This document shows, one piece after another, positions 1 to 60,129 of a DNA stretch of 60,129 bases (position 1 is the first letter of the stretch; each line of letters starts with the position of its first letter). The DNA comes from Gekko japonicus (Eukaryota): the NCBI RefSeq assembly GCF_001447785.1, contig NW_015167075.1, forward strand, positions 656,632 to 716,760, given 5' to 3'. Both the position numbers and the translations under genes were made by a program. The notes beneath the pieces were generated by a model. It ran no database searches, was not told the origin of the DNA, and saw nothing but the letters and a program-made list of their open reading frames with translations.

Positions 1-700
1 CAACAATGGTTCCATATGAGGGAATGGCTGGTTTGGAGGGTGGAGTCTATGGCATTCTACCTGTCTGAAGTCCCACCCATCATCAAACCCCACCCTCTCC
101 AGGCTCCACCCCTCAAATCTCCAGGAATTTCCCAACCTGGAGTTGGCCGCCCTATCTCCTTCCCAGCCAACCATCAACCTACCTTTATCTGCCCCTCTGA
201 CTTCAGATTTCCATCTCCTCCCCCCTCCTTTCTGGAGAGCACTTGTACTTCTGAGTTATCTTCAGCCCCCACCTGGAGTTTGACAACAATGGTTCCCCAA
301 GAGGAAATGGCTGGTTTGGAGGGTGGAGTCTATGGCATTCTACCTGTCAGAGGTCCTACCCCTCCTGAAACCTCACCTTCTCCAGGCTCCATCCCTCAAA
401 TCTCCATGAATTCCCCACCTGGAGTTGGCAATCCTATCTCCTTCCCAGCCAGTCATCAACCTACCTTTATTTCCCCCTCACTCTTCAGCTTTGCATCCCC
501 CACCTGCAGCCTCCACTATACTCTGAAGATCTGACTGCCACATTACATTGGCTGTCATGGGGGGGGGATCTCAGCAGGATATAAGGACACAGAGTCCACC
601 ATTTTCTCCAGCGGAACTGATGTCTGCCATCTGGAAAGCAGTTGTAATTCTGAGTGATCTCCAGCCCTCACCTGGAGATTGGCAATAATAGTTTCCCAGG
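1..700 (-). repeat. Tandem and fragmented copies of a hAT-like MITE (TAGGGTTGCCAAC family)
   Basis: Unit 'caacaatggttcc...gaatggctggtttggagggtggagtctatggcattctacctgtc...ccaggctcca.ccctcaaatctcca..cctggagttggc' occurs at about 1-150 and about 285-435, with a further related piece at about 570-700. Same family as 892-1086 and 14578-14989. Strand and boundaries approximate. Confidence 0.65.
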
Positions 701-744
701 AGGAAAAATAGTATTCCTCTGCAATGGGGACCAAAGCAGGTAAC

Positions 745-890
745 ATCATTCTCCTTTCCCCCTTTTTACTTGCACAACAACCCTGTTAGGTTAGGCTGAA
801 AGGCTGTGACTGGTCCAAAATCACGCACTCAGCTTCTACAGCAAGAACCTGGATCTCAGAGACCCTGCTCTGAAGCACTGATGGCTATGC
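745..890 (-). mobile_element. tRNA/CORE SINE fragment (Squam3-like)
   Basis: 'cacaacaaccctgttaggttaggctga...gtgactggtccaa' is the reverse complement of the CORE region seen in the SINE at 8200. Confidence 0.55.
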
Positions 891-891
891 C

Positions 892-1086
892 TAAGGTAGC
901 CAACCTCCAGGTGGAGCCTGAAGATCACCAGGTATCACAACAGATCTCCCCCCCCCCGAGAAAATAACTGCTTTGGAAGGTGGGTCATTCTGTTCAGCTG
1001 AGGCCTCTCCCTTCCCCAAACCATGGCTTCCATAGGCTCTACCAGAAAATCTCCAGGAATCTCCCTACCTGGAGCTGGCAACCCTA
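892..1086. mobile_element. hAT-like MITE
   Basis: Termini taaggtagccaac ... ctggcaacccta (degenerate TIR); TSD not preserved. Confidence 0.65.
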
Positions 1087-2010
1087 TACAGACTGGCCCC
1101 AATGCGTTCCTCACAACGGCCTGTGAAGGGTTTCCTTCCTTTAAACCAAGCTTTGTTTCCCACTGTAGCGAAACGAGCGCCAGTTTACAACTCAGCTGTT
1201 CGCCTCCCACCCTTGTCTCGTGGGTGTATCTCACTCCTTAAGTTCGCTGCCACCACTCACTTAATTGTCACTGCCATTTTAAAGGGACACTGAGACCCCT
1301 CTGGCTGAATCTCCCTATTTGGGGGATCCCTGGAAAGTTGGCAGCCCAAGGGTCTAGTCTTTCTTTGCTTCCCTGGGCTACCCCCTCCCTTTGTTATTGT
1401 GCAGAGCAGGGGAGACTTATGTGGTCATAGCACAACACAGATTATTAGCCCAAATAAAAGATTTTATCTAAGTATTTACACAGTTATGGAGCACACACAC
1501 ACACTAAATGAATAAGGCACAGCTGTAGGCACACACACACAGTAAATGAATAAGGCACAGTAAGGACACACTTTGAACCCACAGGAGCATAAATCTACAG
1601 GGGTTATATGTAGGGTTGCCATGCCCATCTTCCACCACCAGCGGGGGACTTGGGGGGCGTTCCTGGAAGGGGTGGGGCATCCCCAACATGATGACGTCAC
1701 GTTGGGGACATCTGCCGCCCCCCCCACCCGGCCGTGTGCTGGATCTCCAGAAACAGCAGTTCCCTGCACTTAAAGTAGCCGGCAGCCGGCGTTTCCCCTT
1801 TAAGAGAAGCTGTGTTTCCCTTTTAAGAACGAAGCTGGCTTTTCCCTGCAAGCTTGCGGAGTTCGCGCTTGGGATGAAACATGGGTTGCACACCCTTAAA
1901 GGGAGACAGATGGGTGGCTGTGGGTGTTGGGGGTGGGGCTTCCCCCGCCAGCCATCTGGCCAGCAGCGGGTACAACCTCCCCAAAACGGGGGACACCTGG
2001 CAAACCGGGG

Positions 2011-2269
2011 TGTTGTGTCCGCTGACCGCCACCAGGGGCCAGCGAACAATGTAACAATGGGGACTAGGCTCCTGGTCTCTCCACTGGGGAACCAATGGGA
2101 CCGTGGTGGGAGATTTAAACCCTCCAACGAGACCTAGGGGTGTGTCCCCAGGTATGTATATAGTTGTCCTGCCAGCCGTTTGTCTTTGTATTGTTGTGTA
2201 CCAGTAAACCATGCTGATCACTACATCAGTCTCGGTGGTTTCTTCATGCGTCTAACCCACTACACTTCA
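2011..2269 (+). repeat. 5' LTR (259 bp)
   Basis: tgttgtgtcc...tacacttca; direct repeat of 6414-6690 with 7 substitutions by manual count and an 18-bp length difference. Confidence 0.95.
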
Positions 2270-2270
2270 G

Positions 2271-2288
2271 TGGCGACGAAGGTGGGAT
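2271..2288 (+). promoter_or_regulatory. Primer binding site, tRNA-Ser(GCU)
   Basis: TGGCGACGAAGGTGGGAT lies 1 nt after the LTR and is complementary to the vertebrate tRNA-Ser(GCU) 3' end as recalled (...AUCCCACCUUCGUCGCCA). Confidence 0.8.
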
Positions 2289-2365
2289 CCCGCTGAGCGA
2301 GCCAGCCGGGCTGTCGGGACTCGGTGAAGGAAGACAACGCATCGTTACCTACGCTCCACCAACCA

Positions 2366-3290
2366 ATGAGCAACGAGCAAGCTGCTTCCCAGCCACAGCT
2401 GCAACCGACCAGCACAATGGCCCTTGCTGCGGGATCAGGGCTGGTACCGCCTTTTGATACAGCCCGTCCAAAGCAATGGGGAGCCTGGATCACCGGCCTG
2501 GAGCAAGTACTGATATTCTACCAGGTGACGGACAAGGCCAGGAAGAGGGGTCTCCTACTCGGGTCGTGTGGACCCGCCATCGTAGAGCTGGCCCAACACC
2601 TACTCTCCCCTAAGAAGCTCAGAGACTGCACTTTTCAGGAAATCGTCTCAGCAGTCCAGAACCACTACACGCCTAAACCTTCGGAGATGACGTGCCACGT
2701 GGTATTTCACCAGTGGAGTCAGAAAGACCGCAAAACGGCCGCTGAGTTTCTTGCCGAACTCCGCCACTTGGCATCCGAGTGCAAATTCGACGCACACCTG
2801 GATCTGGCCCTGTGAGACCGGTTCATCATGGGACTGCAGGAGGAGAAGCTGTGGCGACACATAATGGAGGTTGAAAAGGTGACCATAGCGTCAGCCATCG
2901 CCACCACCACCGCGTGGGAGAAGTCGCACCCTGCAGTCGCCTCCACGCATCAGGCCGCCAGCACGTCGCCAGCAGACTTCGACGGCGCGGAGGTCCACTG
3001 CACCCAAGCACTGCACCGCACCCCAGCAGCGAACACGAGCTCCGCCTGCCAGCATCCCAGCGCGGCAACCCCAGTGTGTGCCAGTTTCGGGGACCGGCAC
3101 GACAGGAAGACCTGCAGGTTCCAAGACATTGTTTGTCGGAACTGCGGGCACACTGGCCACATCACCCGGGCCTGTTGCTCCAAAGCCTCCAGCCGGGCCC
3201 AGCCACCGTGTCACAGAGCAGAAGCCCATTTCGAGGACGGCGCAGAGGCCGAGGACCTTTATCACCTCGCACATAAAGCTGACAAGGTAT
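2366..3290 (+). pseudogene. gag: Gypsy gag (in-frame TGA at 2813-2815, two zinc knuckles)
   Basis: ORFs 2324-2815 and 2828-3736 are in one frame: 'PFDTARPKQWGAWI', 'EFLAELRHLASECKF', knuckles CASFGDRHDRKTC (one Cys replaced by F) and CRNCGHTGHITRAC. Confidence 0.9.
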
Positions 3291-6200
3291 TGCAACTCCC
3301 CGGGAAATCGCCCATCCCTAAGATTTTGGCCACAGTTACAATCGAGGGGTCCCCTTGCCTTATAGAAATAGACTCAGGCTCCGCAGCCTCCATAATTTCC
3401 GAGGCCACGCTGAAATGCTTATGCCCAAAGGGGGGACCCCGCTTGCGCCCAGCCCAGGTGACGCTCATGGATTTTCAGAGAAACAGGGTGCCGATAAAAG
3501 GGGTCGGGACTTTCAGAGTGCAATATGGGAAGTTCCAGAGCCAGTTGGACTTGATTGTGGTCGAGGCGACCTGGTCAGCTTCCTGGGTCGGGCCTGGTTT
3601 GAACCCCTGGGGATTTTGGTCGAGGGGGTCCAGCTGTGTACAACCCAAGATTTCAAGGGGATATGCCGGGAGTTTCCTGCAGGTTTTGATGACTCCCTGG
3701 GCTGATATACGGGCCCACCGGTGTCCCTGCGTCTAGACCCCAAGATGGCCCCCATCCGTATGCATGCCAGGCCGGTTCTGTTGTCGGTCAAGCCTAAAAT
3801 AGACGCGGAACTGGATCGCCTAGTAGCTCAAGGCATCCTGGAACCGGTCTGCCACACGGCGTGGGAGACCCCAGTAGTTGTGGTTGAAAAAACGAATGGG
3901 GCGGTCCGCATCTGCGCGGACTATAAATGTACGCTGAATAAGGCGCTACAGGACCACGCATACCCGGTTCCTGTGGTTAGCCATGTACTGGCCACCTTGG
4001 GAGGGGCAAAGACTTTGGCAAACTGGATCTCGCCAAGGCTTACCAGCAGTTGCCAGTGGACGAGGCGACTGCTGAAGCGCAAACTATTGTGACCCACCGG
4101 GGGGCATTCCTTGTCAAGAGATTGCAATTCAGGGTGAGCATGGCACCGGGGCTGTTCCAACAACTGATGGACTCTCTCCTCAAAGGAATCCCCGGCGTCA
4201 CCCCGTTTTTTTATGATGTGATGATCGCCGCCGCCTCCCCGGCCGACTTTGCAGACCGCCTCCGCACCGTGCTCTGCCGTTTCCAGGATGCTGGACTAAA
4301 GGTTAAACTGGAGAAATGTCAGCTGGGGGTGCCGTCAGTGGACTTTCTGGGGTTCACGGTGGATGCGGAGGGCCTCCACCCAACCCAGGACAAAATAAAG
4401 GCAATCGTGGAGGCTCCGCTGCCAAAGTCCAAGGCTGAACTGCAGGCCTTCTTAGGGATTCTCAATTTCTACCACGCCTTTCTTCCCCACAAGGCGGCGG
4501 TAGCTGAACCCCTTCACCGCTTATTGGATAAACAGGCCCTGTGGGTGTGGAGCCCCCGCCTGGCTGCCGCATTCAGGAACATGAAAGAACTGTTGATCTC
4601 CAACTCGGTCCTGGCCCACTTCAATGAGGCACTGCCGGTGGTTTTGGCCTGCGATGCCTCACCCTATGGAGTCGGGGCTGTGCTGGCACATCGTCTCCCT
4701 GATGGACAGGAGGTCCCAGTCGCGTATTACTCACGCACTCTATCTGCGGCTGAGCGGAACTACGCCCAGATAGATCGCAAGGGACTGGCAATTGTGGCCG
4801 GGGTCAAGAAGTTCCACAACTTTGTCTACGGCCGGCCGTTCACCATTGCCAGAGACCACCGCCTGCTCCTCACTCTTTTTGTGCCCGATCGCCGTACGCC
4901 GCAAGTCCTCTCCCTGCAGGTCTTGCGGTGGTCCATTTTCCTTGTGGGCTACGACTACCAGCTGCAACACCGCCCAGGGAAAGCGATGGGCCACGCCGAC
5001 GCCCTTAGCCGACTTCCCCTGCCAGACGTGGTTGAGGACGCGGCCCCTGCGCACCGGGTCCTTTAGCTGGAGGGCCTGCCGGATACTCCGTTGTCCGCCA
5101 CTCGGCTTGGGACCCCGTCATATTCCGGGTTCTGGGCTGGGTGGTGAGGGGGTGGCCTGCAAAGGCGGAAGGCCCCGAGTTTACGGCATTGGCTCGCCGG
5201 GAGGAGTTATCCGCCCACAAAGGCTGTCTGCTGTGGGGAGACAGGGTCATGGTCCCCAGCGCCCTCCGACAAAAGGTCCTACAGGAGCTACGTTTGGTGG
5301 CCAGGCATCGACGCAGAGGTGGAAGCGTGGATGAAACGTTGTCCAACCTGCCAAGCTGTTTGACCCAGCCCACCGGGCGCGCCGTCTTAGACATGGGAAT
5401 CCACACGAACCCCGTGGTCCCAGCTCCACATAGATTTTGCTGGACCATTTCATGGACTGTTATTTCTGGTTACGGTGGATTCCTACACCAAGTGGCTGGA
5501 GATAAGCCCCATTTCCGCAACATCGGCAAAGGCCACCATCCGCGCACTCCGGAAGATCTTCGCCACCCACGGCCTGCCAGACACCATCGTCTCGGACAAC
5601 GGGATGGCATTTACGTCGGAGGAATTCCAGCAGTTCCTCAGCAACAACCTAATAAGACACACCAGGTCGGCACCCTTCCACCCCGCGACAAACGGCCAAG
5701 CAGAACGCATGGTAAGGACAGCGAAGGAAGCATTAAGCTGACTGATGGAAGGCGACTGGGAATGTTGCATCGCCCATTTCCTCTTAACACAGCGAACGAC
5801 ACCAAACCCGGTAAGCGGCCGCTGCCCAGCGGAACTGTTAATGGGGTGAAGGCCAACAATCCTGCTAGACCGCCTGCACCCTGATCGGGCCCCAGAGCAA
5901 CGGAACCCCTCCAAGCAGCGGGAAGCACCTCGCGGGTTCTTCCCAGAGGACCCGGTATTTGCCAGGAACTTCGGTAGAGGCCTGGAATGGATCGCAGGCC
6001 GCATCATTCATCCCACAGGCACCGTCATGTATGAGGTGTCCACAGAATGTGGGCACGTCCTGCGGCGACATATAGATCAACTCCGCCGGAGCATGCTACC
6101 GGAACACCCGAACGGGAAGGGACCAGGGCAACAAGCAGATCCAGAGGTGAGCCCACCAAACGCCCCGGTGCAGGACTTCCCCACGGAAGAGTGGCCGAGC

Positions 6201-6386
6201 CAGTCCACAGTTCCACCGGTGGCTGCCAAGGACGCCCCGACAGCCGACGCTCCGGAATCAGAGGGACCTACATCAACCACGCAACCCAGCACAGGGGATG
6301 GGGCCCCTGGGGTCCCCGTACCGGCTCCCCGACAGTCAACTAGAGTACGGCAGTCCCCGTTGTACTTAAAGGACTATGTGACCTAG
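3291..6386 (+). pseudogene. pol: Gypsy pol (PR, RT, RNase H, IN), frameshifted
   Basis: Protease EIDSGSA; RT 'WETPVVVV', 'RICADYK', 'PFFYDV' (catalytic DD damaged); RNase H 'ACDASPYG', 'HADALSRL'; integrase 'HIDFAGP', 'VSDNG', 'HPATNGQAERMV'. Confidence 0.93.
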
Positions 6387-6402
6387 GGTGGGTCCGAACT
6401 AT

Positions 6403-6413
6403 GGGGGGAGGGA
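6403..6413 (+). promoter_or_regulatory. Polypurine tract
   Basis: GGGGGGAGGGA immediately before the 3' LTR. Confidence 0.85.
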
Positions 6414-6690
6414 TGTTGTGTCCGCTGACTGCCACCAGGGGCCAGCGAACACTCCAGAGCTTGACTCTGGAGTAACAATGGGGACTAGGCTCCTGGTCTC
6501 TCCACTGGGGAACCAATGGGACCGTGGCGGGAGATTTAAACCCTCCAACGGGACCTAGGGGTGTGTCCCCAGGTATGTATATAGTTGGCCTGCCGGCCGT
6601 TTGTCTTTGTCTTGTTGTGTACCAGTAAACCATGCTGATCACTACATCAGTCTCAGTGGTTTCTTCATGCGTCTAACCCACTACACTTCA
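6414..6690 (+). repeat. 3' LTR (277 bp)
   Basis: Direct repeat of 2011-2269, TG...CA termini. Confidence 0.95.
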
Positions 6691-7366
6691 CGGGTGCAAC
6701 TTGCAAGCTGCAGTTTGGCCACCCCTGTTCTATCCCATCAACTCTTAACTTCCATTCATTCCCAAGTGCAGCCGACTGTGGAGTGGCTGAATTTCTGCTG
6801 CCTCCCAGGGTTCCCCCATGTCTGTGGCTTCTAGTCTGGATGGGCTGGTCAGCACAGGCAGCAGGAGCCTTTCCTAACCTCCTATACGATGAACACTGCC
6901 TCCACCCTGGATGGGCTTCAGTCTATATTGGTGCTGCCCTGCCCCTTGGGACAGTCCCTCTTTTCCCACTCTTTTTGGCCTTGGGGCAGCTGGGAAATGT
7001 AGTCCAGCAGATGAGGAAGCCCCATTTAACCCAGTGAGTGATAGGCCCCTCTCTGAAACTACAGCTCAATTAAACCTTATGGAGGAACATTTTAAACAAA
7101 CAACCACAGACAGCAGCCAGGAAACTGCCATTTCATTACACCTACCAACAGCCACTGGGAGGAAGGAGGAGGGAGAAGGCTTGGCGGGCCTCACCGCCGC
7201 CGGTGCTGGGGAATGGGGGGAGGAGGGAGAATACATGGCGGGCCTGATGGGTCCGCCTGATGGGCTCACCTGCTGCCACTTCCTCCTCCTGTGGAGCTCC
7301 TCCTACTTCTGCAGGCTGGGAGCTGTGTGGAATACTCCCCCCGCAAGTATAGCAGGTCCCCCTTCT

Positions 7367-7710
7367 TGTGTTTATCTAATTCCCTTTTGAAGCTGTCCAT
7401 GCTTGTAGCTGCCACCTAGGCATTCCTCGGTTTTCCCTCGGATGGTTGTGGCCCCGCCCCCAGCGTGCCCGGCGTGGTCGCATCACTTCACGCGCACGCA
7501 CACACTCCAGCCACCAGCTGGGAGTCCCCCGCTGCGGCAAAAATCAGACTTGGCAACCCTACCGCCACCACCTCCTGTGGCAGTGAATTTCATTTGTTAA
7601 TCACTCTTTGGGTGAAGAAGTACTTCCTTTTATCTGTTCTAACCTGACTGCTGAGCAATTTCATTGAATGCCCACGAGTTCTTGTATTGTGAGAAAGGTA
7701 CTTCTTTCTT
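7367..7710 (-). mobile_element. CR1 ORF2 3' fragment, interrupted at 7417-7561
   Basis: Closely matches 37960-38150 (tatctaattcccttttgaagc...tgggtgaagaagtacttcc...gttcttgtattgtgagaaagg). Confidence 0.85.
7417..7561. mobile_element. Internally deleted hAT MITE inserted in the CR1 fragment
   Basis: Starts tagg, ends ttggcaacccta; TSD ctgccacc (7409-7416) and ccgccacc (7562-7569). Confidence 0.75.
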
Positions 7711-8199
7711 TCACCTGCAACATCCAGTTCAGAAGGAGATCACTCTTGTTGGGTTGGAATAAATATTTAAAATCAAAAGGTGAAACCTTTAAGTTGTGCA
7801 ACCATTCATCCTACTCTCAATTAATAATGTAAATAAATATAAGTGTAGAAAGATTTTCCCTTCAGCTGTCAATACATAGACTAGGCAGTCATAGATATAT
7901 ATATTTTTATGCCATCGATTTTCTGCTTACACTCATAGGGTTCCTGCTCTTAATGCATAGCCTCATATCCTATGAGTCTTTTCATTAGTGTACAAAGAAT
8001 TGTCAGTGTGCAACACAAGTAACAAATTCTCAGTGACATTCAAAGTCATATAAGGGATTCCAATAAGAATTTAATGAAACTAAACCATTCCACTACAAAT
8101 TCAGTGAGAGACAGTGTGTGTAGTGGTTGAGAGTGCCAGTATGGTTTAGTTTAGTTTCATTATTATATGGTCTTAAGACCAGCATACAATACAATACAC

Positions 8200-8430
8200 T
8201 ATGGTATAGTGGTTAAGAGAGTTGGACTAGGATCTGAGAGTCCCAGGTTTGAATACCCAGTTGTGCCATGGAATCTCACTGGGTGACCTTGAGCCAGTCA
8301 CACTCTCTTAGCCTAAGCTACCTCACAGGGTTGTTGTGAGGATAAAATGAAGGAGGGGAGAACGATGTACGTTGTTTTGGGTCCCCAGTGGGGAGAAAGG
8401 CAGGGTAGACATGAATTAAATAATAAATAA
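8200..8430 (+). mobile_element. tRNA-derived CORE SINE (Squam3-like)
   Basis: A box tggtatagtggtt, B box ggtttgaatacc, CORE gggtgaccttgagccagtcac, (TAAA)-type tail. A second remnant follows at about 8432-8600. Confidence 0.8.
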
Positions 8431-10039
8431 GGTGTTGGACTGGAGCCCTAGATTCAAGGATCCATTTAGCTCTGAAGCTCATTAAGTGACCTTGGACCTT
8501 ATCCTCTCTTAGCCAAATCCACCATACAGGCTTGTTGTAAGGGGAGAACTGCATACACCATCCTGAGCTCCTTGAGTAAGGACAGGATAAAAAGGTGATA
8601 GATTCTTGTACCCATCCTGCCTCAAATAGTGTTTGAATTTCCAGACTGTATTCCAGTTAGGGCAGAGTTCTGTCTCATCCTTTATAGGAAATACCAGGTA
8701 ACTTTATGTTACCAGTGCCAACTACTGGAAAATGTTTTTTAACAAAACGAACACACATATTCTCTTAGTGTGGAACATGACTGGGTATAAAAAGCTGCTA
8801 GTAGTTTGTTGTGCTGAAAGAGAGGCCAACATTTTCTGAAAGGATTATTCATTGTAAATCATTTACACAGCTTACAGTATCACCCCCAGCATCAGAGTGT
8901 ATTGCACGTCTTTGAATCTGGTCTTGGGGATGCACCCATCTGACAGATAAAGCAGTTGAACTGTGCTGATGAGCTCCAGAAAGAGCCAAACATCTGTCCA
9001 CATTTTGCTGCTGCCTGTTCCCTGCAGACATTTATGCATTAAGTCTGTTTATCAGACAATACTTGTCTAAGCCAAGATACAGTCAGCCATCATAATAGGA
9101 TATATCACTAATATGGGAATATGAGTGAATGGTACTTTGATAAAGACTTTCATAGCAGAATATAAACACCATTGACTTAAATTCCTTGTTAGATATTTTT
9201 TTCATATTTTTTTCTGCAACAATAATATACTTGATGGCATTCAGAATGAAGACTCATACAGTTTAAAATGTGTTCTCTTCTGTTCCAAACTCAGTTTACA
9301 GCAGTCCTTTTTGATAAATGGCAATGAAAATTTTGCATAGAACACTCTGAAACACTAGCCATGTCAACAGTGTAACAACACATCATTAAAAAAAATCTTC
9401 CAGAGAATGGATACATAATTTTAATGCTCTTGTAGTAAAACAGGTTGACAGTCTTGATTGTAGTAGCAGTGGGGCTCATAATCTGACATGTTGGTAGGAT
9501 CCAATAGTTTCCTGTCACTACCTGAGAAGCCTTTCTCTGGCTGAGGACGCTTGCTGTACTGTTGGAAGGATTCCACGGCTGAAAGAAGGCCTTCTCCATC
9601 AGAAGATTTCTAACTACCCAGAAGTGAGTGTATCCAACCTCATTTTGGCCTGAGCCAGCAAAACCAAGATGTGTCTGGGAACACATTTTTATACACAGCG
9701 GGAGCAATCCTAAGCATGTTTGCTCAGAAAGGGAATGAAAGTGTTAAACAGGTCATTATTTTTTATGGGAAAGGAGGGAAATTACAACAACCCTCTGAGC
9801 ACTTGGTGCTGGACAATTTTTTAAAATTCAGTTTGCAATAAAAAACAATTTTAAAAATTCAGTGCTAGCCCCCCCTCTCTCACACACAACCCCCATGGAA
9901 AGAACAATAAATGATCTTCCAAAAAAGAAAACAGAAGACTGTACCAAATAAAATCAAGGCTTTCCAGCTTCCAAAGTATTAAAAACAAATACTAAATTGT
10001 TGGACTAATGGCATTAAAGTTATATATTCATATCCCGAA

Positions 10040-10326
10040 AGGGTTGCCAGCCCCTGCTGGGGGTGAGAGATAACCCTCTCCAGCTCCTGTTGGAATAACA
10101 GTGGGAGATAAATTTAGCAATGGCTGTTAGACTGACCCAGAAGTGATGTTAGTCCTATCTAGGAATTACTAGAAACTCTATGGTTTTACAGTAGAGTGTC
10201 CAGTGATTCCTAGAGAGGTGTGACATGCTTTGGGGTTTTCCCTGGAAGTGATGTCATGCTATCACAGATAGTTACACAAGGATCCCCCCCCCAATATCCT
10301 GCTGGCTGCCAGGCTTGGCAACCCTG
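10040..10326. mobile_element. hAT-like MITE with internal palindrome
   Basis: agggttgcca ... tggcaaccctg termini; internal ctaggaattactagaaactctatgg / agtagagtgtccagtgattcctag inverted arms. Confidence 0.7.
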
Positions 10327-13300
10327 CCCCTAAAGCATACAGTTCAACAGGAAGTTATCATCTATTTTAAAATATCTTCTGTAACCAAGCCATTCTTTTT
10401 TTTTACTTATTTCATGCAAATATTATGTCTGCCTGTAGTGTAATGAAATTCCATCTGAATATGAAAATACTCTTATAATAACTTGCTATATTCAACTAAT
10501 TTTGTATTGGTTTTGAATAATGTTTTCACAGTTTTCAAACACTTTAAATGTCATGCAAAAATCCCACAGATGTATCAAGAAATCTGCATCTGAATAATTT
10601 TTATAGCTGAATTATTTGATGTGAGAGTGCTTTGAAATAATGAGCCTATTATTGAAACTTATGGTTCAAAGTATTCAGATCATGTTCTTACATAGGGCTT
10701 ATTTTGTCTTTTTATAACTAATAGCAGTTGCTTAATAGCTAATAGTTGGACATTTTAATGGACATTTTCATATGCCATAGTGTGATTTAAGGCTTTATTC
10801 CTTATACAGTTCTACAGAATTGGCAAGTGGTTTCATGCATTGCAAACACATTTTTGGTAGATATACATAAAACAGTTCAAATTACAAAAATGTGAACAAT
10901 GCAAAAATATTTCTTAAGTTACTGGAGTGCAAAAGTCTAGTTCAGATAGCTCTTGCAAAAAACTTAGTGCTTTTCCAGATTGCCTTGGACTGGATAAACT
11001 ATGTTTTTTTTTAAAGGTATAGTATGTTGTGAATGCTCTACCTTTAAAATCCGTAGTTTAAAAATTTCACACAAATACATGATTCCTGCAAATTACAGCC
11101 CAGCAACTGGCATTTCCCCTCCAGGGCAATCTCTGCATCTTTTTAACACAAACGCTCTCAGATGGGCTTGTCTGGAAACACTAAAAGCACTTGGGCTAAG
11201 AACGTTAGCATTAAAAATACAGCAGTGGCTGGAAATGCTGTTGTGTGTCAACCTTTATTTGTCCTTTAAACCAAGAAAAAAGAACAAATGTATGCCTGAA
11301 GGCCAAATGAACAGTGTTTTTACCCTGCTCTCCAACTTCTATGAGATTTATACAATGAATTCTAATGGAAGGTTTGGATGACAAAAATTACAGTGGTGGG
11401 GCCAAGGAAAATATCCATAGGCCTTTTAGCCTCCCTTGTGCCAGCCTTGAACTATCAGATCAGCCTTCTGGACTCAAAAGCAGCACTGTCAATAGGAATA
11501 CATCATCTTTTTTGTGGTGTAGAAGAGCTGTCGGTTGTAATTCCCATTATTCCAAAGCCAGGATTTTCCATTAGCGTAGCCACCTGCTGGGTTTCTCTAC
11601 TCAGGTTTAATGGAGTCTGAATTTGAATTTATCACCATCTGTGGGAAGACAGGAAATGAGAGGAGCATCACTAATTCCTTTCTTCATTTACTAAGCATAA
11701 GCATAATCTTTATAAGGGGACAGTCAGAAGCAGTAGCAATTGGGGAGGGGGAGGGAGCAAGTATTTTAACTGGTATTGACATCCTTGTTTCAGACCAAGA
11801 AAAATGCTGTCTGTTCCTCTGCCAATTCCAGCAACAAAAAGAATGTTTTAATTTCCTATGTATTGTTGTACAAAAACATACCGATATGGGATCTTATTTC
11901 TCTTTTGCTTCCAGGAAGATTTCATAATTTATGTACTTTTATGAAGTAGAGGCTTGGAAGGTGCATAGAATTTAAGCAAGACACAAAGAACAACGCTACA
12001 GGGTAAACCAGAGAAATTTAAAACGGTGTGATTGCACTTTCTAAGCAAGCCAACCATCCCCCCAACTGTGTTGTTGAAGAACTGGGACTATCTTCTGCAG
12101 GAAGTAGGGGGAGAATGCTCACATGCTGTTTCCTACATTTTAAAATTCCAAATATGTATGGATGTATTCAGCAGAACTGAGTAAAAATGTTTATTGTTAT
12201 TTATTTAGTGCTTTTACATTGTTCTGCAAATGGCCACCAAGGGGCACACTGAAGGCCCACTACCTTTTCAGGGACTTTTCCATTGTCCCATGTATATTAT
12301 TAGCAGCAGGTCATGGTAAGAAGTCTAGTCCTTTAACTAAGCAAGAAAGGATACTTAATGATCTATATGGGGGGCATCTAATTTCCCCATTTCCCTTCTG
12401 GTAAGCTCCCTGTAGCCTCTTCTCTTTCCCTGCTTCCTTCCCTCCTTCGCGTACCAGAAAGACTACCTTTATCTGCCCTCCTGTCTTCAAATTTCACTCC
12501 TTCCTTCGGCCTGGCACCCTTTATCCAGGAAAACAATGGCTCAGTCTCATGGTGCCAGCTACCAGGCCAGAATAAGTTGCACAGTGGGAACCTGCAAGGA
12601 CTTGCAAGTGGCTCTTCACTTTCCACTGTATTCACCTCCCTACACTGTTTCCTTCTTCCTGCCTCCTGGTAACCTGTATATCCTTACCTTTCCTGGAAAA
12701 TGCCTTTCCCTCTGCCTTTGCCTTTTACTGACAGAAACCCAGGCTTGAGGGCTGGCAATACTGTCATGGTTGCATAGCAGTGGCCACTAAAGGCATTCAT
12801 TTCTTAAAGATACAGGTGCTTTAAAATGTAATTTTTAAAAAGATTTCAGATTTTTCTGAAAATCTTGGGCTGTTTTCTGGTTTGTAGGAAGCTCTGTCTT
12901 GTCAGTTCATATTTCCAGTCTCTGGATTTAAGTGTCCACAGGTTTGGCCAAACTGAGAGTCAGATATATTGATAACAATTATAACAGTTTATTTTCTTAC
13001 AAGCAATAGCCACTGGGATAGAGAATGAAGATTTTTTTAAAAAAAACATTAAAAGGTATTTCAAGCTTGTACATCATCCTTCTACTTTTATAGAAGGTTG
13101 GCAGGAGTTCAGTCCTTTCTCATGAATTTTCTTTTATATGTATAATACTTGGATTTATAATCATGAGCTTCCAGACTGCTTTTTGGTCATGTGGGTCAAC
13201 CAAAATATCCTGGATAATTAGAGGAAATGTTATTTGTTACAGTGATGCTGCCATTCCAAGGAGAAAGAAAAGCAAACAAATTTTACCAGGAGATTTGACT

Positions 13301-14118
13301 GTGATAGAGGAGCTTTGCATTCTTTATTGTGACAAAACAAAGAGCCTAAGGGATTTTTTTATGGTATATTTCACTGCATGCTTGCTCCATCAAAAGAGAA
13401 AGCAGTTCTGATTGACTATCCATCTCTTTATGTACAGATCTGTTGCAATTTCATATCAACTGTGGAGTGCTTGAGCATAGGGGTGCTGAAGCATCTCCAT
13501 TCTCACACTGAGGTCCTTGTAGCCCCTTCCCCCTCAGGCACTTTTTTCCTACCTAAATTTACTTCTAGTATTGGACCTCTAAGTGACACACTACAGGGAG
13601 TTAAGTAATTGATGTGGTTCAGCTCACCTCTCTCATACTCTCTGACCCTCACCCTTTATTCATGATTGAGGCAGATGCATATTTAAATAGATGAGTCTAT
13701 TATCAGCACCTCAATATCTTTGTGTAGAACTTTATTCAGTTGTTTTGAACCAAGTCTCAAAATGGTGTTGTTAGACTAGGCCACAAAAAACAAAATCAAG
13801 GGAATCTTAATTAGTAGTTAAAAAAAAAGAAAGAAAGCTGATGCAAACTCAATATGTGATAGAGAAGAAGAAAAGTTTCTCCTTGAAAAGAAAGGGTTTA
13901 ATGCAGATCCCAGGACATGTCAAAAGCATTCAGGTTCTGGAACTCATTTTCATCTGCAAGAGGTCCTCACCAACAGACCATCACATAGGGAGCGCCTTCC
14001 CTCTACTGACTTCTAAACAAGGGATCTTGAGAACCAATGATAGAAAGCTCATGTAAATATTACAGTCCCACTGGGAAGGCCACTGGAAAAAGCAGCAGGC
14101 ATGATATTTTGATGTTCT

Positions 14119-14240
14119 TAGGGTTGCCAACCTCCAGATGGGGCCTGGAGAGCTCCTAGAATTGCAACTAATTTCCAGATCATAGAAATCAGTTCCCTGG
14201 AAAAAAACGGCTGTTTTGTAAGTTGAGCTTTATGGCATTA
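14119..14240. mobile_element. hAT MITE left fragment
   Basis: tagggttgccaacctccagatggggcctggag... Confidence 0.55.
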
Positions 14241-14577
14241 CTAGGAGTAAGGCCCACTGTGGGAAGAAATACAATGAGCTCTAGAAGGAAGCTCCAGGTG
14301 AGTGTCCCAACTGAGGCTGGCGGGGTGGCAGAGGGAAGGGGGAAAATAGAGGAAGGCAAACCATGTTTATTTCCTTCTGCTTAGCTGTCTCAAGTCAGTC
14401 TGCTGTCCCAAGTGGGTAGTATGGGAGGACAGCCTCATGGTAACAGGTATGGTTCCCTCCACCTCTGACTTATGTTGATTTAGGGTTATGCAGTAGCAAC
14501 TAAGGTAGAAAAGCACCTCCTCCTATGCCATGTCTTCTAGGTTCCAAGGGTCTGGAAAGCAGCTCCATAGCCAGTTA

Positions 14578-14989
14578 CAGGGTTGCCAACTCTGGTTGGG
14601 AAATAACTGTAGATTTGAGGGGTAGAGCCTGGAGAGGGCAGGGTTTGGGGTGCGGAGGGACCTCAGCAGGGCATAATTCCATAGAGTCCATTGCCCAAAG
14701 CAGCCATTTTCTCCAGAAGAACTGATCTTGGTGATCTCCAAGTGCTGCCTGGAGGCTGGCAGTACTAAGGGGAGGGCCAGACCTGTAGATTTGAGGGGTA
14801 GAGCCTGGAGAGGGCAGGGTTTGGGGTGCGGAGGGACCTCAGCAGTGTATAATGCCATAGAGTCCACTTCCCAAAGCAGCCATAGTAATAGCTGGGAAAT
14901 TTTCTGTAGGGGAAATGAAGTGCTGTGGCTGGGGAACACAGTGATTTCTGGGAGATCTCCAGGCCCCACAGGGAGATTGGCAACTCCAG
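14578..14989. mobile_element. hAT-like MITE with internal duplication
   Basis: cagggttgccaac ... gattggcaactcca; block tgtagatttgaggggtagagcctggagagggcagggtttggggtgcggagggacctcagcag occurs twice (about 14608 and about 14784). Confidence 0.7.
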
Positions 14990-16741
14990 TGACCGTTTAA
15001 GGGAAGATTGGGATATGTATTTTACCTCAGGACACATTCAGTGACTCCCAGCAGCAACAACAAACTGTTTAGTATGTTAGAGGCAAAGGCCAATCAGGCC
15101 GCATATGCAAATGACCTCTGTGTTCTGACTGGCTACTGGGGGGAGAGGAACAGCAAACTGTTTAGAATATTGGAGGTGAGACTCAGGCAACACAGCCAGT
15201 GGATAGGGACAGCTTCTGAGTAAGAGATCAGGGGGTTAACTGATTTGGGAGCGTGTGGAATATTCAGGAGACTCCATGACCAAAACAGAATTATTATATA
15301 GAGAGATACCCGTATGAGGTACCTCCCCTCCAAACCTCCCGGAATTTCCCAATTTGGAGTTGGCAATTCTATTTCTATGAGCAAATATGGACAAGTCTAC
15401 CACAATCAGGGGTCATGTTCTGGGAGTAGTTTGGATAGTTTATTATCCTCAGAAGCAATAACAACATTCTAGAGCTTATTAGATGCAGATGTCTGATGAC
15501 AAATGTGCAATTAAAATTACTTGGATGAGCTCTGTTGGTTTATTTAGTTATATGCAGTTGTTTATGGAAACACCAATAGTTCTGGTGTTTCCACCAATGG
15601 TCTGGTGATGTCAACTGCTGTTGGTTTTGTTTTTTGGGTTTTTTGGTCATCATTACAACATGTACAAGCAGTCATTAAAGTAGCTTTTGCCTTGTCAGAT
15701 CTAGTCATTCCTCCTTTTTCCTGCGCAAGATACTGTGGCTACAGGCTAAAAGGCTGCTAAACCTGAATCAGAGCACACTGTATTAATGATGCCAAAGTAC
15801 TCCTGTGGCCATGTGCAAGGCTGCCTAAGAGACAGGTTGAGCAATTGAAGAGGTTGTGTTCCATTGTGTATCTTCTAATTTGTAGTCACTGAAGTTTTAC
15901 AATGAGGTTTGGTAAAAGGTAATTGAAGAAATACACATGATTTATTCACTGTCCATCAAAGTAAACCAGGTGCCATTTTTGTTCCTCCTACTGGACTGGA
16001 AGATGGCTGAATCATAAATGTCATTGTTTCCCAAATTGCCTATCAACTTAAAACTTTGGTGAACATTCTTGGCATCCAGGGGTCCACTTGTGTTTATCAG
16101 GCCCATAGCTGTGATGGGACAGGATGGGACCATGCTCCCTTTCTCTACATCCATGCCACAAGTCCTGCTGCTGGAAAGACTATTTTTAACAATTATTTTT
16201 GTTTTTTTTTCAGAAAAGTCATGCTTCATGTTGCGCTTTGCTTGCAGCCTGCCTTTTCCTGTTTTTCTTCTCCTTTTCCTGATTGGTGTTCTTAGAACCT
16301 GTGACCTTGCCAGCTGCTGAGCTTAACTAGCCTTAAATCCTTGTCTTTGGAATGGCAAGCAGCCTGCCTGAGAGCCCTGCCAGCTTGGCTTCTCCCTCAG
16401 CCAGAGTTTGATGCTGGACCAGAGAGGAAAGAGGAGCCTCTGTTCCCTGCCAGCAGCAACCGCGACCGCTGAGGAGGAGGAAGGCAGGAGGAGAAGGGCA
16501 CTGTTGCTACCAACACCAGCCACCCTTTCTTCCCAGTTCAGCGAGGCTGAGCCACTTGCCTTTTCCTTTCCCCCTTTCTTCTCATCAGTAAGGAAGTGTT
16601 GCTTTTGCACTTGCTTAAAGCAGGCAGCATGGGGGGGGAAGAACTCACATGGTGGTGAGCACCTGTCTCCTCTGTTTTGAGTTCTGGGTTGGCTTGTTTG
16701 TTTGTCTTTTCTCCCCCCCCCCTTTGTTGTTTGGTCTGCTG

Positions 16742-17159
16742 CAGGGGTCGTTTCGTAGAAAAAGAGCTAGGGTAACTCATTAGCATATGCCACACCCCCT
16801 GACATCACCGGAAGTGTGTCATAAGGCCACACCCCCCGCCCCCAACGGTCCCAGCTGCCGCTGCCGGCCTTGCAGCTCCACTGCTGAGCCCCATGAGGGG
16901 CCTGGCGGTGGACCTGCAAGGCCGGCGGGGGGGCTAAGGAAGCCCCGCAAAGGCCCTCCCTGGCCCCAGGCAGGCAGGGGTGGGGAGAGGCAGGGAGGAA
17001 GCAACTTCCCCTCCCTCTTCTCCTGCCTCCTCCTGGCAGAATGAGGGCCGGAAGCGGGGTGGCCGGAAGCAGGGGGCGGGGCTTTGTCATGTGCCCCGCC
17101 CCCCGTACCTCACCCGGGGGAACTGCGATCCCCTGCGATCCCCCCCGAAATGACCTCTG
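16742..17159. mobile_element. hAT MITE
   Basis: TIRs caggggtcgtttcg / cgaaatgacctctg; perfect 8-bp TSD GTCTGCTG (16734-16741 and 17160-17167). Confidence 0.9.
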
Positions 17160-17636
17160 GTCTGCTGTAAATGCTAATTGCAACCCTCCCATTCCCTGCA
17201 GAAGTTGGCAAGTCTCTCGTGGTACATGGATCGCTATGTGCTCTTAAGGGCTGAGCTGGAGGCTGTTGCTGTGGTGGCCTGACTCTGCTCTCTGATGCAA
17301 ATGCAGAGCCTGGTGCAGGAAGGGGAAGGAGAAGGTCCCCTTGACATCCTCTAAGAGATCCTGCCCTGCCTGCCTCCAGTAATTTAATTTATTAGCTTAT
17401 TTAGTTAGTTTAAATTTCATTAAATTAGCACCCCGTGGTGCCTCCCCCATGAAAAGATCCTGGCTATGGGCCTGGTCTTTATTACATGATAATATGGTAG
17501 TTAACTCTGTTTGACTTGATACCTTACCATATCTTTCAAAGTCTCCTGTGGGTGGGGTAATGTAAGAAAAAAAATCAGTACACCCACCCCCTCCAATTTG
17601 GATACTTACAACAAGAACAACAAAAGTTTTTATTGG

Positions 17637-18355
17637 CAGGGCCAGCCCCAGGTTTTTCCCCCCACTAGGCGAGGATACCTTCTGGCACCCCCTCACTAGG
17701 TCCCCCCCCCGGGGCTGTTCCCCATGCCTGTCCCCCCGCCTCTTCTTTCTGTCTGGGGGGCTGCAAAGAGGGGATGGAGCAAGAAGCCCTTGGGCATGGG
17801 AGGGAGGGGGCCCACATGCAGCCTCCTTTCCTGGAAGAATCCAGGACTCCCTTCCCGCCCAGGAATATTGCTGAAAACTCCCAGACAGGGCCCTTTCCTG
17901 TGCTGCTTGGCACAAGCCAGGGAGTTCAGCAGCCACCTCCGGAGTGCTCACCATTTCTTCCCCGCTGCCGCCAGGCTTGAAAGGAAGACCATCCACAGGG
18001 GGAAGCTTTGGAGATGGGCTGCTCCAGGCGCACTGGAGAAGGGCTTGGGGCGGGCTGTGGGAGGGCCGCAGGCCATGCCCACAGCAAAGGTCTTTTGGTG
18101 AGGGAGGGGCACCGGAGTGGGGGCTCATGGCTGGATGCAAGCCAGCCTCCCCAGCAACACCACCAAGTGGGGGGGTGCTTCTCTGGCTGTGGAGCCCACT
18201 GCTCCCCCGGCTGAGAGGACACGTGTGCAAAGCCAGGCACGAGAGGAGGGGAATCGGGGCTTTTGGCAGGGGCGGGGCAGCACGCCAGGGTGTCCTTACA
18301 TGAGGTAGCACTCCTAGGCAAATGCCTAAATTTTTCTATGGGTGGGTCGTCCCTG
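17637..18355. mobile_element. GC-rich non-autonomous hAT-like element
   Basis: Termini cagggccagccc ... gggtcgtccctg; no matching TSD, possibly composite. Confidence 0.45.
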
Positions 18356-20100
18356 GGATAAGGCCACCAAACTCATTTTAGAAGAGAGAAGACTTTTAAT
18401 CCTTGAACATAGTACTGAAAGATACGCCTGGACTATCTTAACTAATATATAGCACGGTTCATTTTGTCCATTATGTGCATGGGTGGGGATACTCATGGGT
18501 CAATGTGCAATCCATTTTTTGTACCTCTTGTTGAGAAGAGCAGCCAGTGCATATGGCACTCAAGAGCAGACGGGGTGCTGGATACAACACTAGGGAACTA
18601 TGCATAGCCTTCCCAACTCAAGTAATTGCCATGCAGTTATAACAATGTATGCCCAGCCAGGGACCAGAAGAAGAGGTGGAGGGCAAAGGGGCTCTATGTC
18701 CTAGGCGGGGGAATCTCTTCCATTTATTCAGTTCTGTGAGCATAGGTGTGCTGGCTTTGCCATAATCGGTGGGATACTACATTATGTGTCACAAAAGAAA
18801 TACTTTTTAAAAGGGTAAAGCCAAAAAAATTTAGGTAATTGTAGTTTGCCTGTTTTTATGATGTCATACATATGGTAATTTATACCAAGGGTGACAACTT
18901 TATTGGGTCCAGAGCAGTACAAGAAAATCTGTCAGTTCTGGTTAAAGGAATATGGTTATTACCTGAGGTCAAGCAGATGGAGGGCAAACTTCTCTGCTGG
19001 ATTCTGCTGCTCTTTAATTAATGTCCACATTTGTTATGTCAACATGATGTATAGCATTTAGTTTAAAGTTTGGTCCTGCTCTCCAATACAAATGACTATA
19101 TTACTGAGTTTACTATATTCTAATATTACAAAGCTATAACCAATTGATTTTAATGAAGTTCTAGGATGGCCCTTGCAGCGTAATTTTAATTGGCTGATTG
19201 GCAAAATTGTGGAAGTATTACTCTCATGAGTAAAATGTTAACTATTGACAGACAAATTGTTCAAAGGCAAGTTAAAAAAAAAAGGAAGTCAGTGAGAAAG
19301 AGAAGCCGAATTGTACTTCTGCTGAAAGTCATCCTCAGCTATCATAAAGCCATGATAGAGCTCTGGTATACCTCATCTGAACAAAAGGAATACGCCAAAC
19401 CCTGAAGGAAAACTGGGAACAGAGATTTAAAAAAAATTACTTTCCCTTCTACTGAAAGGATATGTTGGAGAGAAATCAACACTTGAACTTTGTTACCCAA
19501 ATGTGGGGGGGGGGAAGGTGGAGGCTGATCTGTGAGCTGTAGGAAATATCTACCCTGCAGACTGACTGCAAAGTCATCACCTCTCACCAGGGAGCCCGGA
19601 ATGCCATGTGGGTCGAAAGTGATTTTTGAACATAGAATTTTTTAACGTTCTCTCCAAACTACAATATCCAAGGTGTTTTTGGAGAAGTCGTGATAAGAAA
19701 ACTGGTATAAATCCAATATACAAGTGTAGCTTAAATGTACTGGGGGACAGAATTACATTTCCTGAAACAACTCCAATTTTGTTTCAACTATTTAAGGGAA
19801 AAGCAGTTCAAATCAGTTGTCATAGCAGATGGCTTTTGAAAGAATCAAGGAAATTCTGAAACTTCAGGACTGTCAGACTAGTTTCCTTTGACTGTAAATC
19901 TATGAAAGTATAATTAATGATGGTATATTTTTTAAAAAAATGTGGATAAACATGCAATGCTGAACAACAACAAAAAAATGGATGAGAAGTTGGCCTGCCT
20001 ATACAAACTCTTTAAGGTTGTTGTATTGTAGTTGATCATTACTTTGCTGATTCTGCAACTAACAACTATGCTATTTTACGCTATGTTATTGCAAACTTAG

Positions 20101-20188
20101 GAGTGCAATACTAAGCAAAATTAAAACCTTCTAAATCTATTGACTTCACTGGGCATAGAAGGGTATAACTCTGTTTAGGATTCCACTG
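20101..20188. repeat. About 90-bp palindromic MITE (Harbinger/Chompy-like)
   Basis: agtgcaatactaagca...tgtttaggattccactg; related copies at 21499 and 41168. Confidence 0.6.
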
Positions 20189-21498
20189 CTGATTTCATGT
20201 TTAATCTTAATCTGTATATGCTGTTTCCATAAGAGAGCTCATTATTTCTCAAAGTCAGTAAGCAGAAACAGCACATTATTTATATTTTGATATATTTATG
20301 TCCTGTCTTGTACCCTCAAACTCATAAGGCATGTATGTATGAATGATCCATCGGGAAAATAATATGCCTTTATTTTTTATTTTTTTAAATCGTAACGATG
20401 GTCATGATTCTGCTTCCTTCTCACAGGTGTGTGGCACCCCCCCTTTTGTAATAAATCTAGAACTGAAATTAAGTTATTACCCAATGTTCAGAGAATTTTA
20501 AATTCTGCATCTGGTATTCATATGACTATTGCTTTATAGACTGGCATTATAGCATCTTGGCAATTTGTCCCCCCCCACCCCATTCAACTGTACACTAGAC
20601 AGAAAATATTCTTTCAAACATCCATTTAATTCAAGTGGATAGACAAATAATTGATTTTTTTTAGGCAATTGATAATGCTGAATTAAGATTTGGTTAAGTG
20701 AAATCACATGCATTGAATTCATGAACATATGCTCGTGCAGTCATTCCATGTGCTATATATTCCCATGATAATTTGTTCATTTGCAGCATTCTATACCTCG
20801 TACGTCTTTGCCAAACACTAAGTATTGTCAAGTTAAGTCACTACCATGTTAAATGTGAACAAAAATCTCAGAATGTTTCCTTTCAAGCCTTCCAAATTAC
20901 TCTTGGGTTCAAAAACATTCTATAGTATTCTGAGAGTTGGTAACTCCATCAATAAACAGCCTGGGGTGTGAAACTGGGATCTGAGATAAGTGCATTATTC
21001 GGACCTGGAGTTAGACGTTCCCAGCTTAAAGAAGAAATCTAAAAGCTTGTGGAACAAAAATTGTTAGGGAAAGAAATCATTGCCTGAAGATATAGGAGGA
21101 ATATAACAGGAAAAGATCAGAGTATGCAAAAAAGGAGTAGAGGATAGAAAAAAATATTATGTGCCTGGGGAGAAATGCTGGACTTCCACAAAGTAAGAGA
21201 ACTATGGAGCAGTATGTTTCACAAATTAACACGTAGGATGTTAAGAAATCCAAATGAAACAACCCTCCCCCAATTATTATAATTTACAAGAAGAACATTA
21301 GTTGTTCAGAGGATAGAACATGACCAATTTCAGATTTTATAAAAAGGCACACATATTTACTCCCCCCTCGTTTTCTTCACTACACCCATACGTAAAACTC
21401 ATTCAGATTTCAGTTTCATCAAACTCTGCTCCTTAGGTGAGGATTAGGTCAAAAGCAGAATTCTACTTTCAGAATTATTTATGGTTTTACCATACTTA

Positions 21499-21587
21499 CA
21501 GTGCAATCCTAAACAGAATTACACACTTCTAAATTCACTGAAGTTCGTTATGTTAGAAGGATGCAACTCTGGCCAGGATTGCATTGC
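21499..21587. repeat. About 90-bp palindromic MITE
   Basis: cagtgcaatcct ... aggattgcattg, with internal ttctaa/ttagaa arms. Confidence 0.6.
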
Positions 21588-21809
21588 TAGTCTTTTAACA
21601 ACTGTGAAGCCGGTTAAGCTGTGCACATATGTGTGTGAGAGAGAAAGAGGAGGCATTTTCTTGGGTAAACTAACTTTTCCAAAAGTGACAAATTACAAGT
21701 TCTGCAACAGGAAAGAATATTGAAACTTTCAACTGCATTTTTACACGCAGTTTGAGGTAGATAACATTTTAGCTTCTAGGGAGAGTTTAGGCCTGATTTA
21801 TTCTAGCTC

Positions 21810-21957
21810 AAATGATTAAACTGAGACTATAGTACTTTGGTCACATCATGAGAAGACAAGACTCACTGGAGAAGACAATAATGCTAGGAAAAATTGAAGG
21901 CAGCAGGAAAAGAAGACCTCACATGAGATGGATTGGTTCAATAAAGAAAGTCACAGC
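21810..21957 (+). mobile_element. RTE-BovB LINE 3' fragment
   Basis: Translates to KLRL*YFGHIMRRQDSLEKTIMLGKIEGSRKR...MRWIGSI, the BovB ORF C-terminus. Confidence 0.85.
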
Positions 21958-21959
21958 TT

Positions 21960-22249
21960 TGCAAGTGGTCATTTCCCTAGAAAACACATTCTTGAGGGCA
22001 CCTTCTTAGGGGGGGGGGTATAACTCAGACCCTGTAAATCCAATCCTCACCAAACTTCGAGAGCAGGTAGAGGAGAGATAGCCAGAGATCCCCTGTGAGT
22101 TTGGGGTCTCCAGCTTGCACGGGAACCACTATACAATGCTATGAACTGGTTGACTTGGCTGCTAAAAGTTTGTGGCAGTTTGTGGTTGGTGAACTGGGCA
22201 CACCATGAACTGAACTGAACCACATTTTCCTGGTTTGTGCCCATCCCTA
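21960..22249. mobile_element. hAT-like element fragment (TAGGGATGGGCAC-type end)
   Basis: Ends gtttgtgcccatcccta and carries repeated gaac/gttc subterminal motifs; related piece at about 39130-39330. Confidence 0.5.
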
Positions 22250-22730
22250 GTCCAGCATGGGCAAAACACCCTTTCCTTATACATAAGCAATAAGGAAGCC
22301 AAACGTATCTGCTACACTACAAGGCTGTCTTACAGTTTATTAATTTTAAGCTGAAATTTGTGATGGAGTACCCAATATATATGTACCAAGACAGCTCAGC
22401 GTTTCTGGTCTTTACCCAAAAGAATGTACTCTTTGATGTGAAGGATTCAAACGCAGTTACTGCCATGTCTTACTGATTTTTTACAGAGGTACACCTTATG
22501 AATAGAAAGAGAAATACTGCATTTCAGTTAGGAGCTAGCTGCTTTTTCTTTTGGAGATATGATGAACTGGGCTTGAAAAGAACAATTTGAATACAGAATA
22601 TTATGAAATAGATAGTAATATGGAAATAATATAGATTGTAATATGTTCATACAGTCTAAATCACTCTGTGCAGAGCTGTATTGATCTTGTGGATCAGCAT
22701 TTTGAGAATTTTGCAACTTTGAGAAATGGT

Positions 22731-23075
22731 AGGGCTGTGGTGGCTCAGAGGTTAAGACGCTGAGCTGCAGACTGGAAGGTCTGTAGTTCAGCAGTTCAAG
22801 ACCCTAGTGCCGCATGATGGAGTGAGCTCCCATCTCTGGCCCCAGCTCCTGCCAACCTAGCAGTTCGAAAGCAAGAAATTGCAAGTAGATAAATAGGTAC
22901 TGCTTTGGTGGGAACGTAACAGCATTCTGTGCAACTTGGCATTTAGTCATGCCGGACACATGACCATGGAGAAGTCTTTGGACAGCACTGGCTCTTCAGC
23001 TTGGAAACGGAGATGAGCACCGCCCCTAGAGTCGGATTCAAATAGCTTTCGAGCAAGGGAAACCTTTACCTTTAA
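22731..23075 (+). mobile_element. Sauria SINE (Squam1)
   Basis: tRNA-like head ggtggctcagaggttaa, body cccagctcctgccaacctagcagttcgaaagc...agtagataaataggtac, tail acctttaccttta. Confidence 0.9.
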
Positions 23076-23435
23076 TGGGCATCAACACTAAATGGCTACC
23101 TTGGGGAAGGGCCAGTCACAAGTGTCTGCCATTGGGGATGTCGATCATAAAAATGGTTGCCATTGGGAGCAGGATCAGCTCTTTGCATTGTTGTTTGGTA
23201 TCAGTTTCTAAAGTTCTCCTACATAGTCACAGGGAGAGACTGCCAAGCCCAGAAACATTAGAAAGTCTGTACCTATGGCCAAGCTAAGTACACAGGCTGT
23301 GACTTAGCTACCCAGGATAAATGCAACACTTTCCTAGTCAGTCAAATGGTAGGGCACAATGTGAATTTCTTATTCTTTTTTCCATTCTGTGGGTTCTCCC
23401 CCAAGGCTCAAAGACCCAGTGTGAGTACCAGGAAG

Positions 23436-23828
23436 CAGGGCTTTTTTTGTAGAAAAAGCCCAGCAGGAACTCATTAGCATAATAGGCCACACCCAACAGC
23501 AGACACTCATTAGCATATTAGGCCACACCCTTGACAGCACAGCACATTAGCATATTAGGCCGTACCCCCATGTTACCAGAAGTGTGGTCATCCAACCACA
23601 CACCCCCTTTTGCTTCTTATTCTGTTTACCTTGTTGTCAAAACCCAGAGCTTTTTTTGTAGCAGGAACTCCTTTGCATGTTAGGCCACACACCCCTAATG
23701 TAGCCAATTCTAATGAGTTTCCGCTGTTGGGTGTGGCCTATTATGCTAATGAGTTCCTGCTGGGTGTGGCCAACTCAGGAGCCAGCCGGAACTCTGTTCC
23801 TGTGCGTTCCTGCCCCAAAATAGCCCTG
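23436..23828. mobile_element. hAT MITE (rearranged)
   Basis: TIRs cagggctttttt / aaaatagccctg; perfect TSD CCAGGAAG (23428-23435 and 23829-23836). Confidence 0.9.
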
Positions 23829-24137
23829 CCAGGAAGTATGACCTCAGTGCAGAGAATCACTGATCTAGGCTTTCCATTGTTCTTCCATATAGTATTTTAA
23901 TAGTCCCTATTGGAAAATAGAAGCATCTTATTTTAGTTATGCTACTCTTGCAGTACTAATTTACCATGAGCCATTACTACTATTCTAGGCCCATCTCTTC
24001 TTTCTCCCCTCTACCAAATACTCTACTGATGCTAACAGAAAGTTCAGGGGCTACGATTCCAGGGTTCCTTGCACAATAACAGTACTAATCTACAAATCAG
24101 TCTGTAATATTGGTACTGAGATTCTCAGCATAGCTAA

Positions 24138-24344
24138 CAGTTGCTCCCTCTAAGCTGTGGAGTCTTGTGAGCAAAAATTCTACTTTGTGAGCTACTGCCA
24201 TTAAAGTTGTTAGCAAGCAATTTGGCTGCTGCGTAAATTAGCTTGCTTTGGAGCCATCCTTCCTGAGCTAAGATGAAAATGTGTGAGCCAGAGGCTAAAA
24301 AACTGTGAGCTAGCTCACACTAACTCAGCTTAGAGGGAACACTT
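24138..24344. mobile_element. hAT (Tip100-like) MITE
   Basis: cagttgctccctctaagctg ... cagcttagagggaacact inverted termini. Confidence 0.75.
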
Positions 24345-25679
24345 GTTTAGATTTCTTACAACAATGCTGCTCACAGTTATAAATCTGGTTTTGACCCATG
24401 AGTTTTAATTGCTGGCATCTATTTACATAGTTTGCTGTAGAAATTAAAAGCATTTACTAGTCAGGAGGCAAATATGCTCTGTTTATTGAATGCTTAAAAT
24501 GATTTTCAGACTTTGCATCTTCAGGTAACTCTCTCCAGATCAGTTTTCTTCTGAGAGCTTCCTGTGGTTAAGAGGAGTCCTAGGCTATCAGAGGATTATG
24601 GGACATATTGTAGGGTACACAAACAGTTTGTGAAAAACACTGGCCAAGCCTGTTGGACCTCATTATTGCTCTGTTCCAGTGTCCTCTGGAACAAAGCTAG
24701 CTCTTCACTATGGCCGTCCACCATCGGGAAGAATCTGGACAAGCTGTGTTTTAGGAGTATTTGTCCAGTATTATTGCTAATCCCATTGAGGATCCTCTGA
24801 TAGACTATCAAGCAACTACAAGGTTCCTCTGAACAACTTTGAAAACCACTGGCTTTGTAATTTTTTGTTAAGTGTGCTAAGAAACAAAATTAACTTGTCA
24901 CTTTGAAACTTTGTAAAGCTTAAGCGTTATAAAGGATAGCCATCTTAGGATCTTACACTTTCATTTGAAATTTCCTACCTTCAGCTGTTGTCCAGCTTTA
25001 ATTACATCTCTTGCTCCTCCTCAAAGTGCAGGGAATCCCTCAAGGTGCTCATTACTGTTTTATAGGCTTTCCTCTGACCTTGCATTTAGGGCTCTCTGAG
25101 TTCTTGTACTCAGTTTGTGTCCCTGTAAGGTATCAGCAAAATTCTGCATGTAAATGTAATCAGAAGGAAAACTCATATAAGCAAGACAAACTTTCTCACT
25201 ATGATTCAACAGAATTAACAAGGTTGTCCACTTAACTATACTTTTGCTGTTGCTGATTATGTTTGCCGCTTCCAATCGACCTCAACATCATTAAGATGGA
25301 ATGCTCAGGCTGGCAATCAAGCAGAATAAAGTTCTCAAAATATCATGTTATTGCTACACAATAGTGAAAACATCCTCCCTCCCCCTGCCTTTTCCTCCTG
25401 TAGTTGCTTGTGCAGCACTGTTTTAGATAACTAAGCACTGTATTAACTTCCTGTTCTTGCCAGCAGGAACAAATGGATGTCTGAACTGTTCAAAAATGTG
25501 CACAGACACAACACTAGAAATGATATGAAAATTCTTCCCCTCTCTCAAAACTTTTGCATTCCTAGATTTATGCATCTTTCGCTTACATTGTGCATCAAAA
25601 AGGGCAGCCAATTTAAGTAATTTTGCCTTTTTCTCTCAGCGTACAAGGTCATTAATTGCTATTGGGACCTTCGTAAACT

Positions 25680-25811
25680 NNNNNNNNNNNNNNNNNNNNN
25701 NNNNNNNNNNNNNNNNNNNNNNNNNNNNNNNNNNNNNNNNNNNNNNNNNNNNNNNNNNNNNNNNNNNNNNNNNNNNNNNNNNNNNNNNNNNNNNNNNNNN
25801 NNNNNNNNNNN
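25680..25811. other. Assembly gap (132 N)
   Basis: Run of N. Confidence 1.
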
Positions 25812-26467
25812 CCTACTGATGTTTTATGGGCCTTTTTGTGTCCTTTGGTATAGTTTACCATTTGTGTGTTTCCCAATGGGTCTTCTTTTCAGAACTCAGA
25901 GTGGGATTTTCTTTTTCCAGAGTGATAAAGCTAGTTATACATCATGTGAAAGGTTAATGACTATTTTCAAAAAGAGCATATGCTTAAAGTCGTAGGGTGA
26001 AAGTTATAGGAAAGAACCATTACGTAAAATCATATACTACTTTCTAATATTCTGAATTATAGGGTACAGATGCTTGTCACGTGTGGAGCAGGTAAATTAA
26101 AGAGCTATGTTTAAACAAATCAGTGGTGGAAAAATGAGATGCAGCTACCAACATCTTAGACAAACACCACATAATAAGCCCATTTTGAATGTTATGACTA
26201 TGATTGGCATCATCTACATATACATGTTTCCTTTGCTCAGGAAACGGTGGTGATCCCTTGCAGTTTCCCTTCTCTGTGTGGGTGTGTTTTCAGTGGACTT
26301 CCTAATAAAGAGGATTTTGCAGGGCAGAGGACTGGAGCAAACTAGACAACCAGACTGTATTTTACTAGTCCAACTAATAAACTAATATTGAAGCCTGAAA
26401 AGTAAGGAAAGTCCAGGTTATGCCTTTGCTCCAACCCAGGGGCTGGGAAAACATAGTGGTAAAACAT

Positions 26468-26582
26468 AGATCCAGGTGGTCAGCCATGCTGGTCTGAAGC
26501 AGAAGAACAAATTTAGAGTCCAGTGGCACCTTTAAGACCAACAAAGGTTTGTTCAAGGTAAGAGCACAAGCTCATTCCTTGA
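26468..26582. mobile_element. Penelope-like element terminal (pLTR) relic
   Basis: agatccaggtggtcagccatgctggtctgaagcag...gagtccagtggcacctttaagaccaacaaa, a squamate Penelope-like terminal sequence recognised from memory. Confidence 0.5.
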
Positions 26583-27124
26583 ATATTTCTCGATGCTTGG
26601 GGATCCAACACACTAGACGCTAAATTTGTTCTAGTGGTAACATTTTACATATCATAGGTTCAGTCCCTGGCATCTCCAAATAAAAGTTATAAAATATATT
26701 TCTCTGTCTGAGACCCCGGAGAACCAGTACCAATCCAAATAGGGAATATTGTACTAGATGGACTGATGTATAGGGAGTCCTCTTGACTCCACCCAGGTCT
26801 TGCAGTTTCTGCCTTCATTCTGCCATAACTGGCCTTCAAAAGCTGGCAGTCCCAGAGCTTCAGAGAATATATTTTGTGGATATATGGGTAGGAAAATGTA
26901 GGGGCTATGAGCACGTGCATGGGTTTAAAAAGAGATTGCATTCTTCATGACTGAAAAATATGGATGAGGAGCAGCAGGAGCAGTAAGGGAATTTATGAAT
27001 GTTGACTGAAGAAAGCATGTGAAGTCACTATCCAGGTTCTAAAATGCGAAAAGAAGAGTGATTGTGCAGATGGTAATTGTAGAGTGGACACAGGACACAA
27101 CACAGTATTGCTCATAGAGGGCTT

Positions 27125-27933
27125 TAGGGTTGCCTAATGCCTGCTAGGGAAGGGAAATTTCCTGCCCCCATCAGTTCTTGCATGAGTGGCCAGCAAGAGG
27201 AAAAAGAAAATTGTAGTTGGTGATGGCGTGACATCATTTCCAGGGAAACCTAAAAGTGATGTCATAGTTCTCTAGGAATTTCCAGAAATTCTATGGTAAA
27301 ACCCCAGCTCTCTGGGAATCACCAAAAACACTACAATTTTACCATAGAGTTTCTGGCAATTCCTAGAGAATCATGACATCAATTCTGGTTTTTCCTGAAA
27401 ATGACATCATGCCATCACCAACAACAAATAATGCCATGCCATCAGAAACAGTTTTTTCTTTCTCTTTTCTCTCTCTGTTTTCTTTTACCTTAGAGTTTCT
27501 GGCAATTCCCAGAGAGGCATGATGTCACTTGAGGGTTTTCCAGGGAGTGATGTCATGTTGTCATTGACTGCTACCCCTCCGTGTCCCCAACCCAGTCTTC
27601 TGCTGTTTGCCAGGCCAGGCCTGACAACCCTACCTGGCAACCAGCAGGTGATGGGACAGAGACATGGGAAGGCCTGCCATTGGTGATGTTGTGCCAGGTA
27701 AACCCAGAAGTAACATCACTCTTCTGTATGAATCAATAGAAAAGCTATCTGTGTCCCTGCCCCCTATAAACCAGAGGTAAAACTGCAGAATTGCTCGAGA
27801 GAAGTGATGTCACTTCTGAGTTTTCATTGGAAATGATGTCATACCATCTGGCCAAACACCTTTTAATTTTTTTCTTCTGTTGCTGCACAGAGCAATGACA
27901 GTAAATGGTAGGTAGGGTAGCTTGGCAGCCCTA
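27125..27933. mobile_element. Palindromic hAT-like MITE(s), composite
   Basis: tagggttgcc at 27125; right TIR-like ends at 27632 (gacaacccta) and 27933 (ggcagcccta); long internal inverted arms. Confidence 0.65.
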
Positions 27934-27966
27934 TGTGTAGTAAACCCACACTCATGTGATAACCCC

Positions 27967-28270
27967 AGAAGAAGAAGGAGGAAGAGGAGAAGGAGGAGGA
28001 GGAGATTGGATTTAGACCCCGCCCTTCACTACCTAAAGGAGTCTCAGAGCAGCTTACAAGCCCTTTCCCTTCCCCTCCCCACAACAGGCACCCTATTAAG
28101 TAGGTGAGGCTGAGAGAGCTCTTTTGAGGATTGCTCGTGAGAGAACAGCTCTGAAAGAACTTGCAACTGACCCAATGTCACACCAGCAGCTGCATGTGGA
28201 GGAGTGGGGAATCAAATCCAGTTCTTCCAGATTAGAGGCCGTGCTCCTAACCACTACACCAAACTGGCTA
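27967..28270 (-). mobile_element. tRNA/CORE SINE with (TCT/TCC)n tail
   Basis: Reverse complement reads ccagtttggtgtagtggttagg...; GAA/GGA microsatellite tail at 27967-28004; same family as 44454-44738. Confidence 0.85.
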
Positions 28271-30683
28271 CAACTACAAACTACACCATCTAAAAGTTGT
28301 TAACCTGTGTTGTATCCAGGCTAAGCCTTTGCTTGCCAAAAAGGAGCTTTTGAATTTTTACTCTGGGAAAGACACTTCCAGGGAAAAGAGAGAACTATAC
28401 ACTAATATAATATATAGAATCATAATTTTTTGAGGTTTTATTAGTACATAAACTTTAACAAGGATTCTCCTTTTTCAGTTACTTTCAGGGTTCTCAAATC
28501 CATCCCTCAACATGAAGAAATGCATCAAACACATGTAACATGGCTTGTCCTACATCTTATACACAATAAAGCATGACATTATTTAAAGCAGTAGGAAGCA
28601 CAAGTAACATAAAAATAATATAGCAGCATAGTGAGCAACATATATCTCACCAATTCCAACAATTTGGTAGGAGAATGGCTCACCTTCACATGGCCTCTTA
28701 AAGATCCCTGTAAAAATAGAAGTGAGGTGCAGAGAGTACAAGTCCCTCAACCACCCGACCTCTATTGAATTCCGTCTCTTCTTTTATAGTCTTTTTGGTA
28801 TGTCTTCCCACTATCTGCTCCAATCAGATCCTTCCAGCCCATCTATCTGAACCAATCAGAATTCTTCCAACCCCCTTGGATTCCCACAAACCTAATAACC
28901 TCATCTTTGGCAAGAGAAGTTCATCAGTTTGTGTAAGCAGACCTCAATATGTATTCTGTTTAGATTTTCCTCTTATCAGTGACCTTTACGTAACAGATAT
29001 CCTGTATGTCCTGTTCAGATTGTGACCTTTTGCTAATAATCTAAACTTTGACTCAGTCTGGGTTGTTTCTCTAAACTCAGCTGTCCTTGTTATTGTTTCC
29101 TGAGTGACAGCATCCATCTTGGGACCAGTCTACCAGACGTCCCTAACAGGCACCTTGGCTATCTAATCTAACAAGACTCTTATATTCTTATATCCATATA
29201 CTCATTTAACTTGTTATTTGATCCAGCAAGACCCTTTATACATATATATTCATTTGAATAACAAAGAAATCTCTCCTGAACCTTGCTCTTGTGGGTCCCT
29301 GGTGGCCAGGAGTAAACAGAATCAAATCCCAACAATTTCCCAAGACTCAGGGGTCCTAAGCCCCTTGACTACATTGGCAGTTGGGTTTGGCTTATCAAAG
29401 TGCAACGTGGTTCTCATATTGATTCACACATTCATGCCCTTAGATGTTAATGGGCCTATTCCATATTTAATGCTGCTTTTGGCAGTTTTGCTCTGATGTG
29501 TTTTTGTGCTAGTGGTCTTTTATATTTACTGTTTTTAATCTAAGGTTATAAACTACCTGGAGAATAGTACAGGATAGAATTAGAATTGTGCAGGATAGAA
29601 GCAATTTAAATAAATATATTTAAAACCCAACTATCAGAGTTTTAACAATTATTTTATGACCTTTATGTGGTTGATGTCATCTGTTCAGCTACTATGATTC
29701 AAAAGTGAATTTAGAACTATATGAATTGAGTATGTTACAGATTGCACCTCTGATAACTAAGAGATGGGTCACACAATGATTTTTCCCTCCATGAAATCAG
29801 ACACATTGCCCCATACTCATATGAAAGTTTATTGGTGTAAACATTTCCAAGTACAGCTGGAAATGTTTTCCCATGCCAAAACAGTGCTTGCTCCAGACTC
29901 CATGATAACAAGTATCACTGTGAGTGGCTCAAATTTTAATTTGCATTAACTGATAGAGCCCCTGATTGGACTCCTTGATGGTTTTGTTCATAGTTTGAAT
30001 CATATGATTAGATTTTGTCATTACCCCTTTCTTCTGTACCAATCTGCCGCAGCATCTCCTTTGAAAAGAGAGAGAGAGAGAAAGAGAGAGAGAGAAATTT
30101 CAGTGGAGAATTACTACTTAGTGTCTTGGTGTCTGCTCATGAACCCAGTTAACCATGTAATCCCATACTGCAACAACTTCTCAAGCAGACTGCATGGACA
30201 CAGTATCCAGACCATGTATTCTATCCAATGTTTAAAGGATGAATCTGACTCTACAGGTGCAAAGAGGGAACAACCACTAGTGATTCTGTGCTTTATACTA
30301 TTTGGTTAGTTTAATGGTGCAAATGATCATGACCCTGCAGGATATTGCCTTTTCTCCAATAAATGAGATGATTTCATTCTTGGAATTGGCAAAAGCAGCC
30401 ACAAGCTGCAATGACAAAGTAGCTACTGTGCAGACAGAGTGCCGATTAGCATGGTATTGTGCTCATGACAAACTCAACAGAAAACATCGAGCCAATTGAA
30501 TCAGGAGGCCACCTTGCATATAACTAAGGGAGCTCAAACAATGTTCATTTGGTGAGCATGTTCACTATGAAGTTCTTAGCATGGCTGCAGTGGTTCAGGA
30601 ATTTTGCCAGTCACAGTTGTGAATATGGGAGCAGATGTATGCCCTGCATGAATTTCATGACTTTCTACAACAAATTGATCCCA

Positions 30684-31412
30684 GGCTGCATTCAGATGGG
30701 CTGTTCAATCTGCTGTTGCCCTGCCTCTAATTGAGCCAGGTTATTTTGTTCTGATCAGGCTCACCCCTTTTAGCACTCTTCAAAGTGCTTTTACATGATC
30801 AGATGGCAGCAGGCAGGGAGTCAGCCTGTCAGCCATTTTTTAAAAAAAGTTTTTCTCAGAGCATGCCCACAAGCACTGGTCAGCCTGCTGGGATATGTAG
30901 TTTATGTGGCTATCAGCCATTTTTTTAAAAAAAAATTGCCCCACTTGCTGAGACTGCTGGGATATGGAGTCCACTGCCATCCTTCCTCTAATTTTTTCAA
31001 TTCACCCATTCCCCAAAGGACAAGAAAAAGCTATCTTTCTTTGAGAGTTTTTAAAAAGAAAACAAAATTTTGAGCAGCCCCGGTGTGGGTGTGTGTGGGG
31101 GAGAGGTGTCCATATGCAGTTATGTGCACCTCGCTAACTAGTAAAAACAAATGGTCGATGGAAAACAAGAGACCAGTCAGACCTGCCTGATGGCTTGGGT
31201 GTGCAACAGAGCAATCAGACAACACGAAATCCATTTTGGAACCAGCTCAGACCAACAGGACTGGACTTTCTTAGGTATCAAAGAAACATGCAGCAAAGGG
31301 GGGGGCAGGACTCAGATGACTGGGGAATGACAGACAGATGTTGCTCTCTGATCATGCATTTTAAATCCATAAGGGGACAGCAACGGATAAAACTGCCCGT
31401 CTGAACGCAGCC
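30684..31412. mobile_element. PIF/Harbinger-like non-autonomous element
   Basis: 18-bp TIRs ggctgcattcagatgggc / gcccgtctgaacgcagcc (2 CpG-type mismatches); 3-bp TSD CCA. Confidence 0.75.
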
Positions 31413-31594
31413 CCAGCCATTACCTCAACAACTTCCTTTTTATAGAAAATACACTGATCACCAGCTATGTTAAAGAACTGTGGCTTACACCTAGGTAAAA
31501 GACCTCCTGAGAATGAAACCTTATGTCAGCCATGAAGGAAAAGCAGGGTATAAGTGAAATACATAGAAGAGAGATGTTAATTTCCTTTGGGTCA

Positions 31595-31775
31595 AACATG
31601 AAGCTTCCGTATACCGAATCAGACCATTGGTCTATCTACTCAGACTGACAGCGGCTCTCCATTGTCTCAGGCAGAGGTCTTTCACATCACCCATTCCTCT
31701 CAACTGGAGATGCTGGGGACTGAACCTTCTGCATGCAAAGCAGATGTTCTACCACTGAGCCACTGTCCCTCCCCA
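31595..31775 (-). mobile_element. tRNA-derived SINE with CR1-like tail (Squam2-like)
   Basis: Reverse complement reads gtggctcagtggtagaacatctgctttgcatgcagaaggttcagtccccagcatctccag. A plus-strand remnant lies at about 26655-26775. Confidence 0.7.
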
Positions 31776-32447
31776 AAGTAAGGTATTTATGTTGGCCCAC
31801 AAATCTCTTAATTGATGTGCCTTTGGTAAATAAATTAATTAGAATGCTTTATCATACTGTCAAAAATTCAAAAAAGTAAACAAAAGTAAGAAACCACAAC
31901 ATCCTTTAGTCTTCAAAGCAGAATAATACAGTAAAAGAACAAGTGCTCCTTTTGTCATGAATTCATGTGAACAAAAGGCAGTCTTAGTTATTGTGCACTA
32001 CTGAGAAGCAAATAGGCTATTCCCATCTAACAAACCAAAACAATCTTTTAAGGGGTAGTTCTTTTTTGAAAAGTGACTTTGTGAAAGTGGCGTCATACGG
32101 TTCCACATTTATTGAGTTGCAATGATTTCCATATGAGACTTTTACAGTTTGCAAGGAAATAATAAATTTTGTCCCCCTAAATGTCAAACATATAACCCAT
32201 CCTGGGCATTGTGGTTCCAGCTGAGATCTGCCTGTTCAATGCATCATCTTCTGTAAAAGATGTTCTGGTTAGATTAGTCTCTTGGATAGTTAAACATTCC
32301 CACTGCATTTACTGGCTCTTCTTGAGTACTGCAAAAAGCATATTCTAAAGACAAAGGCATTGGTAATGTGTAACCAAGGGGCAGTATGTGATTGTATCAG
32401 TACCCCCAAGTAAGGATACAAGAGCTGATATGCAGGCTAACTAAGAA

Positions 32448-32668
32448 AGCCAGTGTGGTGTAGTGGTTACAGTGTAAGAAAGGTATCTGGGAGACCCAGG
32501 TTTGAATCCCCACTCTGCCATGGAAGTTTGCTGGGTGACCTTGGACCAGTCACATACTCTCAGCTTAAGTCACTTCACAGGGTTGTTGTGAGGATAAAGT
32601 GGAGGAGAGGAGAATGATGTGGGGAGAACGTCAGGGTTATAAATGTAGTAAGTAAGTATGTAAATAAA
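32448..32668 (+). mobile_element. tRNA/CORE SINE (Squam3-like)
   Basis: agccagtgtggtgtagtggtt, ggtttgaatccc, CORE region, (TAAG/TAAA)n tail. Confidence 0.85.
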
Positions 32669-33339
32669 CTGGATTATTAATGGATGGTCTACATCAAGTA
32701 AACATTTGTGAATTCATCTGAGTTGCTTCTAACAAGCATCATACTGCTGCCACCAGCATTTTGAGAAAACACAAGTTTGGCTCCAAATTTAGCCAGAGTT
32801 GCCACTGGCTTCATTTATCCTCACCTGCTTGTAAAACAGTGGAAATAGATATTAAGCCTCACCCCCCCATGTGCTGTTTCAGAAACGAAAGGCTTGACAG
32901 ATGCTTTAAAGCCTCCAATGGCACCCTCTGCCAGCCCACCAGGCCATTCAAGCCAATGATGGGATAGCTTGGGAACAGATTTCCATTCTTCAATTGTGCA
33001 GGGTGCTTGCCAATTAGTCTTACCCACAGTGTAGCAACTTGCATTAATACTGAAAAAACTAGTTATGGCCTAATCAGTCAAAGACCAAGCCTAACTAAAG
33101 AATACTACTACTGAATGCCACCATCATTTGCACTGTTTTTATTAGCACTTTACGATGTTTGTAGGTTGTATATATTTATTTTATTGTATTTTATTGTATT
33201 TACTGTTTTATTGCATTTAATGTTTGTACGCTGCCTTGAGCCAGTTCCCCGGCAAGGTGGGATATAAATTGAAAATAATAAATAAATACTCACCAGGACA
33301 CTGTGGAGCAGATGGAGAATAGTCCTATTCCACGCCAAT

Positions 33340-34835
33340 TTGAAAGAGGTCCCAAAATTCCTCTTCAGCCCTTCAAAAGGTTACTTGGCAAAGTGATTGA
33401 GGGAGCAATATGGGCCAACTCCATGTCTTTTTGGATAACTCATCTTCTCTAGACCCTTTTCAGTCTGGCTTCAAGGCCAGGCTATGGGACAGAGATGGCT
33501 CTGCTAGCTTTAGCTGACAACCTCCATCTGAGTCTAGACAAAGATCACACCACTTTGTTGCTCTTGTTGGACTTATCTGCAGCCTTTGATATGGCAGAGC
33601 ATACCATCTTATTGAGGCACTTGGAAGCAGAAATAGGTATCCAGGGATGCACACTGAACTGGTTCAAATCATTACTCATGGATCAGACTCAAAGTGTTGC
33701 TGTTGGAGACCAGTTGTCATCAGTGTGGAACCTTTCCTGTGGGGCTCAATAGGGTGCAATTCTATCCCCCCATGCTTTTCAATCTCTATGTAAAACCCTT
33801 AGGACAGATCATTCATAGCTTTGGGTTAGATGATATCAATATGTGGATGATACCCAGCTGGTTGGGAAAGTGTAGGTCTTGAAGGACACTGTGCTCCCCG
33901 CTTTTGATGGAGTGCAGCTGACTATTACCAACTCAGTTAAGAAACTTGGGGTTATACTGGACCCGACTTTATTATTGGAGAAGCAAGTTAAGGTGCTTGG
34001 AGGGAAAATAAGGCTTTCTTCCAACTCAGCCTAGTCTGAAAAAATGGCCCCTTACCTTGATCTGGCTGATCTGGCCATCTGGTTCCATTCCATAGTAACA
34101 TCAAGACTAGAGTACTGCAATGCACTGTACATTGGTCTCCTCTCAAAATCAATCCAGAAACTCCAGTTGGTGCAGAATACTGCAGCTCAGCGATTATTGG
34201 GAGCTAGATGGAACACTCATATGACTCCCATCCTGCAGGCACTACACTGGCTGCTCATCAGGTATTGGGTCCAGTGAAAGGTAGTGACTATCACATGCAA
34301 AGCCCTTCATGGCCTTGGACCCTCATATCTGTGAGACTGCCTCTCTCCCCATGCTTCGCTCATTGGAGCAGGGCCTTCTGCAGGTACCAACCTGCAAATG
34401 GACAAAATCACCTACTCCCTGTACATGTACCTTCTCCATTTTGGCCCCCAGTTTATGGAATGGCTTACCTGAGGAGGTCAGGAAGGCTCCCACTCTTTGC
34501 AAATTATGCAAAACTGAACTATTCCAGAGGGCTTTTCTATGCAGGCAATAGAGCCTCACTGTACTAAATGTTTCACAAAGCTACTTGGATAAATTATTAG
34601 GGACTGTGGTCTATGCCACTGTGTATAGCTTGCTGAAACTAGGATCCTACTACGGATTTTTTGCATCATTAAAGTGTCATGTTAAAACTTATGCTTTGCT
34701 TCAGTTCTGTTTTTAGATTTCCTATTGCATTGTTCATTAAATGTCCCATCCTGTTGATTGTACTGACTCACTCTGTTGTACTCTGCCTTGAATCCAAGTG
34801 AGAAAGGCAGACTATAAAAAATGTAAATAAATAAT
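33340..34835 (+). mobile_element. 5'-truncated, decayed L2 LINE (RT region to 3' end)
   Basis: DPFQSGF, 'LLLLDLSAAFD', 'SRLEYCNALYIGL', 'KLQLVQNTAA', 'PILQALHWL', 'APSLWNGLP'; 3' end gccttgaatcc...gaaaggcagactataaa...taaataaataa. Confidence 0.9.
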
Positions 34836-36338
34836 TAACCCTACATTATTCATAGGAACAATATGCGGCAACAGCCTACTGAAGAAAGCAGGGCAGAGCC
34901 TAGATATCTTCTCTGGCCACCATCCAATTGGCTGCTCCACACAAGGCTGCAAACAGCCAGTCATGCTCTCGTGCCTTAGTGAAAATTGGGACTGGCACAA
35001 ACCAGTAGCCCAGCCCCACAGGCTAGGAACTAAGTTCTGTAGAACTTGTATTTTACAGTTTTACAGAAAACCCCCCCCAGCAAACTGGGACAGGTTGAGG
35101 TAGGATACTTTGTGATCCTTATAAGCTGACTTTTGTGACTCAGAGGTCACAACAGAAGATCCTGAGACAACCAAAAGGTTACTTGGGATCAAATTTAGCT
35201 CAATGTGCTTTTGAAAAGCTTTAGTTCTGTGACCCTCAGCATGCAGTCAAGTGTCCAAGTCACCTCAGTCTTTCTTTTAGCTGTTATTATTCAGAGTGAA
35301 GTCAGCTGGTGAAGATGCTTCCTAGAGCCAATATATTTTATGACTGTGGATTTTGCAAAGTGGAGCAGTGGCCTCTACCCCCTTCCTGAAGCAAGTCTTT
35401 CTGAACAGCATTTAGGTCCCTGGGCTTGACCAATATATAGTAGTAATTGGGTCCATGCAAGAAAAGAAACTCTATTGACCTTCAAACGCAATATGGCTTT
35501 TGGCCTTGACAGGCTTTTGTAATTCAGATCTACTCTCTGAAGACTGAGATGGAGTCATCCGTCCATGTTCTGGTGAGACAAGTTAAGCCAGAAATTCAGC
35601 ACTTCATTAGCAGTCAGTCTTCTGCAGATAATATATGTGGGTGGGTTATGGGACAGCCACTGGAAAAGTTGGAATAATACATTTCTCTCCATGGATTGTG
35701 TGACTGAGAGATGTACCAGAAATATTAGAAATTTGAAAAATACCAGGAGAGGTGAGCACTGTGAGTCTTTGGTTTCAGTTTTATAGAAACTGTAGCATTC
35801 TGAATTTTTAAAAAATTAATTAGACTAAATGAAGGTGTTCAGTAGAGCTGTGTAAAGATTCTGAGACTTGGATTTTGCAATCAGTAAAGTGGAAAGGTTT
35901 TGCTGCTGCATGACTGCCTCCTTCTGCACACTATTCACTTCTTCTAGTTTCTTTTCTTCTGATACTCCTAGGTCTCTGTGGCACAATTTTAAATCATACT
36001 TTTCTGTGTACAGCTGCATATATAAAAATGGGCATGGCCCATAAATTACAAAAAAAAAAAGGATATGTGGAAAGAGTAAGTGCAGCAAGTTGGGGCTAGC
36101 ACTTGTGCTCCCTTTTGAGTCTGCTGGGTTTCTTCCAGACTGGGACAGATTCACATCTACAGGTGTAGTGATGCAATTTGTGCAGGTATTGGGATGCAGT
36201 TTTCCTATTCTGCCTCCTAGCCCATAGAACGTCTACACAAAGCCTGGAAGAAATCATGGGGGAGGTGATGCCTCACACTTGCTCGTGTGTTGTGGAAGCA
36301 GCAGAAGCAACTTGGGATACCTCTGTGTTTAACATAGT

Positions 36339-36525
36339 TTCAGGAGGATAGCTATGTTGGTCTTCAGTAGAGTAGTCTCAAGAGACCAACAACATTTTTG
36401 GAGTATAAGCTTTTAAGAGAGGCAAAGCTCCCTATGTCAGACACAAGGAGAGCTTTGACTCTTCAAAGCTTATACTCTAAACATTTTCTTGATCTCTAAG
36501 TGGCTACTGGACCCAAAGATAGCTC
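36339..36525. mobile_element. Inverted (palindromic) Penelope-like terminal relic
   Basis: Arms 36381-36431 and 36447-36497 are imperfect inverted repeats (gagtataagcttt..caaagctc / gagctttg..aaagcttatactc). Confidence 0.55.
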
Positions 36526-37105
36526 TATGTTTGACAGAACATTTATTCACAAAACTTTTTGGAAGATCCAGGGTAATCAAATCAACAGCCAATCAATTAA
36601 ATAATAAACATTTATTTTATACTGCCTTTGTCTTTGGGCTGTGCACCTTTAGATGAAAGCTGCACAGGTTGTTCCTGAGAATGACTATCTTGCTGGTCCA
36701 CAGTGCTACTGAAAAGCTCCCATAGAAACCCAGTGCTAGAAGCATAGTAAGATAGAATTCTTGCTCTCCCAAGAAAGTACGCCTTACAATTTGAGAATTG
36801 TTACTAAAACATCTGATAGACAAGGCAAGGATCCCATTGATTGTTCTATGATATAGAAGAGGGACATCAGAGTGGACTGGACTGTTTTGATGTAGTATTA
36901 AAAATTTTAATTAAAAAAAGAGTGGACTGGACTGGGCAGGGGAGGTAGCTAGGGACTAATATTATATCTCCCTCCTAGGGAGATATACATCCAATTTTTA
37001 AAACAATAGATCTAGTATTATCTAAACTAAAAAGAAAAATAGGTAATATCATGTCTGCCATTGGTGATACCAGAGAAGATGGTATGGAATACGTGCCATC
37101 AATTA

Positions 37106-37325
37106 TTTATTCATTTACTTACTTGCTTCATTTATACACCACTTTTTTCACCAATGCAATCCAAAGCATTTTATTAAATTATCTCCTTCTCCACTTATTC
37201 TCACAATAACCCTGGGAGTTAGATTAGGTTGATAGTATGTGACTGGCAGGTCATCCACTGAGTGTCCATGGCAGAGTAGGGATTAAAACCTGGGTCATCT
37301 TAGTCTGCTACTCAAACCACTGTGG
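37106..37325 (-). mobile_element. Old tRNA/CORE SINE
   Basis: (TTTA)-type tail, ctcacaataaccctg, gtgactggc, ccatggcagagtagggatt. Confidence 0.6.
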
Positions 37326-37527
37326 TGTAGGTATAAAACTGCCATTCTTAAGCCACTTTCTCCAGCAAACCCCTAATAAATTACTGGAATTACTGGTTTG
37401 GAAATAACAGATTAAGGCTAGCAGTCAGAAAGAGCAAATCTAGGCTACTTTGCAAGTATGATGTGAATCTCAATGCTTTGAATGTCTTTAGGACGTAAAG
37501 AGACATCAAACAAGCAAGAGGAAGGAG

Positions 37528-37690
37528 CACGGCTTTTTTTCCCTGGTGGAACGCACTGGAACAGAGTTCCAGAACCTCTTTGACAAAATTATTTTTAAAA
37601 TTTTTAAATATTCATGAGTTTTCAGTATACAGATTGAAAGCCTAATTTCCCTCTTGAGAGTTCTGGCACCTCTTTTAAAAAAAATCCCTG
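37528..37690. mobile_element. hAT MITE
   Basis: TIRs cacggcttttttt / aaaaaaatccctg; perfect TSD GGAAGGAG (37520-37527 and 37691-37698). Confidence 0.85.
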
Positions 37691-37706
37691 GGAAGGAGAC
37701 AGATAG

Positions 37707-39125
37707 CATGAAGAACATAAGAACATAAGAGATGCCAATGTTGGATCAGGCCAAAGGCCCATCCATTCCAACACTCTGTATCACACAGTGGCCAGAAATA
37801 CCAGTGCCATCAGGAGGTCCACCAGTGGGGCCAGGACATTAGAAGCCATCCCACTGTTGACCCCCCCCCCAAGCACCAAGATGACAGAGCATCACTTGCC
37901 CCAGAGTCCCTATCTATACCTTGTGGCTAATAGCCACTGATGGACCTCTGCTCCATATGCTTATCTAATTCCCTTTTGAAGCCGTCCATGCTTGTAGCTG
38001 CCACCACTTCCTGTGGCAGTGAATTCCAAGTGTTAATCACTCTTTGGGTGAAGAAGTACTTCCTTTTATCCGTTCTAACCCGACCGCTCAGCAATTTCAT
38101 GGAGTGCCCACGGGTTCTTGTATTGTGAGAAAGGGAGAAAAGTACCTCTTTCTCTACCTGCTCTTTCCCATGCATAATCTTATAAACCTCGATCATGTCA
38201 CCCCTCAGTCGTCTTTTCTCCAAGCTAAAGAGCCCTAAGCGCCTTAACCGTTCCTCATAGGGAAAGTGTTCCAACCCTTTTATCATTCGAGTTGCCCTTT
38301 TCTGCACTTTTTCCAAAGCTATAATATCCTTTTTAAGGTGTGGTGCCCAGAACTGCACACAGTATTCCAAATGAGGTCTCACCATTGATTTATATAGGGG
38401 CATTATTATATTGGCTGATCTGTTTTCAATACCCTTCCTAATAATCCCCAGCATAGCATTGGCCTTCTTTATTGCAGTCACACACTGTCTCGACATTTTC
38501 AGTGAGTTATCTACTACAACTCCAAGATCTCTCTCTTGATCTGTCTCTGCCAGTTCAGACCCCATCAATGTGTATTTATATTTAGGATTTTTGGCTCCAA
38601 TGTGCATCACCTTGCACTTGGCCACATTGAACCCCATTTGCCATGTTGACGCCCACTTGCCCATCTTTGACAGATCCCTTTGGAGTGCCTCACAATCCTC
38701 ACTGGTTTTCACCACCCTGAACAACTTCGTATCATCCGCAGATTTAGCCACTTCACTGCTTACTCCCAACTCCAAATCATTAATGAACAAGTTAAAAAGC
38801 AGTGGACCAAGTACTGATCCCTGTGGTACCCCACTGCTTACCCCCCTCCACTGGGAGAACTGCCCATTTATACTCACTCTCTGTTTTCTATTAATTAGCC
38901 AGTTTTTGATCCATAAAAGGACTTGTCCTTTTATCCCATGATTTTTGAGCTTGCTTAGGAGCCTTTGATGAGGAACTTTATCAAAAGCTTTCTGGAAGTC
39001 AAGGTAAACAATATCTATTGGATCCCCCTTGTCCACATGTTTGTTCACCCCCTCAAAGAACATTAACAGGTTAGTGAGACAAGATCTTCCCTTACAGAAC
39101 CCATGCTGAGTTTGCCTCAATAGGT
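37707..39125 (-). mobile_element. 5'-truncated CR1 LINE
   Basis: (TTCTTATG)n tail at 37707-37730, 3' UTR, then the ORF2 RT region. Confidence 0.95.
37927..39125 (-). CDS. CR1 ORF2 C-terminal part (reverse transcriptase), open but N-truncated
   Basis: QHGFCKGRSCLTNL, YLDFQKAFDKVPH, SGVPQGSVLGP, KSADDTK, RPHLEYCVQFW; no stop in about 400 codons. Confidence 0.9.
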
Positions 39126-39593
39126 TTTTGTGAAGAGCAGAAAGCAAGTTTTAAATGGCCAAGCCATTTAACCTCCTGTTTTCTGCTCTTCATGAACCAC
39201 CATGAACTGCATCAAAGTTTGTGGAAATTTGTGGCAGTTCCAATGTTCATGAACATAGTCTTATGAACCATGAACTGGCCAAGGTTCATCACAAACTTTA
39301 GTTTGTGAGCCAGCTCGTGCCTATGCTTAATCCGTTTAGTCTTTGTACCATTGTTGTTCTGCCAGAATTCACAGTTCTCTATCAGTGTTTCAAGGTCATG
39401 ATTTAGTTGTGGACACCAAATACGTAGTGTTGCATGTTCCATGCATTTGGTAATTCTTTGAGAACCATTATGAAGTTTTCCTAGTATTTCTTGTCTTATT
39501 TCTACAGATATGATTCCATCACCATAAAGAATTAAGCCTTGCAGCTCTGTAGGACTCCCTCATTCTACAAAGAATGACTTGCACTCAGCTGGT

Positions 39594-40180
39594 ATTGTTA
39601 CTGCCAATGGCCTGCCTCGATGTTGGGGAAATTAGCTTATATGGCAGGGGAGGCCAGAGGGGTACCAGGGATTGCACACCTGTTTATACCAAGGTCCAGT
39701 ACAGTAGGAAGACTCCAGACTTGAAGAGTAAATTAAATAGTTTTTATTGAAGAATTTCCCTAATTACAAGCACCTTAAGCAGTCAAGCGAGAGCAAGCAA
39801 TTCAGAACTAAGAAAATAGAGGTGATGATAGTGAATAGAAGGGTCAGTTATGGGGTTATACTACCTGTACAGACATGAGAATACTGCACTAAGAGACTTT
39901 GAGGTGTATAGACGCCATCAGAGTACACACCTTGATGGCCATGTGCTTGGATGGATATAGACATTGGAACACAATGTGGACCAATGGGAAGCCTTGAGGG
40001 GCTTGTCTCAGGTGAAGACAAAAGGTTACCTGGACCAATACGGAGTCCCAGGGGGTATAACACCGGGAGGAGCAAAACTTAGATGCGACCAGTGAGGTCC
40101 TAGAGAGACAGAGTCTGGATTCATAATAGCATTGATGAGATTAGCCAGGTGCTGGATGGCTCTACTGGAGCTGGATGAAT
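39594..40180 (-). repeat. Possible solo LTR
   Basis: Starts tgttac; tttatt (AATAAA on the minus strand) at about 39743; right boundary not defined. Confidence 0.3.
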
Positions 40181-41167
40181 GGGTTTGATGACCATTGATG
40201 GTCCTGCTCTTCCCCCCTCTGATTTACTTGCTCACCTGCCCAGCCAACTGCCCAACACTCCATTACCTGAAACTTACATGGCCTTCTTTGTCTCCATTAC
40301 TTATCACTTGGCAAGCACCCTCTTTTCATTGCTGCATTGGTTGGTTGCTCTTTTTTCTGTATATAGTCCTAAACGTTGGGTTTGATGATCTGCATCCTGG
40401 GTCATGTTCAGAATTAGATATAATGATAACCATGGAGAAAAGACATCTTCTTAGAGAGATCTGTATTTTAAGGCTGTGATAAATAACTTCAACATACAGC
40501 TTAATTCAGTAGGCTTTTGATCTTAAAAGTGACAATTCCTGACAATCCAAAGCATGCTTTCATTTATTACATGCTATTTAATACATTGTTACTTGCAGAT
40601 CCCCAACCATATTCTGCTTCCCTTTGTAAGGGCATATCTTGCAGAGCAACAAATGCTGTTACAACATGGTGCTTGCCTCCAATAACAAGCCTCCTGTTAA
40701 ATTCTCAGATTTCCTGTCAATGAGCTGGTTATGAGATAAATTTTCAGAGCTGAATGTGAGAGTTGTTACAAATAAGAATGAGTGAGATGAAAATAAAATC
40801 ATTCTCCTTGAATCCTGACTCCCTCAGCTGATGTGAACAGGGCTTGACTAACAGAACAGACAGTGATTATAAAAATGTCATTGCAGTGAAAAGATTGTGA
40901 GGCTGCCTGTGGATTCATTGCTATTTTACTTTAAATAATCATTGATGAAAGTTTTTCCCCCCATACATCATAGGTGTATTCTAGTAGATGAGTCTCCAAA
41001 AGACATTAAATTAGTAGATCTGAAAAAGAACTTTAGGTAGTAGTCTTTTCCTCATCGCCTTCATGAATGGAAGATCTGTCACATATCAGCAAGGTTAGTA
41101 CTGGGTGATGCATACAGCACACCCACATACAAAATGATCTGTACGTAAAAGTAGATATTCCACTTTC

Positions 41168-41254
41168 AGTGCCATCCTAAGAAGAGCTGCAGCTTTCTCA
41201 GCCCACTTATTTCAATGGTCTTTAAAAGGTGTATCTCTGCGTAGCATGGCACTA
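41168..41254. repeat. About 90-bp palindromic MITE
   Basis: cagtgccatcctaag ... tagcatggcacta with central ccacttatttcaatgg. Confidence 0.55.
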
Positions 41255-42301
41255 TTAGAGAATGAAACTCTAAATGTATTCTGTAAAATACTTTGGGCTG
41301 AGATCAAAAACCTATTGCCAATGTAACTTGTCAAAAGTATCTTTTAGATTAGGGCAAGTGTCATACAGTCTAGCCTCAAGGGACAGGGTGTGTTAGTCAC
41401 AAAGATATACTGCAATTTCTTCAAAAATAAGATAAAATTAGACAACAATTTTGACAGGTTATCTTGTAATAAAACAAAATGAAACAAAAACACCTGACAT
41501 AGTTTATTTTGGAGTTCCACAACTCACTGTCAATAATCAAATACAAGTACCTAGTTTTTAAAATGCACTGATGCCTCAGGGACGCTTTTGTTTTTTAGAA
41601 TACCTTGTAAAGAAATTCAGGTTTGTAGGCTAATGGACTGACAAGTGAAGGAGTAGACTGCTTCATTAATTGAATGGAGGGGGGGAAACACCCCAAACAC
41701 CACAGTGTATAAAATCCCACATATTATCAAGACCCACCACCAGTATGTATATTATAAAATACTATCATTGGGTTAACCAATGCTGCAATGCCACACTTTA
41801 TGCATTAATAAAGTTATTTCAGTTATTTTAAAAATGCACATAGGTTCCTTACAATTATCCAAGTATCCATAGAGATTGACAGTGAATATACATTAAAAAC
41901 CAATTTCAAAGTACCAGTTCTTGGATGCAAAGTACAAAACTCCTTTTTAAACCTCAAACAACAGACTGAATATTAGAGTTGCCTTGTTCCTAGGCACACA
42001 GTTTTGGGAGAAAATATCACTGAACTTTAGCAGGACTTGCTTCTGCATAAAGATGCATAAGATTGGACTATAAAGTATCGATGCCTGGGAAAAACAGGTA
42101 CATTTTCATGAAGCATAAACTTTACTCCATGGGTGAACATCTCAGTGTGAGTAAGGTAGTTATCCTAGTTCCATATATTTCAAAATATTTAAATTTATTT
42201 TTGTTGTTGTTGCTTAACAGCTATGTAGATAATAATTGTTCTCCTTCCCCTTTTGTTTTAGGTCCATTCTGTGTATGATGAGTTTAATGTATATTTTTGT
42301 T

Positions 42302-42469
42302 TGCACATGTTACTAGCAGAATGGCTTTGTTTGCACTGGCGGCAAAAAAGATAAGACGGGGTCTAGGACTTACTGCAAGTTATTGATGTATATTTCTGTT
42401 GTGCTTTGATTTACTTTGTGCTGTTATGGCCAATGGCTAAGACAATAAACAAAACTTGGAACTTGGAAC
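42302..42469 (+). mobile_element. Short 5'-truncated non-LTR retrotransposon 3' end
   Basis: ORF-end-like TSRMALFALAAKKIRR, AATAAA, (AACTTGG)n tail; 14-bp TSD tgtatatttttgtt (42288-42301 and 42470-42483). Confidence 0.7.
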
Positions 42470-42527
42470 TGTATATTTTTGTTACATGAGTTTAATGTAT
42501 ATTTGTGGAGTGCTCCATTTGAATCTT

Positions 42528-42565
42528 ACCACTGAGGAAGGCTTTTAAGTCAAAACGCATTTGGT
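42528..42565 (+). ncRNA. Degenerate minimal type I hammerhead ribozyme motif
   Basis: acca-CTGAGGA-a-ggc-ttttaa-gtc-aAAA-cgcat-t-tggt; core G12 and the stem III palindrome each differ from consensus by one CpG-type transition. Confidence 0.55.
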
Positions 42566-42837
42566 TCTGGTTCTTGTATATGGATATAATTTGTACCTTT
42601 TAACCTGTATTTATATGATTGGACATTTGTCTTTATATTAGGATTAGGTACTCATATGCAGAACCATAGGATTGTGGTTTTTAAATGATATTTTAGCACT
42701 TTGGGATATATAATTAAATTATATATGCTATTTTGTGCATTAGCCCTACTTCCATAGCTATATTTTAGGGTGTTTTTTTCTTCTCTTTGTCTCAGCCTCC
42801 TGGCTTGAAGACTGTCTCTCTGGCTTTGGCATTTGTA

Positions 42838-45800
42838 CCAGTCGGAGATTATCTTGCAGGGCAAAGTATGCAGTCTAAAAACATGCTGGAGAAACGCTTT
42901 GGCCAGGACACGGGCCGTAGGCATAGTCTTAAACGGGACAAAATGGGCTTGCTTGGTAAAAAGATCCACAATTACCTATATAATCGTTTTCCCCCTACTG
43001 GGGGGCAAGTCAGTGATGAAATCCATGGAGATCACCTCCCATGGTCGTCCCGTGGTGGGTGGGGGCCGCAACAATCCTGGCAGTTTACCTGGGTGGGGCT
43101 TGCACATGATGCATGTCTGGCATGACTGAACAAACAGGGGAAGATCCTTCCTCATCCTGGGCCACCAGAACTGATGCTGTAGTAAATGCAACGACTTCAC
43201 AAAGCCCAGGTGCCCCGCCAGTTTGCTGCCATGCACTACAGACATAACCTCCCCTCACAAGGCAGCCAGAACAAACAGTTTGTATCCATTATACCAACAG
43301 CTGTTTGCCCTCTCTTCAATCTCCCCCTCCCTTTCCAGTTCTTTCCAATCAGTGTCCGAGAGGGTGGAGGCGAACTTCATTTCCCAACCCCCCTCTACAA
43401 CAGGGGGTGAGGCTTTTGCCTGACTGCAAGTTAAGACCGCCCCCCCAACTGGGAGGGAGTGAACATTGAGTCCAGCATGCCCTCACGCTGACTGTTATGT
43501 TGAGGTAGGCAGGACAATACATCTGCCAGTGAGTTGGCTTTGCCCTGGAAATGGTGGAGGGTGAAATTGAATTTGGAAAAGAAATCCGGCCACCGCAACT
43601 GCTTAGTGTTAAGGTTGCGGGGCGTCTGCAATACCTCCAAGTTCTTATGATTGGTCCAGACTTCAAAAGGCACCCATGCTCCCTCCAACCAGTGATGCCA
43701 GGTCGAGAGGACCAACTTAATTGCCCCTGCTTCTTTGTCCCACACTGACCAATTGCACTCAGTGTCATTGAACGTACGGGAGACATAGGCGAGGGGGTGC
43801 AATCTCCCATCCCCCCCCTTCTTGCAAGATGGTGCCACCCATGGCAACATCTGACACATCAACTTGCACAATATTTTTTTTATTTTTGTCGAGGTGCACT
43901 AAAATGGGTTCAGACATGAACAGAGCCTTCAAACTATTGAACGCCTCCTGACATTTGATCGACCACATCAGCTTGGCACCCAACTGGTCCCTTTCCTTTC
44001 ATTTTTAACAAATCTGTGAGCGGTAAGCTCACCTGAGCAAAATTGGCGAGAGAAATTCTGTAAAAATTGGCGAATCTGAGGAACACTTGGAGCTGCCTCC
44101 GAGTGCGAGGCGGTTCCCACCCTAATACATCCCGCACCTTGGTTGGGTCCATGTCCAACCCCCTATGGGAGATGTGATAGCCAAGGAAATCAATCTCAGT
44201 ACAATGGAACTCGCACTTTGAGAGTTTGGCAAACAGTTTGTGCTTGTGCAACATGCACAATACTTCACACATCAATTTCACATGGGATGATTTCTCGGGG
44301 GCGTACAGTAAGATATCATCTAGATAAACAATAACTTCTTTGAACAGGTGCTTGTGCAACACTTCATTGATAAGGTTCATGAAGACCCCAGGAGCCCCTT
44401 GCAGACCGAAGGGCATCACCTGGTACTCGAACTGTTCCAGTGAAGTATTAATCAGGAGAGCCAGTTTGGTCTAGTGGTTAAGTGTGCGGACTCTAATCTG
44501 GGAGAACCAGGTTTGATTCCCCACTCCTCCATTTGCACCTGCTGATGTGACCTTGGGTCAGTCACAAGCTCTGGCACAGCTGTCCTTGAAAAAGAGCAGT
44601 TTGTGTCAAAGTTCTCTCAGCCCCACCCACCTCACAGGGTGTCTGTTGTGGGGAGGGGAAGGGAAAGGAGTTTGTAAGCCGCTCTGAGACTCCAAGTGAA
44701 GGGCGCGGTATAAATCCAATCTCTTCTTCTTCTTCTTCAAAACACAGTCTTATACTTGTCTCCCTCCTTAATCCTCACCCTGAAATACGCATCCCGGAGA
44801 TCAAGCTTGGAAAATATTTTCCCCTTGGCCGCCTCAGCCAAGAGGTTCTTGATGAGAGGGAGGGGATTAGCGTTAATAGTGGAGACTGCATTCAAGCCTC
44901 TATAGTCAGTGCAGAATCTCAACCCCCCGTCCTTTTTCTTCCTGAAAAGTACGGGGGCCGCAAACAGGAATGACGCAGGGCGAATGAAACCCCGAGCCAA
45001 ATTCTTGTCAATAAACTTTCGCAACTCCTCTTTCTCACTGGGGCTCATCGCGTACAGTTTCCTTTTAGGCAACTTGTGCCCAGGGATCAGTTCTATAGCA
45101 CAACTCGTGTGCCAGTGGGGTGGCAATTCATCAGCTTCTTCTTCCTCAAAAACCCTAGCCAAGTCCCGATACTCTGGGGGAATGGTATCAAACTCCTCCC
45201 TGGCTAGGCACACTCGTACTGGTTCATCTAAAGGTTCACCCTGCAGACCACTCATAAGCCCAACACTTAGGAGAGATTAATTGTACCTTGCCCTCATCCC
45301 ACAGGATGTACGGATCATGGTCGTGTAGCCACAGGCTGCCCAGCACCAGAGGGAAGCATGCTGCTTGGGTGATGACAAATGGTCGGTGTTCTCAACGGCC
45401 TCCCATCCCAAACCGTAAAGGCACAGTCTCATACTAGCAAGGTTCTTTCATAGTCGACCCCTCCATCTGGGTAAACACAATGGGATCTTGGAGTTTCACT
45501 ACCTTGGCTCCCAGCCCTGTAACCAGGGAAGGGTTGATTAAGTCTCATCCACACCCAGAGTCTATCAAACCCCATACCCGGACATGAGTCCTGAGTTTGG
45601 GATCCATTTTAGTCACAGTCACAAAGAAGAGGGGGGGGATAATTGTTCACCGTCTTAGGCACCTCGGGAGTAGGGACCTGCTGCTCTGTGCCGCTCACAG
45701 CAGGACCTGCCCTTCTCCTGCCAACTCGTCTTCTTCAACCCTACTCGTGAGTAGCTCCTCCACAGGAACTTCAGGTTGCAGTGCCCGTTGGAACTTCAGC

Positions 45801-47280
45801 CAGGCCACACTCTTCCGTGCTGGGGTGTCCACCTGCTTCTTCTCTGGCTCCTTCCTGGGTACCATCGGGGCTCCCCCTCCAGGGCAGGTGGCAGCAAAGT
45901 GACTCACTTCTCCACATCTCAGGTACAAACCTTGCTTCATGCGCTGGTCCTGCAAGCCCCCTTTGGGTTTAGGTGTCTTGGGTTTGACCGCTGGCAGTCC
46001 GATCTTTCCCAGGGTGGTTGTGTTGTCTATGAGGATGGTCCTCATGTGGTTCTCCATGTCAACCACTTCCCGCATCCAGGCATGGAGGAACACCGGTTGA
46101 ACACTATGCAGGACCATCTCGCGAATCTCAGGGTGCAGACTTAGCCGGTACTGCTCCACCATCCCACCATTCAGCCAGCACTGGATCTTCACGGTTTGCT
46201 TTCTGAACACCTCAGTGTATTTACGCACCATCTTCTTTCCTTGCTTAAAGGTGCATAAGTAGGCACGCATTTGTCCTCATACGCGCTCGGAGAGACCACA
46301 TAAATTAATCCACTCGCTTGAGTTTGGGGCCCTCCAAATTATGAAGGCTCATGTATCAGTCCGCTGCCTCATCATGTAGACATGAGGCAATGTAGTCCAT
46401 GTGCCTCTCTTAGGTGGGAAGCAGATGTCCCCAGTGAGTGATAAACTTTTCCGCTCACACCACGAAGAACGCCAGCTTCTCAGGCGTCCCATCAAATGTG
46501 GCATCCAATAGCTCAGTTGGCTTATGTACCTCTGGCCCATCTCAGGGTCGAGGCTCTGGCGCTTGGTCTCAGGGGGGGAAGGGGGGGCTGGCAGAGCCAG
46601 TTGCCCTGGAATCCCCAGTACTGCCGGTGCTCCTGTGGCGGGTTGCGCTGGTTGCTGCCATTGCTGGAGATGAATTTTATGCTGCACCACCTTGGCTACA
46701 AGTTTGGGGCCCTCCAAATTATGAAGGCTCATGTATCAGTCCGCTGCCTCATCATGTAGACATGAGGCAATGTAGTCCATGTGCCTCTCTTAGGTGGGAA
46801 GCAGATGTCCCCAGTGAGTGATAAACTTTTCCACTCACACCATTCCTTGTCTTCGCCCAGCTCGTGATGCACCAGCTCTCCCCTCTCTCAGGGCTGTGGC
46901 CCTCAAGGCTGGTCATAGCAGCTCACTTGGCACGGCCCCGGAGTAAGCATCCACATCTCCTGGGTGTCTGCCTTGAACTTGCTCCATCGTGGACCACGGA
47001 GGGTCGTAGTCACAAGTGGCCTCACACACACCCACTGGCCCCAGTGGGAAGACGTCTGAATCCCCAGTACTGCCGGTGCTCCTGTGGTGGGTTGTGCCGG
47101 TTGCTGCCATTGCTGGAGATGAATTTCATGCTGCACCACCTTGGCTACAATCTGTGCGATGCTCAGAAGCAATTCTTCCACTCATTTCATCATGTCTCCA
47201 TAGGATATTTCCAGTAACTCCAACTGGAGGCCCACGAAATCCTTGTCTTCGCCCAGCTCGTGATGCACCGGCTCTCCCCG
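42838..47280 (-). mobile_element. Decayed Ty3/Gypsy internal region (sushi/chromovirus-like), truncated in the integrase; LTRs not identified
   Basis: gag 'KQGKKMVRKY', knuckle LRCGEVSHFAATC; PR GLIDSG; RT 'APVLFRKKKDGGLRFCTDYRGLN', 'SKLDLRDAY', 'MPFGL', YLDD; RNase H QVDVSD; IN 'HGSKLAGH...CQTC', 'WEVISMDFI'. Confidence 0.92.
44454..44738 (+). mobile_element. tRNA/CORE SINE inserted in the Gypsy RT
   Basis: agccagtttggtctagtggttaag...ggtttgattccc...(TCT)n tail; splits the RT between KTVF and NTSLEQFEY. Confidence 0.9.
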
Positions 47281-47282
47281 TT

Positions 47283-47714
47283 CTATAGTAAAATCAAACC
47301 ACACAGCGCTTCATAAGAAGTATTCTGTTTATTGGTAGTTCATAACTATGACACTTGAACATTTTTTTGTCAGAAATGGACCAAAGCAGCAGGGCACCCA
47401 AAGTTATAGTAGTTTCAAAGGACCCCTCATTACAAGCATAAGCCAATAAGCATTGTGCATGGTCCCGCATGCAAGAGAGGAAAGTGATTGGGGGGAAAGT
47501 GAGCCGTTCATTCTCAGCAGGTCAGGAGCAGCTGGAAGCCACAGCTTAGAGGGAGCATTGAAAGTGAGTGGGGGAAAAGTGAGCCATTCATTCTCAGCAG
47601 GTCAGGAGCAGCTGGAAGCCCAAGGTCAAAAAAGCATACACAGATAACAACCCAGACAGTAGACATCGTTAGTGTACCAGGAAGGAGGATCACTCCACAC
47701 ACATTCCAAAGACA
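47283..47714 (-). repeat. LTR-like fragment with internal 50-bp direct repeat
   Basis: tttatt at about 47327; aaagtgagcc.ttcattctcagcaggtcaggagcagctggaagcc at about 47495 and about 47576. Confidence 0.4.
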
Positions 47715-47722
47715 TGGCAGTG

Positions 47723-48600
47723 TTAACTGCCAGTCTTCTGTTTCTGCTGGGCTCTTTGCATGTTGTCTGCTGTAGCCACTCTCAGTTCCTGCAAGTTCTC
47801 CTGTATCTTCTGAAGATAGGTCACTACTACACCTCTGCTTTCAATATTCTCTCGTCCAGTCCATTCTTCTTTAAGGATGGGCATAGGCCCTCTTGTCTGA
47901 CACCCAAACAGTGGCTTGAAGGGACTAAAACTGGAACTCTGCTGTGGCACTTCACGATAACCAAACAGCAGATGTTGTAGTTGCTGATCCCAGTTTTTAG
48001 GCTGTTTTACTGTGTAGGTCTTCAGCATGTGGTTCGAGGTGCTGTTAAACCTTTCATTTAGACCATTACTTGTAGGTGGTAAATTGTGGTGGTAAGGTGC
48101 TTGATCCCACAAACCGGCAACTGTTCCTTCATCACCTGGGACATGAATGAGGTTCCCAAATCCATGACCATTTCTTGTGGAAAACCTAGCCTGGTGAACA
48201 CTGTCAGTAGGGCTTCTGCTACATTTTTTGTTTCAAATTTCCTTAAAGGTATTGCTTCTGGGAACTTCATTCATAGTCTGCTGTGGTCAAAATATATTTA
48301 TTCTGCAGCCGGGTTGCTCTGGTGATTGACCCTACAACGTCCATTCCACTTTTACTGAACGCTTCAGACACAAGTGGAACAGTTGTAAAAATCCTTGTGT
48401 TTTGTCTTGCCTTGCCCACTGGCTGACATACTTCACAAAACTTGTAAAATGCCCTGATGTCTTTTCCCATACTGGGCCAAAAGAATCTTGCTTGCAACCT
48501 ATCTCTGGTCTTGTTGATCCCTAGATGTACTGACATAGGTGTATCATGGGCTAACTGTAAAAGTTGCATTCTATATTTTCTGGGGATCAGCAGGTGTTTG
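47723..48600 (-). pseudogene. Gmr1-like integrase, frameshifted
   Basis: ORFs 48267-48569, 48058-48270 and 47723-48112 together give HHCC and D,D,E regions. Confidence 0.88.
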
Positions 48601-49974
48601 TGCTTCTCTCAGATAGCAGCACATTTATGCCTCATAGATACAGTTTCTACACAGTCTCTATTCTAGGATCTTGAACAGATAAGAACATTCAATTGCCACT
48701 TCCTGAGACATTTCAGCCCTCTGCCACAAATCCCCTCCTCATCCTTAACCTCCCTCATACTCTCAGAAGAATACAGGGGGGGGGAGTAGACAGGACAGGG
48801 GATCCCACCCAGAAATTTTATCCTTTTCATTCTTTTTAGTTTCTGTTTTGAATTCCATTAGGCAACGAGGCAGCAGCATATTGGGATTCTTCTGGCCCGA
48901 GCCTTCTGTCATTAATATAGATATTTCATTTCTGTCTGATCAATGGGTCAAAACTACCAAATTTTGGCCAATGAAATCCTCCTAATTTATACTGTGGCTA
49001 CACAAAAACACAGAAATTTACCATCATTTCTTTATTTAAATTCTTAGTCTATGAATGCTCCTCCCAGTATTTTAACATAAGTCCAGAGGACTGTCTGGGG
49101 GAATCTGAGGAGTCCCCCTGACTTCCCCAGGCCCCTTTTTGCTAGAACACTAATTTCCCATTGCCATTGCCTTACCTTTTGCCTAATGGGACATCCCAGT
49201 TCCACAACCCGGTGTGAGCTTGTCTCTTCCTGGGCAGACCCCTCCTGCCAGGATTGTCACAGACTGACTTGGAATCAACAGTCTCAGGACTCCAGTCGTC
49301 CCCGGTCCTGGCCAATGGAGTTCAACAGACTGTGAAAATTCACGAGGTGCACCTTCTGATGGTCACTCGCTAGATGGGTCGGCGATGGATCAGATAATCC
49401 CGGACAAGCCCCCAGCTGTGGGAAACAAAAAATAATCCACCTTCCCCAGCCCTTTCAGGGAGGAAAACAAAATTCAGTCAGTCTGGAGTATCCTTTAGTT
49501 GGACTTTATTGACAATAAAAGGAATCAAAGAAGACGAATTTCAAATGGCTTAATTTCCCCCTACCCCCCTGGTTGCAAGTTCCCTCCTCCTTTCCCCTCT
49601 TGGCTTACATACACGGAGGTTACAGCCTCCATGACCACCTAGTACATATTTGCTTATTGTCATGTCCCCCCTCCCAAACATGCATTGCATGTATATTACA
49701 ATTAGCTACTGTACTATGCAGGGTGTGTTAGATAATATGTATCAGCTCGTTGCGCGTGCGTACTGTTAGTGAACCCATTCCTTCTCCTCTTATCTTATCT
49801 TTTTACCTTCTACCAGTTACCTGTCTTTCTAGACAGACTGTAACTCTGTAGTTGTCCAGCAACTTACAACTGCTTTAGCTCACTTTTAAAGAATTCACTT
49901 CTCTCAATTCCCCAATAAAATTTCCCAATTCTCCCCACACTCCCATGACCCATTTCCCCTGGATTCCTTTATAT

Positions 49975-51315
49975 TTAATTGGGAACTGCCAAGTTCACTT
50001 CACACTCTGGGACACTGATTCCCTTAATCCTGTATGTTCTTCCTGGCAAGTATTGTTCTTTCTTTACCAAGTTAGGCTTTATTAAGGTGACTTCTGCCCC
50101 CGTATCTCTCCTGCCTATCACTTCTTCATCGTTTGTGTCTACAGACTCCAAATATTCCCTGTTTAAGTCCTCCTGCATTTTCCATACTTGTAAAACTATA
50201 CCTGGTCTCTCTGTTTGGGCTTCTTCTTGTACAGGATCTGGTGGGAGTTTTGTGATTGCTTCTGTCCTTATAACTAAATTGACCCTCTTGGCTGAAATTT
50301 CCTGTTTTCCTTTCTCTAACTTTGGGCAGCGGGCTTTCATGTGTCCCTCTTCCTGGCAAATAACACACTATCCCTCTGTTTCTATATAACTCTGGAGTGT
50401 TCCACCTTGCAGGGTTGGTTTTAGATGACTAGGTTTTCTCTGAGGTGCCACAAACTTTATTTTTCTTGGGGGGTAGGAAAAGAGATTTTCCCAAGTCCCC
50501 TTCTACCTCATCTAATAAAGTGGTGGCTTCATCTACCAGTTTTTAATCTTTTATCCCTCAGAAACCATCTAAGTTGTGTGGGAACTTGTCTGTAAAACTG
50601 ATCTAAGTCTATGAATTGCTTCAGTTCTTCAAATATCTGTACTTTGCTTCCCTCAACCCATCTGGTTAAGGCTCTGTCCAAATAACAACCTAGCTGAGCA
50701 TATGTTTCACCCTACTTCCTTTTAATTTCTCTGAAATCTTTTCTACTTTGTTCAGCAGTCAGCCCAAATCTAACCCTGACCCCCTGTTTAAAAAGCAAAT
50801 ATTCAAGGTCTCCTCATCCCTCATCTCAGAATAAACTTCACCCAGTCCTCCACAAATTTGTGGGTGCAAATAAATCATTCTGTCCTCATCTGGGACCCCA
50901 GAATCTCAATGTTCCTTCAAAATGAAGAGAAGGCCTCCACATTGCCCCCCTTTTGATAATGTGGACATTTCTTTTGTTCCACTGAAGTACTTTCCCTGCC
51001 TCTCTGTGGAAGCTGCAATTCTGCCCTTAACTGGATTTTCTTCATCTTCATATTATACATTTCTTTTTCATGTTCCCTCTTGGTTTCCCTCTCTTGCTGT
51101 GCCATTTTAGTCTTTTCTGCCTCAGTTCTAGCTAATTCAAGCTGTTGTTCTTTATTTGCCTGAATTTTGGCTAATTCTTTTTCTTTTTCCGCCTCTATTT
51201 CTGCCAGTTCAATTTTCATTCTCATAATTTCTACCTTCTGACTAGGATTTTCCTCAGTGGATGTTTCCTGTCCCTCGCTTCCATGTGCCACCCTAGGTCT
51301 GTGTGGTGCTGCCAT
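49975..51315 (-). pseudogene. gag: Gmr1-like gag and protease
   Basis: Coiled coil, 'YQKGGNVEAF', frameshifted zinc knuckle (CY..GH.KARCP) and DTGA protease motif. Confidence 0.75.
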
Positions 51316-51651
51316 TTCTGACAGGAATTCTGTGGTAATTCCTCACAAATTTATAAAACATTTTCTTATAATTGTTTGTATTTATGGTGGGACAAACTAG
51401 TTGGCGGTGGCACAGAGAATTTACAGTAAGATCTGAACAGAACTGCCTTGTCCCCAGCTCACTGTCCACCCAGCAGCTCGAAAGCTTCAGTGAGTAGATA
51501 AAATGGGTACCACTCCTTAGGGAGGGTGGGCACACTTCACCCCTCCGGTGGAGGAGGTGTTAGCCGGCGAAACGGAATGTCCAGCTCGGAAACTCGGAAG
51601 CCTGGAAAAGATGGGCCAATCTGGCCAGGCAGTGGCAGTGCGGCACTGCAA

Positions 51652-51775
51652 NNNNNNNNNNNNNNNNNNNNNNNNNNNNNNNNNNNNNNNNNNNNNNNNN
51701 NNNNNNNNNNNNNNNNNNNNNNNNNNNNNNNNNNNNNNNNNNNNNNNNNNNNNNNNNNNNNNNNNNNNNNNNNNN
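51652..51775. other. Assembly gap (124 N)
   Basis: Run of N. Confidence 1.
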
Positions 51776-51799
51776 TGGGTTTTATTCTTGTGTCACAAT

Positions 51800-51809
51800 G
51801 CTGCCACCA
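51800..51809 (-). promoter_or_regulatory. Partial primer binding site, tRNA-Leu
   Basis: Minus strand TGGTGGCAGC, 2 nt after the LTR end ...ctgtcata; complementary to tRNA-Leu 3' end ...GCUGCCACCA. Confidence 0.65.
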
Positions 51810-52080
51810 AATATGACAGCCCCGTCCACTTCCCTCCTTCAGAGACAAGATTTTCCCTCTGTTTTTCTTTCCCCTTACTGACTGAGCTGCCCTATGAAGA
51901 ACTCTGGCCTGTCACAGTATGATATTTTGGCTCAGTCCAGGAATCTGAGGGAAGCATCAGGATTCCCCCTTAAATTAAACAACTTAAATGGCACTCAAGG
52001 AGTTTTGAAATTCAAAAATAACAAAATATTTTATTTAACATAGAGGGGAAAGGTCAGGTGAAATCAGTGGTTGAAATTTC

Positions 52081-54241
52081 AGACTTCTGGCGGTGTGGCG
52101 CTGCGTCTGGGTGCGTTTCCTCAGAGCTCCCGAGGACGCCCATCTCCCGTGCGCTTCCTCGGAGCCCCCCGAAGTTCGGGGGAGCTCTGCTTGCTTCTCC
52201 TGGGGGGAGAGCAAGTGCAGGAGGCTTGGCCGGGGCCCCCCGTTTCCATGGCAAGGGCGGGGGCGAGTCTGGCTTGCCCCGAAGCTGGAGCGTCGGGTAG
52301 CAGGAAACATGGCTGCCGTGTTTTCCGATAGCAGCAGCCAGCCGCGTTTTTAAACCCACTATGTCTTTGATGCACGGGTGTGTGGGCACATCACAACTGG
52401 TGAGTCAGTTACAGACCCTCCTCCTCCGAATTTGAAGGCAAAATAGACGGACCCCCTGTGAGTATCTCCCGTTGTATAACGAAGCGGCCGTGGAGAGTTT
52501 AAGAGTCCCGAAAGAGACGAAAAGCGACTGGGGGATGTGTATATTACGTCCGTTTAACGATAGACAGTACTAACTTTATTAAAGTGATTTATGGACTGTG
52601 GAATGTTGTGTTGACGACTAAAGGAAACATACTGAGTTGGGAGTAATAGAGAGTGATATGCAAAAATGGTGGCGGCGGCCGAGGAAGCCATCAGGGGCGC
52701 AGCCAGTGATTTACTCCTTGTTGAACTTATGGGAGAACGATTTCAAAAAGAGCTAGCTAATATAGCGAGACAAGCCTGTGAAAAGGCGGTGAAACAAGCT
52801 TGTAAGGCAGCTTGCGAGGACTTTTTTAAAAACCCTCCAGGTATAAAAACAGAAGAAAAGGGAAGTAGAGAACAAAAGTTAGAAGAGACATGGGCGGCTG
52901 AAGCTCAGGAACAAGGAATTGAGACCCACAATATCTTACATGTGGCCAAAGAAGAAGAATTACAAGAGGTTAACACCCAGGTGTGTGTATTGGAGAACCA
53001 ACAGGAGCCCCAAAAAGAAAAAAGGAAAAGAAGCCTGTTGGAGCTAACTGTTAGGAAAAAGACAATAACAATAAAAGGAAGGAAATCAAGGAAAAGACTG
53101 ATGAGGCTTAACAGCTTTAAACGCCTGAAGGTGACTGTAAAAGGGTCTGAACAAGAACTATGGAAACTTAGGATTCTAGAAAAAGACATACAAGAATTTA
53201 AAAATTTAAGACATCTGGAAGAAAACAGGAGAAATCTAGATAAGAAGCAAATTGAATTCAATGTGATTGTTATGGCTATAATGATGGATATGTATCAGAT
53301 ATAAGCACTGTTACTTATGCCTAAACAGGAATTATGGATGTAATTTGTTAGATCTTAACACTTCCCCCTTTTTTCCGTCTCCAAATCTTTTTGATATGAT
53401 TTAGTTTGACATGGAATTTGCTGGGATGTTAGAAGTATGGAACTTAGTTGTGTTATCAGAATATTGAAGCAAATTTTAAGTCCAATTTCAGTGATGAATC
53501 CCAAAGGTAATAAACAGAAAAGATGGTTGTGAGATGTAAGGTCAACGAAATTTAGAATATGGTGGGTCATCAGAAGCATGATATTTTGTTTGATTTATGA
53601 AAATATGAAAGTGAGATCTAAGATTTGCCTGGAAGGTATGTTATTATGAATTGCCAAGGCAGATACTAAAGGCACTATATAAAATTAACTTGTAGTCTAA
53701 GCTAAGTTGAGCTGAGTCTGATTTGAGAAGTGAGAGAGATAATTGCAAGGATGACAAATTGAGAGGTAGTATGGCTATCGACAGGAGATGTGGTATGACA
53801 TGGTGTGATAAGGTTTGCTATCCTTGCATCGGTTTGTAAGACTTAAACTGACTAACGCAGAATACATGAATCAATCCTCTCAGTAAACCCAAGACTGACA
53901 AGTCTGAGTTAAGGGTACTGATAACTTAGACCCTACTGATGTTTTAGACTCAAGTAATGAGCCAAAGCCGCTTATCTAGAAATGTTAGATAAACAGAGGA
54001 ACAATAAACTAAAAAAAATAATAATCAAAGGTATTAGTTTAAATAATTTTTTGAGTTCAATGGGGGAGCATGATTTTTGATTCTTGATATATAGTTTATA
54101 CATGGTATATTTACTTGATATTCTGATGATGTCCCAATCAGAGTTGAAAGGTTTTTGCTGTTTGTCTATGTTTCATGTTTGTCTGTTTTCTTTTATTGTA
54201 AAACTCAATAAAAATTTATTAAAAAAGAAAAAGAAAAAAAA
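52081..54241 (+). mobile_element. Full-length non-autonomous L1-like element with a single ORF (HAL1-like)
   Basis: 21-bp TSD gaaatcagtggttgaaatttc (52060-52080 and 54242-54262), CpG-rich 5' UTR starting agacttctgg, AATAAA at 54207-54212, A-rich tail 54221-54241. Confidence 0.85.
52666..53304 (+). CDS. 212-aa helical, E/K-rich protein, putative L1 ORF1-derived
   Basis: ATG in strong context (aaaATGG), A-rich sense strand, position equivalent to ORF1; no RT or endonuclease motifs. Confidence 0.55.
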   Translation: MVAAAEEAIRGAASDLLLVELMGERFQKELANIARQACEKAVKQACKAACEDFFKNPPGIKTEEKGSREQKLEETWAAEAQEQGIETHNILHVAKEEELQEVNTQVCVLENQQEPQKEKRKRSLLELTVRKKTITIKGRKSRKRLMRLNSFKRLKVTVKGSEQELWKLRILEKDIQEFKNLRHLEENRRNLDKKQIEFNVIVMAIMMDMYQI

Positions 54242-55059
54242 GAAATCAGTGGTTGAAATTTCTGAGGTAAAATCAGTACACACACAGACTTCAGTTCTAA
54301 TATTTCAGGCTAATGATAGTTTCTTAAGCTATTCACAGTTACTTAAAAAAATTATTTTGCAAGGCTTTTGTTTCAGTGTTTTCCAAACACTAGTATCCAA
54401 ATTCCTTTTCTTGAAACACCAGTACTCATCTTGAGTTTTTAACTGACTCTTAAGGTTTCTAAAGACAGTTTCTAACCACATTTCCCACTCTCTCTCTATC
54501 CCCTTTCCTTGGCCGGAATGGGAGTCTCCATCTACCCACCCACTCGTCGTCGTCAACTTTCTCCAGTTCTCCTGTCTGTGTTAAAACTGCTCTCAGTCAG
54601 GGCTGAATTCCAAAATTGTCAGTACTCAACTCTGCCTTGCTAGGGCTGAAATCAGACTGTCAGTACTCAGCTCAGTCAAGGCAGACATTTGACTGATTAT
54701 CTCCTCAGCATGCAGCTTTCAAGACTTTCTCTGCTCAGCCAATGCTAACCAATCAGATTGCTTGGAGCAGCCTGTCACTCAAGGCCCTCTTTTTCTGTGA
54801 AGAATTAACCCTTCACAGTCCTTTAGTCATGTGTACAGCATTTCTAAGCTTCTTAAAAGCACAGTCCATCACAGTAAGGCCTTCAGTTCTCTCTCACACA
54901 CAGGCAGAAGTTTCTAGTAGGGAATCCAAACATAGTATCAAACTTGGTTGCCAAACAACCTTGCCCAAACTAATTTTCTTCTAGGCCTCTAAAAATACAT
55001 TAACTATTTCCAGTCATGAACCACTGCTATTGCACAGCTACTGAGAGCAACACCATTAA

Positions 55060-55379
55060 TGTCCAGGACTCCTGCATTTCCTGGCAGGGGGCAGGGACTC
55101 TGTGCCATTGCTATGGGGAGGGAAGGAGTCAAGGAGATGGAGCAAAGTGGTCCACAGACCTAAGCAAATCTTGATACACGACAATGAAATAGGAAGTTTT
55201 ATTCAAAATGCATACTAGGAAGTAGTGCTGCTGGCAAACGTTAAACTTCTCTCCACTGGGGGACTATAGGGCAAAATAGGCTCAGCCTCCCGACAAAAAA
55301 AGAGGACATTTTCATATTTTTTTTAAAAGGAGCCCAAAAGAAGATGGACATCCTAAAAAGAGGACATCTGGTTACCCTA
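55060..55379. mobile_element. hAT (Charlie-like) MITE fragment
   Basis: Repeated aaaagaggaca and end ggacatctggttacccta. Confidence 0.5.
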
Positions 55380-58300
55380 GTTATTGAAGCCTTGTGATGC
55401 ACATGTCTTGAGACAGACCAGATACATTACAGAGAGCACAAGCCCATCCAGAGCTTCTGCAAACCTCATATGAATGGCAACATATTTGCTGTATACTTTG
55501 TTTTACTTTAGAATTGCAAAATCAACTTTCCAGCTAAATAATAAATTTTGGAATGTCCATGCAATTAAGCTACTCAGTAAAACAACCTCTTCCCCACACA
55601 CAAACAATCCCTCGTTCCCTAGGGATTCTACAAGGTAAACTGTTTGTTGGGCTCCTGGGCTGGAGAGATTAATCATGATTATATAGCATGAAACTGAGCC
55701 ATTTTCACCCTCTTGAGAGACCCAAACTGCCTCATTAAGCATTTTGTGCTCCTTTGCTCTCCTCTCTTTTCAGTTTTTACATCTAGTGGGGTCACTGACT
55801 ACATCATAGCAGGAATTCCACTGAAGACCATGTTCAGACTCTCCTTTTGTCCCTTAAGCTATGCCAGGCTTTCCGTTAAACTGTCTAGCTGATGTAGCTG
55901 GTAGCCATTAGCTAATCAGAAATGTACTTCAGAATCAGGTAATGGTTCAGTGCAGGACTAAGGGTACATCTGGACTGGCAGTTTTTCATGCATTTTGCTC
56001 AGAAAATCATGCAAAGTACAGGCCACACTGTGCTCTGACACTGTATGCAATCCATTTCCTGCTTTCTTTGAACAATTTTTTGTACCTCATTAGAAAGGCA
56101 CAAGCTTTTTGTGTGATTGATTTATATCAAAGTCTCGCCACTTTCCCACTTCCTATTCACCTAGACACCTTATTAATTTTGCCTGCTAATTTCTTTCAGC
56201 CAAAGCCGAACCTAGCTATTTCATAACCCCAGAATTCCTTTTACATCTTGTCCCCTCTGTATATTCTATAGCATCCTCAGCTAGGAATATTGAGACAAAC
56301 TGAAGGTGGAAAAACTAGTTTGATTTTTTTTCTAGCCAACCTTGTGCTGGAGCTGAACTTATGTCCTTCATGCATCTTTGTTCCCTGTCTTTGTCATGGA
56401 CTTCGTTGTTGTAATATTGAGGTGCCCGAGTTGTCCCCACCCCCGAAATACACACAATGCAGGTAGGGGGTTGAGGATTGAAAACAAGACAGAAAGGCAG
56501 AGAGAGTTCTCATGTCAGTGGCTTTCCCAGAACATAAAAATTAAAAATGAAACAAATACATTTTTTATGAAGCACTTTTCAAAATTCAAGCTTCTTAAAT
56601 CTTACAGCCTGTTTATTACACTGTGGGCTGCGCTTGCTTTCCAGCCAGGAATAAGAGACTGGCTGATGCTGAAAAATCTACTGCTAATTAATACTTTCTC
56701 CTTTGGGACAGTTTGTTACTGTTAAGGTAGGGGGGTTGGGTATTTTTTTATAAATCTTCCCTCACAACTTGTGCATAAGGCTTTGTTTCTGTCATAAACT
56801 ATATGGCAGTTTATGTCTTGACAGATCAGTTTTTATGCCATAATTTTGCTCATATACAGTGGAAGGGATACAAAAAGGAAAGGATAATAAATTAGACATG
56901 TACAGTGTTAGTATCATGCATATGATGGCCACTAATGTGATGCTCATTTTGATGCTTGGAATGGTTTTATTGTTAAACAATTGATGACAAAAACTAGTTC
57001 TTTTCCCTGTGACCCTGTGGGTTTCATCTCCTAGCTGATAGTATAGCCTTGTGATTCAAGGTAAAGACAGCACTTCCAATAAAAGCCACATGTACAAAAA
57101 AGAGCTGTTGTCAGAATTTCAGAGAGAACAGAGTAAACCATCCAATAGCAAAATGCCATTACATCTCTGACTTTTAGAAAGCTGGTTAGTTATTAAAAAA
57201 TCAGTGTGATTTATTTATGATGTTGAGTTAAAATATAAATAATTGACTGAAATTTCGTGTTCACAGAATTCAGTTTATACAGATGTAAGTCTATACAAAG
57301 CAAAGTAGTAAGAGTATGCATAAAACAGAGCGAGTGCATGTAAGTCAATCTGGTCCATGAAAGTCTTTCGGAATGCCAAGAGATTGTGCAATTATATTAA
57401 CCTCCTTTATGTATCTCAGTAGCAGAATGGTTTATACACTTAAGCTAGGGAGCGGCCAGAAAAGCATTAAATTGTCCATGAAGAGCCATGTCTTTAATAA
57501 TTGTTTTGGTGGAGAAGAACATGGGAGGATGCTAGATAGAATGGTTACCATGACCGGGTGTTATATGTGTGAGGCTGTCACCCAGGCATTCCCCCCCAAA
57601 AAAAATTTGTATTTTTTAGAACAATGTGAACTCACCCATGCATTCCTGACCTGTGGCATGTCCTATCTTTTAAGACTGCTGTATGCACTCATGTTTTTGG
57701 AGGTGATATTGAGAAACTGGAGGAGGCAATTTGAACTTAACAGGGTGGTTTTTATTGACTAGAGGTGATAAGTAAACAAATAGAGAAGAAATGTGGTAGC
57801 CTAAGGGTTTATCTCCTGCTCTGCAGAAGATATACCAAACTGTTGGGGGGTGGGGTTAAAACATTATTAAACCTGGTTCCTACTAAAAGGCTGTGTCTAG
57901 TCTCCATTCCAAATATTCTTTATAAATTAAGTCCAGCTTACAACATACGGCAAATATAGAAGTTGTCCTCTTTTTTTCCTCTGTCAGCAAAGGCATTGAT
58001 GGGGGGAGAAGCAAATTCTCTTGCACAGTCACCATGTTGCCCTGCAAGGCACTTAATGTGCTCTTATGGACTATATAAGCCATGAGTGAGAAAATGGAAT
58101 GTGTAAACCTTTGCTTAAAGGGACTGTACTGCATGGTGACCAAATATGATGCCAGTTGAAAGTACACACATAAGAGAAGAAAGTTTTCCTTTGTGCTGCT
58201 GTTCCAGTTGGTTCTCCAAGGTTACCTGCCCTCTTACCTGCTGTGAGATGGACCAGTTCCCTAGCTGCATGGAGGAGTCAAACGCTATGCCATGGCACAA

Positions 58301-58397
58301 GGACAAAGAGCTCCAAACGCCATGAGGAGCTCCCTCTGTCACACGCAGGCAACACCCCCCACATCTACCTGCAAGACTGCATGTAACTGAGAGGATC

Positions 58398-60129
58398 TTT
58401 GTCGTGGTCTCTGTGCTTCACACCAATGGGATCTAGTGCACACGCGCTGGATCGATTGGTGCTGTAGCAACCTCTTTTAACGGATTTTCATGCCCAGCCC
58501 CCTGTGCATGCGCAGGAACCCCACCACGCATGCCCAGAGGGGGTGGGCATGGAAATCCTGCCAGTTCCTTTCTTACCGCTGCGTTGGAAAGACCTTCTTT
58601 CCTTCTTGGTCTGATTGGATCGCTGTTAGCTTCGATTTCAGCTTCGCTCCACAGCTCTTAGGAGTTATTTCCTACTTGTTTTTTGCTTTCAGTTTGTTTT
58701 CAGTTGTTTGTTTGTTTGTTTTAAAAAATTAGCTTCTTCTGAGGGGAAATTACCTCAAGCTGTAGCAACCTCTTTTAACGGATTTTCATGCCCAGCCCCC
58801 TGTGCATGCGCAGGAACCCCACCACGCATGCCCAGAGGGGGTGGGCATGGAAATCCTGCCAGTTCCTTTCTTACCGCTGCGTTGGAAAGACCTTCTTTCC
58901 TTCTTGGTCTGATTGGATCGCTGTTAGCTTCGATTTCAGCTTCGCTCCACAGCTCTTAGGAGTTATTTCCTACTTGTTTTTTGCTTTCAGTTTGTTTTCA
59001 GTTGTTTGTTTGTTTGTTTTAAAAAATTAGCTTCTTCTGAGGGGAAATTACCTCAGGCCTTCGGGCCACACACCCCCCAACCGTTTTTCCGCCACTTCTC
59101 TTCTTATGGAGAAGAATTGGGGATTTTTTAATAGATGCAGACATTGCTTGTAGCAAACTTGCTCCTCTAGATCACCACACCCTCTGCATTTGTTTGTCTT
59201 GGAGAGTCTCAGAAGCCAGAGTCTTGTCATCACTGTGCTCACTTCTCCAACCAGACGAGGAAAAACTGCGCTGTACGCCTTAAAGTAGCGCTGCTTGAAT
59301 CGGCTCTTGTTCCTGTCTCAGCTATGGAGAAGAGACCGTCTACGTCGACAGCTCCGGCCTCGAGACCTGCCTCTGATGTCGACCACCTGATACCAAAGCC
59401 CTCGATATCGAAGACACGATCGTCCGCCTCTACACCAATCAAGAAGACGGCTAAGGCAAGTACGGAGCATAAGTCCGCGAAGAAGGGCACCTCCAAGTCC
59501 CTTAAGGCGGCGAAGAAGGGGAAGGAAGCGGTGCCTGCACTGGGTGATGCCCCTTTGTAGTTAAAATAGATGTCTTTTACTTAAATGTATATCGGAGGCC
59601 CAAGTCCCTCCACCGATACCGACCATCCACATATTGGACTCCCCTGTCCAGCAAATGGAGCCTCCTTACTCCGACATCGACACAGCGGAGCTCCTCAGTC
59701 ACCAAATGGGTGCAGAGCTTTCCCCCGGTCCTTCGACTTCGTCAGCATTGACAGTATCAGAAGCCCCCAACATCGATCCACGTCGGCACCGATACGCCGT
59801 ATCTGACACGCAGCGTCACCCACCACGTCTGCACACTCAGTCTGTCAATATCAAAACCCGTGACTACAGGGACGACTCCCACAGACACACCACTACCTTG
59901 TCTCCAAGACATCCACGGACCAGAAGTCGGTCCCCAAGTCTTCATGCCCCCCCCTCCTTCAATGGCTTGGGATGAAAGACAGTTGCGTTACCTGTATGGG
60001 GCTTATCCTCCATCCATGGCCTGGTTGACTCCTGCGGGCTTTTCTGAGTGGAATCGCTATTTGTCTCGCTCTGCTCATAAGTCTAGGTCTCCTCACAAGT
60101 CAAGGCCTTCAGCATCTCTATCACGTCCT
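58398..60129 (+). mobile_element. DIRS1-like tyrosine-recombinase retrotransposon, 5' part (runs off the window)
   Basis: Start tttgtcgtggtctctgtgcttcacaccaatggg; frameshifted gag zinc finger from 59106 (FFNRCRHC..DHHTLC..CLGESQKPESCHHC) followed by an S/P/R-rich linker. Confidence 0.75.
58461..59055 (+). repeat. Exact 297-bp tandem duplication (period 298)
   Basis: 58461-58757 equals 58759-59055; ORFs 58490-58732 and 58788-59030 translate identically. Confidence 0.95.

Follow-up and report, generated by a model that had tools for sequence, protein, structure and literature searches.

A large family of retroelements without reverse transcriptase in Gekko japonicus, likely copied by L1, keeps a selected protein that is not a recognisable ORF1p

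What is a retroelement that carries a single open reading frame (ORF) of its own, and how was it copied? The question arises from an insert in a window of 60,129 nucleotides of the Gekko japonicus genome (contig NW_015167075.1, positions 656,632 to 716,760, forward strand; coordinates below are those of the window), which the initial annotation read as a half-L1, that is, an element with only the first ORF of L1 that was moved by L1 in trans. We examined the boundaries of the insert, its relatives in the same genome, the selection acting on its ORF, and the identity of the encoded protein.

The structural part of the initial annotation stands in full (Table 1). Two copies of the target-site duplication (TSD) GAAATCAGTGGTTGAAATTTC, identical at 21 of 21 bp, enclose the insert, which starts with AGACTTCTGG, where the majority of its relatives have GGACTTCCGG. 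Its first 350 bp hold 24 CpG dinucleotides (observed/expected ratio of 0.70), confirming the CpG-rich start, and are the part most conserved between subfamilies. The one sense ORF contains the ACEKAVKQACKAACE repeat and is followed by a 3' region of the size first proposed (about 0.9 kb), with a polyadenylation signal, AATAAA, at 54207-54212 and the A tail. Among the ORFs of the insert, none is an endonuclease (EN) or reverse transcriptase (RT) frame.

Table 1. Features of the element and its surroundings in the window
Feature	Coordinates	Strand	Remarks
Left TSD, 21 bp	52060..52080	+	Exact repeat; empty sites
Complete non-autonomous retroelement, 2161 bp	52081..54241	+	
5' UTR, likely internal Pol II promoter	52081..52665	+	585 bp, CpG-rich start
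212-aa ORF, strong Kozak context, purifying selection	52666..53304	+	
N-terminal amphipathic helix, aa 15-56, 4-residue Ala/Cys period, conserved	52708..52833	+	omega ~0.27
Basic segment, predicted disordered, aa 113-165	53002..53160	+	Net charge +8 to +24 in 63/63 open copies
C-terminal motif E[YF]KNxRHxxE..N...K, aa 177-194, conserved	53194..53247	+	omega ~0.26
3' UTR, ~0.94 kb, indel-rich between copies, T-rich end	53305..54220	+	
A tail	54221..54241	+	
Right TSD, 21 bp	54242..54262	+	Exact repeat
Interspersed repeat that received the element	54263..54875	.	Left continuation ~51810-52059

Paralogues of the interrupted host repeat allow the boundaries to be fixed. Five of the 11 that were fetched (L283, L285, L288, L289, and L290, with L288 and L289 overlapping on one contig) have an empty site, in which the left flank joins the right flank with a single copy of the target, and 160 DNA reads, with loose read ends and derived from paralogues, run from 52080 into the sequence 3' of the right TSD. 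Because the paralogues and the reads show the same flank-to-flank junction, the ends of the element are exact; the TSD and the empty sites bear out its retrotransposition as one unit. The read mapping spanned 51780-54190, a range outside which the 3' junction lies. Two DNA runs (at 0.90 and 0.86), perhaps not independent, carry the sequence, and no RNA run is listed as doing so. In three RNA runs, a handful of reads fell on the 5' UTR and on the C-terminal motif; they differ at several positions and are likely from related copies. One thinly read DNA run yielded almost none on the element body; none of these runs is counted as evidence.

Several other repeats were met in the window. Decayed gag/pol-like frames on the minus strand at 43349-51342, with a weak zinc knuckle, are likely two LTR retrotransposons, and the host repeat of the element may be the LTR of the second of them. 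A further LTR retrotransposon, which we take to be Gypsy-like, occupies 2007-6690, with frameshifted gag-pol-like frames and a 90% identical repeat pair (2007-2269 and 6410-6690). An open RT-like frame of 407 aa, presumably CR1-like, lies on the minus strand at 37927-39150, and at 58461-59058 a 300-bp segment is duplicated in tandem with 99.7% identity, which may be an artefact of the assembly.

The element belongs to a large and deeply divided family. Candidates numbered 557, 2625, and 1616 in three protein searches of the source genome, which gave at least 151, 151, and 150 matches, respectively, and because few places are common to the three match lists, as judged by inspection, several hundred loci is a lower bound and not a census. 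The nearest full-length copies found by DNA search of the 2.49-Gb source genome are 92% (L002) and 80% (L003) identical, and many more match at 70-77%; many DNA matches cover the first 270-420 bp only and come from further subfamilies that share this 5' end and whose ORF has diverged. A 24-base 5' pattern has 33 exact occurrences in the source genome, compared to 0 for the control. The proteins diverge to about 20% identity across the family, and to about 22% between subfamilies that share the first 350 bp, and in the family tree, clades nest deeply within one another and terminal branches are short, with many coexisting lineages each keeping its ORF. Thus, the initial annotation was right to suspect a family but underestimated its scale and depth, and the single copy of an L1 with a post-insertion deletion that it had considered as an alternative was not what emerged.

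The copies have TSDs of their own. Sixty-three distinct open ORFs with a start codon, of 170-258 aa, were taken from the fetched loci. Of 60 open-ORF loci, many of which have flanks too short to tell, 22 carry exact TSDs of 13-22 bp; these TSDs enclose 1.77-2.44 kb in 21 cases and 3.4 kb in one, so that the expectation of multiple copies of 2.1-2.2 kb with distinct TSDs was borne out by copies mostly 1.8-2.4 kb long. This count omits L004, L136, and L145, whose TSDs appear to be those of the repeats around them. A looser TSD finder marked 26 of 63 family loci, as against none of 60 chimeric controls. At the 22 target sites, T is found at -2 in 16, a pyrimidine at -1 in 19, and A at +1 to +3 in 17-18. 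The consensus site of the L1 endonuclease is TT/AAAA, and the target sites and TSD lengths of the family appear to fit this enzyme. No in-line ORF2 was detected in 20 loci read for 7 kb downstream, nor in 20 loci read for about 3.5 kb on each side, one of which had unrelated L1 fragments outside its TSDs. The proposal of a multicopy, non-autonomous, likely L1-dependent family therefore holds, and judging from these sequences, copying by L1 ORF2p in trans is very probable. No Rfam match to the element was obtained at E values of up to 1; given the selected ORF and the lack of such a match, where a head derived from a small RNA would be expected, a SINE was ruled out.

Some family copies are found in unusual contexts. 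L015 and L016, two 1.8-kb copies inserted at different sites and 99.7% identical to each other, begin at the 5' end of the element, reach the first codons of the ORF, and then continue into unrelated sequence. Family copies also lie inside ORF1 of a half-L1 (L007) and inside ORF1 of a clade-2 L1 (L070); the latter was considered as the 5' end of an autonomous L1 and rejected, being an insertion into the L1 ORF1.

The ORF of about 200 aa is under purifying selection on amino acids, which settles the proposed comparison of copies in favour of a maintained protein. In four clades of 13, 11, 9, and 14 sequences, codon models give omega values of 0.59, 0.52, 0.44, and 0.48 (2dL relative to omega = 1 of about 38, 38, 55, and 76), and pooled counts give 0.27 and 0.26 for the N-terminal helix and the C-terminal motif, respectively, and 0.58 for the region between them; in frame-blind nearest-pair alignments of equal identity, indels amount to 3.7 per kb in the ORFs versus 18.6 and 16.6 in the UTRs, all of these figures being drawn from the 63 ORFs that were selected for being open. 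Among 49 loci found by DNA alone, the ORF is open in 21, broken, clipped, or gapped in 17, and without an ORF match in 11. Thus, 21 of the 38 loci with any ORF match are open, while simulated neutral decay, before indels, leaves the frame open in 12% of cases at 8% divergence and in 2% at 15%. The start context is likewise uniform: of the 63 ORFs, 62 have a purine at -3 and 61 have G at +4. As a counterpoint, the ORF has an average omega that is no more than moderately low, and its identity between copies is close to that of the UTRs. Nonetheless, omega is below 1 in every clade, and the neutral decay of the ORF contemplated in the initial annotation did not occur.

The protein encoded by this ORF consists of an amphipathic N-terminal helix, an acidic linker (mean net charge of -5.6), a basic segment (+15.4), and a C-terminal helix that carries E[YF]KNxRHxxE. 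Despite overall identity of about 20%, H183 (100% of copies), K179 (98%), E177, R182, E186, and E24 are near invariant. AlphaFold predicts the two helices with confidence, a disordered middle, and no beta-sheet domain, in models of low overall confidence (pLDDT of 55 and 67); a three-copy fold of residues 8-62 scored 0.22 (mark of 0.32). The tails are hydrophobic in only 12 of 63 cases, and the idea of a C-terminal membrane anchor was given up. Neither Foldseek against the PDB nor a PDB sequence search matched the family protein. Pfam gave no match for the window protein and nothing consistent for 54 members, a result that says little because Pfam also misses the true HAL1 ORF1p of this genome; word-index protein searches gave 0, 0, and 1 matches and were insensitive, as most members of the family itself were not recovered.

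A HMMER scan of 1.84 billion representative proteins yielded six matches, all from Gekko. Five are hypothetical proteins of Gekko kuhli, which group in the tree with one clade of Gekko japonicus copies, so that the family is likely older than the split between the two species. The supposition of a lineage-specific family thus agrees with named homologues in two Gekko species only. However, unannotated repeats rarely enter protein databases, and Gekko-only protein matches therefore do not establish absence elsewhere. The sixth match is the first 102 residues of the Gekko japonicus retinoschisin model XP_015273073.1; this fusion of the ORF to retinoschisin is likely a gene-model artefact, although it recalls the L1 ORF1 exon fusions reported in the excerpted text of PMC12129022.

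Is this protein an ORF1p? The comparison was made with reference profiles from the same genome, built from 39 clade-1 ORF1p, 16 clade-2 ORF1p, and 16 ORF1p of a true half-L1 family. With hhalign, the family protein matches these three classes with probabilities of 0.07-0.54%, whereas control comparisons of the ORF1p classes with each other give 96.05% and 99.89%; moreover, the sets of 124 family frames and 245 ORF1p frames have no member in common. Neither an RRM nor a CTD nor a heptad coiled coil was seen in the family protein, in keeping with the initial impression that recognisable RRM and CTD domains are lacking. By these sequence comparisons, the family protein is not a recognisable ORF1p, and its description as ORF1 has to be given up. 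A resemblance of the C-terminal motif to the ORF1p tail was likewise rejected (0.13%). The UTRs lead to the same point: among about 120 sampled L1 and L1-ORF1 loci, the overlap consists of the nine-base start GACTTCCGG and a generic T-rich, AATAAA-containing end, and no L1 was identified as a partner by its UTRs, so that the search for an autonomous L1 with the same 5' or 3' end came back empty and the label half-L1 could not be kept.

One weak hint of a tie to clade-1 ORF1p comes from the N-terminal helix. In the basal clade, the one shared with Gekko kuhli, this helix appears to align in register with the helix that precedes the clade-1 ORF1p coiled coil (pairwise E = 0.0023, above 50 of 50 shuffles), and clade-1 ORF1p helices make up 4 of the top 5 non-family matches in a background of 1.07 million residues (best E = 0.069), with the limits that the matched ORF1p helices are mutually related and that the region was chosen after the match had been seen. 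The match is absent from the reciprocal search and from the whole-family profile. Both helices vary mostly in 4-residue steps; in clade-1 L1 ORF1p (L171-L220 and others), the pre-coiled-coil helix does so in 34 of 37 scored cases. This claim rests on alignment gaps and the ORF1p counts because a regex count of spacings is inflated by the repeat itself. Possibly, the N-terminal helix is the last remnant of a clade-1 L1 ORF1p, a derivation on which we would not insist.

Among known systems, the closest in way of life is mammalian HAL1 (half-L1), which is said to go back to Smit in 1999 and to Bao and Jurka in 2010. HAL1 is defined, in the excerpt of PMC5753468, as a half-L1 that encodes ORF1p without ORF2. 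As described in the available portions of PMC5753468, PMC3627910, and PMC5786205, HAL1 resembles the gecko family in being short, poly(A) tailed, and TSD flanked, with one ORF and no ORF2, and, so far as these portions go, in keeping its coding capacity and likely being moved by L1 ORF2p. It differs in that it encodes ORF1p, whereas the gecko protein has no RRM, CTD, heptad coiled coil, or ORF1p profile match; furthermore, the gecko UTRs match no sampled parent L1, and the protein spans down to about 20% identity. The family is therefore not filed as HAL1: its way of life is HAL1-like, but the defining ORF1p test failed. The source genome also holds a canonical half-L1 family (L251-L280, e.g., L253, G000:C1752) of about 1.8 kb with a full ORF1p and at least 150 matches, all 150 scored at 80% or more. 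Like the family described here, these elements start with GACTTCCGG, have TSDs of 15-21 bp in 7 of 30 loci, and lack an in-line ORF2. Unlike it, they have an ORF1p that matches clade-1 ORF1p at 99.89%; this ORF1p matches the protein of the present family at 0.16%, and the only element-internal DNA match found between the two families is the 3' part of a chimera, L158.

HeT-A and Ag-Sponge, as presented in the excerpted PMC5786205, are likewise protein-coding non-autonomous LINEs whose proteins are thought to multimerise with those of an autonomous partner; unlike the gecko family, they are of Jockey and CR1 descent, and their ORF1p/Gag is recognisable. Lizard clade-1 L1s, in the part of PMC5381506 consulted, have the 5' consensus GACTTCCGG, which is the 5' terminus of the family and also occurs in L114 and L209 of the source genome, as well as a T-rich 3' end with AATAAA, an A-rich ORF, and an N-terminal helix in 4-residue steps; however, they are autonomous, 6-7 kb long, and encode full ORF1p and ORF2p, and their UTRs cannot be aligned to those of the family. 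No published description of the family was found in the literature searched, which includes the excerpts of PMC5203782 and PMC5381603, and it may be contained in gecko supplement repeat libraries, in Repbase, or in Dfam; according to the same portion of PMC5381603, about half of the repeats in geckos were unclassified. There is a fair chance that the family, with its HAL1-like way of life and its different protein, is a new kind.

On balance, we favour the view that this family of RT-less retroelements is large and old, is still diversifying, and is likely copied by L1 ORF2p, with a selected non-ORF1p protein that likely acts in cis. That the protein serves its own template is probable, and our best single guess is an RNA-binding adaptor that docks its own RNA on the L1 particle. 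In such a scheme, Pol II would transcribe the element from the CpG-rich 5' UTR, the protein would be translated from the conserved Kozak ATG, and the new protein would bind, via its basic segment, the RNA that encoded it; one or both conserved helices would dock this RNA on the L1 ribonucleoprotein, and ORF2p would then prime on the A tail at a TT/AAAA nick. Given cis action, many coexisting lineages would each keep their own ORF. In the available part of a preprint (bioRxiv 10.1101/2024.05.03.592410), the ORF1mneoI construct requires both functional ORF1p in cis and ORF2p in trans; proteins of non-autonomous LINEs in general likely multimerise with those of the autonomous partner (PMC5786205, in excerpt), and HAL1 coding capacity is maintained in the long term (PMC3627910, in excerpt). 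Against the scheme stand the 8 ATGs that lie upstream of the gecko ORF in the 5' UTR.

Rearranged copies bear on the same scheme. L158 is TSD flanked and joins a family 5' UTR and ORF to the end of ORF1 and the 3' UTR from a HAL1-like element (about 72%), likely by a template switch; such a chimera is expected if the RNAs of the family and of the HAL1-like element meet the same machinery. L068 (378 bp), L069 (1.34 kb), and L062 (about 0.48 kb) are internally deleted, with a TSD and an A tail, and are candidate SINE-like offspring; L068 and L069 break at about the same position in the 5' UTR, where L074 also ends. From such TSD-bearing copies with a missing or clipped ORF, it follows either that copies can move without a strict requirement for the protein in cis or that the deletions arose during insertion.

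Other explanations must be weighed against a cis adaptor. The protein could be a nuclear counter-defence or promoter factor that keeps the 5' UTR of its own subfamily unsilenced and does not join the L1 particle. A nuclear signal or a DNA-binding tract could reside in the basic segment, an arms race would fit the fast divergence and the many coexisting lineages, and short ORF-less derivatives can move; yet selection on single lineages holds a diffusible factor poorly unless it is sequence specific, the first 350 bp are common to subfamilies with such different proteins, and Foldseek against the PDB, Pfam, and the PDB sequence search found no known DNA-binding fold, which makes this role rather unlikely. 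Alternatively, the ORF may be kept mainly so that the RNA is translated, for stability, export, or access to ribosomes that make ORF2p, with little regard to the product. Near-invariant residues at such low identity, the low omega of the motifs, and the conserved charge pattern render this unlikely, even though strong selection against frameshifts, the conserved Kozak context, and a predicted disordered middle region with an omega of 0.58 are what it would produce.

Two further alternatives concern the origin of the family. If it were a HAL1-type derivative of an extinct or unsampled autonomous LINE, the ORF would be the ordinary first ORF of that lineage, which would account for the L1-type 5' start and 3' end and for the N-terminal helix of the basal clade, in register with clade-1 ORF1p and with the same 4-residue steps. 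This is quite unlikely, since RRM and CTD are conserved in L1 ORF1p of all vertebrates examined in the available portion of PMC5381506, whereas the model of the family protein has no beta-sheet domain, and a linked RT was seen in 0 of 40 long loci; the first ORFs of Tx1, L2, CR1, and RTE were compared through Pfam, the database that overlooks HAL1 ORF1p in this genome. An origin of the copies from a gecko host gene, as its processed pseudogenes or retrogenes, is very improbable. An A tail, TSDs, and a single ORF also mark retrocopies, but the nested tree with short end branches forms no star around one parent, omega is below 1 throughout, the copies start at an L1-type terminus, and no homologue outside Gekko is present among the 1.84 billion representatives. 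Nor did a match to a spliced host mRNA, envisaged at the outset, turn up, as no intron-bearing parent gene was seen among the fetched loci, with 150 scored candidates per genome search.

The cis adaptor thus remains our preferred reading. Its fullest form, an L1 parasite that has replaced ORF1p with a small cis adaptor of its own and has undergone a gecko radiation with SINE-like deletion derivatives, is an attractive possibility that we would put somewhat below an even chance. Whereas HAL1, HeT-A, and Ag-Sponge, as far as the consulted excerpts describe them, keep a recognisable ORF1p, this gecko family of hundreds of loci keeps a different, selected protein. The family also explains unnamed gecko gene models, including the one fused to retinoschisin. 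If the protein is indeed an adaptor, an RNA would overcome the cis preference of L1 with a minimal protein of two helices and a basic tail, and the many lineages of the family would offer naturally occurring variants with which to map the tasks that a cis-acting protein must perform.
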